A DNA stretch of 51,558 bases from an uncultured Pseudomonadales bacterium (GTDB lineage: Bacteria > Patescibacteriota > Microgenomatia > UBA1400 > CAYXSR01): the NCBI GenBank assembly GCA_964430265.1, contig CAYSEI010000002.1, positions 207,209 to 258,766 of the forward strand, read 5' to 3'. The notes below the pieces were generated by a model, which was not told where the DNA came from, did no database searches, and was given only the letters and a program-made list of their open reading frames with translations. This document shows, piece after piece, positions 1 to 51,558 of this stretch; within the stretch, counting starts at the first letter, position 1, and every line of letters starts with the position of its first letter. Both the position numbers and the translations under genes were made by a program.

Positions 1-39
1 TTCTTTTATAGAGACAGGCGGTGTTTCCCCAAAGTCCAT
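1..39 (-). CDS. partial CDS (N-terminus only, runs off window start)
   Basis: ATG at 39-37 reads MDFGETPPVSIKE to the window edge; minus-strand TATAAT (48-53) lies 8 nt upstream. Confidence 0.35.
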   Translation of the reverse strand, partial: MDFGETPPVSIKE

Positions 40-79
40 AATATTTAATTATACAATAAATATAAAAAAGTATTCTATT

Positions 80-1543
80 TTATTTATAAACTAATCTGCC
101 TTCAATTTTACGTTTCAGATTTTGATTATTTCTTAAATACTCCTCCAGAACTTGTTTGGCTGAAGTAGTGACCACCTTTTTCTTTTCTGATGCCAAAAGC
201 GACTCATGGGAAATATTTAGGTAATCAGGTGCACCTTTAAAATGATATCCTTGCAAACAGAGAGTATAATCCTTTTGGTCATCAACTGGTTGCCCTTTTA
301 CTTTTAATGAAAGTAGTTGTTTCTTTTTGTCACTATAAATTGCTTGAACTTCATGATTAACCTGATAACATTCTCCTTCTCCGTCGCGGTTCTCTATGCG
401 CATAATATGATTAAAAATTCTTTTCAGATCTTTGCCTTTAATTACAAAGCGATTAAGGGTATCATCATAGGGAAAACAAGTTAAAAGATCTTTTAAAGTT
501 ACTAACGGACCCATCTTTTTAACCCGGATTGAACCGCTGCCTACTAACATTACGTCACAATCAGCATTTTTTGCAAAAGCATCTGCCACAAGATTGCCTA
601 AAGTGGTTTCTACTTCTCTTTTGGGATGAGTCAAGGTTTGGGCAAATTTACAAATTAAAGCTTTATACTTCCGATCAACTTTGCCTTTAAAAGAATTGAT
701 AAATTTCTGTACGTTTTTGTCAGGTTTTGCAAGTTTGTCATCAATCGGGATCAACTGCCATTGGTAGTCAACAATGCTATTGGTATCATCATCAACAACT
801 ATGTCAAACCGGCCGATTTGATCAGAGCCGACTCCAGCTTGTGTAATCAAAATTCCGTTAACCATTTTTGGTTTTTTTAAAACAGTGTGAGAATGACCAC
901 CAATAATTAAATCAACACCCCATTCAGGCTTCAACATTTCAGCTAGCTTGATATCTGACTCAAAACCAATATGGGTGAGAAGGATTGTTAAATCAATATC
1001 ATCACCCTTGTAAGCATTGCAAATTTTACCTACCTCATTGCTGGCTTCTTCAAGATTAATAAAGCTGCCGATCAGCTCATCTTGTTTAATGGAGTCCATG
1101 ACTTTTTCAGTAATAATCCCGGTAAAAAGAATATCAAAACCTGCTTTGTTTAAAATCAAATAGGGTTGCATTAAGCGTTTGTGGTATTTTTTGATATAAA
1201 GATTAGCATTCACAATGGGAAAATTTGCCATTTTTTCCAAAAAAAGTAAATGCGGTAAGCCATAGTCAAACTCATGATTACCTAAAGCAACAACGTCAGG
1301 AGCTAAATAATTGGTTATTTCAATAGTAGAAATACCTTTGTATTCAGTGTCAATTAAAGATCCCTGGACCATGTCTCCGGAAATAACATACAAAACATTT
1401 TCTTCTTCTTTTCTGACTTTATTTATATATCCAGAAAGTAAAGCCAGGCCGCCGATTAATTTACCGCTGCCCTTTTTAGCTTCTGCCAGAAAATCACCGT
1501 GCATATCATTAGAGTGGAGGATAGTGAATTTTTTTGTTTTCAT
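80..1543 (-). CDS. 5'-nucleotidase / UDP-sugar hydrolase family metallophosphoesterase
   Basis: Calcineurin-like motifs HSNDMHG, GD, GNHEFD, THIG, GGHSH plus 5'-nucleotidase C-terminal features (ETTLGNLVADA, GSIR, FPYD); no signal peptide. Confidence 0.9.
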   Translation of the reverse strand: MKTKKFTILHSNDMHGDFLAEAKKGSGKLIGGLALLSGYINKVRKEEENVLYVISGDMVQGSLIDTEYKGISTIEITNYLAPDVVALGNHEFDYGLPHLLFLEKMANFPIVNANLYIKKYHKRLMQPYLILNKAGFDILFTGIITEKVMDSIKQDELIGSFINLEEASNEVGKICNAYKGDDIDLTILLTHIGFESDIKLAEMLKPEWGVDLIIGGHSHTVLKKPKMVNGILITQAGVGSDQIGRFDIVVDDDTNSIVDYQWQLIPIDDKLAKPDKNVQKFINSFKGKVDRKYKALICKFAQTLTHPKREVETTLGNLVADAFAKNADCDVMLVGSGSIRVKKMGPLVTLKDLLTCFPYDDTLNRFVIKGKDLKRIFNHIMRIENRDGEGECYQVNHEVQAIYSDKKKQLLSLKVKGQPVDDQKDYTLCLQGYHFKGAPDYLNISHESLLASEKKKVVTTSAKQVLEEYLRNNQNLKRKIEGRLVYK

Positions 1544-1582
1544 AGTTCCAATTATACTACTATTTCTAAATAAAAAAGATTT

Positions 1583-2983
1583 TTACAAACCTAGCATATC
1601 ATTTGCCTTTTTAAGTATAGAATTGGTTTTAGGCTGATATTTTTCTAACACAACAGCGTTTTTTCCCCATTGCTTTAAGATAGAGTTTATAAATGCCCAG
1701 CTTGATTTAACTTCTTCTGAAGTTACAAAAAGAGTTTGATCAGCATTGATAAAATCAAAAAATAACTGGCCGTATTCATCCAAGCTGTCTTTAGTAGTGG
1801 GTAAGTGGACTTTTAAAATTTCCTTTTTCATCTGCCATTTCAGTCCGGGTTTTTTGGCATAAAAACAAATTTTAATGCCTTGTTTACTTTTTGGTTCAAG
1901 TAGAAAAGACATCTGATTATTGTAATGCCCGTCTATCGGGCAAAGGCAGGGATGAGGGTGGCGGAAGTAAATATTAATTTCCTTTTGTACCCTGGCAAGA
2001 TTTTTGCCACTTTCTAAACTAATAATTGTGTTTTTCCATTGCTTTAAATTAAGTTGGGTTCTAATCTTGAAATAAGTTTCTGTATTAGAATTCTTTTTAA
2101 TGCCTTTAATTTTTTGATAGCCGTTAAACTGGGCACGAAAGGTGTTTTTCTTTACTTGTTTAGGAGTTAATGGTTTTAGAAACTTTATTAGCTTACAACG
2201 GCTTTGACGCAATTCTTTAGCACTGTAGTTTTTTGGTTGTGCCATTGTGGCAATAGTCATCATTTGTAAGACATGATTCTGGCCAACATCACGTAGAGCA
2301 CCGATTTTGTCATAAAAGGAATTAGGAACGCTGCTGTTTTCAAGCATTTTAATTTCAATTTTTTCAATACTCTTACTATTCCAATTGTGTTGAAAAAGGC
2401 TGTTGGAAAAGCGAAAGGCTATTACGTTTTCAAGCATTTGTTTAGCTAGATAATGATCAATACGAAAGATTTGTTTTTCAGTTAAGTGTTTTTGCAGTTC
2501 TTCTTCAGTTTTTTTAACTGAAGACATGTCTTGTCCAAAAGGTTTTTCTAAAGCCAAGCGTATCTTTGGATTACTTGTTTCTTGTTTAAGGATTTCTGCT
2601 TGGGCAAGATTATTTAGGGTTAAAGGATATAATTTGGGAGGAAGAGCTAAATAAAAGAGTCTTATTGGACGCTTTGATAAGGAAGCACAGATTTTATCGA
2701 TTTCCTTTTTTAATTCTTTAAGACTAGTTAAATCTTGAATATCTACTGGCAAAAATCTAAACAACTTAAGAAATTCTGTATTTTTAGAAGGAGATATTTT
2801 CAGTGTTTGTAAAATATATTCTTTAAGTTGTGTGTCAGTCCAATTTTTTCTTGAGGTTCCAATTATTGTGAATTGTTTTGGTAGCTGTTTATTTTTGTAA
2901 AGTGAATAAAAAGAATGCAGGATCTTTTTACTTGCCAAATCACTAGTTATACCAAAAATAGTAAGAACAACAGGTTTTTTCAA
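1583..2983 (-). CDS. zwf: glucose-6-phosphate 1-dehydrogenase
   Basis: IFGITSDLA, YLALPP, LEKPFG, RIDHYLAK, GALRDVGQNH, TETY motifs; TTG start preceded by GGAGGG. Confidence 0.95.
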   Translation of the reverse strand: MKKPVVLTIFGITSDLASKKILHSFYSLYKNKQLPKQFTIIGTSRKNWTDTQLKEYILQTLKISPSKNTEFLKLFRFLPVDIQDLTSLKELKKEIDKICASLSKRPIRLFYLALPPKLYPLTLNNLAQAEILKQETSNPKIRLALEKPFGQDMSSVKKTEEELQKHLTEKQIFRIDHYLAKQMLENVIAFRFSNSLFQHNWNSKSIEKIEIKMLENSSVPNSFYDKIGALRDVGQNHVLQMMTIATMAQPKNYSAKELRQSRCKLIKFLKPLTPKQVKKNTFRAQFNGYQKIKGIKKNSNTETYFKIRTQLNLKQWKNTIISLESGKNLARVQKEINIYFRHPHPCLCPIDGHYNNQMSFLLEPKSKQGIKICFYAKKPGLKWQMKKEILKVHLPTTKDSLDEYGQLFFDFINADQTLFVTSEEVKSSWAFINSILKQWGKNAVVLEKYQPKTNSILKKANDMLGL

Positions 2984-3098
2984 TTACCCTCCATGTTATG
3001 TTACTTTAACATTTTTCCTAATTAATATCGATGTGTAATGAAAATATAAATGATCAATGTTTAAAAAAGGACAAATAAAGAATATATTTGTATATAAC

Positions 3099-3821
3099 TC
3101 AGGAGTATCTTTGCAAAAAATCAACTTCTTTTTTATATACTTTCTGTAGTAGATCTGGGTCCCAGGGACTGTGATCCTGTTTTGCTAAAACAAGATAAGG
3201 TTGATTTTTGGCTTTAACTTTTTCAATTGTTTTATTACGCAATTTTTTGGATATGTATTTATCTTTTTCACCATAAACCAGGTGGATACCACCTAAATAA
3301 TTTTTTAGTGCTTTGAAAAAGTCTGATTCTCGTGCCTCAAGCCAAAACCTTCCCTTATATTTTTGTCCGCCTTCTTGATATATTTTCTCTGCATCCACGT
3401 TTATATTTGTTTTGGGATCCGGCACCCAAAGAAGTACACAGGGAATTTTATTCCTCAGCTCTTTTTTACCAGCAGCAACCATAGTTGCTGTAGCTCCCAT
3501 ACTTTGTCCCATTAAAAAAACTTGATAATCAAGCTCAAGATACTTTTTAGCAAAATATACTATTGTTTCAATCCATTCTTTAAAAGAAGAATCAATAAAG
3601 TCTCCTTCAGAGTTGCCGGAATTCGGTTGATCAAACCGCAACACGGAAAAACCATTATCAAGCAGTGTCTTTTCAAAATCTACAAAGGCTCTAGACGGTC
3701 CGGTGGAATCTCCTCTAAAACCATGGCTCATTATTACAAGTCTTTTTACTTTATCAGCAGGCTTTGTAAAAATATAAAAAATCTTTTTATTATTAATAGT
3801 TTCAAAATTAACTTCTTTCAT
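3099..3821 (-). CDS. alpha/beta hydrolase
   Basis: HGF oxyanion motif, GNSEG, GQSMG nucleophile elbow, GEKD acid, DH base. Confidence 0.85.
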   Translation of the reverse strand: MKEVNFETINNKKIFYIFTKPADKVKRLVIMSHGFRGDSTGPSRAFVDFEKTLLDNGFSVLRFDQPNSGNSEGDFIDSSFKEWIETIVYFAKKYLELDYQVFLMGQSMGATATMVAAGKKELRNKIPCVLLWVPDPKTNINVDAEKIYQEGGQKYKGRFWLEARESDFFKALKNYLGGIHLVYGEKDKYISKKLRNKTIEKVKAKNQPYLVLAKQDHSPWDPDLLQKVYKKEVDFLQRYS

Positions 3822-4091
3822 TTTAATATTATACCAAGAATTACAATACTAAGTTTTTAAAAAAAATAAAAACAGTGATTAAAAAGAACAAAATAATAGG
3901 AGCAACAAAAACTATTTTTTAAATATGCATTAATCAAAAATATCATAAAAAAAATTGTAGACAAACTTTCTCTTTAGACTTGGTTAAGTGCTTTATCTTT
4001 AATAAGATTAAATTAAGATTTATTCGAATTATGTTGATGATTGTGGTAAAATTTAAATACAAAAATATCAATTAAAGGAGGTGGAAAATAA

Positions 4092-4313
4092 ATGGCGGGA
4101 GTTATTGGAGGGAATGGGCCAACACGTATTTTTAAAGAAGGAGAAATGGGTACAACCAAGGGTGTTACTACTGAAAGTTTTAAAGTAATAAGTGATGGTC
4201 AAGTAATAAATGTTATTGAAGGTGGAGAAATTGTAAATGATGTAAGGGTGGAAGTTGATCCAGAACGGAGTAAAATTACAGTACATAGGGATTGGGAAGT
4301 AGTAGAACCCTAA
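4092..4313 (+). CDS. small acidic hypothetical protein
   Basis: 73 aa ORF with natural-looking composition, preceded by AAGGAGGT. Confidence 0.65.
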   Translation: MAGVIGGNGPTRIFKEGEMGTTKGVTTESFKVISDGQVINVIEGGEIVNDVRVEVDPERSKITVHRDWEVVEP

Positions 4314-4753
4314 GATGAAAGAGAGTAGTTAAAGTAATTTTTTAATAATGTGTTTTGAATTCTTGAATAAAAGCAAGTTTATTAATGTCATAGATTGACA
4401 AATAATCTGCGAATCCTTTGTACGGATAAGAAGCATATAAGAATTAATCTTCATTGTGTTGAGTATTACGCTCTAGTTTTATATATTCCTTTTTGGCTTT
4501 TTTAACAACTTATTTTTTTTGTCTTTTAACAAAAATTATAACAAAGTGTGTTCAATTGCTACTGTACTCATATATAAATGTATAATATTATAACAAGCAT
4601 CTAACCCATAAAATGCTATTTAAATTGTACAAAAATCTCTTAAACTAAACTTGCAACTTGATAATTAATTATATATATTATTTATGTAATTTTCTCTAGC
4701 TAATAGAATAAAATATTTCAAATAAAACGATAAAAAAAGGTTTTTTTTGCAAA

Positions 4754-4972
4754 ATGTCAAAACAGCCAAAATTTAAAATTAAAAGAATTGGTAAATGCAA
4801 AAATTGTGGTTTATGCGCAGAATTTTGCCCAAACGGTGTTCTTCAAATGACTAACAACAAGTTGGAAATTACTGATCAAGAAAAATGTGTTGGCTGCAAG
4901 CTTTGTGAAAAATTTTGTCCGGATCTTGCGATCAGCGTTGAAAAAACAGAACCAGGGGACACAAGTGCCTAA
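4754..4972 (+). CDS. 2x[4Fe-4S] ferredoxin, delta subunit of 2-oxoacid:ferredoxin oxidoreductase
   Basis: Two CxxCxxCxxxCP motifs; first gene of the OFOR operon. Confidence 0.92.
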   Translation: MSKQPKFKIKRIGKCKNCGLCAEFCPNGVLQMTNNKLEITDQEKCVGCKLCEKFCPDLAISVEKTEPGDTSA

Positions 4973-6005
4973 AAATGTTTATTCTGGAAACCACGCAATT
5001 CTTGTTGGAGCACTTCAAGCAGGTTTAAATTTTTACAGTGGTTATCCAATAACACCTTCTTCTGAAATTATGGAAAAAGCTTCTGAATTAGCTATAGAAA
5101 AAAAGGATTTTAATTTTATCCAGTTTGAAGATGAAATAGCTTCTATTAATGGATTAATCGGAGCAAGCTTAGGCGGTGCAATTGGCATGACTGCAACCTC
5201 AGGACCAGGATTTTCTTTAATGACAGAGGGTTTAGGCCTAGCTTATATGACAAGAACACCTCTTGTTTTAGTTAATGTGCAAAGAGTTGGACCTTCTACA
5301 GGAATGCCGACACTTCCTGCACAAGGGGACATTTTGCAGGCTTATCACGGCTGTCATGGCGACTACCAATCAATTGTTTTTTACCCTTCTTCTGTAACTG
5401 AGTGTTTTCAATACATTCAACAGGCAATTTATTTTAGTTTGGAAGCACGCCAGCCCGTTATATTTCTTTCTGATGCATATCTTGGACATTTAAGAGAAAC
5501 TGTTGATTTAAACATAAAAGTCAAAAAAAGAAAAGTACAAATAAAAGAGCCTTGGGGAAGCAAGCAAAGACATGTTTCTGGTCTGTTAAATCGTAATGGT
5601 AAACCAATGACTAAAGATACTGCATATTACCGCAAGTACTTGCAACAAAGAAAAGAAGAATTAGCAGGGATAGTAAAAAACTATCAATTTTATAAACATC
5701 AAGAAAAAGAAGGAGAAACTCTAGTTATTTCCTTTGGCATTACCAGCCAGTTAGTTAAAAAGGTTTATCCTACAGTCAGTATTTTGACTCCAATTCTTCT
5801 TTTCCCAATTATTAATAAAATGAAACAGATCTGTAAAAAATATAAGAAAATCATTGTAGTTGAAGCAAATGACGGCCAGTATGCACAAATTTTAGAATCA
5901 CACCTTAACCGCAAAATAGTAAAAGTTAACTTTCTTGGCGGCAGAATTGGACTTGATGAATTAAAACATGCTTTGAAAAAGGAGGTATCCAATACTAGCG
6001 CCTAA
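4965..6005 (+). CDS. 2-oxoacid:ferredoxin oxidoreductase alpha subunit (KorA-like)
   Basis: SGNHA, GYPITPSSEI, EDEIAS, TATSGPGFSLM, QRVGPSTGMPT; start moved to GTG 4965 (after AGGGG, overlapping the delta stop). Confidence 0.92.
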   Translation: MPKNVYSGNHAILVGALQAGLNFYSGYPITPSSEIMEKASELAIEKKDFNFIQFEDEIASINGLIGASLGGAIGMTATSGPGFSLMTEGLGLAYMTRTPLVLVNVQRVGPSTGMPTLPAQGDILQAYHGCHGDYQSIVFYPSSVTECFQYIQQAIYFSLEARQPVIFLSDAYLGHLRETVDLNIKVKKRKVQIKEPWGSKQRHVSGLLNRNGKPMTKDTAYYRKYLQQRKEELAGIVKNYQFYKHQEKEGETLVISFGITSQLVKKVYPTVSILTPILLFPIINKMKQICKKYKKIIVVEANDGQYAQILESHLNRKIVKVNFLGGRIGLDELKHALKKEVSNTSA

Positions 6006-6753
6006 TTCTCTAATCAGAAAATATTTTAAAAAAGAAGCGCTGCCAACAATTTATTGTCCGGGCTGTGGAATTGGATTAATACTAAAAGCAATGATTTCAG
6101 CTTTTAATGAGTTAGACTATAATAACGAAAATACCAGCTTAATCTCCGGTATCGGCTGTACAGCAAGGTCTTCTGGATATTTAAAATATGATTCTATCAA
6201 TGCTATCCACGGCAGAGCACTGCCAATTGCTGAGGGCCTTAAAAAAGTCAGACCTGAAACCAATGTTGTTGTTTTTTCTGGAGACGGAGATTTAACAGGA
6301 ATTGGCGGCAACCACTTGCTTCATTCCTTAAGAAGAAACAACAAAATTACTGTGATTATGAATAATAACAGCACTTTCGGACTTACTGGAGGACAACTAT
6401 CAGCAATGGCACCTAAAGGAACTGTCAGTCCGACAAGTCTAAAAGGTAGCCAGGTTGAACCAGTTAACATCCAGAGTTTAGCTACTGGCTACCAACCGCA
6501 CTTTTTTGCTAGAGGTTCAGTTGCCTATCCCGACCAGTTAGTTAATACAATTAAAAAAGCCTTGCAATGGCCAAACTTTTCTTTTGTAGAAGTAGTTTCC
6601 GTTTGTCCTACAAACTATTACCGTAGGCTTGGATTTAAAACTCCTGCAGAAATTTACAGACATTTGCAAAAGGATCTTAAAATAGTTGGAGAAAAAGATT
6701 ATTTAAAAAATAATGAATTAGGAATAGTTGCAAAAAAGGAGAAAAATGGATAA
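5992..6753 (+). CDS. 2-oxoacid:ferredoxin oxidoreductase beta (TPP-binding) subunit (KorB-like); start codon non-canonical or uncertain
   Basis: YCPGCG at 6052-6069 is in frame upstream of the first ATG (6091); SGIGC, HGRALP, GDGD...NN TPP motif, GLTGGQ. Confidence 0.88.
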   Translation: MLAPNSLIRKYFKKEALPTIYCPGCGIGLILKAMISAFNELDYNNENTSLISGIGCTARSSGYLKYDSINAIHGRALPIAEGLKKVRPETNVVVFSGDGDLTGIGGNHLLHSLRRNNKITVIMNNNSTFGLTGGQLSAMAPKGTVSPTSLKGSQVEPVNIQSLATGYQPHFFARGSVAYPDQLVNTIKKALQWPNFSFVEVVSVCPTNYYRRLGFKTPAEIYRHLQKDLKIVGEKDYLKNNELGIVAKKEKNG

Positions 6754-7201
6754 CCAGCAAGGAAGAATCAAGGTTTTTGGCCAGGGGGGCCAGGGAGTTC
6801 AATTTTTAGCTGACGTCTTAGTAAAATACCTTGGTTTTTTAGATTATAATGCAACTTTCTTACCGGAATACGACGCAGCTGTCAGAGGAGGTAAAATTAC
6901 AGCAGAAGTTGCTTTTGACCAAGAAAAAACTCCATGCCCGCAAGGAACTGAATTTGAAGCAGTTTTTTATTTAAATAAAAATGAAAAAAATAAAAATAAT
7001 ATTAAGGCCAAACAAACCTTTGATATTCAGGAGTTAATGAGAAGTGAAAAAAAATATACAAATATGTATGTATTAGGCAGAATTATGCAGATACTTAATC
7101 TTCCATTAAAAAAAGAACCGCTTCTTAAAGCTTTACCAGATAAAAGAAAACAGGACAATTACCAACTAGTTTTAAAAGGATATAAAGACAATGAATCTTA
7201 A
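6746..7201 (+). CDS. 2-oxoacid:ferredoxin oxidoreductase gamma subunit
   Basis: GQGGQG, Y..AVRGG, NMYVLG motifs; ATG 6746 follows AAGGAG. Confidence 0.88.
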   Translation: MDNQQGRIKVFGQGGQGVQFLADVLVKYLGFLDYNATFLPEYDAAVRGGKITAEVAFDQEKTPCPQGTEFEAVFYLNKNEKNKNNIKAKQTFDIQELMRSEKKYTNMYVLGRIMQILNLPLKKEPLLKALPDKRKQDNYQLVLKGYKDNES

Positions 7202-8318
7202 AGAATACCAAGGTAAAAAACTATTTAGCAAATTCAACATTCATGTTCCCAAAGGAATTGTTATTAATCAGGATGATGATTTAGATCCGCAAATATTTTC
7301 AAAACTGCAAGTTGATGAGCTTGTTTTAAAAGCCCAAATCCCTTTTGGAAAACGTGGGAAATCAGGGGGGATTCTTTTTGCCAATAAAGAGGACTTTAAA
7401 ACCAAAGCACGTGAGCTGCTGGCAAAAACAATCCATGGTTTTAAAGTCAACCAGCTCTGGGCTGAAGAAAAATTATCAATTGCAAAAGAATTCTATTTAT
7501 CAATCACTCTTTCAAGAACAGATAAAAGTTATATGCTTGTTTTTTCTCCAGAAGGCGGAGTTGATATTGAAGAGATTGCTGAAAAAACACCTGACAAAAT
7601 TATTAAAGTTGCTTTAAAAGAAAACTGGGAAAAGGAATTTTTAAAAAAAGCTCAACCCTTACAGTTAACAGAAAAAACAAAACAAGGGGTTATTGAAATC
7701 AGCAAAAAACTTCAAAAACTTGCTGATAATGATATAACTTTGGCAGAAATTAATCCGCTGATTTTAACAGAGGATCAGGAATTAATTGCTGCAGATGCAA
7801 AAGTAACTTTAGACAGTAACGCATTATTCAGGCACCAGGAATTTCAAGCTAAAGATAAAAAAGCTGTTGGTTTAGAAGAAGAAGCAAAAAAAATGGGACT
7901 AGCATATGTTCAGTTAAAGGGTGATATCGGTATTATTGGCAATGGAGCAGGATTAGTAATGTGTACTCTTGATACAATTGCCCATTTCGGTGGTACTCCT
8001 GCCAACTTTCTTGACATTGGTGGCGGTGCTAATAAAGAAAAAATGACAAAAGCTTTAAAAATTGTTCTAAAAAATCCTAAATGTAGATCAGTTTTTATTA
8101 ATATTTTTGGCGGAATCACTAAATGCAATGAAGTTGCGCAGGGTATTGTTAACTATTTAAAAGAAAACAACCTTGATATACCTGTTACAGTAAGGCTTGT
8201 TGGAACAAATGAAAAACAAGGGCAAGAAATACTTAAAAGAGCAGGAATTAAGTTTTATCAAGATATGGAAAAGGCAGCTATGCAAGCAGTTGCTTCCAGT
8301 AAAAGGAACAAAAAATGA
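7191..8318 (+). CDS. sucC: succinyl-CoA synthetase beta subunit
   Basis: MNLKEYQGK, KAQ...GKRGKSGG, EGGVDIE, EINPL, GNGAGL, NFLDIGGGA, NIFGGI. Confidence 0.95.
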   Translation: MNLKEYQGKKLFSKFNIHVPKGIVINQDDDLDPQIFSKLQVDELVLKAQIPFGKRGKSGGILFANKEDFKTKARELLAKTIHGFKVNQLWAEEKLSIAKEFYLSITLSRTDKSYMLVFSPEGGVDIEEIAEKTPDKIIKVALKENWEKEFLKKAQPLQLTEKTKQGVIEISKKLQKLADNDITLAEINPLILTEDQELIAADAKVTLDSNALFRHQEFQAKDKKAVGLEEEAKKMGLAYVQLKGDIGIIGNGAGLVMCTLDTIAHFGGTPANFLDIGGGANKEKMTKALKIVLKNPKCRSVFINIFGGITKCNEVAQGIVNYLKENNLDIPVTVRLVGTNEKQGQEILKRAGIKFYQDMEKAAMQAVASSKRNKK

Positions 8319-9178
8319 ATGTATTAATTGACCAGGATACAAAAATTATTGTACAGGGAATTACTGGAACCGCAGGAGCTTTTCATACCCAGCAGATGCT
8401 TGATTACGGCACTAAAATTGTTGGTGGAGTTACACCAGGAAAAGGCGGACAAAAAGTTCATAATTTAGCAGTATTTAATACTGTAGAAGATGCCTGTCAA
8501 GAGTTGAATCCTGATGTTTCAATACTTTTTGTACCTGCTCCTTTTGTAAAAAATGCAGCATTTGAGGCTTTAGAAAACAACTTAAATATTATTATAATTA
8601 CTGAAGGTGTCCCAGTTAATGATACGTTAACAATTATTAAACAGGCAAAAAAACATAATCAATGGGTACTTGGACCTAATTGTCCGGGTATTATTGTTCC
8701 TGAAAAAGCAAAAGCCGGGATTATGCCCGGCCATATTTTCAAAAAAGGGAATATTGGAATTGTTTCCAGATCAGGAACTCTTACTTATGAAATAACAGAT
8801 CATCTTTCCAAAAACAACCTTGGCCAATCCGTTGTTGTTGGTATTGGAGGCGACCCAATTCCCGGGCTTGATTTTATTGAAGTAATAAAAATACTTGAAC
8901 AAGATCAACAAACCGAAAAAATTGTTATTCTCGGTGAAATCGGTGGTAATGCTGAAGAAAAAGCAGCTGAATATATAAAAGAAAATGTTTCTAAACCTGT
9001 AGTTGCTTATATTACAGGAACTACAGCTCCAAAAAGCAAAACAATGGGCCATGCAGGTGCAATTGTTTCGGGGAAATCCGGATCGGCAGAAAGCAAAATA
9101 AAAGCCTTTAAAAAAATAAATATTCCAGTAGCAAGCTTGCCTAGTCAAATTCCAGACTTAATTAAAAAACTGGTTTAA
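8315..9178 (+). CDS. sucD: succinyl-CoA synthetase alpha subunit
   Basis: VQGITG, GVTPGKGG, GPNCPG, SRSGTLTYE, GIGGD, phospho-His motif MGHAGA. Confidence 0.96.
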   Translation: MNVLIDQDTKIIVQGITGTAGAFHTQQMLDYGTKIVGGVTPGKGGQKVHNLAVFNTVEDACQELNPDVSILFVPAPFVKNAAFEALENNLNIIIITEGVPVNDTLTIIKQAKKHNQWVLGPNCPGIIVPEKAKAGIMPGHIFKKGNIGIVSRSGTLTYEITDHLSKNNLGQSVVVGIGGDPIPGLDFIEVIKILEQDQQTEKIVILGEIGGNAEEKAAEYIKENVSKPVVAYITGTTAPKSKTMGHAGAIVSGKSGSAESKIKAFKKINIPVASLPSQIPDLIKKLV

Positions 9179-9368
9179 ATCTTTTTTTACTATTACAAAT
9201 AAAAGTTTTCTGTTGCCTGTTTATAAACAGATTAGAGGTGCCGTCTTCGGCGTGGTCTCCGCATTTTTATGTGCGCGATTTTAGGAATACTAAAATAAGA
9301 TAATTCTATACAATCGTAAAAATTTTAGCATAATTTTTATATAAACAATAGTAAATTAAGACTAAATT

Positions 9369-9572
9369 GTGTATACTAAACTTACTATGAAACAAATTAT
9401 GAAATTGGTCTCATTTATCTTCGTAATAATTGTGTTAACACTTGTAAGAATGATTGCTATCAATCTTGGAATAAATACTTTTATACGAAACTTAATATTA
9501 ACTAGTCTTTTTTTCTTAATAGGTTCTAGATTGGGATATTTTAAAGTTTCCAAAAAAGATAAGAAAAATTAG
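9369..9572 (+). CDS. small two-TM membrane protein
   Basis: Two hydrophobic stretches and a basic tail. Confidence 0.45.
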   Translation: MYTKLTMKQIMKLVSFIFVIIVLTLVRMIAINLGINTFIRNLILTSLFFLIGSRLGYFKVSKKDKKN

Positions 9573-9602
9573 AACAAATTGCTAAGATTTAGCAGTGGTA
9601 GG

Positions 9603-10304
9603 TTATTTATTTACAATTTTTTTCCAAAATTTCTGATGTGAGTTTAATAAAGAATATTTTTCATACACAATTTTAATCCCTACTGTACTTGAATATTTTT
9701 CAATAAAAGACCATACAGAAACTTCGCAAATCTTTGGATTTATACCATAGCGTTCCATAGAATCAACACTATAAAACAAGTGGATAAATCCATTCTTTCC
9801 TTTTAATTGTCCTTCTCCTTTGTCAATCAATTCTTTAGTTTTTTTAAACAGTGGTTGTAACTTCTCTTTCTTTGCTTTCTCTGTTAGAATCATGGAGCTG
9901 CCTGTTGTTGCTCCCAACCCAGCACGAGAGTTACGAGATATTTCTTCTTGAAAAGACAACTCTTCATCGCTAAGATTTATCCTTTTTACTTCAACATATT
10001 CCTCTTGTTTCCTAAGGTAAATATCAGGATTTCTATTATCTGATAAAAACACTGGCTTATCTTTCATAAATTTTCTAGCAGTAAAAACTTCTGCCAATTT
10101 ATCATGCATCTGCAAAACATCATCAATTCCTTTAAACTTTGATTTTAATACTTTTTCTTGCTCCTCTGAAAGCTGATTTACAAGTTTATTAACCCATAAT
10201 ATTTTCGGATACTCTATTCCTTGTAATAACCGAAGTCTCAACTCATCAACCCATATTTTTGCATCTCCAACAACTGATTCCTCTAAGATTTTTTGGATAG
10301 TCAT
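9603..10304 (-). CDS. hypothetical protein, possible PD-(D/E)xK nuclease fold
   Basis: E...NPDIYL...YVEVKRI arrangement. Confidence 0.55.
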   Translation of the reverse strand: MTIQKILEESVVGDAKIWVDELRLRLLQGIEYPKILWVNKLVNQLSEEQEKVLKSKFKGIDDVLQMHDKLAEVFTARKFMKDKPVFLSDNRNPDIYLRKQEEYVEVKRINLSDEELSFQEEISRNSRAGLGATTGSSMILTEKAKKEKLQPLFKKTKELIDKGEGQLKGKNGFIHLFYSVDSMERYGINPKICEVSVWSFIEKYSSTVGIKIVYEKYSLLNSHQKFWKKIVNK

Positions 10305-10461
10305 TTCCTTTAACCAACTAAACTAATACTTTATACAATTCTTATCCTGATTCAGGACCAAGATATATTTTTTTAGTCCAAAACGATGATTTCAATTAGG
10401 TTAAAGGTCAATCATTTTGGTTATCCATGAGTTTTTAAGTAGTTTATCTTTAATGTTTTGA

Positions 10462-10854
10462 TCAAAAATCTCCTCTTAACCAATCTTGTCCATCAAACCC
10501 CCCATCTTCACAGTAATACGAAGGACCTCTATTGTCATCTAATAATTTCTGTTTATATTGTTGGGAGGCATTGATTAGAGTGTTGTAGCTAGGTGATAAT
10601 CGACAATTTTTATTACATTCCCATAAGTCCTCTAAAGAGACATTTGCATCTTCAGGTCTTAAACCCCTTTCATTTATTGCCCATCCAATACACTCTTCCT
10701 TTGAATCAAATTTGGGACTATAGATTGAACTACCACTAGTAATCCCTTCTGGATAATATGTTCCTGTCCAGTGATCTTCCTCTATTAGTCTTCCAACGAG
10801 AAATCCAATAACTAAGACTAAGAGAATTATTATTAAAAACCTTGTTTTTTTCAT
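10462..10854 (-). CDS. membrane-anchored Cys-containing hypothetical protein
   Basis: Start moved to MKKTRFL at 10854, followed by a TM helix; four Cys in the soluble part. Confidence 0.65.
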   Translation of the reverse strand: MKKTRFLIIILLVLVIGFLVGRLIEEDHWTGTYYPEGITSGSSIYSPKFDSKEECIGWAINERGLRPEDANVSLEDLWECNKNCRLSPSYNTLINASQQYKQKLLDDNRGPSYYCEDGGFDGQDWLRGDF

Positions 10855-11026
10855 TAAAACAAACCTAACTTTTGATAACATTATCATATACAAATAACTA
10901 GATATATACAATATTAGATATAATGCAAAAATTCCAGAGTCAGCTACTAAAAATCAAAAGATTACATTTTTAACTTAAAGGATTATTAGTGATCCAAGAA
11001 CCAATTGGAATAAAATTAAAACCTTT

Positions 11027-11674
11027 TCATAATTTAAAATTTCTCAACAATTTGGTTTCCTTTTCTGAAAATGGCTGACAATATATTTCTTGGTCATTAA
11101 AAACTAAAATTTTTTCTCCTGGATTTTTGAAATGATTTGCTATAGTATTTCCTAGCAAAAAAATAGAATCATTTTCAGTTGCTACAGTAAAAATTACTCT
11201 GAGATTTATAAACTCTTTTATCCATTTATTTAAATATCCTCTATCTAATCTACTTGTTGAATATATTATATATATGTTATCTTTTTCTTTGAGTTTCTTG
11301 AATGCATTTTCAATACTTTCTCGATCATGATAAACCATGTCACACTCTTCAATATGAATAAAAATTCTTTTATTTGTTTCTAGATCTCCCATTTCGTGAA
11401 GAACGTTTATTGCTTTCTTTGGATTATTAACAACTGGTTTTATTAAATAATCTGCTGACCAATTACTAAAATCTAAACGTGTCATATCAAGAAAAACAAA
11501 ACCAATTTCATCAGAAGAGTATTTATCAGTTAATTCTTTATACAAATTATTATGAAATATACTTTTACCTGAACCCGTTTGTCCAGCTAATAGTATAAAA
11601 TCTATCTTTTCCTTGTCAAAATTAATCTCAATCTTTTTCCCGTTTTCATCTTTACCTAGATATATTTTTTTCAT
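11027..11674 (-). CDS. stand-alone FtsK/SpoIIIE-like P-loop domain protein
   Basis: IYLGKDENG, Walker A AGQTGSGKS, Walker B-like FIHIEE, C-terminal PGE. Confidence 0.75.
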   Translation of the reverse strand: MKKIYLGKDENGKKIEINFDKEKIDFILLAGQTGSGKSIFHNNLYKELTDKYSSDEIGFVFLDMTRLDFSNWSADYLIKPVVNNPKKAINVLHEMGDLETNKRIFIHIEECDMVYHDRESIENAFKKLKEKDNIYIIYSTSRLDRGYLNKWIKEFINLRVIFTVATENDSIFLLGNTIANHFKNPGEKILVFNDQEIYCQPFSEKETKLLRNFKL

Positions 11675-11683
11675 ATTTAAATC

Positions 11684-12127
11684 CTAAAAATGATACAGAA
11701 AATAGTATAAAGCTGGTAAGGCTGCAAATGTTAGAAAAGGAGTAATGTAATACAAAGCATTTTTCGGCATAGATAAGGCCGAAGCAACGCGATTATGTTG
11801 TTGTCCTGTTCTTATTTCCCAGATTAAATCAGGGAGTCTTGCCAACATCAATATTATTGCGACAATAAAAACACCGATATTTCCGAAATGATATGTTGCG
11901 TATAGGTACCCACAAATAGCAAAAAACGCGGTGTGATTTACCCATTTATCTGCGCGTTCAGATTTTTCAATTTCCTTTTTTATAAAGTCGTTTTCAGTTT
12001 TACTTTTTAATTCATCGAGTTTAGGATTTGTAAAAAGTCCTCTTACAAGAAGTCCTAATAGATTTGTACTTAGCCACAATAAAACAAAATAAAGTACTAT
12101 TGATATTAAGATATGACTAATGATCAT
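11684..12127 (-). CDS. hypothetical multi-TM membrane protein
   Basis: About four hydrophobic segments. Confidence 0.65.
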   Translation of the reverse strand: MIISHILISIVLYFVLLWLSTNLLGLLVRGLFTNPKLDELKSKTENDFIKKEIEKSERADKWVNHTAFFAICGYLYATYHFGNIGVFIVAIILMLARLPDLIWEIRTGQQHNRVASALSMPKNALYYITPFLTFAALPALYYFLYHF

Positions 12128-12151
12128 TTTATTAGATTATTAAGCCTTAAT

Positions 12152-12679
12152 TTATACATTATAAAAATATAAAAATGTTCCGATAACAGAAATAAGATAG
12201 ACGAGTGAACTAAGTAAATAAAATTTGATAGTTTTCTTAAAAGACTTATTTAATAATTTTTTCTTTTCTTTGTTTTCCTCGATTGATAAGTAAGCTTTTA
12301 CTTTTTGCTGTTGCTCTCGAAAATTGAGGATTAAGAATCCTCCAGTTATGGTTACAAACCAACTAAAATACTTAGGAAAATCAAAAGTTAATAGTAAATA
12401 TCCGTTTATCATACCATATCCAATTAGTATCGGAAGCATTTTAAAAAAAAACTTATGATATGTAGAAAAACGATAGATTTGCATCAAAATAAATATACTT
12501 GCCAAAATAAATATAGCAAATAAAAAAACGCTCATTTCAATTTTTCCTATTATAAGTCCGATAACTAGAAGAATTAAAGCAAGCCAAAGAGAAATTCCGC
12601 TTATTATTTTGGATTTACTTCCTCTCATGAATATTTGCCAACCACCCAAGAGCAGCAGAAAAAGCATAATGTAAATCAT
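12152..12679 (-). CDS. hypothetical multi-TM membrane protein
   Basis: About six hydrophobic segments. Confidence 0.65.
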   Translation of the reverse strand: MIYIMLFLLLLGGWQIFMRGSKSKIISGISLWLALILLVIGLIIGKIEMSVFLFAIFILASIFILMQIYRFSTYHKFFFKMLPILIGYGMINGYLLLTFDFPKYFSWFVTITGGFLILNFREQQQKVKAYLSIEENKEKKKLLNKSFKKTIKFYLLSSLVYLISVIGTFLYFYNV

Positions 12680-12996
12680 ATTTTTATGTTATCTATAGGT
12701 TAATAAAATTTAGCCTATTTCACATAACCTCTTAGTATATATTATTATAACATAGGAAAGAATTTTGAAATAAAGTAAAAGTATAATACTTTCAGTGTAT
12801 AAGGTTCTTATAATCAATATATTTATTATTTGATATTAAAATTTTCAATAAATATTGATTACTTCTTTCAGTTATTTATAAAAGAACTTTTGTAAACTAT
12901 TAATTGGGACATAGAACCCCAAAAATTCTAGGTATAACTTTGCTTTTAAATCGATTTTTCGTTTTGTTCATTCTATTCAGATTTTAATAATAATTT

Positions 12997-13392
12997 TTAA
13001 TTAAGTGTTAAAACATCACTACTAGAAATACGCCAACCCATTGTTTCGTTACTTACCCAATATTTCTTTGCTAATTTAGGAATTGTAATTCCATATATTT
13101 TAAAGTCTCTTTTTATCCAGGCAAAGGGAATTAACAACTCTGCCGCAAAGATATTTGCTTCAACTTCCTTAATATTTTTGGAGTTAAGGTTAAAGATATG
13201 TTCTTTAATAGAATGTTTTAATATGAAATGCCCTATTTCGTGAGCTACAGAAAATCTTTTTCTTACTACAGAATCTTTCTTTCTATAGTAAAGTATTTTA
13301 TTTTTAATATCTATGAAAGCTGAAATATTATCAGAAATCAGCTGATTTTCTAAATTTATTACTTCTAATTTTAAGTATTTTACTATTTCAAT
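12997..13392 (-). pseudogene. 5'-truncated ImmA/IrrE family metallo-endopeptidase (absent from the ORF track)
   Basis: Manual translation gives 131 open codons containing RKRFSVAHEIGH and EVEANIFAAELLIP; no ATG/GTG/TTG upstream of the motifs; frame abuts the tRNA-Gln 3' end. Confidence 0.85.
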
Positions 13393-13393
13393 G

Positions 13394-13464
13394 CTGCCGG
13401 GGATGGATTCGAACCATCACTAGCGATTTCAGAGACCGCCGTCCTACCATTAGACGACCCGGCA
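13394..13464 (-). tRNA. tRNA-Gln (CTG)
   Basis: Cloverleaf TGCCGGG/CCCGGCA, anticodon arm GCGGT-CTCTGAA-ATCGC, T-loop TTCGAAT; no encoded CCA. Confidence 0.96.
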
Positions 13465-13520
13465 AAACATATATATTTTACCAATTATGAGGTAAAAGTT
13501 GTAGTATAATAAAAAACAGT

Positions 13521-13868
13521 ATGAAACTTGTAAAAGAAAAAATTACTCTAGAAGAATTAAAAAATATAGCCAGGGAAGGATTTGGTAATCTAATAAAAGC
13601 AGTGGTTGATATAGAACAAAAGATAATGGTTGTTGATGCAGAACTGCATGCAGATCAAGAAGCACTTCTAATAAATGAGTATGAATCAAAGCAAAAAGAT
13701 CTTTGGGGAATTAATATATATCCGGAAGCCAACAAGGATGATTTTATTGAATTTGATTCAATGATCAATCTTCGCCCTAATTTTAATAATTCCAGTCGTG
13801 GTGTGGATAATACTGAAACTAGAAAGAGAATAAAAGAAGTTGTATATAGTCTAGTAAAAAATGAGTAA
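13521..13868 (+). CDS. DUF5674-like protein
   Basis: KAVVDI, ELHAD.E, Q.DLWG.N.YP, IEFDSMINLRP pattern recalled for this family. Confidence 0.75.
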   Translation: MKLVKEKITLEELKNIAREGFGNLIKAVVDIEQKIMVVDAELHADQEALLINEYESKQKDLWGINIYPEANKDDFIEFDSMINLRPNFNNSSRGVDNTETRKRIKEVVYSLVKNE

Positions 13869-14205
13869 TATTCAGCACAAAAAACTGGCATCTGGGCGGT
13901 GGGGAAAATTGAGTTTAGTGGAGCAAATGGCAAATATCGGTAGCGAAGTCTTCAGAGCTATCTCCTGGAAAAATAAAAAGAATAAAGAATATTCAAAATT
14001 AGCTTTTTACCGCGCTTTAGAACTAATTGATTTAACTGTCAAAGAATACAAAAACAGCTATCCTAAATTAAAAGAAATCCTTCGTGTTAGGGAAATGCTT
14101 GTTGACTATTTTGCCGGTGAAAATAAGTACAAATCGACTGATAAGCAATGGGAAAAGTACTTTTATGCTTTTAATTACGCTGCACAAAAAAGAAAAAACA
14201 AATGA
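13861..14205 (+). CDS. helical hypothetical protein
   Basis: RW..LSLVEQMANIGSEV.RA; overlaps both neighbours, suggesting coupling. Confidence 0.7.
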   Translation: MSNIQHKKLASGRWGKLSLVEQMANIGSEVFRAISWKNKKNKEYSKLAFYRALELIDLTVKEYKNSYPKLKEILRVREMLVDYFAGENKYKSTDKQWEKYFYAFNYAAQKRKNK

Positions 14206-14684
14206 TTATTTGGCTGAACGGTTCCATTAATTCAGGTAAATCAACAATTGCAAAAATGCTTGCAAAAAAGATTGATAATCCAGCTGTAATTGAACCGGAT
14301 AAATTTCATGAATTCATTGCTTGGATGGATATATCTGAGGCTGTACCTTTGATTTTGAAAAACACAGTTTGTGTAACCAAAAATTTTGTAGAAAAGGATT
14401 TAAATGTAATTATTTCTTATCCTTTATCAGAAAAAAATTATACATATATAAATCCTCAGTTTGAAAAAATGAATGTTCAAGTAAAATATTTTACTTTGGC
14501 TCCAAAAATAAAAGAGGCATTACGCAATAGGGGAGACAGAAAACTAAATGATTGGGAAAAACAAAGGATCAAATATCATTATAAAATAAAAATCCACAAG
14601 CCAAATTTTGGAGAAATTATTGACAACTCCAAGCAAAATTCAGAAGAAACAACACAGGAAATATTAGATAAACTGAAAAAATGA
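14202..14684 (+). CDS. P-loop nucleotide/nucleoside kinase-like protein
   Basis: IIWLNGSINSGKST Walker A; R..R lid-like segment. Confidence 0.8.
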   Translation: MIIWLNGSINSGKSTIAKMLAKKIDNPAVIEPDKFHEFIAWMDISEAVPLILKNTVCVTKNFVEKDLNVIISYPLSEKNYTYINPQFEKMNVQVKYFTLAPKIKEALRNRGDRKLNDWEKQRIKYHYKIKIHKPNFGEIIDNSKQNSEETTQEILDKLKK

Positions 14685-14902
14685 AAATTTCTGTTAAAGT
14701 AGTTCCCAATTCTTCTAAAAACAAAATAGAAAAAACTGGAGATAAAAAATACAAAGTTTGGCTAAAATCTATGGCAAAAGAAAGTAAAGCAAATAAAGAA
14801 TTAATTGAATACTTGTCAGACTGTTTTAAAATTTCCAAGTCGCAGATATTTATTGATTCAGGTTTAAAAAGTAAAAATAAGACATTATTAATTACGCAAT
14901 AA
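14681..14902 (+). CDS. DUF167 (YggU-like) protein
   Basis: VKVVPNS...KANKELIEYLS...I.SG.KSK.K. Confidence 0.85.
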   Translation: MKISVKVVPNSSKNKIEKTGDKKYKVWLKSMAKESKANKELIEYLSDCFKISKSQIFIDSGLKSKNKTLLITQ

Positions 14903-14963
14903 ATTTTAAACAAGAATTTTACCGATAGATTGGGTAATTAATTACCCCTATATTTAACAGGGG

Positions 14964-14991
14964 TTGACAGTAATATTTGGTGTGTTAATAT
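14964..14991 (+). promoter_or_regulatory. sigma70-type promoter
   Basis: TTGACA (14964-14969), 16 nt, TAATAT (14986-14991) with TG extension. Confidence 0.6.
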
Positions 14992-15018
14992 CAAAATATT
15001 GAGAAAATAGGATAGACT

Positions 15019-15387
15019 ATGAAATCTAAGTGTACTCTGATTAAGTGTTTGTTAATCTTTGTTTTTGCGGTATTTTTAATATGGAATTTCAGTTCTTTAG
15101 GTATGAACTTCCTAAGAAAAACAGTTAAAAGGGTTAACTGTTTGAGTTGTAGTCTCAAAAACTCCCAAAACTACAAAAAATGCAATGAGTTTTGCTCCCC
15201 AATATATATACGCTGTGACAGTGATTCCCAGTGTTTGGAAACAAAAGGTGGCTATTGTTTTAATAGTTTTAGTAAAGACAATGTGGACAGAAAATTTAAA
15301 AAAGACGGAGAATGTTATTGCATTTTAAACGAATGCAAAAAAAGACCTTCAAGAATCTGGTTTAACATCAATAATTTTTTCAAGTAA
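15019..15387 (+). CDS. membrane-anchored cysteine-rich protein
   Basis: N-terminal TM followed by 10 Cys including CDSDSQC. Confidence 0.7.
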   Translation: MKSKCTLIKCLLIFVFAVFLIWNFSSLGMNFLRKTVKRVNCLSCSLKNSQNYKKCNEFCSPIYIRCDSDSQCLETKGGYCFNSFSKDNVDRKFKKDGECYCILNECKKRPSRIWFNINNFFK

Positions 15388-15690
15388 AATCATTTTTTTA
15401 AATCCGCCTCTTTTTTTCTTTTTATTTTTCCTTTTTCTCTCAAGTTCTTTTAAAGGAATACTGTATTCTTTTGCGAGCGTATAAACAACCTCAAGAACGT
15501 CTGCCAGCTCGTTTTTGATATTTTCAAAATCTGCCTGATTTAATTCTTCTGCTTCTTCCAATAATTTATTTTTTAAATATTTTCTATAATCTCTACTATG
15601 CAGGGTTTTAGTTTCACAATCGCTGCCGCTTTTTTTAATAATCTGGGGGATTTTGTCTCTGACAAGCTTGGGTAAATCATTTTTTGTCAT
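15349..15690 (-). CDS. nucleoside triphosphate pyrophosphohydrolase (MazG/HisE-like fold)
   Basis: KLVRDKIP, KLLEEAEE, ELADVLE, K..KRGGF. Confidence 0.85.
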   Translation of the reverse strand: MTKNDLPKLVRDKIPQIIKKSGSDCETKTLHSRDYRKYLKNKLLEEAEELNQADFENIKNELADVLEVVYTLAKEYSIPLKELERKRKNKKKKRGGFKKMILLEKIIDVKPDS

Positions 15691-15743
15691 AAATTAATTA
15701 TAACAAAATTTTTTATTGTATAATATTTTAAAGAAAGGTATTT

Positions 15744-16049
15744 ATGCAACTAAATAATTTACAAAAAAGATGTAGTCAACTAGTAAAAAAAATTGATAAA
15801 AAGTATCAAATTCAAAGGGATCCACAATTAACAGTTTGTCAGTTATTTGAAGAGCTGGGGGAATTAGTAGAAAAAGTCAATTACAAAAAATTGAGAAATA
15901 AAAAGACAAAAAAAGGAGAATTGGAAGACGAATTTGCTGATGTTTTTATTCAGCTTTGTAGCTTGGCAGAGTTCTATGATATCAATTTAGAAAATTCAAT
16001 AAACAAAAAAATACAGGATTTAGAAAAAAAGCATTTTAAAAGCAGATAA
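15744..16049 (+). CDS. MazG-like nucleotide pyrophosphohydrolase
   Basis: LFEELGEL ... DEFADV ... INLE motifs. Confidence 0.85.
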   Translation: MQLNNLQKRCSQLVKKIDKKYQIQRDPQLTVCQLFEELGELVEKVNYKKLRNKKTKKGELEDEFADVFIQLCSLAEFYDINLENSINKKIQDLEKKHFKSR

Positions 16050-16165
16050 TTTTTAATTTTTTTCAAGAACTCTTACAATTCTCTTATATATAGTTTATAA
16101 TTATTTTACAAATTTTCTGTAGTTTAATATTTACATTATTTATCAATTTAAAAAGAAGGTGTGAA

Positions 16166-17380
16166 ATGAGAAAAACATTTTTCAAAAGAATATTAATTTC
16201 TGCCTTGGTTATTGTTTTCATAATTTCCTTTTTAACTTTTCCTGTATTTGCACAAGACAATAATAAGGAAGAAACAAAAAATATGGTTACCCGGGTTTTA
16301 CCTACTGATCAAACAATAGAAGGAAATTATTTGACAGCAGGTGATTCAGTTACCTTATCCGGTACAGTTAATGGTGATGCATATGTTGCCGGAGGCAATG
16401 TTTTAATCGAAGGAACTGTAAACGGAGATCTTTTGGTTGCAGGAGGAAATGTAACTATTAACGGAAACATTACTGAAGATGTGCGTTTCTTAGGCGGAAA
16501 CGTGAATATCAATGGTAATGTAGGAGGTAGTATTTCCGGTGCAGGTGGGCAAATTGCAGTCCAGGAAGGGACCGAACTTGCAGGCAGTTTAGTTACTGCA
16601 GGAGGAATGGTTTCAGTTTATGCACCTACAGGTGGAGAAATAACAGCTGCAGCTGGTGTGTTAAACATTAGTAATCAGGTAAACGGAGATATTAAAGCAG
16701 CAGTCGGACAATTGACTTTGACATCAAGTGCAGTAGTTAATGGAGATTTGATGTACAGGGCAGAACAAGAAGCAGATATTCAGCAGGGTGCAACTGTTAG
16801 CGGTCAGACAAACTTTAAAAAACTGGAAACTGATCTTACACGCAGAGATTATAAACCCTCTGATATAAGGGAAGGTATTTTAGCAGCTTTAATTGGGATT
16901 AGGGTATCTTTTAAAATACTAGGCTTTTTATCTGCAATACTGACAGGTCTGCTTATGATTTGGCTGGCACCCGATTATTCCAACAGCTTAACAAAGCAGA
17001 TTAAATCTGCTTTTTGGAAGAATTTGGGAATTGGATTTGCTGTATTATTTTTAACTCCGATTGCTTTTGTAATACTTATGATTACAGTGATTGGAATTCC
17101 TCTGGGATTAATCACAATGGCGTTGTATATGCTGACTATATATTTCAGCAGATTAGTTGTTTCACTTTTTATAGGAAAAGAATTTTTCAAAATGATTAAC
17201 CAGAAAAATGCAGCCAATGTATGGGCATATATTGTCGGTTTGATTATCTACACGATAGTTACATTTATTCCCTTTATTGGCGGAATAGCGTCACTGCTTG
17301 CAGTATTAACTGGCATGGGAGCAATCGTAATTGTTAAGCAAAATCTTTATAAGAGTTTACACAAAGGAAAATCAGTTTAA
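16166..17380 (+). CDS. membrane protein with N-terminal beta-helix (bactofilin-like G.V.GD repeats) and C-terminal TM bundle
   Basis: Signal peptide (VFA-Q), repeated GTVNGD..VAGG.V, C-terminal hydrophobic helices (ITVIGIPLG, IPFIG). Confidence 0.8.
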   Translation: MRKTFFKRILISALVIVFIISFLTFPVFAQDNNKEETKNMVTRVLPTDQTIEGNYLTAGDSVTLSGTVNGDAYVAGGNVLIEGTVNGDLLVAGGNVTINGNITEDVRFLGGNVNINGNVGGSISGAGGQIAVQEGTELAGSLVTAGGMVSVYAPTGGEITAAAGVLNISNQVNGDIKAAVGQLTLTSSAVVNGDLMYRAEQEADIQQGATVSGQTNFKKLETDLTRRDYKPSDIREGILAALIGIRVSFKILGFLSAILTGLLMIWLAPDYSNSLTKQIKSAFWKNLGIGFAVLFLTPIAFVILMITVIGIPLGLITMALYMLTIYFSRLVVSLFIGKEFFKMINQKNAANVWAYIVGLIIYTIVTFIPFIGGIASLLAVLTGMGAIVIVKQNLYKSLHKGKSV

Positions 17381-17382
17381 CA

Positions 17383-17721
17383 ATGAACTTGCTAATAAGG
17401 CTTTTAATCAGATCATTGGCGGTTTTAATTACTGCTTATCTGTTACCTGGGGTGGAGGTAACTTCATTTTGGGCAGCCTTATTGGTTGTTCTTGTTTTGG
17501 TTCCGTTAAATTTTTTGGTTAAGCCGATTCTTCTCCTTTTTACTCTGCCGATAAATATTATTACTTTTGGTCTTTTTACACTAGTGATTAATGCCTTAAT
17601 AGTTTTAATGGCAGACAGTTTAGTTGCCGGATTTTCAGTGGACTCCTTTTTAACAGGATTAATCTTTTCCTTTGTATTTGCACTCATTAGTTCGCTTTTG
17701 TTCAACCTGCAAAAAGCTTAA
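17383..17721 (+). CDS. phage holin family 4 / YvlD-like membrane protein
   Basis: N.LVKPIL..TLPINIITFGLF.LVINA signature. Confidence 0.85.
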   Translation: MNLLIRLLIRSLAVLITAYLLPGVEVTSFWAALLVVLVLVPLNFLVKPILLLFTLPINIITFGLFTLVINALIVLMADSLVAGFSVDSFLTGLIFSFVFALISSLLFNLQKA

Positions 17722-17761
17722 ATTAACTTCTTTAATTTACCTGTGATATATTTAGTAACAT

Positions 17762-18559
17762 ATGAAATTAGCTGTTCTAACTGACAATATAAGCAAAAAC
17801 AAAGATTTTTTATCTGAGCCAGGTCTTTCTTATTACATAGAAGCAGATAATAGAAAAATACTTTTTGATACGGGTTTGTCAAGTGTATATTTAAAAAATG
17901 CACAAAAATTAAATATAGATCTTTCCCAGACTGAATATATGGTCTTTAGTCATGGCCATGATGATCACACAAAAGGATTAAAATACTGGCCTTATGAAAC
18001 AAAAAAAATAAATGTGGTTTGTCATCCAGATTGTTTTTTACCCAAATACAAGCTTAATAAATATATTGGCTCACCGTTATTAAAAAAAGAAATAAAACAA
18101 AGATACAAATATCTTGAAACCAAAAGTGCATATTATATTACTGATAATATTGTATTTCTTGGAGAAATTAAACAGAAATATAGTTTTGAAAAAAGAAAAA
18201 AATATGGATTAACAATAAAAGAAAACAAAAAAATACCAGATATGCTTTTTGATGATTCAGCAATGGCAATTTCAACAAAAAAAGGAACAATTATAGTTAG
18301 TGGTTGTTCACATTCGGGGATATGCAATATTATTGCTGCTGCAGAAAAAGCTTTTGATAAAAATATTTATTCAGTAATCGGCGGATTTCATTTAAGAAAT
18401 ACTTTAGAAAATAAAATGAAAAAGATAATTAACGTTTTTCAAGAAAAAGTAACGGGTCCTATTTATCCGGCCCACTGTACAGATAATCAAGCAAGAAAGT
18501 TTTTTAGTAAACACCTTAATACAAAAAAAATATATACAGGCAAAACAATCAATTTTTAG
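17762..18559 (+). CDS. MBL-fold metallo-hydrolase
   Basis: LFDTG, SHGHDDH, GCSHSG, GGFHL, HCT. Confidence 0.9.
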   Translation: MKLAVLTDNISKNKDFLSEPGLSYYIEADNRKILFDTGLSSVYLKNAQKLNIDLSQTEYMVFSHGHDDHTKGLKYWPYETKKINVVCHPDCFLPKYKLNKYIGSPLLKKEIKQRYKYLETKSAYYITDNIVFLGEIKQKYSFEKRKKYGLTIKENKKIPDMLFDDSAMAISTKKGTIIVSGCSHSGICNIIAAAEKAFDKNIYSVIGGFHLRNTLENKMKKIINVFQEKVTGPIYPAHCTDNQARKFFSKHLNTKKIYTGKTINF

Positions 18560-18619
18560 CAGGAGGGTATTAACCCTCGCAAGCTAATAAAACCTGTGTT
18601 AAAATATATAGGTCAAGAT

Positions 18620-18692
18620 GCCGAAGTAGCCAAGTTGGTCACGGCACGTGTCTGAAAAACATGGGATAGTGGTTCGATTCCACTCTTCGGCA
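18620..18692 (+). tRNA. tRNA-Phe (GAA)
   Basis: GCCGAAG/CTTCGGC acceptor stem, CGTGT-CTGAAAA-ACATG anticodon arm, TTCGATT T-loop. Confidence 0.95.
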
Positions 18693-18758
18693 CAGATTTA
18701 TTTTTATAATAGATGGTAGATGAAAATTTGATTCAATAATAATCCTTATTTACTCAAA

Positions 18759-19319
18759 TTAACTAATTTTTTTTAGGCTTTTACCACTTTTAGCAGAATT
18801 AGGTTTATCTTTTAGAATATCGCCCTTTTTACTTACGTATTTATCAGACATTTTTATAAGAAGCCATTTTTGATCCAAAAAATCCTTTTTGCCCATGAAT
18901 TTGACTAAACTGAAATTACCTTTTAGCTTTTTTCCCTTTAATTTGATCTCAATTTGACCATTTTCCTTTTGGTCTTGCAAAGATTGGTTTTTAATATTTT
19001 CAAAAGTACCAATATCCCAGACCATAACAGTTCCAGCGCCGTATTGGCCTTCAGGAATAGTGCCTTCAAAATCAGCGTAAGATAAGGGATGGTCTTCAGT
19101 TGGTATTGCCAGTCTTTTAACTGATGGATCCATTGAGGGTCCTTTAGGTACAGCCCAGGAAACTAAAACATCTTTTATCTGAATTCTGAAATCGTAGTGT
19201 AGGTTACTTGCATCATGTTTTTGAACAACAAAGATATTTTTGTTCCCAGGTTTTGATTCTATGGGCTCAGGTGTCTTTCGCAAATTCCTTTTTAGTTTGT
19301 ATTTTTTAAGTTTATCCAT
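18759..19319 (-). CDS. stand-alone LigD 3'-phosphoesterase (PE) domain protein
   Basis: FVVQKHDA..LHYDFR, SWAVPKGPS, TEDHP..Y..FEG, YGAG.V..WD.G. Confidence 0.92.
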   Translation of the reverse strand: MDKLKKYKLKRNLRKTPEPIESKPGNKNIFVVQKHDASNLHYDFRIQIKDVLVSWAVPKGPSMDPSVKRLAIPTEDHPLSYADFEGTIPEGQYGAGTVMVWDIGTFENIKNQSLQDQKENGQIEIKLKGKKLKGNFSLVKFMGKKDFLDQKWLLIKMSDKYVSKKGDILKDKPNSAKSGKSLKKIS

Positions 19320-21039
19320 TTTTACTAAGTAATTTTTGCAAATTTTTTAAACTATACGTATTTATAACATCTTTAGGTTCAAGCCATCCGCGTCTGGCTT
19401 GGTTAATACCATACTGCATATATTTAAGTTCTTCTGTGCTGTGAGCATCAGTAGAAATAACCATTTTCAAACCCATTTCTTTAGCATTTTTTGCTTGCAG
19501 AGCATTCAGATCAAGCCGGCTGGGCTGGGCATTAATTTCAATAAAAATATTTCTATCTTTGGCTTTTTTAAATACTTTTTCAAAATTAATATCAATTGGC
19601 TTCCGTTGCTGAATAATTCTTGCGGAAGGATGAGACCAGATAGAAAAATATGGATTATCCATAGCTTTCAAAACCCGCTGGGTTTGCTCTTTTATAGAAA
19701 GCCTGAAATGTGAATGAATAGAACACACAACTAGATTAAGCTTTTTTAAAACTTTGTCCGGCATGTCCAAAGACCCGTCTTTCTTAATATCCACTTCCAA
19801 ACTTTTTAAGATTGTAAAATCCTTTAACTCTTTGTTTAGCTGATCAATTTCGTCCAGCTGTTGCTGGACTTCGTCTGCCTCAAACCCCTGAGTAATGCCG
19901 ATATATGCAGTATGGTCAGTGATGGCAATATATTCATATCCTAATTTTTTAGCAGCTAAAGCCATTTCTTTTATTGAATTGGATCCATCACTGCCGGTTG
20001 TGTGCATCTGCAAATCACCTTTGATATCTTTTTTTGTAATCAGATTAGGCAGATTATTGTTTTTTGCTGCCTCAATTTCTCCTCTCTGCTCCCTGATTTC
20101 TGGAGGCATAAACTGTAATCCCAAATAGTCATAAATTTCTTTTTCGCTTTTTCCCGCTACCTGTTTTTTCCCTTTAAAAACACCGTATTCATTAACTTTA
20201 AGATTCTTTTCCAATGCAAGTTCTCGCAGTTTGATATTGTGGTCGCGGGATCCAGTAAAGTAGAGTAGTGCTGCGCCTTTGCTTTCAGGTGCAATTGCGC
20301 GCAGATCTACCTGCATGCCTGTTTTTAATTTTACAGTAGATTTTGTTTCACCTTTATTTACCACTTTAATAATATCTTCATAAGAAACAAAATGATCCAT
20401 TACGTTTTTTTTGTTTTTTGTTAAAGCCAAAATATCAATATCACCAACAGTTTCCTTTTTACGTCTGTAGCTTCCGGCAACAATGGCTTCTTTTAAAGCA
20501 TTTGCTTTTTTTATATATTCTAAAAGCGGTTCAACAACCTCTTCTGCAATATGAAGTAAAGTTCTTTTTTCTCCGCCTGATTTTCTTTTTTCCAAAGCCT
20601 CTTTAATGTTCTGCTGGCTTTTTTCCCCAAATCCTTCAAGTTCCTGGATTTTGTCTTTTTCAATTGCTTTTCTTAAATCATTTAAAGTTTCAATATTCAG
20701 ATTCTGGTAAAGGGTTTTAGTTCTTTTGGGTCCTAAACCTTCCATCTGCATAATAGCTCTTAATCCTTCCGGAACTTCCTGTTTTAATTCTTCAAGTTGT
20801 TTTAAACCATTGGTTTTAACAATCTCTTTTATTTTCCCTGCCAAATCTTTGCCAATACCAGACAATTGGGTTAAGTCTTTATTCTGTTTAACCCAGTCTT
20901 CTGCTCTTTCAGGTAGGCGGCGGATAGTTCTTGCAGCCTGCCTATAAGCACGGATACGAAATGGATTTGCCCCTTGAATATCAAGAAGGTCTGCTACCTG
21001 TTCAAATATTTCTGCAATCTCTGAATTATGTACTGCCAT
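19312..21039 (-). CDS. polX: DNA polymerase X with PHP domain
   Basis: NPFRIRAY, AGSYRR, GDID and VDLR catalytic Asps, YFTGS; PHP motifs DLQMHT, ITDH, HP, STDAH. Confidence 0.95.
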   Translation of the reverse strand: MAVHNSEIAEIFEQVADLLDIQGANPFRIRAYRQAARTIRRLPERAEDWVKQNKDLTQLSGIGKDLAGKIKEIVKTNGLKQLEELKQEVPEGLRAIMQMEGLGPKRTKTLYQNLNIETLNDLRKAIEKDKIQELEGFGEKSQQNIKEALEKRKSGGEKRTLLHIAEEVVEPLLEYIKKANALKEAIVAGSYRRKKETVGDIDILALTKNKKNVMDHFVSYEDIIKVVNKGETKSTVKLKTGMQVDLRAIAPESKGAALLYFTGSRDHNIKLRELALEKNLKVNEYGVFKGKKQVAGKSEKEIYDYLGLQFMPPEIREQRGEIEAAKNNNLPNLITKKDIKGDLQMHTTGSDGSNSIKEMALAAKKLGYEYIAITDHTAYIGITQGFEADEVQQQLDEIDQLNKELKDFTILKSLEVDIKKDGSLDMPDKVLKKLNLVVCSIHSHFRLSIKEQTQRVLKAMDNPYFSIWSHPSARIIQQRKPIDINFEKVFKKAKDRNIFIEINAQPSRLDLNALQAKNAKEMGLKMVISTDAHSTEELKYMQYGINQARRGWLEPKDVINTYSLKNLQKLLSKNG

Positions 21040-21050
21040 TTTTTTCTTAT

Positions 21051-21476
21051 TTAATTTTTTCTTTGATGTTCTTTGCCAAACTGAATGGCCTTATTTACCA
21101 ATTGCTGATCTGAAAGTTTACTAGTGTCAATATTTTTTTCTTTTAAGATAATTAAACCCTCAATAATTCTTTTTGCTTTAATTGCGTCTAGTCTTTTTAA
21201 ATGTTTTAATGGTTGAGGGTTGGCTTCATAGCCTTCAATCTCAAACTGTAAAGTGCCAAATACAGGTCCAGTGGTAAATCTTACAGTTTTAATATCTTTC
21301 AAAAGAATAGGGAAAACTTTGCGTGTAAGAAAAAAACGGTTACGGATTAAGCTAATTTTTTCTCGATCAACCTGAATTATGTCTGGGAAAAGCTCAAAAG
21401 GAAAAATACTTGAAACAGTAAAAATAGAAGTGTCTGTTTTTTTTTGCAGTTTTTCCAATTTTTCCTGGCTGTTCAT
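21051..21476 (-). CDS. hypothetical protein, possible bacterial PH-like domain
   Basis: FPFELFP...RFF...DI..V...GP.FG.L pattern. Confidence 0.6.
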   Translation of the reverse strand: MNSQEKLEKLQKKTDTSIFTVSSIFPFELFPDIIQVDREKISLIRNRFFLTRKVFPILLKDIKTVRFTTGPVFGTLQFEIEGYEANPQPLKHLKRLDAIKAKRIIEGLIILKEKNIDTSKLSDQQLVNKAIQFGKEHQRKN

Positions 21477-21684
21477 TTTTTCTTTTTAAATTAATATCCA
21501 TTATATATTAATTTCACTCTTTTAACAGGCAGTTGGAATCAAGTAAGAAAAAAGTAAGAAAATACAAAAGCTGACCCATATTTTAAAAGGCTGTTATAAT
21601 ACTACAAACTTTGATTCCAGAAAGAACTTTTGTTATTTTTCCCTTTTTCCCTCTTGTATCAAAAAAAATTGACTAAATTTGCGT

Positions 21685-21713
21685 TTGACACCTTTTTACC
21701 TCAATGCTAGACT
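21685..21713 (+). promoter_or_regulatory. sigma70-type promoter of the large surface protein
   Basis: TTGACA, 17 nt, TAGACT with TG extension. Confidence 0.7.
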
Positions 21714-21754
21714 GAGTTAATATATATTTTTTTATTGCTTGATACAGCAATTAA

Positions 21755-24700
21755 ATGCTATTTAATCTAAAAATCTGCCTAAATTGGCTGAAAAGAAATT
21801 TTTTAAAATCTACACCTAAAAGATCACATTTTATTTTTCTAATTTTTATTCTTTTTATAGTCATAGCAAAAACGAATGTGACTGCAGCGAACTTTAATTT
21901 GGTAACAATGACTGATTATACAGTTACGGATAACAATTTAGACACAACTGGAGTTACGCATGCTGTTACTTTTACATCTCCCGCAGAAATTCCAGCAAGC
22001 ACTTACATTGAATTCCGCATGTATACTGTATTTGATGCTGCTTTGGAAAGCTATTGTGATGCTAGCTTAACTGGTGGTGTAATTTCAGTTGGATCAGGCA
22101 GTATTAATGCTAACTCCACTCCAGCAGAGCCCTCAGAAGATTTAGGCAATATATGTAGATATCTGCGCATTCAGACTGAAGAAGTAATTTCTGCTGGTGA
22201 AGAAGTGACAATCAGTGTTGCTGATGTAGTTAACCCACAGACTGCAGGGTCTTATTATCTTCATCTTAACTGGGTAATAGGTGAAGAGCACTACAATAGT
22301 AATTCAGAAGATTCAGCTAGACAAATATTTGACGATCCGACTAATCCAACCCTTTTGTTTAAAATAACAGTCAATGATCCTGATGGCAGTCCGGTGCAAA
22401 ACTCTAATGTCTGGATGCACACAGCAGACCACAGCAAACATGCTTCAGCTACAACTGATGCACAAGGAAATGCTTACTTTTTCCCGGTTAACTTTTATAC
22501 TTACGACTATGAACCCCCTGACGGTGACTACATTGTCGAAGTTTATGTGCCAACAGGTTCAGAATATACTAATCCTGCGACCCAACCAACAGTAACCATA
22601 GAAACAGGGACAGTAAATTCCGACTATTTTACAGGCAATAGTCCCGGTCCAATACAACTAACCCAGCCGCAGTTAAAAACAACTTTCCAAGTTCCTACAG
22701 GATGTGATACTTGTACTGCCAGTGCAGGCGATGCAATACCTTATGTTGATACAGATATAGTGGCGTCAGATATGGATCCAAGTAAAATGAAGCATAGTTC
22801 TTCGGATGCAAACGGAGTAATTAAGTTTGGCGGCTTGCCTGACGGAACATATAACCTTGAGATTAGAATGCCTTATAACGGATCCGAGTATTTAGGTCTT
22901 ACCAATCCTTCCACGATTTCAAACATTGTTATTAGTAACAGCGGGGAAACAGTTACTTATGAATCAACAGAATACAATCAGGGAGATGGTGATTTTCCGG
23001 TACTTATAGGAGTTGCAGGAATAACAGAATTCGGAGTAGCCAAAAAAACAGTTAGCGGAAGGGTAACTAAGACAGACGGGACAGGTGTTGATAATGCAAA
23101 AATATTTGCCATGAAAATGAATGCTTCAGGTATGTCTGAAACCACAACTGATGCAAACGGTAATTATTCTTTAAAAATCGGCGGCGGAAGCTGGAATATT
23201 CGTCCGGAAGTAGATTATTCACCAAATTATGATGATGACCCGCATAATGATGTAACTGCAACCTGGGTATTTTGCGGGATGGGAAGAAATGTCAGTTTTG
23301 AAGAAGACAATACAGAAGAAACAAAAACGGGTAATTTTGAAGTAAAAGAAGTGGAAGCCACTTTACAAGGAAAAGTTGTTTATCCTAATGGAGATCCAGT
23401 TACTGGTTCTGCTTCAATAAATGCTTTTTCAAAGGACGGATGCGGGAGCTATGCTAATCTTAACTGGCAGACAGGTACATTTAGTGCAGCACTACCAGCA
23501 GGCACGTATTCTGTTACTGTGAGTGTTTGGAATGAAAACTATAGTTCTCCAGCAGCAAAATCCGTGACTTTAACAAGTGGAACTGTAGATATCGGCACTT
23601 TGACTTTGGTGGAAAAAAACGCTCAAATAACCGGAAGGCTATGGGCGGACAAAAATGGAAATAATCAGTATGACAGTGGAGAAGGTGTAGAAAATGTAAT
23701 GATAGATGCTTTTAAAATGAACAAAAAGTTTGATCAAAATGCCGGTCCTGGACCGGGACCAATGGGTGATGCAGGTGGTTTTTCCAATACAACCAGTGAT
23801 GCAAACGGAGAATACACTTTAAAAGTGACCAAAGGAACATGGATGGTGAATGTAATGGCAGACATGGGTATGATGCATGGTGGTTACTCGGAAACCAGTA
23901 CAAACTATATTTATGACGGTGCACCTAATCAGGTAGCAATATCTGAAGACAATCAGGTTAGTTCGGCCAATAATTTTCAACTAAAAACAGCTAATGCAAC
24001 AATTAACGGAAGGCTTTGGGCGGATGCGAATGATAATAACCAATATGATGATGGTGAAGGAGTTAGTAACATATTTGGATATGCATTTGCCGAAGCCTCC
24101 GGAACTTTTAACCAAGGGCCAATGATGGGAGCAGGAATGGGTGCCCCAATTTCCAGAGGAACTTTCCAAATTAAAGTACCGGCAGGTACCTACAAAATTG
24201 GAGCTGATTTTCCTCCAGAAAGTACAAGCTATACACCTTCAGGGATGACTGAAGTAACAGTTGCTTCTGGCGGAACAGCTACGGCAAACTTGCAAGTACT
24301 GCCTAACAATGCAACAGTTCGTGTTGAGTTTAAAGATAATGATGGAAATTCAGTAACATCACTAAGCTATGCTGAAGTATTTTTTGACAATTCAGAAGGC
24401 GGACATCAGTACCATATGCTTTCAACAGAAGAATTAAGCAGCGGATATGCGGAAATGAATGTTTCTGCCGGAATCTGGCGTGTAGGCTACTATATTGACC
24501 CTTCCAAGAACAACTATATGAACTCACCTGCTACGGACAATAAGGTAATTGCAGTTAAAGACCAAACTGTAACCAAAAATGTTGTTCTGCAAGAATCTGA
24601 TTCAAGTGTGACAGGAACTGTAAAGGATCCAAACGGGAATCCTTTAACCGGGGTATATGTTTCAATTGACAACCGTAAAGTTGATAATTTTGATCCTTTA

Positions 24701-26401
24701 GGCGGAATGATGTTGGCAAATGGTAAAGTAACGGACTCAAACGGTACATATTCCTTAAATCTACCGGCAGGGACATATCAAGTTCAAGCATTTTTTCCTC
24801 CGGAAGCAATAATTTCTGGAGCAACAGTTAACTATCTTAACCCTGAGCCTAAACAAGTAACTATTGACGCATCTAATCCTGCTACAGCTAACTTTAATTT
24901 TAAACAGTCGGATGCGAGTATTAGCGGAATAGTAACGCTTAATGGGTCAAACCAGGGCGCCTTTATATCTGCGTATTCAGAAAAAGGCGGCTACAATGAA
25001 ACTACCAGTAGCAATGGCGCATATTCGCTGAATGTAACTAAAAATGATACTTGGTATGTGAGGGCGTTTTTTGAAGACGGAAATAATGTATATTTAAGTG
25101 ATGTAAATGAAGTGTTAGTGGGTTCAAATGATAGCAAAACCCAAAACTTGGTTTTGGAAGTAGCGCCGTTTACTGTTCCGGATTCAGTTTCAACCAATTT
25201 CAATTGTGCGAATGCTAAAAAAGTTACTTTATCCAATGGTGCAGAAATATCCATACCTTCAGGAGCAATCCAGCCGTCTTCTGTACAGACTTGTGACAGC
25301 AGTAGTGCAAACAGTAATGTAACCCTAACAATCAGTCCGACAACTCAAATGTCATTGCAGAACAAATCAGTCCCAATTGGAGTTGGGTACGAAATATCTG
25401 CAATGGATTCTAACGGTTCAACAATTTCAGATACATTTAGCTCAAATGTAACAATAACTATTCCTTATAGTGATCAAGAAATTGAAACCTCTTTAGGTGG
25501 TGGAGAAGTAAACGAATCATTACTAGGTAATGGATATTGGGATACTTCAACTTCAAGCTGGCGTAATGTTTCCAGTGAGGTTATGGATACGGACAACAAC
25601 CAGATGACAATTTCAACCAACCACTTTACATTGTTTGGTGTTTTGGCAGCAACAGATCCCAACTATACTGCCAATCCGGATACAGATAGTAGTGATACAG
25701 ACACTACCTCAACTACAGTAAATGAAGGGGAATCAAAACCAATGCTGGATACAATTTCGGGTGCATTAATTGAAGGAGCACAAAACAAGGTAGCTATGGT
25801 TATTCCTGCTGGAGCAGTAAAGTGGGATGCGGACTTTGAAATTAACAAAATAGAAACAGGTTTTGTTAAACCTCTCCCCCCTGTTTGGATTGGATCCGGT
25901 CCTTTTAAAGTTAAAATGAAATCCTGGTTTAATAATGCACAGTTTTGGGCTTTTAAAAAACCGGTTGTCCTTATTCTTCGCTATGATCCTTTAGCTTTGG
26001 GAGGAATACCTGAATCCTCTTTACGTATGAATTACTATGATGAAAACAAAAAAATCTGGGTTCCAATGGACTCATTTTTGATCAAAGACCGAAATGAAGT
26101 AGCAGTTGTAGTGAATAAACTACATGATAAATATGCACTTTTAGGCGGATATGGTTACTATTGGCAGAAAGACCCTTATACTCAAGAAAATAAAATTACA
26201 GAACAAATGCAAGTGACATCGGAAGATGTTGGAATGGATGAAGAAAAAATGCCTAAAAGAGAAATTAATGAAAATCAGAAACAAGATGATTTTCAGTCTG
26301 AAATAGATAAAAACATTAACATCCCTTCGGAAAACGGACAAACACAAAAAGGATTACTCGGTAGAATTTGGAATGGGATTAAAAATATCTTTTCCTTTTA
26401 A
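21755..26401 (+). CDS. 1548-aa secreted/surface protein with tandem carboxypeptidase-regulatory-like (prealbumin-like) beta-sandwich repeats
   Basis: N-terminal hydrophobic segment; repeated G.V.D..G.P / TDANG.Y...L..G.Y motifs; two SdrD-like GRLWAD.N.NNQYD.GEG units; two C-terminal IP.GA...W-type domains. Confidence 0.85.
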   Translation: MLFNLKICLNWLKRNFLKSTPKRSHFIFLIFILFIVIAKTNVTAANFNLVTMTDYTVTDNNLDTTGVTHAVTFTSPAEIPASTYIEFRMYTVFDAALESYCDASLTGGVISVGSGSINANSTPAEPSEDLGNICRYLRIQTEEVISAGEEVTISVADVVNPQTAGSYYLHLNWVIGEEHYNSNSEDSARQIFDDPTNPTLLFKITVNDPDGSPVQNSNVWMHTADHSKHASATTDAQGNAYFFPVNFYTYDYEPPDGDYIVEVYVPTGSEYTNPATQPTVTIETGTVNSDYFTGNSPGPIQLTQPQLKTTFQVPTGCDTCTASAGDAIPYVDTDIVASDMDPSKMKHSSSDANGVIKFGGLPDGTYNLEIRMPYNGSEYLGLTNPSTISNIVISNSGETVTYESTEYNQGDGDFPVLIGVAGITEFGVAKKTVSGRVTKTDGTGVDNAKIFAMKMNASGMSETTTDANGNYSLKIGGGSWNIRPEVDYSPNYDDDPHNDVTATWVFCGMGRNVSFEEDNTEETKTGNFEVKEVEATLQGKVVYPNGDPVTGSASINAFSKDGCGSYANLNWQTGTFSAALPAGTYSVTVSVWNENYSSPAAKSVTLTSGTVDIGTLTLVEKNAQITGRLWADKNGNNQYDSGEGVENVMIDAFKMNKKFDQNAGPGPGPMGDAGGFSNTTSDANGEYTLKVTKGTWMVNVMADMGMMHGGYSETSTNYIYDGAPNQVAISEDNQVSSANNFQLKTANATINGRLWADANDNNQYDDGEGVSNIFGYAFAEASGTFNQGPMMGAGMGAPISRGTFQIKVPAGTYKIGADFPPESTSYTPSGMTEVTVASGGTATANLQVLPNNATVRVEFKDNDGNSVTSLSYAEVFFDNSEGGHQYHMLSTEELSSGYAEMNVSAGIWRVGYYIDPSKNNYMNSPATDNKVIAVKDQTVTKNVVLQESDSSVTGTVKDPNGNPLTGVYVSIDNRKVDNFDPLGGMMLANGKVTDSNGTYSLNLPAGTYQVQAFFPPEAIISGATVNYLNPEPKQVTIDASNPATANFNFKQSDASISGIVTLNGSNQGAFISAYSEKGGYNETTSSNGAYSLNVTKNDTWYVRAFFEDGNNVYLSDVNEVLVGSNDSKTQNLVLEVAPFTVPDSVSTNFNCANAKKVTLSNGAEISIPSGAIQPSSVQTCDSSSANSNVTLTISPTTQMSLQNKSVPIGVGYEISAMDSNGSTISDTFSSNVTITIPYSDQEIETSLGGGEVNESLLGNGYWDTSTSSWRNVSSEVMDTDNNQMTISTNHFTLFGVLAATDPNYTANPDTDSSDTDTTSTTVNEGESKPMLDTISGALIEGAQNKVAMVIPAGAVKWDADFEINKIETGFVKPLPPVWIGSGPFKVKMKSWFNNAQFWAFKKPVVLILRYDPLALGGIPESSLRMNYYDENKKIWVPMDSFLIKDRNEVAVVVNKLHDKYALLGGYGYYWQKDPYTQENKITEQMQVTSEDVGMDEEKMPKREINENQKQDDFQSEIDKNINIPSENGQTQKGLLGRIWNGIKNIFSF
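23633..24064 (+). repeat. intragenic duplicated SdrD-B-like (putative Ca-binding) motif
   Basis: GRLWADKNGNNQYDSGEGV (23633-23689) and GRLWADANDNNQYDDGEGV (24008-24064). Confidence 0.75.
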
Positions 26402-26406
26402 ACTAT

Positions 26407-27210
26407 TCAAAGATTCGCAAAAAAGATTAATTTTATTGCACTGGCTGCCACTACAATATATAAAGTAATTTTCAAATATTTAGTAGGAATTTTTGTTGCT
26501 TTTTTAACTCCAATATAAGAACCCAAGGAAGTACTCCAAACTAAAGGAAACAAAAGCTGCCAGTCAATTAAACTTCTACCGTTTTTTAAGAAAACATAAG
26601 ATGCACTGATTGACAAGACTAAAGTAATAATTTTTACACTAGCTGCACTGACAAGCAGAGGACTTTCTCCTAACAAAAGAAAAAGCATTAAAAGCATAGT
26701 TCCGATTGAACCGCCGTAAAAACCACCGTAAATCCCTAAAAGAAAGGTAAGAAAACTTAAAAACATTAATCTTTTTTCATTATGGGTGATTAAAATTCCG
26801 CCGTTAAAATACTTGTCCCAAATCCTTTTTAAAAAATTGACTTTTTTTTCAGTATCGGTTCTAGGAAGTAAGAATAAAAGAAAGACCATGATTCCGCCGA
26901 CTATTTTGGAAAGCAGATCCCTGTTGACTTGTAAAACAAGATTAGCCCCAATAAAACTGCCCATCATGGCAAATCCAGCTAAAATTAAAGTCTGCTTCCA
27001 AGTGACTAGTTTTTGTTTGGCATACGTTATACTTCCTGTCAGTTCCTGGAAGACGGTTGCTAGGCGCATTGTAGCAATTGTACTCATAGTTGGAGTACCT
27101 AAAAAAGAAAGAAGGGAAACCATTAGTAAGCTGCCTCCGCCTACCACTGCATCAAGTGCACCGACTGCAAAACCACCGACTAATAATGCAATAACTTTCC
27201 ATACAAGCAT
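26407..27210 (-). CDS. TauE/SafE (TSUP) family transporter
   Basis: G.LDAVVGGG and GIYGGFYGG..G internal repeat motifs; multi-TM. Confidence 0.88.
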   Translation of the reverse strand: MLVWKVIALLVGGFAVGALDAVVGGGSLLMVSLLSFLGTPTMSTIATMRLATVFQELTGSITYAKQKLVTWKQTLILAGFAMMGSFIGANLVLQVNRDLLSKIVGGIMVFLLFLLPRTDTEKKVNFLKRIWDKYFNGGILITHNEKRLMFLSFLTFLLGIYGGFYGGSIGTMLLMLFLLLGESPLLVSAASVKIITLVLSISASYVFLKNGRSLIDWQLLFPLVWSTSLGSYIGVKKATKIPTKYLKITLYIVVAASAIKLIFFANL

Positions 27211-27219
27211 AAATATATT

Positions 27220-28089
27220 TTAAAGAAATTTTTCCGGCCAGTGCTTACTGGTTTCAACATGTAAGTTTAAATATATTGGTTTATTAGTAATTGTTTCCAG
27301 TTCTTTTCTTGCATGGGTACCAATTTTTTTGATTCTATTGCCGTTTTGTCCAATAATCATTTTTTTGTAGCGGTCGTCTAAAGTATAGATTATAGCTTTG
27401 ATATAGAAAACGCCGTTATCTCGTTCCTTAAGCTCTTCTACATGTGCAGTGAGAGTATAAGGAACTTCTTGAAATGTTGCTAAGTATGCTTTTTCCCTGA
27501 TTATTTCACCAATAAAAATCTCTGGTGTAATATTTAATGCGGGAAACTTAAGTTTATCCGGATCAACAATCGGTTCTCTTTTAGGAATATATTTATAAAC
27601 AGTATCCACAAGTGTATTTAAATGGGTTTTTTTGATTGCAGAAATTTTGACCACTTCGTCGCATTCTTCTTCCTGTGCATAGTAAAAAGGGATGTAGGAG
27701 GGCTTTTCAATATCAATTTTATTAATTACCAATATTTTGGGGATTTCAACTTTTCTGATTATACCCAGTATTTTTGCTTCTTCAGCTCCTGGTTTTTTAG
27801 TATGGTCAATCATATACAATAAAACATCCGAACCTTCAATTTGTTGGCCGGCAATCGGATTGATTTTTGCAGATACAGGATCTTGTATCTTTTCAAAAAT
27901 TCCTGGAGTATCTACAAAAATAATTTGGCCTTTATCATCATGGTAAACTCCCTGAACAGGGATCCGTGTGGTTTGCGGTTTTGGCGAAGTAATACTTACC
28001 TTTTGTTGTAAAAGATTGTTTAAAAGTGTTGACTTACCCACACTGGGCCGTCCGATCATAGTTGCAAAGCCTGCTTTAATTTTTTTCAT
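27220..28089 (-). CDS. era: GTPase Era
   Basis: GRPSVGKSTL, QTTR, DTPG, NKID, KH domain IIGQNG..IK. Confidence 0.97.
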   Translation of the reverse strand: MKKIKAGFATMIGRPSVGKSTLLNNLLQQKVSITSPKPQTTRIPVQGVYHDDKGQIIFVDTPGIFEKIQDPVSAKINPIAGQQIEGSDVLLYMIDHTKKPGAEEAKILGIIRKVEIPKILVINKIDIEKPSYIPFYYAQEEECDEVVKISAIKKTHLNTLVDTVYKYIPKREPIVDPDKLKFPALNITPEIFIGEIIREKAYLATFQEVPYTLTAHVEELKERDNGVFYIKAIIYTLDDRYKKMIIGQNGNRIKKIGTHARKELETITNKPIYLNLHVETSKHWPEKFL

Positions 28090-29234
28090 TTTTCATCTTT
28101 CATTCTTTTAATAACTTCTTCCCAGATGTCATTATTATCTCCTTCATAACCTAGGCTCCAAAAACCGATTCCACTTATTTCTGTTTGTTGAATTAAGCTC
28201 AATTTAATTTTAAGCGAACGTAAGTCCTCGTAATATATCTGTTTAGTAAAATTTCCGTCTTTATAAACCAGCCAGGGTGATTCTCCCACGCGGTCCCAAA
28301 AAATTTTAACATCTGCATTCTCCTTAATAAAATCCTTCATTCTGCCGTAGCTTGCTAAAGCAGTCGGTTTATCAAGGGTTTGGCTGGCAAACTCTTCATT
28401 TGCAGTATACCATTCGTAGCCATATAAGGGAAAGGCCATTATTAATTTCTCCCTGGGAAATTTTTCATTAGCGACTCTGAGGGTATTGATAATATTTTTG
28501 TCATTGGTTCTGGTTCTTAAAGGAGCAACTGGTCCGGTATTAGTTGATCCAGGTCGGTGAAAATCATAAGCCATGATCACAATATGATCTACTGTATCAG
28601 CTATTTCTGCCAAAAGTTCCTGATCGCCTCGATATATAGTATTACTGTAAAAATCAACAGAAATTACTGCCCCTGTTTCCTCTTTAATTGTTTTAAGCAT
28701 GGAAACAAAGTTTTTATTTAGAATAGCGGTGGGATTATTTGCGTATTCAAAGTCAATATTGATCCCGTCAAAATCTCCGTCTATAAGCTTGGTTTCAATA
28801 TTATTGACCAGATTTCTATGGCTGGCTGTGTTATTAACCAGAAGATCAATATCATCGTCTTGAAACAGTCTCAGGCTAAAGCTTAAAGTTTTACCTTGTT
28901 TTTGTAATTCTTCTTTAATATTTTGGAATTTTTCCGTATGTACTGCATTACTGATTTGGTTGTTTTCTATATTTCCTTGGTTGTCAACATCATAAGTGAA
29001 AAAAACAATTTCATCAAAAGGTTTTAGATTAACATTCCATTTATCCAGATTCCAATGAGGTAAAAAACCCAGAACATAAAAATCTCTTTTTGTAGACGCA
29101 GCGTATTTTATCTGTCCCGGGTTATCGGGTAAAGGTGAAACATATTGGGGCGGCCGGTTTAGATACCAATAGCCAAAACCTAAGGATAAAATAAAGATAA
29201 TTAATAGTGGTATAAGAATAAAATAATATCGCAT
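28086..29234 (-). CDS. membrane-anchored glycoside hydrolase family 18 protein
   Basis: N-terminal TM, FDGINIDFEY, MAYD, PLYGY, W.LG. Confidence 0.9.
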   Translation of the reverse strand: MRYYFILIPLLIIFILSLGFGYWYLNRPPQYVSPLPDNPGQIKYAASTKRDFYVLGFLPHWNLDKWNVNLKPFDEIVFFTYDVDNQGNIENNQISNAVHTEKFQNIKEELQKQGKTLSFSLRLFQDDDIDLLVNNTASHRNLVNNIETKLIDGDFDGINIDFEYANNPTAILNKNFVSMLKTIKEETGAVISVDFYSNTIYRGDQELLAEIADTVDHIVIMAYDFHRPGSTNTGPVAPLRTRTNDKNIINTLRVANEKFPREKLIMAFPLYGYEWYTANEEFASQTLDKPTALASYGRMKDFIKENADVKIFWDRVGESPWLVYKDGNFTKQIYYEDLRSLKIKLSLIQQTEISGIGFWSLGYEGDNNDIWEEVIKRMKDEK

Positions 29235-29274
29235 CTGATTTATTTCTATGTTATGATATTATCATAAATTAAAA

Positions 29275-29928
29275 ATGATTTTTGTTAACTTTAAATCTTA
29301 TCAGAATGCCTTGGGAAATCAATCCCTCGAGCTTGTTAAAACTTGTGAAAAAACACAAGAGCAAACAAAGACGCCTATTATTCCAGCTGTTTCTGCTTGT
29401 GATATCTATCGCTGCAGCAGCCAGACAGATCTGAATATTTGGGCGCAGCATATTGATCCTAAAGAAAGCAACCGCAATACAGGTTGGATAACTGGAGAAG
29501 CTTTAAAAAAAGCAGGCGCTAAAGGGGTGTTTTTAAACCATTCAGAGCACTTACTTGAATACTCTGATTTAAAACAAGCTTTAATCAATGCAAAAAATTT
29601 AGAAATGCAAACCTTGGTTTTTGTTCCTGATTTAGAATTAGCACAAAAAGCGGATGCGCTTTCCCCTGACTATATTGCTTATGAAGCACCGGAACTGGTT
29701 GCCGGTAAAAAAGCAATTGTTGAATTTCCTAATCAGCAGGAAAAAATAAAGAAATTTGTAAATATTATTAAAAATGCGAGTCCTCTTACAGGTGCAGGAA
29801 TAAAAGATACAGAAGACGTAAAAAAAAGCCTGCAATTGGGAGTTAAGGGAATAGTAGTTGCTTCGGGTGTGGTAAAAAACAATAATCCACTTCAGGCGCT
29901 TCTGAACTTAAGCAAAGGTTTTAATTAA
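29275..29928 (+). CDS. tpiA: triosephosphate isomerase, archaeal-type short form
   Basis: VNFKSY, AQH.DP, NHSE, YEAPEL, GAGI, VASGVVK; 217 aa. Confidence 0.92.
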   Translation: MIFVNFKSYQNALGNQSLELVKTCEKTQEQTKTPIIPAVSACDIYRCSSQTDLNIWAQHIDPKESNRNTGWITGEALKKAGAKGVFLNHSEHLLEYSDLKQALINAKNLEMQTLVFVPDLELAQKADALSPDYIAYEAPELVAGKKAIVEFPNQQEKIKKFVNIIKNASPLTGAGIKDTEDVKKSLQLGVKGIVVASGVVKNNNPLQALLNLSKGFN

Positions 29929-29934
29929 ATACAT

Positions 29935-30372
29935 ATGAAAGCAGTAATTCAAAGGGTTACCAGTGCAAGTGTTGTTATTGATAAAAAAACACATGCAGAA
30001 ATAGAAAAAGGATATTTAATCCTTTTGGGTGTTAAACAAGGTGATACACAAAAAGACCTTAAATGGCTGGCAAAAAAAATAGCCAAGCTTAGGGTAATGA
30101 GTGACAAAAAAGATAAAATGAATCTTAGTTTGAATAAAGTAAACGGAGAGGCTTTAATTGTTTCCCAGTTTACGCTTTATGGAGACTGCAGTAAAGGCAA
30201 CCGGCCCAGTTTTATTAAAGCTGCTGAACCAGAAATTGCCAAGAAACTTTATGAGCAATTTATTACAGAATTAAAGAAATATGTTAAAGTAGTCAAGTCC
30301 GGAAAGTTTGGTGCATATATGGATGTTAACCTGATTAATGATGGACCGGTCACTATTATTATAGAAAGTTGA
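29935..30372 (+). CDS. dtd: D-aminoacyl-tRNA deacylase
   Basis: MKAVIQRV, SQFTL, GNRP, FGA.M.V...NDGPVT. Confidence 0.97.
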   Translation: MKAVIQRVTSASVVIDKKTHAEIEKGYLILLGVKQGDTQKDLKWLAKKIAKLRVMSDKKDKMNLSLNKVNGEALIVSQFTLYGDCSKGNRPSFIKAAEPEIAKKLYEQFITELKKYVKVVKSGKFGAYMDVNLINDGPVTIIIES

Positions 30373-30477
30373 TTCATAGATTAAACTAATTAATTAATAA
30401 ATACCTTGATTAGTTAATTAGTAATTATAATAATTATTAATTATAATTTTTTAAAAATTTAAATATTTAAAACAAAA

Positions 30478-31623
30478 ATGTACTATTTAGACCCGTTATA
30501 CGGCCAACTTGATATTAGCAACCAAGAAGCTGATCTTTATAAAACAAAAGCCTTAACTAGGTTAAGGGATGTTTCTTTGTCCGCGGTCCCGCCTTTTACT
30601 TGGCCGGGAGGCAATATAGCTTCCCGTTTTGAACATTCAGTTGGTGTTGCGTATCTAGCAAAAATCCTCACTAAGAAAAAGGATTTTGAAGAAATTAAAG
30701 ACAATTTGTCTTTAGCAGCGCTTTTTCATGATGTGGGCAGCCCGCCTTTTTCACATACTACAGAAGTATTCCAAACTGAAATAACCGGGAAAAACCACGA
30801 ACAATTTGTAGAAGAAGTAATCAAAGAAAAAAATCTAAATAAGAAAATTAAAGAAATAGGCGGGGATCCGGAAACTGTCATTGCTTTAATTAATGGCGAA
30901 CATTCTCCTTGGGGAGATTTGATCAACGGTTCAATAGATCTTGATAACTTAGACAATACTTTAAGATGGGGAATGGGTGCGGGAGTATTCCAAAGCAAAA
31001 TGTATTCTCCCGAAGAAATATTAAATGCCTTTGTTTTCCGCAACAGTCATCTTGCATTAAAAATTGAATATCAGGCTAATATACAAAAATGGGAGTTGGC
31101 AAGACGTTTGGCATATGAACTAGTTTATTCAGATACTAATCTGGCACCGGGATCAATGCTTTTTAGGGCTTTATACTTTGCTTTTTTAAATGACGAAATA
31201 GATGTGGGGTATTTTTACAGAACTGACTCACAAGCATTCTATTTATTGGAAAACAAGTTTAACAAAACAACCCAGAATCTGGCGCAGGCTGCCCGTTCCT
31301 GGCATTTTTATAAATGTGCTGCACAGATATTGGAAAAAGAACCAAATAAAAAAGCAAAGGAAATCTGTTTATCCTGGAAAAAAAGAATGCAGCTTGCTGA
31401 CACGATTGCAAAAGAACTAGATGTTAACAAAGAACAGGTGACAGTATATGCGGGCAAAGACAAAGGATTTAAAAAGATACACTTGCCCTTTGTAGGTGAA
31501 GGTGAAAAACAATACCATATGCCAATAATTCCTTTAAAGTGGAGGATAAAAGTGTATCTGCATCCCGAAATATTAGATAAAAAAGAAGAAACCAAGCATA
31601 TATTAAAAGAAATTTTAGGGTAA
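30478..31623 (+). CDS. HD-domain phosphohydrolase (SAMHD1/dNTPase-like)
   Basis: DPLYG, RL, SRFEHSVG, HDVG..PFSH, DLDNLD. Confidence 0.85.
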   Translation: MYYLDPLYGQLDISNQEADLYKTKALTRLRDVSLSAVPPFTWPGGNIASRFEHSVGVAYLAKILTKKKDFEEIKDNLSLAALFHDVGSPPFSHTTEVFQTEITGKNHEQFVEEVIKEKNLNKKIKEIGGDPETVIALINGEHSPWGDLINGSIDLDNLDNTLRWGMGAGVFQSKMYSPEEILNAFVFRNSHLALKIEYQANIQKWELARRLAYELVYSDTNLAPGSMLFRALYFAFLNDEIDVGYFYRTDSQAFYLLENKFNKTTQNLAQAARSWHFYKCAAQILEKEPNKKAKEICLSWKKRMQLADTIAKELDVNKEQVTVYAGKDKGFKKIHLPFVGEGEKQYHMPIIPLKWRIKVYLHPEILDKKEETKHILKEILG

Positions 31624-31690
31624 TAAGTACAAAATTGGGCTATATAACACAAAAATAGATACTAATTTGCTGTTTTTTAATAACTAAACA

Positions 31691-31719
31691 TTGACGCTTA
31701 GCACTCATTATGATATAGT
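31691..31719 (+). promoter_or_regulatory. sigma70-type promoter of lon
   Basis: TTGACG (31691-31696), 17 nt, TATAGT (31714-31719) with TG extension. Confidence 0.8.
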
Positions 31720-31724
31720 GCTAA
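31698..31724. promoter_or_regulatory. CIRCE element (HrcA operator)
   Basis: TTAGCACTC-N9-TAGTGCTAA, one mismatch to the consensus TTAGCACTC-N9-GAGTGCTAA. Confidence 0.9.
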
Positions 31725-31734
31725 TTGTAGAAAT

Positions 31735-34110
31735 ATGACACCAATAATTAAAAATGTAAACCAGAGTGAGGAAAGGAAAAGCGCACCACTAATCCCTTTG
31801 CGGACCGGTACAGTTTTTCCTCATACAGAAACAGTGCTTTCATTCGGCAGACAAAAATCACTAAAAGCAATTGAAGCCGCATTTGAAGGTGACCGTAAGA
31901 TTGTGTTATCTGCACAAAAAGATCCTCAGGTTGATGATCCCCAAAAAAACGATATTTATCAAACCGGAACAATTGGCCATATTGAAAGACTTTTAAAAAC
32001 AGACGGTGAAGTAAATGCTTTGGTAAAAGGTGAAAAAAGAATTTCCATAACTGGATACACACAAAAAAAACCGTATTTTGTGACTTCATATGAGGATGTT
32101 GATGAAATAAAGCCGCCGGAAAATGAGGAAGTCAAAGTTTTAACTAAGCACCTAACCAAGCAACTGAAAAAAGCTGTCAAGCTAGGTAAGTCAGTAGACT
32201 TTTTAATTTTTATGCGTTTAATGTCTGGTGTGGAACCGTCTGAATTGACAGATCAAATCAGTGCGCTTTTAGATCTTAAACCTGAAGAGCAGCAAGATCT
32301 TCTGGAAACAATAGATGTACAAAGAAGAATGGAAAAGCTGGCGGAATATTTTTCCCAGGAAATAAAGGTTTTGGAAATTGAAAAATCAATTGATACTAAA
32401 ACGCAGCAGAAATTTAACAAATCAATGCGTAAAACTGTTTTAAAAGAACGCTTGAAAACTATTCAGGAAGAGTTAGGAGAAAAAGGTGGAGATGATGAAA
32501 TTAAAGAGCTGAAAAAAAAGATAAAAAAAGCGCAGATGCCAAAAGAAGTGGAAGAAAAAGCTAAAAAAGAACTGGACAGATTATCAAAAATGCATGCATA
32601 TAACCCGGAAGCAGGATATATACGCACATATATTGAAACTTTAACTGATTTTCCTTGGAACAAAGAATCAGATAATAATGTATCTTTACAGGAGGCGGAA
32701 GAAGTTCTAAAAAAAGACCACTATGGGCTTAAAGAAGTAAAAGAAAGAATTTTAGAACACTTGGCGGTAATGAAATTAAAAGAAAAAAGAAATGATAAAA
32801 AAGATAAAAAGACTTCAAGTAAGGGAACAATAATCTGTTTTGTCGGGCCTCCAGGAGTAGGAAAAACTTCTATGGGGAGATCCATTGCCAGGGCTTTGGA
32901 CAGGAAGTTTATGAAAGTTTCTTTAGGCGGTATTAGGGACGAAGCAGAGATTAGAGGACACAGACGTACTTATGTAGGCGCAATGCCCGGAAGAGTTATT
33001 AGGGGAGTAATTGATGTGAAATCAAAAAATCCGGTGTTTATGCTGGATGAGATTGACAAAGTAGGCAAAGATTTCCGTGGTGATCCTTCAGCAGCACTTT
33101 TGGAGCTATTGGATCCGGAACAGAATAAAGAATTCTTTGACCACTATTTTGACGTTCCTGTTGATCTTTCTAATGTTTTGTTTATTACCACTGCCAATGT
33201 TTTGGATACTATTCCACCGGCATTAAAAGACCGTCTTGAAGTGATTAGATTTTCTGGATATACGGAAAATGAGAAGTACAAGATTGCCAAGCAGTTTTTA
33301 ATGGAAAAAGTGCTTAAGGCAAACGGACTTAAAAAAGAGGAAATTAATATTTCTCAGACAGTTATTAACCAAATTATAGATAAATATACGCGTGAAGCTG
33401 GAGTCAGGGAGCTGGAAAGAAAGCTTAGCAAGCTGGCGCGTAAAGTAGCAAAAAAAATAACGGAGGAAGAAGACAGAGAAAAAGAAGTACGTATTACCAC
33501 CAGAAATGTACAAAAATACCTTGGTCCGGAAAAATACAATAAAAGATTGGCTAAAGAAGAAAACGAAATTGGAGTTGCCACCGGAATGGCTTGGACGCAG
33601 GCAGGCGGAGAAATCCTATTTATTGAAACCGCTTTAATGCCTGGTAAAGGTAAGGTTATTCTTACAGGACAATTAGGTGATGTAATGAAAGAATCCTGCA
33701 AAGCAGCTATTTCATATGCACGCAGCAACTGGAAAGAACTGGGACTTGATAAAGATGTTACCAAAGAAATGGATGTACATGTACACGTACCTGAAGGTGC
33801 AGTTCCTAAAGACGGTCCTTCTGCAGGTATTACTATTGCGACGGCAATAATCTCTGCATTGACAAATAAGAAAGTAAAAAGAGATGTGGCAATGACCGGT
33901 GAAATAACATTAAGAGGTAAAGTTTTGGAAATAGGAGGCGTAAAAGAAAAAGTAATTGCTGCTCACAGGGCAGGTATTAAAAAAATCCTTTTACCCAAGG
34001 ACAATGAAAAAAATCTGGTAAAAGTTCCGGATGAGATAAAAGAAGATACTAAATTCGAGTTTGTGGAAAACCTGGAACAAGTACTGGAAAAAACGTTGGT
34101 AAAAAATTAA
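31735..34110 (+). CDS. lon: ATP-dependent protease La (LonA)
   Basis: Lon N-domain, [29 protein letters not shown] catalytic Ser, IGGVKEK. Confidence 0.98.
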
Positions 34111-34138
34111 GAAGTTAATTCTTTAGTAACTTAAACTG

Positions 34139-34753
34139 TTATTTCTTTTCTTCCCGTGGAGAAACCAAGACTTTATCATCTTTTTTAGAGTCGGTTTCAC
34201 CCAGATCTTTGACCTCGGACAAAAGAAACCCTTCACAAATTAGACCTTTATCATTAAAAATACTATCTAGCTCGGATTGGATTCTTTCTTCAATTTGTGG
34301 TCTGTGTTTAACAATCTCTTCGGAACTGATTTGGGAAAAAACAGAACGGATTCTGCTGCGGGAGACTGGCCTGACAACTTTGGAAACAAAGTTTTCGCCA
34401 ATATTTTCCCAGAGTAAAGGTGCTTTACTTTTGTTTAATTTAAAAAGAATAGAACCTTCCACTTGTATATGAGTGTTGTCCTTGGTAGTGGAATTAATCG
34501 GTTTATCGCCCAAGACTTCTTTGTGTTCAGGCTCAAAGCCTTCAGTAATTGTATATTCAAGTATTTGTGCATTAAAAAGCTTGGCTACTTGCCAAAAAGG
34601 TATTTTTAAATGTAGTCCTGGTCCCCAAACTCGAGGTAATACACCACGACCTCTATCATATAAACAGGCTACATGTCCGGGCGGAACAGAGATAAAAAAG
34701 CCGCCAACAACTTCGTCAACAAAAAATGATACTACCAGGTCGTCTATAGACAT
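34139..34753 (-). CDS. SPFH / prohibitin (band 7) domain protein
   Basis: VPPGH...G..PGLHLKIP, TKD...V, R..I...I. Confidence 0.8.
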   Translation of the reverse strand: MSIDDLVVSFFVDEVVGGFFISVPPGHVACLYDRGRGVLPRVWGPGLHLKIPFWQVAKLFNAQILEYTITEGFEPEHKEVLGDKPINSTTKDNTHIQVEGSILFKLNKSKAPLLWENIGENFVSKVVRPVSRSRIRSVFSQISSEEIVKHRPQIEERIQSELDSIFNDKGLICEGFLLSEVKDLGETDSKKDDKVLVSPREEKK

Positions 34754-34786
34754 TGTTCATATTATACAACTTTTTAATGTTTATGT

Positions 34787-35773
34787 TCAATTTTCACTAT
34801 CTTTTTGGCTTGCTTCAGCAATTACATCCCTAATCAAACCTTTAACAGTATCCTTGTTTAAATCAGGTTTTTCTTTATTAGTTTCCTGTGTTTTTACAGA
34901 ATTATCTTTTTTATTTTGCTTTTTATCTTTATCCTTGTTGTTTTTTTCTTTATCTGTCTTTTGTTTTTCTAGTTTGTCTTCTTTTCCGGTTACCATTTTA
35001 AATACTTTAGTTTTGGCAATTCTTTCTCCGATGATAATAAAAATGGTTAATATTTCAAATATTAGTAAAGCATATTCAAAACCGGAAGGTACCCAATAAG
35101 TTAAATAATATGCTCCCGCAGGAAAGAGGATAAGGTATTTTAATAGCTGTCTTTTGCTTGTTCTTTTATTCATAATAATTTCTGTTAAACCTAAGACAGC
35201 GGCTCCGATTGCACCATATAAATTTAAAGTTAAATTAGGTTTTGCCAGGTCAACAATTCCGAGAAGAGGAATTTTAGATAATGTATTAATTGGGTAATTA
35301 TCGGGTGTATAAAAATCGCTATACAAAAGTCTTTCCAGTCTTTCCTGGGTAAAACCTTGAAAAAATATAGCACCGATAGCAACTGCATTCATAGTCATAA
35401 AACAAAGATGGAACCAGCTGAATAAAAGCAGCAACTTATTTGATTGCAATAGCTTTTGCTTTTGCTTGTCTCTTTCCAGCCTATTGCTTAGTCCATTTAT
35501 TTCATTAAATTTTTCTTCGGTTTTTTTAATTCTTGCTTCCAGATAGTTTTTGATCAAAGCTGTAGGATAAAGAACAACACGGATAAAAACTGCATATAAA
35601 ACAGTTGCAAGACCAAGATTATTAAATATGAAATACCCCAAAAAAAGGATATTAAGACCCAAGATTTTCCATGTTTTGAAAAAATAGATGCAGAAAAAAA
35701 GGATTAATAAACTCCCCAAAACAAAGAAAGAGTTTGTTTTTTTGGTATAGGATAAATTTTCTTCTTTATTCAT
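34787..35773 (-). CDS. divergent YidC/Oxa1-like membrane protein
   Basis: NLGLA...IRVVLYP followed by a coiled hairpin, DL.KP, PSG..Y; Lys-rich tail. Confidence 0.55.
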   Translation of the reverse strand: MNKEENLSYTKKTNSFFVLGSLLILFFCIYFFKTWKILGLNILFLGYFIFNNLGLATVLYAVFIRVVLYPTALIKNYLEARIKKTEEKFNEINGLSNRLERDKQKQKLLQSNKLLLLFSWFHLCFMTMNAVAIGAIFFQGFTQERLERLLYSDFYTPDNYPINTLSKIPLLGIVDLAKPNLTLNLYGAIGAAVLGLTEIIMNKRTSKRQLLKYLILFPAGAYYLTYWVPSGFEYALLIFEILTIFIIIGERIAKTKVFKMVTGKEDKLEKQKTDKEKNNKDKDKKQNKKDNSVKTQETNKEKPDLNKDTVKGLIRDVIAEASQKDSEN

Positions 35774-35913
35774 TAAATTTCTTTAATTTAGTACTTTGGA
35801 ATATCAAGGGAAACGCCTCAAGAAGATTCTCTGTATTGTAGTACTTTTATTATAGGATTTCAAGTGGCAATTTCCGCCTGTTAAGCTTTTTTTTAAAAAA
35901 TTAATATCTTATT

Positions 35914-37182
35914 CTAAGATAACATTTCTTTTTTATGGAGTAAATGGTGGTATTTTTGAGCAAACCTGTGTGCTTCGTCTCTGGCAAACTGTAGAGTCTG
36001 TAACAGGGTAGAATCAGGAGGAAGATTAATATGCTTCCAGCCCTTAATTTTCCAGTTTGAAATTAAAGGAATCACTAAAGTTTCTTCTTCTTTTGTTAAG
36101 CCAATAATACCAATTCTTTTGATGTTTTTATCCTTTAAAGCTTGATAAGCTGCTTTTAACTGGGTTTTTCCGCCATCAATTAGTATTACCTGGGGAAAGT
36201 TCCATTCCCGGTGCTTAAACCTTCTAGAGACTACCTCTTCTATAGCAGCCGGGTCATTTGGTAGCTCAGCTGTTCTGATTTTAAACCTCCTATACTCTTT
36301 TGGCTCGGGTTTTTCACCCACAAAAACAGCCATTGAGCCGCTGGTATATTTTTGTCCTAGGTTAGCAATATCATAAGCTTCAAGCCGGTGAACCAGCATT
36401 GGGTCTATTTTCTGATATTTAACTAATAATTTATGCAGCTTATCAAAAACCTGGGTTTTTTTTCCTTTTCCTTCAGGAGTTCTCCAACCACTGAAAAAAT
36501 AACTGAGTAGCTTCAGCTGTTTTTTAATTTTTGCAGCTTCCTCAAAATTAAGAAGCTCTGCCTCTTTTTTCATTTTTTCTTCAAGCTCCTTGTACAGCTT
36601 TTCGTCTTTACCCTGCAATAATTTTGTTATTCTTGAAATAGTTTTGCTGTATTCAATGTTTTTGTTTACGCAAGGTGCGGGGCAGAGATTGATGTCTGCA
36701 TACAGGCAAGTGTTTTGTGGTAAGTTCTTACACGATCGAAAAGGAAAGATTCTTCTAATAAACCTGATTGCCCTTTTGGCTGTGCGTGAACTGGGAAAGG
36801 GACCAAACCAGGTTTTTAAGTTGTTTTTTTCACTTGGCCGGCGCAGTAAATATATGCGCGGATATTTTTCATTTGAAATACCGATATACAAAGGCGACTT
36901 GCTGTCTTTTAAACGCATATTGTATTTAGGCTGGTGCTGTTTGATTAGTTTGGTTTCCAAAAGCAATGCTTTTTGTTCGGAAGGAGTTTCAATGTAATCC
37001 ACATCAGCAATATTTTTTACCAAACGTTTTGTTTTGGGATCTTTTTGGCTGTTGTTAAAATATTGCCTGACCCTAGCTTTTAAGCTCAAAGATTTACCAA
37101 CGTAGATAATATTTTTCTGATCATCCTTGAAAAGATAAACTCCTGGACCCTTGGGTACTTTCTTAATTAAATTTTTGTTCAT
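35914..37182 (-). CDS. uvrC: excinuclease ABC subunit C (lacks C-terminal HhH)
   Basis: PGVY...YVGK GIY-YIG, Cys cluster, UVR FEEAA, EAYDI, IDGG, RDEAHRFA. Confidence 0.9.
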   Translation of the reverse strand: MNKNLIKKVPKGPGVYLFKDDQKNIIYVGKSLSLKARVRQYFNNSQKDPKTKRLVKNIADVDYIETPSEQKALLLETKLIKQHQPKYNMRLKDSKSPLYIGISNEKYPRIYLLRRPSEKNNLKTWFGPFPSSRTAKRAIRFIRRIFPFRSCKNLPQNTCLYADINLCPAPCVNKNIEYSKTISRITKLLQGKDEKLYKELEEKMKKEAELLNFEEAAKIKKQLKLLSYFFSGWRTPEGKGKKTQVFDKLHKLLVKYQKIDPMLVHRLEAYDIANLGQKYTSGSMAVFVGEKPEPKEYRRFKIRTAELPNDPAAIEEVVSRRFKHREWNFPQVILIDGGKTQLKAAYQALKDKNIKRIGIIGLTKEEETLVIPLISNWKIKGWKHINLPPDSTLLQTLQFARDEAHRFAQKYHHLLHKKEMLS

Positions 37183-37210
37183 TTACCTCTTTTAAAATTT
37201 AATATTTTCA

Positions 37211-37262
37211 AGTAAAATATATAGGCAGTTGTTACCGACCCTTCTGCTTCATATATTTTACT
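37211..37262. repeat. inverted repeat between divergent uvrC and uvrA
   Basis: AGTAAAATATAT (37211-37222) / ATATATTTTACT (37251-37262), inner AGGCAG/CTGCTT. Confidence 0.75.
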
Positions 37263-37283
37263 AAATTTATCCGTTGATTATTA

Positions 37284-39956
37284 ATGCATTTTGACGAATC
37301 CAAAAACATAATTATTAAAGGTGCTTATGAGCATAATTTAAAAGGGATTAACCTCAAGGTTCCCAAAAATAAGTTGGTGCTTTTTACCGGTGTATCTGGT
37401 TCAGGCAAATCATCACTTGCTTTTGATACTCTCTGCAATGAAGGACAAAGAAGGTATATTGAAAGCCTTTCCTCATACGTCCGACAGCTTTTGAAAACAA
37501 AAAACCGGCCTAAAGTTGACACAATTAAAGGTTTGTCGCCAACTATTGCTGTAGATCAGCACGGGCTTTCACACAATCCGCGTTCTACCGTAGGAACAGT
37601 AACAGAAATTTATGACTATTTTAGGGTATTGTTTGCTAGGATCGGCAAACCGCATTGTCCTGAATGCGGACAGCCAATGGGAGAGCTGACAAGCGAAAAT
37701 ATTGCAGATCAAGTAATAAATGATATTGAAGTTAATTTAAAAGCCAAAGGCAAAGCCCGATATTTTATCTTTTCTCCAGTAGTTAAAAACAAGACTGGTG
37801 ATTTTAGCAAACTTCTTGACAACCTGCAGAAAAAAGGTTTTGAGCAGGTCAGGATTGACGGCTGGATCTATTCATTAAATAAAGATGTAGTCTTAATTAA
37901 AACCAATCCCCACACTATTGAAGTGGTAGTGGATAAAATCAGTCTTGTAAAAGAGGTTAAAAACAAAAAAGAATATCAAAGAAGAATAACTGATGATATT
38001 AAGCTTGCTTTGCAACTGTCAGATGGATTGGCCATTCTTAGTCAAGTTAAGGATAAAGGATTTAAATTTCCTAGCAAGCCAAAAAAAATGGCTGACAAAA
38101 AATTTTCTCAAAGAATGACTTGTCCGGAATGTGAAATTTCCTTTCCCAAGATGGAGCCTAAACTATTCTCCTTTAACTCGCCGCAGGGGGCTTGTCCTAA
38201 ATGTAATGGATTAGGAGTTAAGCTGAGTATTGACAGGAGCAAGCTTTCACCCAGCAAAGCAGACAGGCTGGAAAGAAGATATTATAGTACCAACTCGGAC
38301 GTAGTCAGGGAAGAGATTGAAAAATACATGATTAAAAAAGACTGTCCTTTGTGTAAAGGAAAAAGGTTGAAAAAAGAAGCTTTATCAGTAAAGATTGACG
38401 ATTATTCAATAGCGCAGCTGACGGCTTTTTCTTTAAAAGATTTACAATCCTGGCTGGAAAGTTTGATGGATGATTTAAAAAGCAAAAGAGAGAAAAAAAT
38501 TGCCCGGCCGGTTTTAGATGAAGTGCAGAATAGGATTGCGTTTCTTTTATCAGTTGGAGTTGGATATCTAACACTGGACAGGACAGCCTCTTCCTTATCA
38601 GCAGGGGAAGCACAAAGAATCAGGCTTGCAAGCCAAATGGGAACCGGATTAACCGGTGTATTATACATCTTAGATGAGCCAACCGTAGGCCTGCATCCTC
38701 GAGACAACCAAAGATTATTACAAACACTTTTTAACCTTAGGGATCTGGGCAATACTGTGGTTGTGGTAGAGCACGAGCCGGAAATGATTAAAGGAGCTGA
38801 CTGGATAATTGATTTTGGGCCAAGAGCTGGTAAAAACGGCGGAGAAATAGTTGCAACCGGAACATTTGAAGATATTTTAAATAACAAAAAATCTTTAACC
38901 GGACAGTATTTAAGCGGCAAAAAAAAGGTAAAAGTTAATAAAGATAAAAATAAAGGGAATCCTACTAAATACCTCAAACTTGAAGGGTGTAGGGAACACA
39001 ACTTAAAAAATCTGGATGTAAAAATACCTTTAAACAAATTTGTCTGTATCACCGGTGTTTCCGGATCAGGCAAGTCAAGCTTGATGACAGACACGCTTTT
39101 TCCTGCAGTCAAAAAAAGGCTTTCACCCAGATTTACCGGAGAAATCGGCAGATATGATGCAATTAAAGGTGCAGATAATCTAAAAAAAGTATTGCTTGTT
39201 GATCAATCTCCGATTGGCCAGACCCGCAGATCAAATCCGGCAACATATACCAGTGCATTGACTGGCATCAGGGAAATTCTAGCTAAAACAGAGCTTGCCA
39301 AGGTCAGGGGATTTACTAAATCGCATTTTTCTTTTAATAACAAAGCCGGCCGCTGCCCTGCCTGCAGAGGCAAAGGCAAAAACAGGATCCCAATGCAGTT
39401 TATGCCTGACATCTGGGTTGAATGTGAGGAATGTGATGGTAAAAGATACAAAAAAGAGGTTTTGGAAGTTAAGTACAAAGATAAGAGCATTGACAATATT
39501 CTTGCTATGACAATTGAAGAAGCATTGGATTTTTTTCGACCGATTCCCAAAATTGCAAAAAAACTAAAAACCTTAGACCAGGTTGGTTTAGGATATCTGG
39601 CTCTTGAACAGCCGTCTCCCACCCTTTCCGGAGGAGAAGCACAAAGGTTAAAAATTGCTAGGGAACTGGTCAAAAGAGGAGGCGATACGCTTTATCTATT
39701 GGATGAACCAACGACTGGACTTCACTATCATGATCTGCAAAAAATGATTAATGTTTTGATTGAACTGGTGAATAAAGGTAATACTGTGGTAGTAATTGAA
39801 CACAACTTAACTTTATTAAAACATGCAGACTGGATAATTGATTTAGGGCCTGATGGAGGTTCAGCCGGAGGCGAGATTCTTGCCGAGGGAAGACCCAAAG
39901 ATATTGTAACTAGTAAAAGATCATATACCGCAAAATTTTTAAAAGAAGTGATATAA
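37284..39956 (+). CDS. uvrA: excinuclease ABC subunit A
   Basis: Two GVSGSGKSS Walker A motifs, zinc fingers, LSAGEAQR / LSGGEAQR, LDEP. Confidence 0.98.
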   Translation: MHFDESKNIIIKGAYEHNLKGINLKVPKNKLVLFTGVSGSGKSSLAFDTLCNEGQRRYIESLSSYVRQLLKTKNRPKVDTIKGLSPTIAVDQHGLSHNPRSTVGTVTEIYDYFRVLFARIGKPHCPECGQPMGELTSENIADQVINDIEVNLKAKGKARYFIFSPVVKNKTGDFSKLLDNLQKKGFEQVRIDGWIYSLNKDVVLIKTNPHTIEVVVDKISLVKEVKNKKEYQRRITDDIKLALQLSDGLAILSQVKDKGFKFPSKPKKMADKKFSQRMTCPECEISFPKMEPKLFSFNSPQGACPKCNGLGVKLSIDRSKLSPSKADRLERRYYSTNSDVVREEIEKYMIKKDCPLCKGKRLKKEALSVKIDDYSIAQLTAFSLKDLQSWLESLMDDLKSKREKKIARPVLDEVQNRIAFLLSVGVGYLTLDRTASSLSAGEAQRIRLASQMGTGLTGVLYILDEPTVGLHPRDNQRLLQTLFNLRDLGNTVVVVEHEPEMIKGADWIIDFGPRAGKNGGEIVATGTFEDILNNKKSLTGQYLSGKKKVKVNKDKNKGNPTKYLKLEGCREHNLKNLDVKIPLNKFVCITGVSGSGKSSLMTDTLFPAVKKRLSPRFTGEIGRYDAIKGADNLKKVLLVDQSPIGQTRRSNPATYTSALTGIREILAKTELAKVRGFTKSHFSFNNKAGRCPACRGKGKNRIPMQFMPDIWVECEECDGKRYKKEVLEVKYKDKSIDNILAMTIEEALDFFRPIPKIAKKLKTLDQVGLGYLALEQPSPTLSGGEAQRLKIARELVKRGGDTLYLLDEPTTGLHYHDLQKMINVLIELVNKGNTVVVIEHNLTLLKHADWIIDLGPDGGSAGGEILAEGRPKDIVTSKRSYTAKFLKEVI

Positions 39957-40123
39957 TAGTTTAACAGACAAATCTAGGCTTAATATTTAATAAAATAATT
40001 AAGTAAGAAATTAAATAAAAAACAGCATTTAAAATTTAATTTTAATATTTATTAGATATTTATGAATTATTAAATTCTTATATAAAAAGCCGGTTAAATA
40101 AGATTATTAAATTATTAATTTAA

Positions 40124-41347
40124 ATGAAATATTCACACCTTTTTACAAAAACAAGAAAAAATCCTCCTAGTGATGAGCAGACAGTTAATGCGCAACTCTT
40201 GGTCCAAGCAGGATTTGTTGATAAATTAATGGCCGGAGTCTACAGCTATCTACCCTTAGGTTTAAGAGTAATCAAAAAAATTGAAGACATTGTACGTGAA
40301 GAAATGAATACAATCGGTGGACAGGAAGTTCTTTTGCCTGCATTACATCCTTCAAAAAACTGGAAGCATACAGGAGGATGGGACACTATTGATGTTCTTT
40401 TTAAGATTGAAAGCAGGACAAAAAAAGATTATGCTTTGGGCCAGAGCCATGAAGAAGTGGTAACCCCTTTAGTTAAAAAATATATTCAGTCATACAAAGA
40501 CCTCCCGGTTGCAGTTTACCAGATCCAAAATAAATATCGGGATGAGTTAAGAGCAAAATCAGGTCTTTTAAGGGGTAGAGAGTTTAATATGAAGGATATG
40601 TACAGCTTCCACCTGACGCGTAAAGATTTTGAAAAATTTTATGACACAGTTAAAAAAGCATACATCAAGGTATTTAACCGCTGCGGCTTGGATGCAAAGG
40701 TAACTGAAGCTTCCGGTGGTTCTTTTACTAACAAAATATCATATGAATTCATGGTTTTAACTGATGCAGGGGAAGATGAAATCTTTTTCTGTCCTCAATG
40801 TAACTGGTGTGTGAATGTTGAGATTGCTAAGGTAAAGGAAGATGACGCTTGTCCTAAATGTAATAAAGGTAAACTAAAAAAAGCTACAGCTGCTGAAGCG
40901 GGAAATGTTTTTGATCTGGGACAGAAATACACCAAGGATTTTGATTTTTATGTTTTGGACGCAAACGGAGAAAAAATTTATCCTTTTATGGGGTGTTATG
41001 GAATTGGAATTTCAAGGCTGATGGCAACCATTGTGGAAAAATACCATGATGAAAACGGGATTATCTGGCCGGAAAGCGTTGCGCCTGTGGATGTGTATTT
41101 GATTGATATAGACAAAAAAGAAAAAGCAAAAGAGATATACAATAAACTTAAAGAAAAAGGTGTTGAGATTCTTTGGGATGATAGGGACGAAAGTGTTGGG
41201 TCAAAATTTGCTGATGCTGATTTGCTGGGTATTCCTGTAAGGCTCGTTGTATCAGAAAAAACAGGAGAGAAAATAGAGTTTAAAAAAAGAGGATCAGATG
41301 AAACAGAACTTTTGACTATGGAACAAATAATTACAAAATTGAAATAA
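40124..41347 (+). CDS. proS: prolyl-tRNA synthetase (short, no full insertion editing domain)
   Basis: AG....AGVY..LPLG, HEE, YRDE.R...GLLRGREF.MKD.YSF, MGCYGIG.SR, anticodon-binding DDR...G.KFADADL.G. Confidence 0.95.
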   Translation: MKYSHLFTKTRKNPPSDEQTVNAQLLVQAGFVDKLMAGVYSYLPLGLRVIKKIEDIVREEMNTIGGQEVLLPALHPSKNWKHTGGWDTIDVLFKIESRTKKDYALGQSHEEVVTPLVKKYIQSYKDLPVAVYQIQNKYRDELRAKSGLLRGREFNMKDMYSFHLTRKDFEKFYDTVKKAYIKVFNRCGLDAKVTEASGGSFTNKISYEFMVLTDAGEDEIFFCPQCNWCVNVEIAKVKEDDACPKCNKGKLKKATAAEAGNVFDLGQKYTKDFDFYVLDANGEKIYPFMGCYGIGISRLMATIVEKYHDENGIIWPESVAPVDVYLIDIDKKEKAKEIYNKLKEKGVEILWDDRDESVGSKFADADLLGIPVRLVVSEKTGEKIEFKKRGSDETELLTMEQIITKLK

Positions 41348-41349
41348 AC

Positions 41350-41544
41350 ATGAACACTAACAAAAAACTAAGACGGTCAAAAAAGTACAGAAAAATTGCT
41401 GGTGTAGCAAGCGGCTTTGCTGAATTTTTGGAAGTGGATGTTATTATTACTAGGCTGATATTTGCTCTCTTGGCTTTACCCGGAGGCATGCCCGGAATTC
41501 CAATATATATTATCTGCTGGATTATAATTCCGGAAAAAGAATAA
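41350..41544 (+). CDS. pspC: PspC domain protein
   Basis: KLRRS...KIAGV..G.AE...D....R...YII.WIIIP. Confidence 0.88.
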   Translation: MNTNKKLRRSKKYRKIAGVASGFAEFLEVDVIITRLIFALLALPGGMPGIPIYIICWIIIPEKE

Positions 41545-41571
41545 TTTATATCTTAAAATTCACGCAAAAAT

Positions 41572-42006
41572 TTAATTCTTTTTTGAAAGAGAATTAAATT
41601 TAATAAAGTTAATAACTGCAGATATTAACATTCCTATTAAAGAGATATATAAAATAATTCTGATTAAGCTATTTAATTGAGGTTTGTTGATTATGCTGAA
41701 ATCAAAAGGAAAGATGTTTAACAAAAGAATAATTGAATAAGCAGTCAAAGCTAATGAGATTATTTTAGTAATTGGTTTAATCAAAGTTTTAGCATTTAAA
41801 TGACCGACGGATTCAATAGCTGCATTAAAAATAGTAATAACAATAGCAGTTGGCAGCCATTGATAATAATCAGGAGTTATAAAGTTAAATTTGGGAACTA
41901 AATAAATTGAAATTAAGATTCCAATAACAGCTCCCGTTATTTCTCCAAAAACTTCCCAGTTTCTTTTTGAAAATTTTTTATTGTTTTTTAAGAAATTTTT
42001 GTTCAT
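41572..42006 (-). CDS. hypothetical four-TM membrane protein
   Basis: Four hydrophobic segments, IFPFDFS. Confidence 0.7.
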   Translation of the reverse strand: MNKNFLKNNKKFSKRNWEVFGEITGAVIGILISIYLVPKFNFITPDYYQWLPTAIVITIFNAAIESVGHLNAKTLIKPITKIISLALTAYSIILLLNIFPFDFSIINKPQLNSLIRIILYISLIGMLISAVINFIKFNSLSKKN

Positions 42007-42165
42007 ATAGACACTTTAGCATAGTTTTTTATACACAGCAATTAATTTATACTATAGTTCTTTTTAATTATGTTTAAGAAAAAAATTCACTTCTAAGAAT
42101 CATTTTAAGTTTTCAAAATATTTTTTATGATATACTAATTTAAGTTTGTATAGTAATAAAATTAA

Positions 42166-43098
42166 ATGAATAAAAATAAATATGGTTTCGTTTTTACTTC
42201 AGTAACTTTTTTAGTTGGTATAGCGGTTTTAATTTTGGGTTCTGCTGCAGTTGGAGTATACATTTCTCAGAAAAAACAGCCACAAAAAAAGATATTTAAA
42301 TCCAAGCAAAAAAAGTCATATTGGCAAAGTAGTATCTGGATTGACGTTCCAGCACGAAAGTTAAAAGTTAAAATAGATGACAAAGTTAATATTGAAGGCC
42401 ATATTACCAATGATAAAAACATTAAGTCTGTTTTAATCAGTGTTGATGACCAAAAACAAGCAGACATTCAGGATTTTAAACAAAGCGGACAGTTAAAATA
42501 TTTTAATTATCAATGGAAAGCGGATTTATCCGGAGAAAAAAAATTAAAAGCAACAGCTTTAGGAGAGGACCAATCAGAAATTGCTACTGATTGGGTGATA
42601 ATTGAAGTAGAAGAGGAGGTTAATTCACCAAGTCCTAGTCCAGTTAGACAAACAGCTAGCCCAGAACCTGAACCAGAATCTGAACCAACACCAGAGCCAG
42701 ATTCAAGTTCAGAATCTATAAAACCAACACCAGAGCCAACTCCTCAACCCACTCCTCGTCCAACTCCTTCGCCTGAAGATAATTCTGCACCTTCAGCACC
42801 AACTCTTAAATATCCTATTGGAGGAACAACAATTGACTGCACAGCACGTGTTGATTTAGATTGGAATGCTATAAGTGATCCGAGTGGAATAGAAAACTAT
42901 ACAGTTGAAGTGCAGTGGCATTTTGGAGACGAAAACTGGCAGTCAGCGTCTGGAAGTCCTTTTACAATAACAAATACGCAATTGGAAATAGATACAGAAT
43001 GTGCCCTCTATTACCGCTGGCGTGTAAAAGCAAAAGATAATGCCGGAAACAGTAGTAATTATTCCAGCTGGGAAGAATTTCAAGTAAATTTAATGTAA
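42166..43098 (+). CDS. membrane-anchored protein: Ig-like domain, Pro/Thr linker, FN3-like domain
   Basis: TM, beta-rich domain, PEPTP repeats, D..APSAP.L..P, D.SGI..Y, YYRWRVKAKDNAGN. Confidence 0.8.
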   Translation: MNKNKYGFVFTSVTFLVGIAVLILGSAAVGVYISQKKQPQKKIFKSKQKKSYWQSSIWIDVPARKLKVKIDDKVNIEGHITNDKNIKSVLISVDDQKQADIQDFKQSGQLKYFNYQWKADLSGEKKLKATALGEDQSEIATDWVIIEVEEEVNSPSPSPVRQTASPEPEPESEPTPEPDSSSESIKPTPEPTPQPTPRPTPSPEDNSAPSAPTLKYPIGGTTIDCTARVDLDWNAISDPSGIENYTVEVQWHFGDENWQSASGSPFTITNTQLEIDTECALYYRWRVKAKDNAGNSSNYSSWEEFQVNLM

Positions 43099-43102
43099 AT
43101 AT

Positions 43103-46100
43103 ATGAATGATATAAAAAAAGAAAACAAAAGATTAAAGATTGCTGTTCTAATTTTAGCTCTGATTATTTTTACTGGATTAATCAGTATATTTTTGTTTTC
43201 AAGAAAGAACAAAAAAGAAGAACTTAATCAGCGTCCTCTAGTTTTAATAACTCAGCCGAAAAACAAACGCGCTTATAAAAAAAACGATCTTATAACTATT
43301 AATAGTAAAGCTTTTTCTGAACAAGGAATAAAAAGCTTGCAAGTCTTCTTAAATGGAAACTCTATTAAGAAAACAAACCTCAAAGAAAAAAATCTCAAGG
43401 ATATTAAAATTACAGTCAATTGGTTAGCAGAAGCAACTGGTGTATATGAGCTGATAGTAGAAGCAGAATCTAAAAACAATGAAAAAGGGCAGAGTTCTTT
43501 GGTTTTTCTTGTCGAAGAGGAAAAAACAACAGTTGAAGAGGATAAAACAGTTGAGGAAAGCTTGCAAACTGAAACAAATCTACAAGAAAGAGATGAAAAT
43601 ACAACAAAAGAAGAGGAAACAGGACAAGAAGAGACAATAGATGATACAGGGGAACCGGAGGAATCTGAAATAACAGAAGAAACAGAGGAAACAGTAGAAG
43701 AAGGCATAAGAGTACCGGAATACAGTATTCCTCTTCCTCACAATCAATTTAGTTTAGCAGAAACTTTAGGCTCATTTTTCAGTGATGAGGAAGCTCCAGC
43801 TTCAGAAACTGAAGCAGAAAACCGTTTGCGTATTGAGTTGGTTGGACTTAAAACTGAATCAGAATATGATTCTACCCACTGCTATATCGGACTGGGTGAA
43901 AACTCGCCGCAGTGGTATCCGGATATTGATTCAGACCAATCAACTGATGAATATTTTGAAAGTGCCGGCGGAACCGAATGGAATATTGCTGATTACCTTT
44001 CAGGAAGCAGTAGTTTGGAAACAGTTTGGACTGAAGATAGAGATTTTCCAATAGAAATTAATTGTGTTGCAATAACTAATGAAGGAACGGAAGCAGTTAA
44101 TTTAGGGAATATTACACTTAGTATACCTGCGAGTGATTGGGATGGTAGTTTAAGGCAAGCAGTTGGCAAAGAAGGAGAAAGTGTTTTTACACTTGACTAT
44201 ATTATTGGAGATCCAGATGAGAGGGAAGTTCCGGGAATTCCTTTGTATCTTGACCCAACGATGACCCCGCCTACCAATCTGCATTATGATCAGCGGCGGC
44301 AAGAGCTGCAATGGGAATATAATCCAGCTGAAGATGAACCAAGTATTAATGGGTTTGCGGTCTATTTAAACAATACCTTGCAGTGGACAGTTAGACCAAA
44401 TAGACAATACAGCCGTTTGCCTCTGCAATGGCTAAAACCTCCGTGTGGAGTTGATTACTCTTTTACAGTTACTGCTTTTCGTGGCAATCTACCTGATGGC
44501 CCAGAATCAACAGCAACAATACCTGGATATGTAGTTGAAGGAGGAGAAGTTGGTACTCAAGACTGTAATAAAGAAGTAATAGTTACTTTTAAAAATATGC
44601 AGACAGGCGATTTAGGGAATGATGGAAACAGAGATCCCGGAGATGCTGGTCCGATCATTGGAACTTTTTATGCCAATGACCGTCTGCTTTCTCTTGACGG
44701 CAGGTGTAATGACAGACGTGACAATTTTTGTTCTGAAAGAGGATGGAATAATAACAGCACTTATCAAATAATGGATCTTTTGAATAATTATGGAACTGGT
44801 CCGAATGCACATTCCAACCAAGTATTAGTGACTATTCCAGAAGGAGAAGATCTTTGGATAGGTTATGAAATCATTGATTATGACAGGCGCAATAGTAATG
44901 ATTTAGTTTGTAGTGCTGAAACTTGGGTGCAAAGTAATCAGCTTGATAATGTACATGAAAAAACAGTTACTTCAGAACGTTCCCGCTGCAGAATGGAAGT
45001 TGATATCCGCCCCGGAGGCGGAAGCCCGATTGGAAGTAGAGAGGATTGGACTCCTTTACCACAGTTATGGGTTTCTGATTTAACAGTCGATGATGAAACT
45101 GGACAGTTGGAAGTACATGTTAAAAATATTGGCACAGCCTCAGTTGCGTCGCAGAATATTAAACTTGGGTTTACGCGCAGAAATGGAACAGCTTATGATA
45201 CCAATTCTTTGATTTGGCAGGGTTTAACTTTGGAGCCTGGGGAAGAAAAGGTTTTTACTAATCCCATAATCCGGCCAAGACCGGCATTAAGCGTTTGTGT
45301 ACAGCTTGATCCTGATAATCAGTTTCATGAAGCTTTTGAAGAAAGCCAAGCTATAGAAAGGCAAATATTTTGTAAAGACTTAGCTGATTTAATAATTACT
45401 GACAGCTCGTATAATTCGGAAAGAAATAGCTTGCATATTACTGTACAAAATCAAGGTGAGGGAATTTTAGACAACCGTGTTGTGAATTTAAGAGGTTCAA
45501 TTCCGTTTCGGTCAGATTATCTATTTGATAAAAACTGGCATTTTTCTTTAGAACCAGGAGAAAGCAAGGTTTTATCCTGGACAGACGTAAGTGAAGAAGC
45601 CCGCGATTCAATGGAACTAAGAGGATACAATCTTGAATTAGATCCTCTTAACAGAATTGCAGAAACAAATGAAGATAATAATCAGTATCAAGTTAATGGT
45701 AGAAAGAGAGTTAAAGTGAGATGGATTAAAGCTTGCTTCCCGTATTTTGTTGCAGGACGAAATAACCATGCCAATATTAGCTTAAACGTAGAAAAAGTTG
45801 CAAGACATACAGAAGAACAGATTGTCAATTGGTCAACTGGAGAAATGACTTTGCATGAATGGACTGAAGGGGGTTACCGTAACACTCTGGACTCAACAAA
45901 ATGCTGGAGAAGAGAATATCCAACAAATCCCAGTGAAAGGACTACTGATTACATTAGTATTACCGGAGACGAACGTTTAAAAATATCAGCGGGAGGAAGT
46001 GCTAGGGTTGGAACCCGCGACTATAATCTCTATGATATCACAGAGAATTTTAATGTGGCAAGGGGCTTGGAAGAAACCTTTATTCCTGGTTTGGTGGAAG

Positions 46101-46225
46101 ATACAAATATTTGTGGTGGCATGGAAACCTATTATTACAATTGGGCCTCAACAGCATCTGTTCCCTTAGAAGATAACACAGGATACAGATGGACGACTAG
46201 TTTTGTAATTTGTGTTGAAGAATAA
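43103..46225 (+). CDS. 1040-aa membrane-anchored surface protein with Ig-like, FN3-like and two CARDB-like domains
   Basis: TM, Glu/Thr linker, PPTNL...Y.F.VTA, V.N.G...LEPGE...LDP.N...E. Confidence 0.8.
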   Translation: MNDIKKENKRLKIAVLILALIIFTGLISIFLFSRKNKKEELNQRPLVLITQPKNKRAYKKNDLITINSKAFSEQGIKSLQVFLNGNSIKKTNLKEKNLKDIKITVNWLAEATGVYELIVEAESKNNEKGQSSLVFLVEEEKTTVEEDKTVEESLQTETNLQERDENTTKEEETGQEETIDDTGEPEESEITEETEETVEEGIRVPEYSIPLPHNQFSLAETLGSFFSDEEAPASETEAENRLRIELVGLKTESEYDSTHCYIGLGENSPQWYPDIDSDQSTDEYFESAGGTEWNIADYLSGSSSLETVWTEDRDFPIEINCVAITNEGTEAVNLGNITLSIPASDWDGSLRQAVGKEGESVFTLDYIIGDPDEREVPGIPLYLDPTMTPPTNLHYDQRRQELQWEYNPAEDEPSINGFAVYLNNTLQWTVRPNRQYSRLPLQWLKPPCGVDYSFTVTAFRGNLPDGPESTATIPGYVVEGGEVGTQDCNKEVIVTFKNMQTGDLGNDGNRDPGDAGPIIGTFYANDRLLSLDGRCNDRRDNFCSERGWNNNSTYQIMDLLNNYGTGPNAHSNQVLVTIPEGEDLWIGYEIIDYDRRNSNDLVCSAETWVQSNQLDNVHEKTVTSERSRCRMEVDIRPGGGSPIGSREDWTPLPQLWVSDLTVDDETGQLEVHVKNIGTASVASQNIKLGFTRRNGTAYDTNSLIWQGLTLEPGEEKVFTNPIIRPRPALSVCVQLDPDNQFHEAFEESQAIERQIFCKDLADLIITDSSYNSERNSLHITVQNQGEGILDNRVVNLRGSIPFRSDYLFDKNWHFSLEPGESKVLSWTDVSEEARDSMELRGYNLELDPLNRIAETNEDNNQYQVNGRKRVKVRWIKACFPYFVAGRNNHANISLNVEKVARHTEEQIVNWSTGEMTLHEWTEGGYRNTLDSTKCWRREYPTNPSERTTDYISITGDERLKISAGGSARVGTRDYNLYDITENFNVARGLEETFIPGLVEDTNICGGMETYYYNWASTASVPLEDNTGYRWTTSFVICVEE

Positions 46226-46229
46226 AATT

Positions 46230-47012
46230 CTATATTTTAACTAATTCTTTTAATTTTAAGTATTCAATAATCCCTTCTGCCAAAGCTTTTGCAGGGACTT
46301 CTGGGTTATTAACAATTATTTGTCTATCTGACCAATTGGTTAAAAATCCGGTTTCTACAATTGCAGCAGTGGTCATAGGATGGATGCTGTGTTTATACTT
46401 CCACCAGGAAAAAGCATAATAACCACGCATGTTTCTGGTAATATTAGGATCTTTAATCATTTGCGTTTCTTTTTGATAGGTCTTTTCAAGAACTTCTACT
46501 AAAGTATTTGCATTACCTGTTAAATCACGCCAGGGTGGAGCAAATTTAAATCCAGAAGTATAAATACTATTGCTTCCGTCAGCATGAATTGATATAAAAA
46601 CGTCTGCCCAATAATCCGGGGTTACGGTTGTAGGTAAAAGGTCAACTTCAATTCCTTGATTTTGCAAAATTATAGCTGTTTTTTCTGCAATAGATTTATT
46701 TATATCAACTTCTTTGTAGCCCATTGCTTCTGCACCGCCGGATTTTTTTAAATTTTCAAGTTCGTCGGGAACTTTATCATTATCCAAATGCCCAATTTGT
46801 ATACCTACTTTAGGTGGGACATCGGGTCTTTGCCAATTTTTTTTTAATGCTTCCCAAGGAGTAAGAGAGGGAACTTCAGTTTCAGCTTCACCATAGGGTG
46901 GAGCACCGGATATTTTTGCATTTAAACTGTCAATATTAGAGTAAATCAAAATCAAACCTAAAACACCAATTGACATTATGATAATAAAAGGGAAAAATAT
47001 TTTTTTCTTCAT
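46230..47012 (-). CDS. N-acetylmuramoyl-L-alanine amidase (Amidase_3)
   Basis: N-terminal TM, GH, E, FISIHAD, AAIVETGFLTN. Confidence 0.88.
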   Translation of the reverse strand: MKKKIFFPFIIIMSIGVLGLILIYSNIDSLNAKISGAPPYGEAETEVPSLTPWEALKKNWQRPDVPPKVGIQIGHLDNDKVPDELENLKKSGGAEAMGYKEVDINKSIAEKTAIILQNQGIEVDLLPTTVTPDYWADVFISIHADGSNSIYTSGFKFAPPWRDLTGNANTLVEVLEKTYQKETQMIKDPNITRNMRGYYAFSWWKYKHSIHPMTTAAIVETGFLTNWSDRQIIVNNPEVPAKALAEGIIEYLKLKELVKI

Positions 47013-47072
47013 ATACTCATATATTTATACTAATAATAATCATATGTATTCAAGCTGAGAAATTGCTTAATT

Positions 47073-47116
47073 AAAAAAACCCGCTTGACTGCGCGATTGC
47101 AATCAGCGGGCTTTTT
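47073..47116 (-). terminator. intrinsic terminator (possibly bidirectional)
   Basis: Minus strand AAAAAG-CCCGCT-GATTGC-aatcgc-GCAGTC-a-AGCGGG-TTTTTTT. Confidence 0.85.
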
Positions 47117-47140
47117 ATCTTTACAATCCAAAATATTTTA

Positions 47141-47313
47141 GAAAAAGAGTCTATCCGACTTCTTGTTTCCGGACTCAAAATAATTGAACCCGGAAAAGAA
47201 AAGTCGGAAGTCAAAACCAAAAGGTTAAAAGCAAAATTGCCAAGCAATTATGGCAAAATAGCTGGAAACCTCTATAGTTTCAACTTGACTCTTCTTCCGT
47301 CCCTAAGGACGGA
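47141..47313 (-). ncRNA. candidate structured RNA domain (multi-stem 3' trailer), family unknown
   Basis: Closing stem 47141-47151/47287-47297 encloses hairpins 47154-47208, 47237-47256, 47260-47285; flanking 7-bp hairpin 47296-47313; mismatches read as G-U on the minus strand. Confidence 0.6.
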
Positions 47314-47694
47314 TTAATACTCATTGTTTTCTTTCTCTATATATTCCTCATATAGGGCTTTGTTCTCATTTCTGAGGTGCTCGATTCTTCTCTTGCTGTC
47401 CAAATGTATTAGCCAGACAACAATTGAAAATGCAATTGCAACGATTACTACAATCGTCACAAAGTTGTTAACAAACCACTTTCCAATCGTTAACAGCAGC
47501 ATTATGATAGATGCTGCAAAGATTGAAAAGATTACAAATCGAAAGAGCAAACCAAATACTCCCTCAATTTCATAAATTCTTGCTATGAGATCTGTTAGTC
47601 CTGTTCCTTCAGACAACCAGAACAAAACAAACAGAACAGTTGCTGCTGTACCTAGAATTCCAGGCACCTTATTTATCCATTCCTTGTTTCTCAT
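47314..47694 (-). CDS. small three-TM membrane protein with charged C-terminal helix
   Basis: GGAGG RBS at 47701-47705; ATGA overlap with the upstream gene. Confidence 0.75.
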   Translation of the reverse strand: MRNKEWINKVPGILGTAATVLFVLFWLSEGTGLTDLIARIYEIEGVFGLLFRFVIFSIFAASIIMLLLTIGKWFVNNFVTIVVIVAIAFSIVVWLIHLDSKRRIEHLRNENKALYEEYIEKENNEY

Positions 47695-47942
47695 TTCATT
47701 CCTCCAATTATGACAAATGCAGCGATTACCAAAAAAGAAATTAAAAAGACCCAGATTTCTCTGGTTTTAATTTCTTTTGGTGTGTTTAATAACCACAGAA
47801 CTGCGGTTATTAAAAGTGCGGCTAAAAAAACAATTGCTGCCGGTTCCCAGTACAAAGCGGGGAGCCAGTGTATGTACACTGAAATGCTGTCATATGCTAC
47901 TGCCAGAAGCAGTAAAAACAGCAGTCCGATAAGAATTCCCAT
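47691..47942 (-). CDS. small three-TM membrane protein
   Basis: AAGGAG RBS at 47951-47956, 8 nt spacing; three hydrophobic helices. Confidence 0.75.
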   Translation of the reverse strand: MGILIGLLFLLLLAVAYDSISVYIHWLPALYWEPAAIVFLAALLITAVLWLLNTPKEIKTREIWVFLISFLVIAAFVIIGGMK

Positions 47943-48055
47943 TTACTCTTCTCCTTATAGTATGATTGCTTATTACATTTTTTAATGAGTATATTTATCC
48001 AGCCAGCTATAGACAGAATAGCTTCTGCCCAGAACCGGCTGGATAATATTTTGGA

Positions 48056-48108
48056 TTGTTAAAGAACAAAGAATACTCCTATATTTAAAAGAAGAATAAA
48101 GGAGTATT
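48056..48108 (-). promoter_or_regulatory. hairpin followed by boxA-like antitermination motif
   Basis: Hairpin AATACTCCT/AGGAGTATT (48072-48108), then TGTTCTTTAACAA (48068-48056), resembling rrn boxA TGCTCTTTAACA. Confidence 0.6.
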
Positions 48109-48118
48109 AATTGGCGAT

Positions 48119-48147
48119 AGTATAGCAATTAGTTATAGGACAATCAA
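48119..48147 (-). promoter_or_regulatory. sigma70-type promoter
   Basis: TTGATT (48147-48142), 17 nt, TATACT (48124-48119) with TG extension. Confidence 0.8.
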
Positions 48148-48177
48148 GATATTTCTGTATATACTTGAATCTAAGAT

Positions 48178-50169
48178 TTAACTTTCTAATTCTCGGATTT
48201 TATCTCTAATTGAGGCAGCGACTTCAAATTCGAGGTTTCTAGCAGCCAAACGCATTTTTCTTTTAAGCTTGGGGATCATGTCTTTTTTTTCGCGGGGTGT
48301 TAATGCATTAACATCTATTTGGGATATTTTTTTCTCCTCGAGTTCTTTTTGTCTGATAACTAGATTTTTACGAATGGGTTTTTTAATTGTTTTGGGTGTG
48401 ATATTGTGTTCTTTGTTGTAGTCCAACTGGATCTGTCTTCTTCTTCTGACCTCTTCAATTGCATTCTGCATTGCCGGGCTTCTTTCATCGGCATACATAA
48501 TTACTAATCCGGCGCGGTTCCTAGCGGCCCTACCCATTGTTTGGATTAAAGATGTTTTTGAACGTAAAAATCCTTGCTGGTCAGCATCAAGAATTGCTAC
48601 CAAAGAAACTTCAGGAAGGTCAAGGCCTTCTCTTAAAAGATTAATCCCCACAACTACATCAAATTCACCTTTCCTTAAATCAGATAAGATTTCTGTTCTT
48701 TCTAAAGTGTCAATTTCAGAGTGTAAATACTGTACCTTAATTTCTTTATTGTTAGTATTCTTTTTGTCAGCCAAATATTTTGCTAAAGCTTCTGCAAGCT
48801 TTTTAGTCAAAGTGGTAACCAAAACTCTTTCGCCTTGTTTTTTGCGTTTTAAAATTTCATCAATCAGATCCGGGATTTGTTTTTCTGTGGGTCTAACTTC
48901 AATTTTCGGATCAATCAGGCCAGTGGGTCTAATAATCTGCTCAACAATTTTATCGCCGGCTTTTTGCTTTTCCCAGTCAGCAGGTGTTGCAGAGACATAG
49001 ATAGTTTGTACCACCTTGTTTTGAAACTCATTAAATTTTAACGGCCGGTTGTCTAAACATGAAGGCAGCCTGAAGCCGAATTCAATTAAATTTTTTTTCC
49101 TTGCCCGGTCGCCTCTATACATTCCCTTTATCTGGGGGACAGTGATGTGTGACTCGTCAATTACAGTTAAAAAGTCATTATTGCTAACGTGTTTAAAATA
49201 GTCAATCAAGGTGTTAGGCGGATCACCCGGTCCGCGGTCGTCAAAATACCGGGAATAGTTTTCAATACCATTTACATAACCCACTTCTTTTATCATTTCC
49301 AGGTCATAATTAACCCGCTGCTCAAGACGATGGGCTTCAAATTCTTTGCCTTGTTTTTTCAGTTGTTTTAAACGGATTTGTAAATCATGGCGGATCTGAT
49401 TAAAAACATCTTGCAGGTTTTCGTCTTTGGTTAAATAGTGTTTGGCTGGGTAGAGTAGGAATTGTTCAAGTTTTTTCCTTTTACCGGAAAACTGTTCCCG
49501 GATGTTTATTTTTTCAATTTGACCGTTTTTAAAATACACTGCTAAAATTTTGTCCTGGTAAGCCGGAAAAACCTCAACTTTGTTCCCCCGTACCCGGAAT
49601 TGGCCTCTATTCAAATCCATATTAGAACGGATGTAATGGATGTGAACAAGCTTGTATAAAAAATCCTCCTGGGACATTTTTTCATTCTTTTTGAGTTCAA
49701 CAACATATTTACGGTATTCAGTAGGTGATCCCAGATTATAGATACTGGAAACAGATGCAATAATAATCACATCATCTCTTGAAAACAAAGAACTGGTGGC
49801 TTGCAAACGGAGTTTGTCAATCTCTTCATTAATATCTGTCTCTTTGGCAATATATGTATCAGTTTGTGGGATATATGATTCGGGGATATAGTAGTCATAG
49901 TATGAAACAAAATATCCGACTGAATTATTAGGAAATAGTTCTTTAAATTCTTGGTAAAGCTGGGCAGCCAAGGTTTTGTTATGTGAGATAACTAATGTAG
50001 GTTTTTGTACATTTTCAATTACATTGGCAATAGTAAAAGTTTTTCCTGAACCGGTTACTCCTAAAAGTACAGAATGAGGTTCCCGCTTTTTTGTCCAACG
50101 GGTTATTTTTTCTATTGCTTTAGGTTGGTCGCCCTCGGGTTTAAAGGGGGAATGAAGCTTGAATTTCAT
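48178..50169 (-). CDS. uvrB: excinuclease ABC subunit B
   Basis: GDQP, GVTGSGKT, YFVSYYDYY, DESH, SATP, LREGLDLPEV, QTMGRAAR, UVR domain. Confidence 0.98.
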   Translation of the reverse strand: MKFKLHSPFKPEGDQPKAIEKITRWTKKREPHSVLLGVTGSGKTFTIANVIENVQKPTLVISHNKTLAAQLYQEFKELFPNNSVGYFVSYYDYYIPESYIPQTDTYIAKETDINEEIDKLRLQATSSLFSRDDVIIIASVSSIYNLGSPTEYRKYVVELKKNEKMSQEDFLYKLVHIHYIRSNMDLNRGQFRVRGNKVEVFPAYQDKILAVYFKNGQIEKINIREQFSGKRKKLEQFLLYPAKHYLTKDENLQDVFNQIRHDLQIRLKQLKKQGKEFEAHRLEQRVNYDLEMIKEVGYVNGIENYSRYFDDRGPGDPPNTLIDYFKHVSNNDFLTVIDESHITVPQIKGMYRGDRARKKNLIEFGFRLPSCLDNRPLKFNEFQNKVVQTIYVSATPADWEKQKAGDKIVEQIIRPTGLIDPKIEVRPTEKQIPDLIDEILKRKKQGERVLVTTLTKKLAEALAKYLADKKNTNNKEIKVQYLHSEIDTLERTEILSDLRKGEFDVVVGINLLREGLDLPEVSLVAILDADQQGFLRSKTSLIQTMGRAARNRAGLVIMYADERSPAMQNAIEEVRRRRQIQLDYNKEHNITPKTIKKPIRKNLVIRQKELEEKKISQIDVNALTPREKKDMIPKLKRKMRLAARNLEFEVAASIRDKIRELES

Positions 50170-50214
50170 GAGATCCTATTATATCACGAAAGATTTTAAT
50201 TAATGTTAAAATCT

Positions 50215-50418
50215 TTATTCAAAGATAGATACGTCAGCAGAATCCAAAGGATCGTTTGTATATTTAGGAGTATGTTCTAATCCAGGATTAATTTCTTCTG
50301 AGATAACAGTATATTCTCCACTTATAAAAAATCCTTCAAAAGGGATATATACTTCCACGTCACCTTTTTCTCCTACTTTTTTTCTTGTAACTGGAACTCG
50401 TTCTATATCAACAGGCAT
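50215..50418 (-). CDS. small acidic hypothetical protein
   Basis: 67 aa ORF filling the gap between uvrB and the NUDIX gene. Confidence 0.5.
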   Translation of the reverse strand: MPVDIERVPVTRKKVGEKGDVEVYIPFEGFFISGEYTVISEEINPGLEHTPKYTNDPLDSADVSIFE

Positions 50419-50491
50419 ATGAGTATATAATAAATGATTATAGTGCTAATTATTATATAAAAGGTATAAAAAAAGTCAAATTTGATAAAAT

Positions 50492-51034
50492 ATGTTTGTG
50501 AACGAAAAACTAAAAAAACAAATTAAAATAATTCTGCAAAATCCTTATCTTGAAAATAAAACAGTAAAGAAGTTTGCAAAAAGACTGGCAGAAGGTGGAC
50601 TAACAAGACAAGAAAACACAGTTTCTCATTTTTGTGTTTTCTTTTTGCCTTTTTCACAAACAACAAAAAGAATTTTTATTGGTGATCATATTAAGGCAGG
50701 CACTTGGATATCTCCTGGCGGGCATATTGATAATGGGGAAGTGCCAGAAGAAACCGTAATCCGTGAATTTAAAGAGGAACTAAAAATTGAAATTGATAAA
50801 GAACAAATACAAGGGCCTTTTTGCTTGACAATAAAAGAAATTGATAATCCCAGGCATCCTTGCAAAAAGCATTTTGATATCTGGTACTTGATTAAGATAG
50901 ATGAAACAGATTTTGATTATTCTAAAAAGGAGTTTAAGCAAGCAAAATGGGTATCTATTGAAGAAGCAGAAAAAATAATAACGGATCAGACAAACATCAA
51001 AGCTTTACAGATACTAAAAAAAATGAAAAAATAG
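50492..51034 (+). CDS. NUDIX hydrolase
   Basis: PGGHIDNGEVPEETVIREFKEEL Nudix box; HFDIWY. Confidence 0.92.
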   Translation: MFVNEKLKKQIKIILQNPYLENKTVKKFAKRLAEGGLTRQENTVSHFCVFFLPFSQTTKRIFIGDHIKAGTWISPGGHIDNGEVPEETVIREFKEELKIEIDKEQIQGPFCLTIKEIDNPRHPCKKHFDIWYLIKIDETDFDYSKKEFKQAKWVSIEEAEKIITDQTNIKALQILKKMKK

Positions 51035-51067
51035 CTAGGATATGATATATTTATAGTGTTAAAACCT

Positions 51068-51140
51068 GGCCCCATCGTCTAATGGTTTAGGACACTACTC
51101 TCTCAAGGTAGAAATACGGGTTCGATTCCCGTTGGGGTCA
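51068..51140 (+). tRNA. tRNA-Glu (CTC)
   Basis: GGCCCCA/TGGGGTC acceptor stem, CTACT-CTCTCAA-GGTAG anticodon arm, TTCGATT T-loop. Confidence 0.96.
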
Positions 51141-51143
51141 CGA

Positions 51144-51180
51144 TACAAAAAGACAAGCTTTATGCCTGTCTTTTTTTGTA
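51144..51180 (+). terminator. probable intrinsic terminator after tRNA-Glu
   Basis: AAAAAGACA..GC / GC.TGTC followed by a T7 tract. Confidence 0.65.
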
Positions 51181-51298
51181 GTATGTTCTCATGGATCTGG
51201 ATAGAGAAACGGTGGTTCTGCCTTAGAGTGCGTAGCCTGTAAAGAGGCTAAACACCCGAGTAATACTGGGAACAAAACTGAAAGTTTTGTGAGCAGTG

Positions 51299-51314
51299 GA
51301 TTCCCGTGGGTCAC
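51299..51314 (+). repeat. degenerate copy of the tRNA-Glu 3' end (att-like)
   Basis: GATTCCCGT-GGG-TCAC versus GATTCCCGTTGGGGTCAC at 51124-51141. Confidence 0.7.
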
Positions 51315-51364
51315 AATCTAACCATTATTTATAATAAAAATAAAATTTGATATCCTTATAATTC

Positions 51365-51558
51365 ATGAAAAGATGGTTGTCTGAAAAACAAATAGTGCTC
51401 ATTGCCAAAGCTCTGGCTATCATAGCCGTAGTTGTACTACACATCCTTTCTCTTTTCGACGATTCAATTTATTTAAATTTTCCTTATAAGCATTTATCTA
51501 TTACTCTCAATCAATCCCTACGATTCAGCGTTCCACTCTTCTTATCCTTATCCGGCTT
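51365..51558 (+). CDS. partial acyltransferase_3 family membrane protein (runs off window end)
   Basis: Manual translation: KALAIIAVVVLH ... RFSVPLFLSLSG. Confidence 0.8.
   Translation, partial: MKRWLSEKQIVLIAKALAIIAVVVLHILSLFDDSIYLNFPYKHLSITLNQSLRFSVPLFLSLSG

What the first reader, a model, noticed from the sequence alone, without database searches (positions are those of the whole stretch)
47073..48147. Self-contained RNA-structured unit: two small membrane-protein genes enclosed by an rRNA-like leader/trailer stalk
Seen on the minus strand, in order: promoter TTGATT-17-TATACT; 5' hairpin; boxA-like motif; arm 48065-48045; a ~22-bp hairpin (47996-48044); RBS; an 83-aa and a 126-aa three-TM ORF coupled by ATGA; a ~170-nt multi-stem domain; arm 47137-47118, complementary to the first arm over 20 bp; terminator. 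Imperfect pairs in the hairpins read as G-U on the minus strand, pointing to selection on RNA rather than DNA symmetry. Known parallels: rRNA precursors (boxB-boxA, leader/trailer stalk cut by RNase III) and type I toxin mRNAs (5'-3' long-distance pairing, small membrane toxins). Neither normally encloses two coupled three-TM genes. Inference: an undescribed processed, stabilised or possibly circularised mRNA/ncRNA system, or a structured-RNA plus membrane-protein module.
Basis: partly seen in the sequence, partly recalled or inferred. Interest (0 to 1): 0.88.

Follow-up and report, generated by a model that had tools for sequence, protein, structure and literature searches.

The report
Ribosomal-RNA-style stalk enclosing membrane-protein genes
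Two small membrane-protein genes of an ultra-small (CPR) bacterium sit inside an RNA wrapper built like the leader and trailer of ribosomal RNA, and the same wrapper recurs around other envelope-protein genes in this genome and related ones, pointing to an undescribed way of handling messenger RNA.

Summary
The described features are all present on the minus strand: promoter, 5' hairpin, BoxA-like motif, 19-bp leader/trailer stalk, 22-bp hairpin, two coupled three-TM ORFs, a 153-nt Y-shaped 3' domain and a terminator. Taken alone, the stalk is only borderline against chance. It is not alone. The same genome holds two more units with the same plan (hairpin, CTTTAACAA, 12-15-nt arm, 23-25-bp hairpin, coding sequence, complementary trailer arm, terminal hairpin) around other secreted or membrane proteins. 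A covariance model of the three leaders finds matches in 17 of 150 sampled genomes of the same order and 10 of the class outside the order. It finds none in 143 genomes of other classes of the phylum. The model knows nothing about trailers. Yet 11 of 28 such leaders have a perfect trailer complement of 13 nt or more just past their cargo, against 3 of 926 mismatched arm/locus pairs. Arms differ between loci but match their own trailers, which indicates RNA-level selection. The genome encodes NusB, RNase III and Rho. I read it as rRNA-style (BoxA plus leader-trailer helix) biogenesis applied to envelope-protein mRNAs. Transcripts, Nus binding and cleavage are untested.

The parts
48119..48147 (-). 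sigma-70-type promoter TTGATT-17-TATACT with TG extension
   Evidence: the sister loci have TTGACA-17-TATAAT (B) and TTGACA-17-TATTAT (C), read
48072..48108 (-). hairpin 1 at the 5' end of the transcript, in the boxB position of rRNA leaders
   Evidence: aligned with hairpins of loci B and C by models R2/R3
48056..48068 (-). BoxA-like motif TGTTCTTTAACAA; its core CTTTAACAA is shared with loci B and C
   Evidence: matches the published consensus GYTCTTTAANA (PMC5725501, passages seen) at 11 of 11 positions
48046..48065 (-). 5' arm of the leader-trailer stalk; overlaps the 3' part of the motif
47996..48045 (-). hairpin 2, 22 bp with 4 G-U, directly abutting the 5' arm
   Evidence: (one of the 8 longest hairpins in the genome)
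47984..47992 (-). 5' strand of a predicted second (inner) long-range helix, pairing with 47325-47317
   Evidence: MFE only; locus B has an analogous 8-bp helix
47951..47956 (-). Shine-Dalgarno AAGGAG of ORF1
47691..47942 (-). ORF1, 83 aa, three hydrophobic segments, orphan
47314..47694 (-). ORF2, 126 aa, three hydrophobic segments plus charged C-terminal tail; start overlaps the ORF1 stop (ATGA)
47296..47313 (-). 7-bp hairpin directly after the ORF2 stop codon
47143..47295 (-). Y-shaped 3' domain: closing stem plus two long hairpins, 8 G-U pairs
   Evidence: its intergenic region ranks 1 of 183 by folding energy per nt
47118..47136 (-). 3' arm of the leader-trailer stalk
47073..47116 (-). terminal hairpin with T-run (intrinsic terminator), one base after the 3' arm

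Best explanation
The region is one transcription unit for two translationally coupled, lineage-restricted three-TM membrane proteins. Its mRNA carries the architecture of a ribosomal RNA precursor: a 5' hairpin, a BoxA-like motif, a 5' arm, a long hairpin, then the coding region, a structured 3' part, a complementary 3' arm and a terminal hairpin.

It is one of three such units in this genome. It belongs to a class of leaders found in other genomes of the same CPR class (the Microgenomates group, judging from uvrB relatives), mostly in front of secreted or membrane proteins.

Inferred mechanism, by analogy with the rRNA antitermination complex:
1. NusB/S10 binds the BoxA-like motif on the nascent RNA and keeps the adjacent 5' arm at the polymerase.
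2. The coding region loops out.
3. When the trailer emerges, the leader-trailer helix forms.

The helix is stacked between hairpin 2 and the terminal hairpin. It either is cut by RNase III, leaving an mRNA capped by hairpin 2 and the 3' domain, or closes the mRNA into a nuclease-protected loop. The Nus-modified polymerase would also resist Rho.

Shown: the anatomy, the recurrence, the arm/trailer covariation, and the presence of nusB, rnc and rho. Inferred: Nus binding, cleavage, stabilisation.
For: Recurrence in the same genome:
- Of 77 exact CTTTAACAA sites, 6 lie in crude intergenic space. Three of these (this locus A, C5:8880 = B, C1:40097 = C) share the plan hairpin, motif, arm, 23-25-bp hairpin.
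- Each arm has a perfect complement 0.85-1.1 kb downstream: 15, 14 and 13 nt. At random positions a complement of 13 nt or more occurs in 8 of 1263 cases.
- The stalks are in the MFE of all three transcripts, with pair probability about 1 in A and C.
- Four of the 8 longest hairpins in the genome belong to these three loci.

Model searches:
- A model built from B alone finds C at 41.7 bits and A at 27.8 bits, both full length.
- In the three-way alignment 94.9% of cells pair, and 33 of 42 pairs change on both sides. Partner-slid controls give 41-51% paired. That alignment is fitted to the structure.
- Model R3 hits only A, B and C in the own genome.
- R3 hits 17 of 150 other genomes of the order at E<=0.01.
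- R3 hits 10 genomes of the class outside the order at E<=0.001.
- R3 hits 0 of 143 genomes of other classes.

Trailers, which the model does not see:
- 11 of 28 examined leaders have a perfect trailer complement of 13 nt or more.
- Arms tested against other loci's downstream reach that in 3 of 926 cases.
- Trailers lie from about the stop codon (L148) to about 230 nt past the cargo ORFs.
- Arm sequences differ between loci.

Other support:
- Motif: 18 of 31 leaders carry exact CTTTAACAA. 11 of 31 match GYTCTTTAANA exactly, and most others differ at one position (consensus from PMC5725501).
- Cargo: 20 of 31 first ORFs have a strongly hydrophobic N-terminus, against 326 of 998 in the genome's crude ORF set.
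- The strand asymmetry of folding favours RNA on the coding strand.
- nusB and rnc are present and adjacent; rho is present.
- The genome's own 16S gene has a 29-bp leader-trailer helix that includes a related motif.
- The tethering model for boxA/boxC and the trailer is described in PMC10250234 (passages).
Against: - No transcript, end-mapping or binding data exist: no RNA run was listed.
- The stalk at this locus alone is within what intergenic pairs of this AT-rich genome give by chance.
- The BoxA consensus used comes from gamma-proteobacteria.
- The motif is not enriched genome-wide: GYTCTTTAANA has 23 matches, and its reversed control also 23. The 13-mer with up to 2 mismatches gives 225 against 225.
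- The genome's own rRNA leaders carry variants of the motif (GCTCGTTGACAA, TGCTCTTTGAAAA), and model R3 does not hit them.
- Once the stalk forms, most of the motif is double-stranded.
- 17 of 28 related leaders showed no perfect trailer complement of 13 nt or more.
- Several weak model hits sit before non-envelope genes.
- Only 3 sequences built the model, and related genomes are not independent.
- No DNA of the one close relative of the two ORFs could be obtained, so this locus's own ortholog could not be tested for covariation.
Confidence: 0.6

Rival explanations
1. BoxA-dependent repression rather than maturation. As at suhB or the lambda N leader, Nus factors bound at the motif form a loop to the polymerase that blocks ribosome access. 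The unit would then be a negatively regulated operon, with the stalk and hairpins only modulating this.
For: BoxA sites before protein genes are known to repress translation and promote Rho termination. The N leader combines a nut site with a highly structured RNase III-sensitive region (PMC5725501, abstract and passages). rho is present. In the isolated 5' UTR the MFE pairs a U-rich stretch of hairpin 1 with the SD.
Against: It does not explain why trailers complementary to the arm are conserved 0.4-3.4 kb downstream. The motif lies about 100 nt from the SD at this locus, beyond the 50 nt used in that study.
Confidence: 0.15
2. The Y-shaped 3' domain is a separate element: a small non-coding RNA, or a ligand- or protein-sensing attenuator in front of the downstream Amidase_3 gene. 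On this reading it only happens to lie between the ORFs and the 3' arm.
For: It is the most stable intergenic fold per nt in the genome (rank 1 of 183), with z -12.4. It is followed by a terminator and, 60 nt later, by the amidase gene on the same strand. Sister loci have much shorter 3' parts.
Against: There is no Rfam match. A model of the domain found no credible match in 150 genomes of the order: two weak hits, and the stronger one, the only one inspected, lies in an unrelated higher-GC context. No alternative antiterminator pairing was seen by reading the fold. The domain sits inside the stalk, as hairpin 2 does on the 5' side.
Confidence: 0.1
3. An ordinary orphan operon with stable UTR hairpins. 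The 5'-3' complementarity and the BoxA-like motif at this locus are coincidences of AT-rich intergenic sequence.
For: The single-locus statistics are weak. The motif is not enriched.
Against: Three loci in the genome share motif, arm position and hairpins, each with its own trailer. The trailer complement recurs in 11 of 28 model hits elsewhere against 3 of 926 in the control.
Confidence: 0.06
4. A DNA-level element: terminal inverted repeats of a non-autonomous mobile cassette, or an invertible segment that switches the two genes off.
For: A 27-nt imperfect inverted repeat flanks a 0.9-kb segment. The two ORFs are absent from all searched relatives, and gene order around uvrB is not conserved.
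Against: The arms differ completely between the three copies in one genome, which a shared transposase or invertase would not tolerate. Promoter and terminator lie outside the arms, no direct repeats flank them, and there is no transposase or recombinase inside. G-U pairs and the strand-asymmetric folding point to RNA. The unit is single-copy. The contigs laid showed one orientation only, at low depth.
Confidence: 0.04
5. A type I toxin-antitoxin-like module: a fold-back between the 5' and 3' ends keeps a membrane-toxin mRNA inert until it is processed, as in hok.
For: It has 5'-3' pairing and small hydrophobic proteins with coupled reading frames. ORF2 gives a sub-threshold Pfam hit to a membrane toxin family (PF07254, E 0.013, 16 bits against a cut-off of 27.3). 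hok regulation: PMC9841398 (search listing and abstract start only).
Against: The proteins are 83 and 126 aa with three TM segments each. Sister units carry secreted proteins of 100-800 aa, lipoprotein-like among them. No antisense RNA gene is evident, and there is no PADLOC or PHROG support.
Confidence: 0.05

Closest known systems
rRNA operon leader/trailer: boxB-boxA-boxC, the antitermination complex and the leader-trailer helix (PMC10250234, passages seen)
   Same: The order hairpin, BoxA-like motif, 5' strand of a long-range helix. A complementary trailer after the cargo. Helix sequence free to vary while pairing is kept. The genome encodes NusB and RNase III. Its own 16S gene shows the same layout.
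   Different: The cargo is protein-coding, mostly envelope proteins. The helix is 12-19 bp, not 25-40 bp. The arm abuts or overlaps the motif instead of lying 18-19 nt downstream. A 22-25-bp hairpin follows the arm, and a terminal hairpin follows the trailer arm.
BoxA sites before protein-coding genes: suhB and others (PMC5725501, abstract and passages)
   Same: A consensus BoxA in a 5' UTR of a non-rRNA gene. The paper predicts many gene functions under BoxA control.
   Different: That paper contains no mention of trailers (0 occurrences). Its sites lie within 50 nt of the start codon and act by repression. It covers gamma-proteobacteria only.
Lambda nutL-N leader (as described in passages of PMC5725501)
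   Same: A Nus-binding site, followed by a highly structured region sensitive to RNase III, upstream of the SD.
   Different: It is a phage system that needs the N protein. The order is boxA then boxB. No trailer pairing is described there.
5'/3'-UTR pairing in B. subtilis hbs mRNA (PMC5737220, abstract) and S. aureus icaR mRNA (PMC3868564, search listing and abstract start)
   Same: A long-range helix of about 14 bp between the two UTRs of one mRNA, affecting ribonuclease action.
   Different: Those are single genes with no BoxA and no conserved leader class. In icaR the pairing covers the SD, whereas here the stalk lies about 90 nt upstream of it.
hok/Sok-type fold-back of toxin mRNAs (PMC9841398, search listing only; details recalled)
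   Same: Pairing of the 5' and 3' ends of an mRNA for small hydrophobic proteins.
   Different: Here there is no antisense RNA, the proteins are larger and polytopic, and sister units carry ordinary secreted proteins.

Membership tests
rRNA-type antitermination leader with leader-trailer helix | BoxA sequence | tested here: met
   GTTCTTTAACA matches GYTCTTTAANA at 11 of 11 positions. 11 of 31 class members match exactly, and most others differ at one position. Caveats: the consensus is gamma-proteobacterial, and the motif is not enriched genome-wide.
rRNA-type antitermination leader with leader-trailer helix | Leader-trailer helix kept by compensatory change | tested here: met
   Arms differ between loci, yet each matches its own trailer: A, B and C and 11 of 28 related hits, against 3 of 926 cross pairings.
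rRNA-type antitermination leader with leader-trailer helix | Encloses an rRNA gene | tested here: not met
   The cargo is two protein-coding ORFs. rRNA genes lie elsewhere on contig C5.
rRNA-type antitermination leader with leader-trailer helix | NusB/NusE binding and RNase III cleavage | not testable with these tools
   Only the genes are shown to be present: nusB and rnc.
Type I toxin-antitoxin (hok-like) | Small single-TM toxin and a cis-encoded antisense RNA | tested here: not met
   The proteins are 83 and 126 aa with three hydrophobic segments each. No family support above threshold. An antisense RNA could not be tested.
Mobile element or invertible segment bounded by inverted repeats | The same terminal repeats in all copies, target-site duplication, a recombinase | tested here: not met
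   Arms differ among A, B and C. No flanking direct repeat was seen by reading. No transposase or recombinase lies in the unit.
Known RNA families (Rfam 15) | Match at gathering score | tested here: not met
   Only three tRNAs in the window. At E<=10 the region gives only chance-level hairpin matches.
Holin / phage lysis cassette (considered because an amidase follows) | Holin family match, phage context | tested here: not met
   No Pfam or PHROG holin match. The neighbours are housekeeping genes: uvrA, uvrB, uvrC, Lon, a tRNA synthetase.

The most novel reading that the evidence does not exclude
Microgenomates-group CPR bacteria may have co-opted the whole rRNA biogenesis route for a set of envelope-protein mRNAs. 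That route is BoxA-loaded Nus complex, co-transcriptional tethering of a leader arm, a leader-trailer helix and RNase III trimming. The result would be end-capped, possibly closed or circularised, long-lived messages. Such a general 'rRNA-style mRNA maturation' pathway is not described in any bacterium.
Probability: 0.35. Interest if true: 0.85.

Novelty: new variant of a known kind. Interest (0 to 1): 0.76.

Why it matters
BoxA, Nus factors and leader-trailer helices are treated as rRNA (and phage) devices. The known BoxA sites before protein genes act locally near the start codon.

Here the complete leader-plus-trailer design encloses protein-coding genes, and it recurs with covarying arms across a class of CPR bacteria. 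If confirmed, this would:
- extend the RNA-chaperone role of the antitermination complex to mRNAs;
- give a first post-transcriptional mechanism specific to these uncultured, ultra-small organisms;
- provide a compact, portable module (leader about 120 nt, trailer about 60 nt) for testing how long-range RNA helices are formed co-transcriptionally.

It also marks a set of otherwise anonymous envelope proteins as co-regulated.

Tried and rejected
- **Homologues of the two ORFs.** Each has one close relative (84% and 67% identity, each on a 5,948-nt contig), and ORF2 has one remote relative (267 aa, 37%). None was found in 40 relatives, in 285 other genomes of the order, in JGI metagenome contigs, in GTDB contigs, or in 80 uvrB loci.
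- **DNA search in 40 relatives.** Two short hits; the one inspected lies inside a 505-aa ORF and was rejected.
- **Sequencing runs.** No RNA holder was listed. One DNA run holds the stretch, identical and at low depth. Two other runs of the same study hold nothing, and no joints were seen.
- **Model R1 of the 3' Y-domain.** No credible match in 150 genomes.
- **Protein families.** Pfam, PHROGs, NCBIfam and PADLOC gave nothing above threshold for either ORF. The remote relative has a sub-threshold FtsL-like stretch. The protein atlas returned only unnamed clusters.
- **Complex prediction on ORF2 with ORF1.** No verdict.
- **Model R2 through the genome search.** It found only itself in the own genome. 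The same model with filters off found A and C.
- **MAFFT alignment of the three leaders.** Not structure-aware, so not used.
- **Synteny.** uvrB neighbours differ among relatives, so this was uninformative.
- **Scripts that timed out.** Searches were replaced by lighter versions.
- **The search of earlier findings.** Closed.
- **Literature.** Searches for BoxA in CPR, and for leader-trailer helices around protein-coding genes, found no such description in the held library. Supplements were not seen.
Full report
**Setting.** The window is part of contig C2 of a 1.05-Mb, 34% GC genome in 6 contigs. The closest uvrB relatives (53-68% identity) come mostly from records titled Microgenomates group, Shapirobacteria, Levybacteria or Amesbacteria. 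The organism is therefore most likely a Microgenomates-group CPR bacterium. The one DNA run holding the stretch is a microbial-mat metagenome. The neighbourhood is housekeeping: uvrB directly upstream and an Amidase_3 gene downstream, both on the same strand, with uvrA, uvrC, Lon and a class II tRNA synthetase nearby.

**The observation.**
- Promoter at 48147-48119.
- Hairpin 1 at 48108-48072.
- TGTTCTTTAACAA at 48068-48056.
- A stalk of 6+13 bp with one bulge, between 48065-48046 and 47136-47118.
- Hairpin 2 at 48045-47996, 22 bp with 4 G-U.
- SD, then ORF1 (83 aa) and ORF2 (126 aa) overlapping by ATGA.
- A small hairpin at the stop codon.
- A 153-nt Y-shaped domain at 47295-47143.
- A hairpin with a T-run at 47116-47073.

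Both ORFs have three hydrophobic segments. Each is conserved in length, at 67% and 84% identity, in one metagenomic relative, so they look like real genes.

**RNA rather than DNA symmetry.** The local helices hold 14 G-U pairs on the minus strand.
- The 3' region folds at -110.4 kcal/mol (z -12.4) on the minus strand, against -79.1 (z -7.9) on the plus strand.
- The 5' UTR folds at -52.3 (z -6.5), against -40.6 (z -3.7).
- The 3' intergenic region is the most stable per nucleotide of 183 intergenic regions in the genome. It achieves this at only 35% GC.
- The stalk is in the MFE of the full transcript, with pair probabilities near 1. It persists when the coding region is held single-stranded.

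**Is the stalk more than chance?** For this locus alone the answer is weak.
- A perfect run of 15 nt in this geometry occurs in 1 of 1500 random placements.
- However, the genome holds 35 perfect inverted repeats of 15 nt or more within 3 kb, against about 22 expected.
- The stalk's alignment score is reached by 29 of 1500 random pairs of intergenic regions and by 11 of 896 adjacent pair-strand comparisons.
- The motif is not enriched either. The 13-mer with up to 2 mismatches gives 225 hits against 225 for the reversed control. GYTCTTTAANA gives 23 against 23.

**The turning point: sister loci in the same genome.** The intergenic regions flanking a gene on contig C5 ranked 2nd and 13th in fold stability, and one holds one of the longest hairpins in the genome. 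Reading them showed the same plan:
- a TTGACA-17-TATAAT promoter;
- a hairpin;
- GCACTTTAACAA;
- a 14-nt arm;
- directly afterwards a 25-bp hairpin;
- SD and a 291-aa protein with an N-terminal TM;
- a structured 3' part;
- the perfect complement of the arm;
- a terminal hairpin.

A scan of all 77 exact CTTTAACAA sites found 6 in crude intergenic space. Three of them are this locus (A), the C5 locus (B) and a third on C1 (C). Locus C has the same layout around a 170-aa secreted protein and a 35-aa TM peptide.

The arms share no sequence beyond the AA/ACAA taken from the motif (ACAATCCAAAATATT, AGACGAGAGAGTAT, AACCCAAAGAAAC). Yet each has a perfect complement 0.85-1.1 kb downstream. Random positions reach 13 nt or more in 8 of 1263 cases. 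The stalks appear in the MFE of B and C as well, with probability about 1 in C. A and B also share a predicted second, inner long-range helix just inside hairpin 2 and just after the stop codon. Four of the 8 longest hairpins in the genome (23 pairs or more) belong to A, B and C.

**A conserved class.**
- A covariance model made from B alone recovers C (41.7 bits) and A (27.8 bits) full length and on the right strand.
- In the resulting alignment 94.9% of cells pair, and 33 of 42 pairs change on both sides. Partner-slid controls give 41-51% paired. This alignment is fitted to the structure and has only three rows.
- The three-sequence model R3 hits only A, B and C in the own genome.
- In a sample of 150 other genomes of the order, R3 hits 17 genomes with 19 matches at E<=0.01, the best at 64 bits.
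- In a class-wide sample it hits 10 genomes outside the order at E<=0.001.
- In a phylum-wide sample it hits none of 143 genomes from other classes. That result also serves as a specificity control.

I refetched 4 kb downstream for 28 matches. Two matches at contig ends were dropped: L123, and L159, which is only 567 nt long.

The model contains no trailer information. Even so, 11 of 28 leaders have a perfect complement of 13-18 nt to the arm downstream, and 12 of 28 reach 12 nt or more. Arms tested against the downstream regions of other loci reach 13 nt in 3 of 926 cases. The complements lie at about the stop codon (L148) or up to about 230 nt past it. One genome has two tandem units with identical leaders, each with its own trailer.

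Of all 31 leaders, 18 have exact CTTTAACAA and 11 match the published BoxA consensus GYTCTTTAANA exactly. Most others are GCACTTTAACA, one position off (consensus from PMC5725501, passages). The first long ORF has a strongly hydrophobic N-terminus in 20 of 31 cases, against 326 of 998 for the genome's crude ORF set. Related genomes are not independent, so these ratios overstate significance somewhat. Still, 17 of 28 leaders lacked a perfect complement of 13 nt or more, and some weak matches precede non-envelope genes.

**Comparison with the genome's own rRNA.** The 16S gene is flanked by a 29-bp leader-trailer helix (-59.6 kcal/mol). Its 5' strand begins with GCTCGTTGACAA, so there too the motif is part of the helix. 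The 23S leader carries TGCTCTTTGAAAA after a tRNA. The mRNA leaders thus imitate the rRNA layout, but they are a distinct sequence class, since R3 does not hit the rRNA leaders. The genome encodes NusB and RNase III, adjacent to each other, and Rho.

**Mechanism.** The model rests on the published model for rRNA. In that model boxA, bound by NusB/S10, anchors the leader strand at the RNA exit channel. The rRNA loops out, and the trailer pairs as it emerges (PMC10250234, passages).

I infer the same sequence of events here. The motif directly precedes the 5' arm. The helix, once formed, is sandwiched between hairpin 2 and the terminal hairpin and could stack into a long double-stranded rod. RNase III cutting in the stalk would leave an mRNA that starts at hairpin 2 and ends at the structured 3' part. 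Alternatively, the uncut helix closes the message. A Nus-modified polymerase would also be protected from Rho across the long untranslated leader. None of these steps is shown; they are analogy plus anatomy.

**Alternatives.**
- A repressive BoxA, as at suhB or the lambda N leader (PMC5725501), is possible for the 5' part. It does not explain the trailers.
- The Y-domain could be an independent RNA or an attenuator for the amidase gene. It has no match in Rfam or in relatives.
- Chance is disfavoured by the recurrence.
- DNA-level repeats are disfavoured because the arms differ between copies, the promoter lies outside them, and the G-U pattern is strand-specific.
- A hok-like toxin module is disfavoured by the cargo of the sister loci.

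**What is known.** Long-range 5'/3' UTR pairing is described for single mRNAs: hbs, 14 bp (PMC5737220, abstract) and icaR (PMC3868564, listing and abstract start). BoxA before protein genes is described in PMC5725501, but that paper does not contain the word trailer. My searches for BoxA in CPR, and for leader-trailer helices with protein-coding cargo, returned no such description. The library is incomplete and supplements were closed. I therefore rate this as a new variant of a known kind: known parts (BoxA, leader-trailer helix) in a new role and in a conserved, lineage-specific class.

**The proteins.** The two proteins remain orphans.
- No family reaches threshold.
- The atlas gives unnamed clusters.
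- A complex prediction gave no verdict.
- A remote 267-aa relative has a sub-threshold FtsL-like TM plus coiled-coil stretch, aligned to ORF2's third TM and charged tail. This is a lead only.

**Verdict.** The mechanism is inferred, and the function of the cargo is unknown.

Noticed in passing
G000:C5:7640-8975 (minus strand; held as L108): Sister unit B. It has a TTGACA-17-TATAAT promoter, a hairpin, GCACTTTAACAA, a 14-nt arm and a 25-bp hairpin. The cargo is a 291-aa protein with an N-terminal TM. A structured 3' part, the perfect trailer complement and a terminal hairpin follow. A second 8-bp GC-rich long-range helix lies next to the coding region.
   Followed up: yes
G000:C1:39942-41100 (plus strand; held as L109): Sister unit C. 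It has the same leader plan with a 25-bp hairpin. The cargo is a 170-aa secreted protein followed by a 35-aa hydrophobic peptide with its own SD. The stalk is 12-13 bp, with a further outer 6-bp helix.
   Followed up: yes
window 48089-48104 with 47945-47957: In the isolated 5' UTR, the MFE pairs a U-rich stretch inside hairpin 1 with the SD region (13 pairs, 3 G-U). The centroid keeps hairpin 1 instead. This may be an alternative fold controlling translation.
   Followed up: no
G000:C5:15541-19841 and 30478-31986: The 16S and 23S genes lie about 10 kb apart. The 23S match is in two pieces, and an ORF with an LLGDG-type motif sits beside it. From recall, this is the kind of rRNA insertion reported for CPR bacteria.
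   Followed up: no
G000:C1:195528-196200: The nusB and rnc (RNase III) genes lie next to each other on the same strand.
   Followed up: no
L160 and L161 (G346:C1:410249-418149): Two tandem units have identical leaders 3.6 kb apart. Each is followed by its own copy of the trailer arm, 14 and 16 nt perfect.
   Followed up: partly
window 42166-46225: Two large predicted surface proteins (310 and 1040 aa) with Big_7 and CARDB domains lie on the plus strand, converging on the amidase gene.
   Followed up: no
P0005 (267 aa, metagenomic): This is the only remote relative of ORF2 (37% identity over residues 1-97). It continues into a longer membrane protein. The stretch around its third TM gives a sub-threshold FtsL match (23.9 bits against a cut-off of 42.45).
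   Followed up: partly
G000:C3:123977-124471: A 495-nt structured intergenic region holds another match to GYTCTTTAANA, 411 nt before the next ORF. It was not hit by model R3.
   Followed up: no
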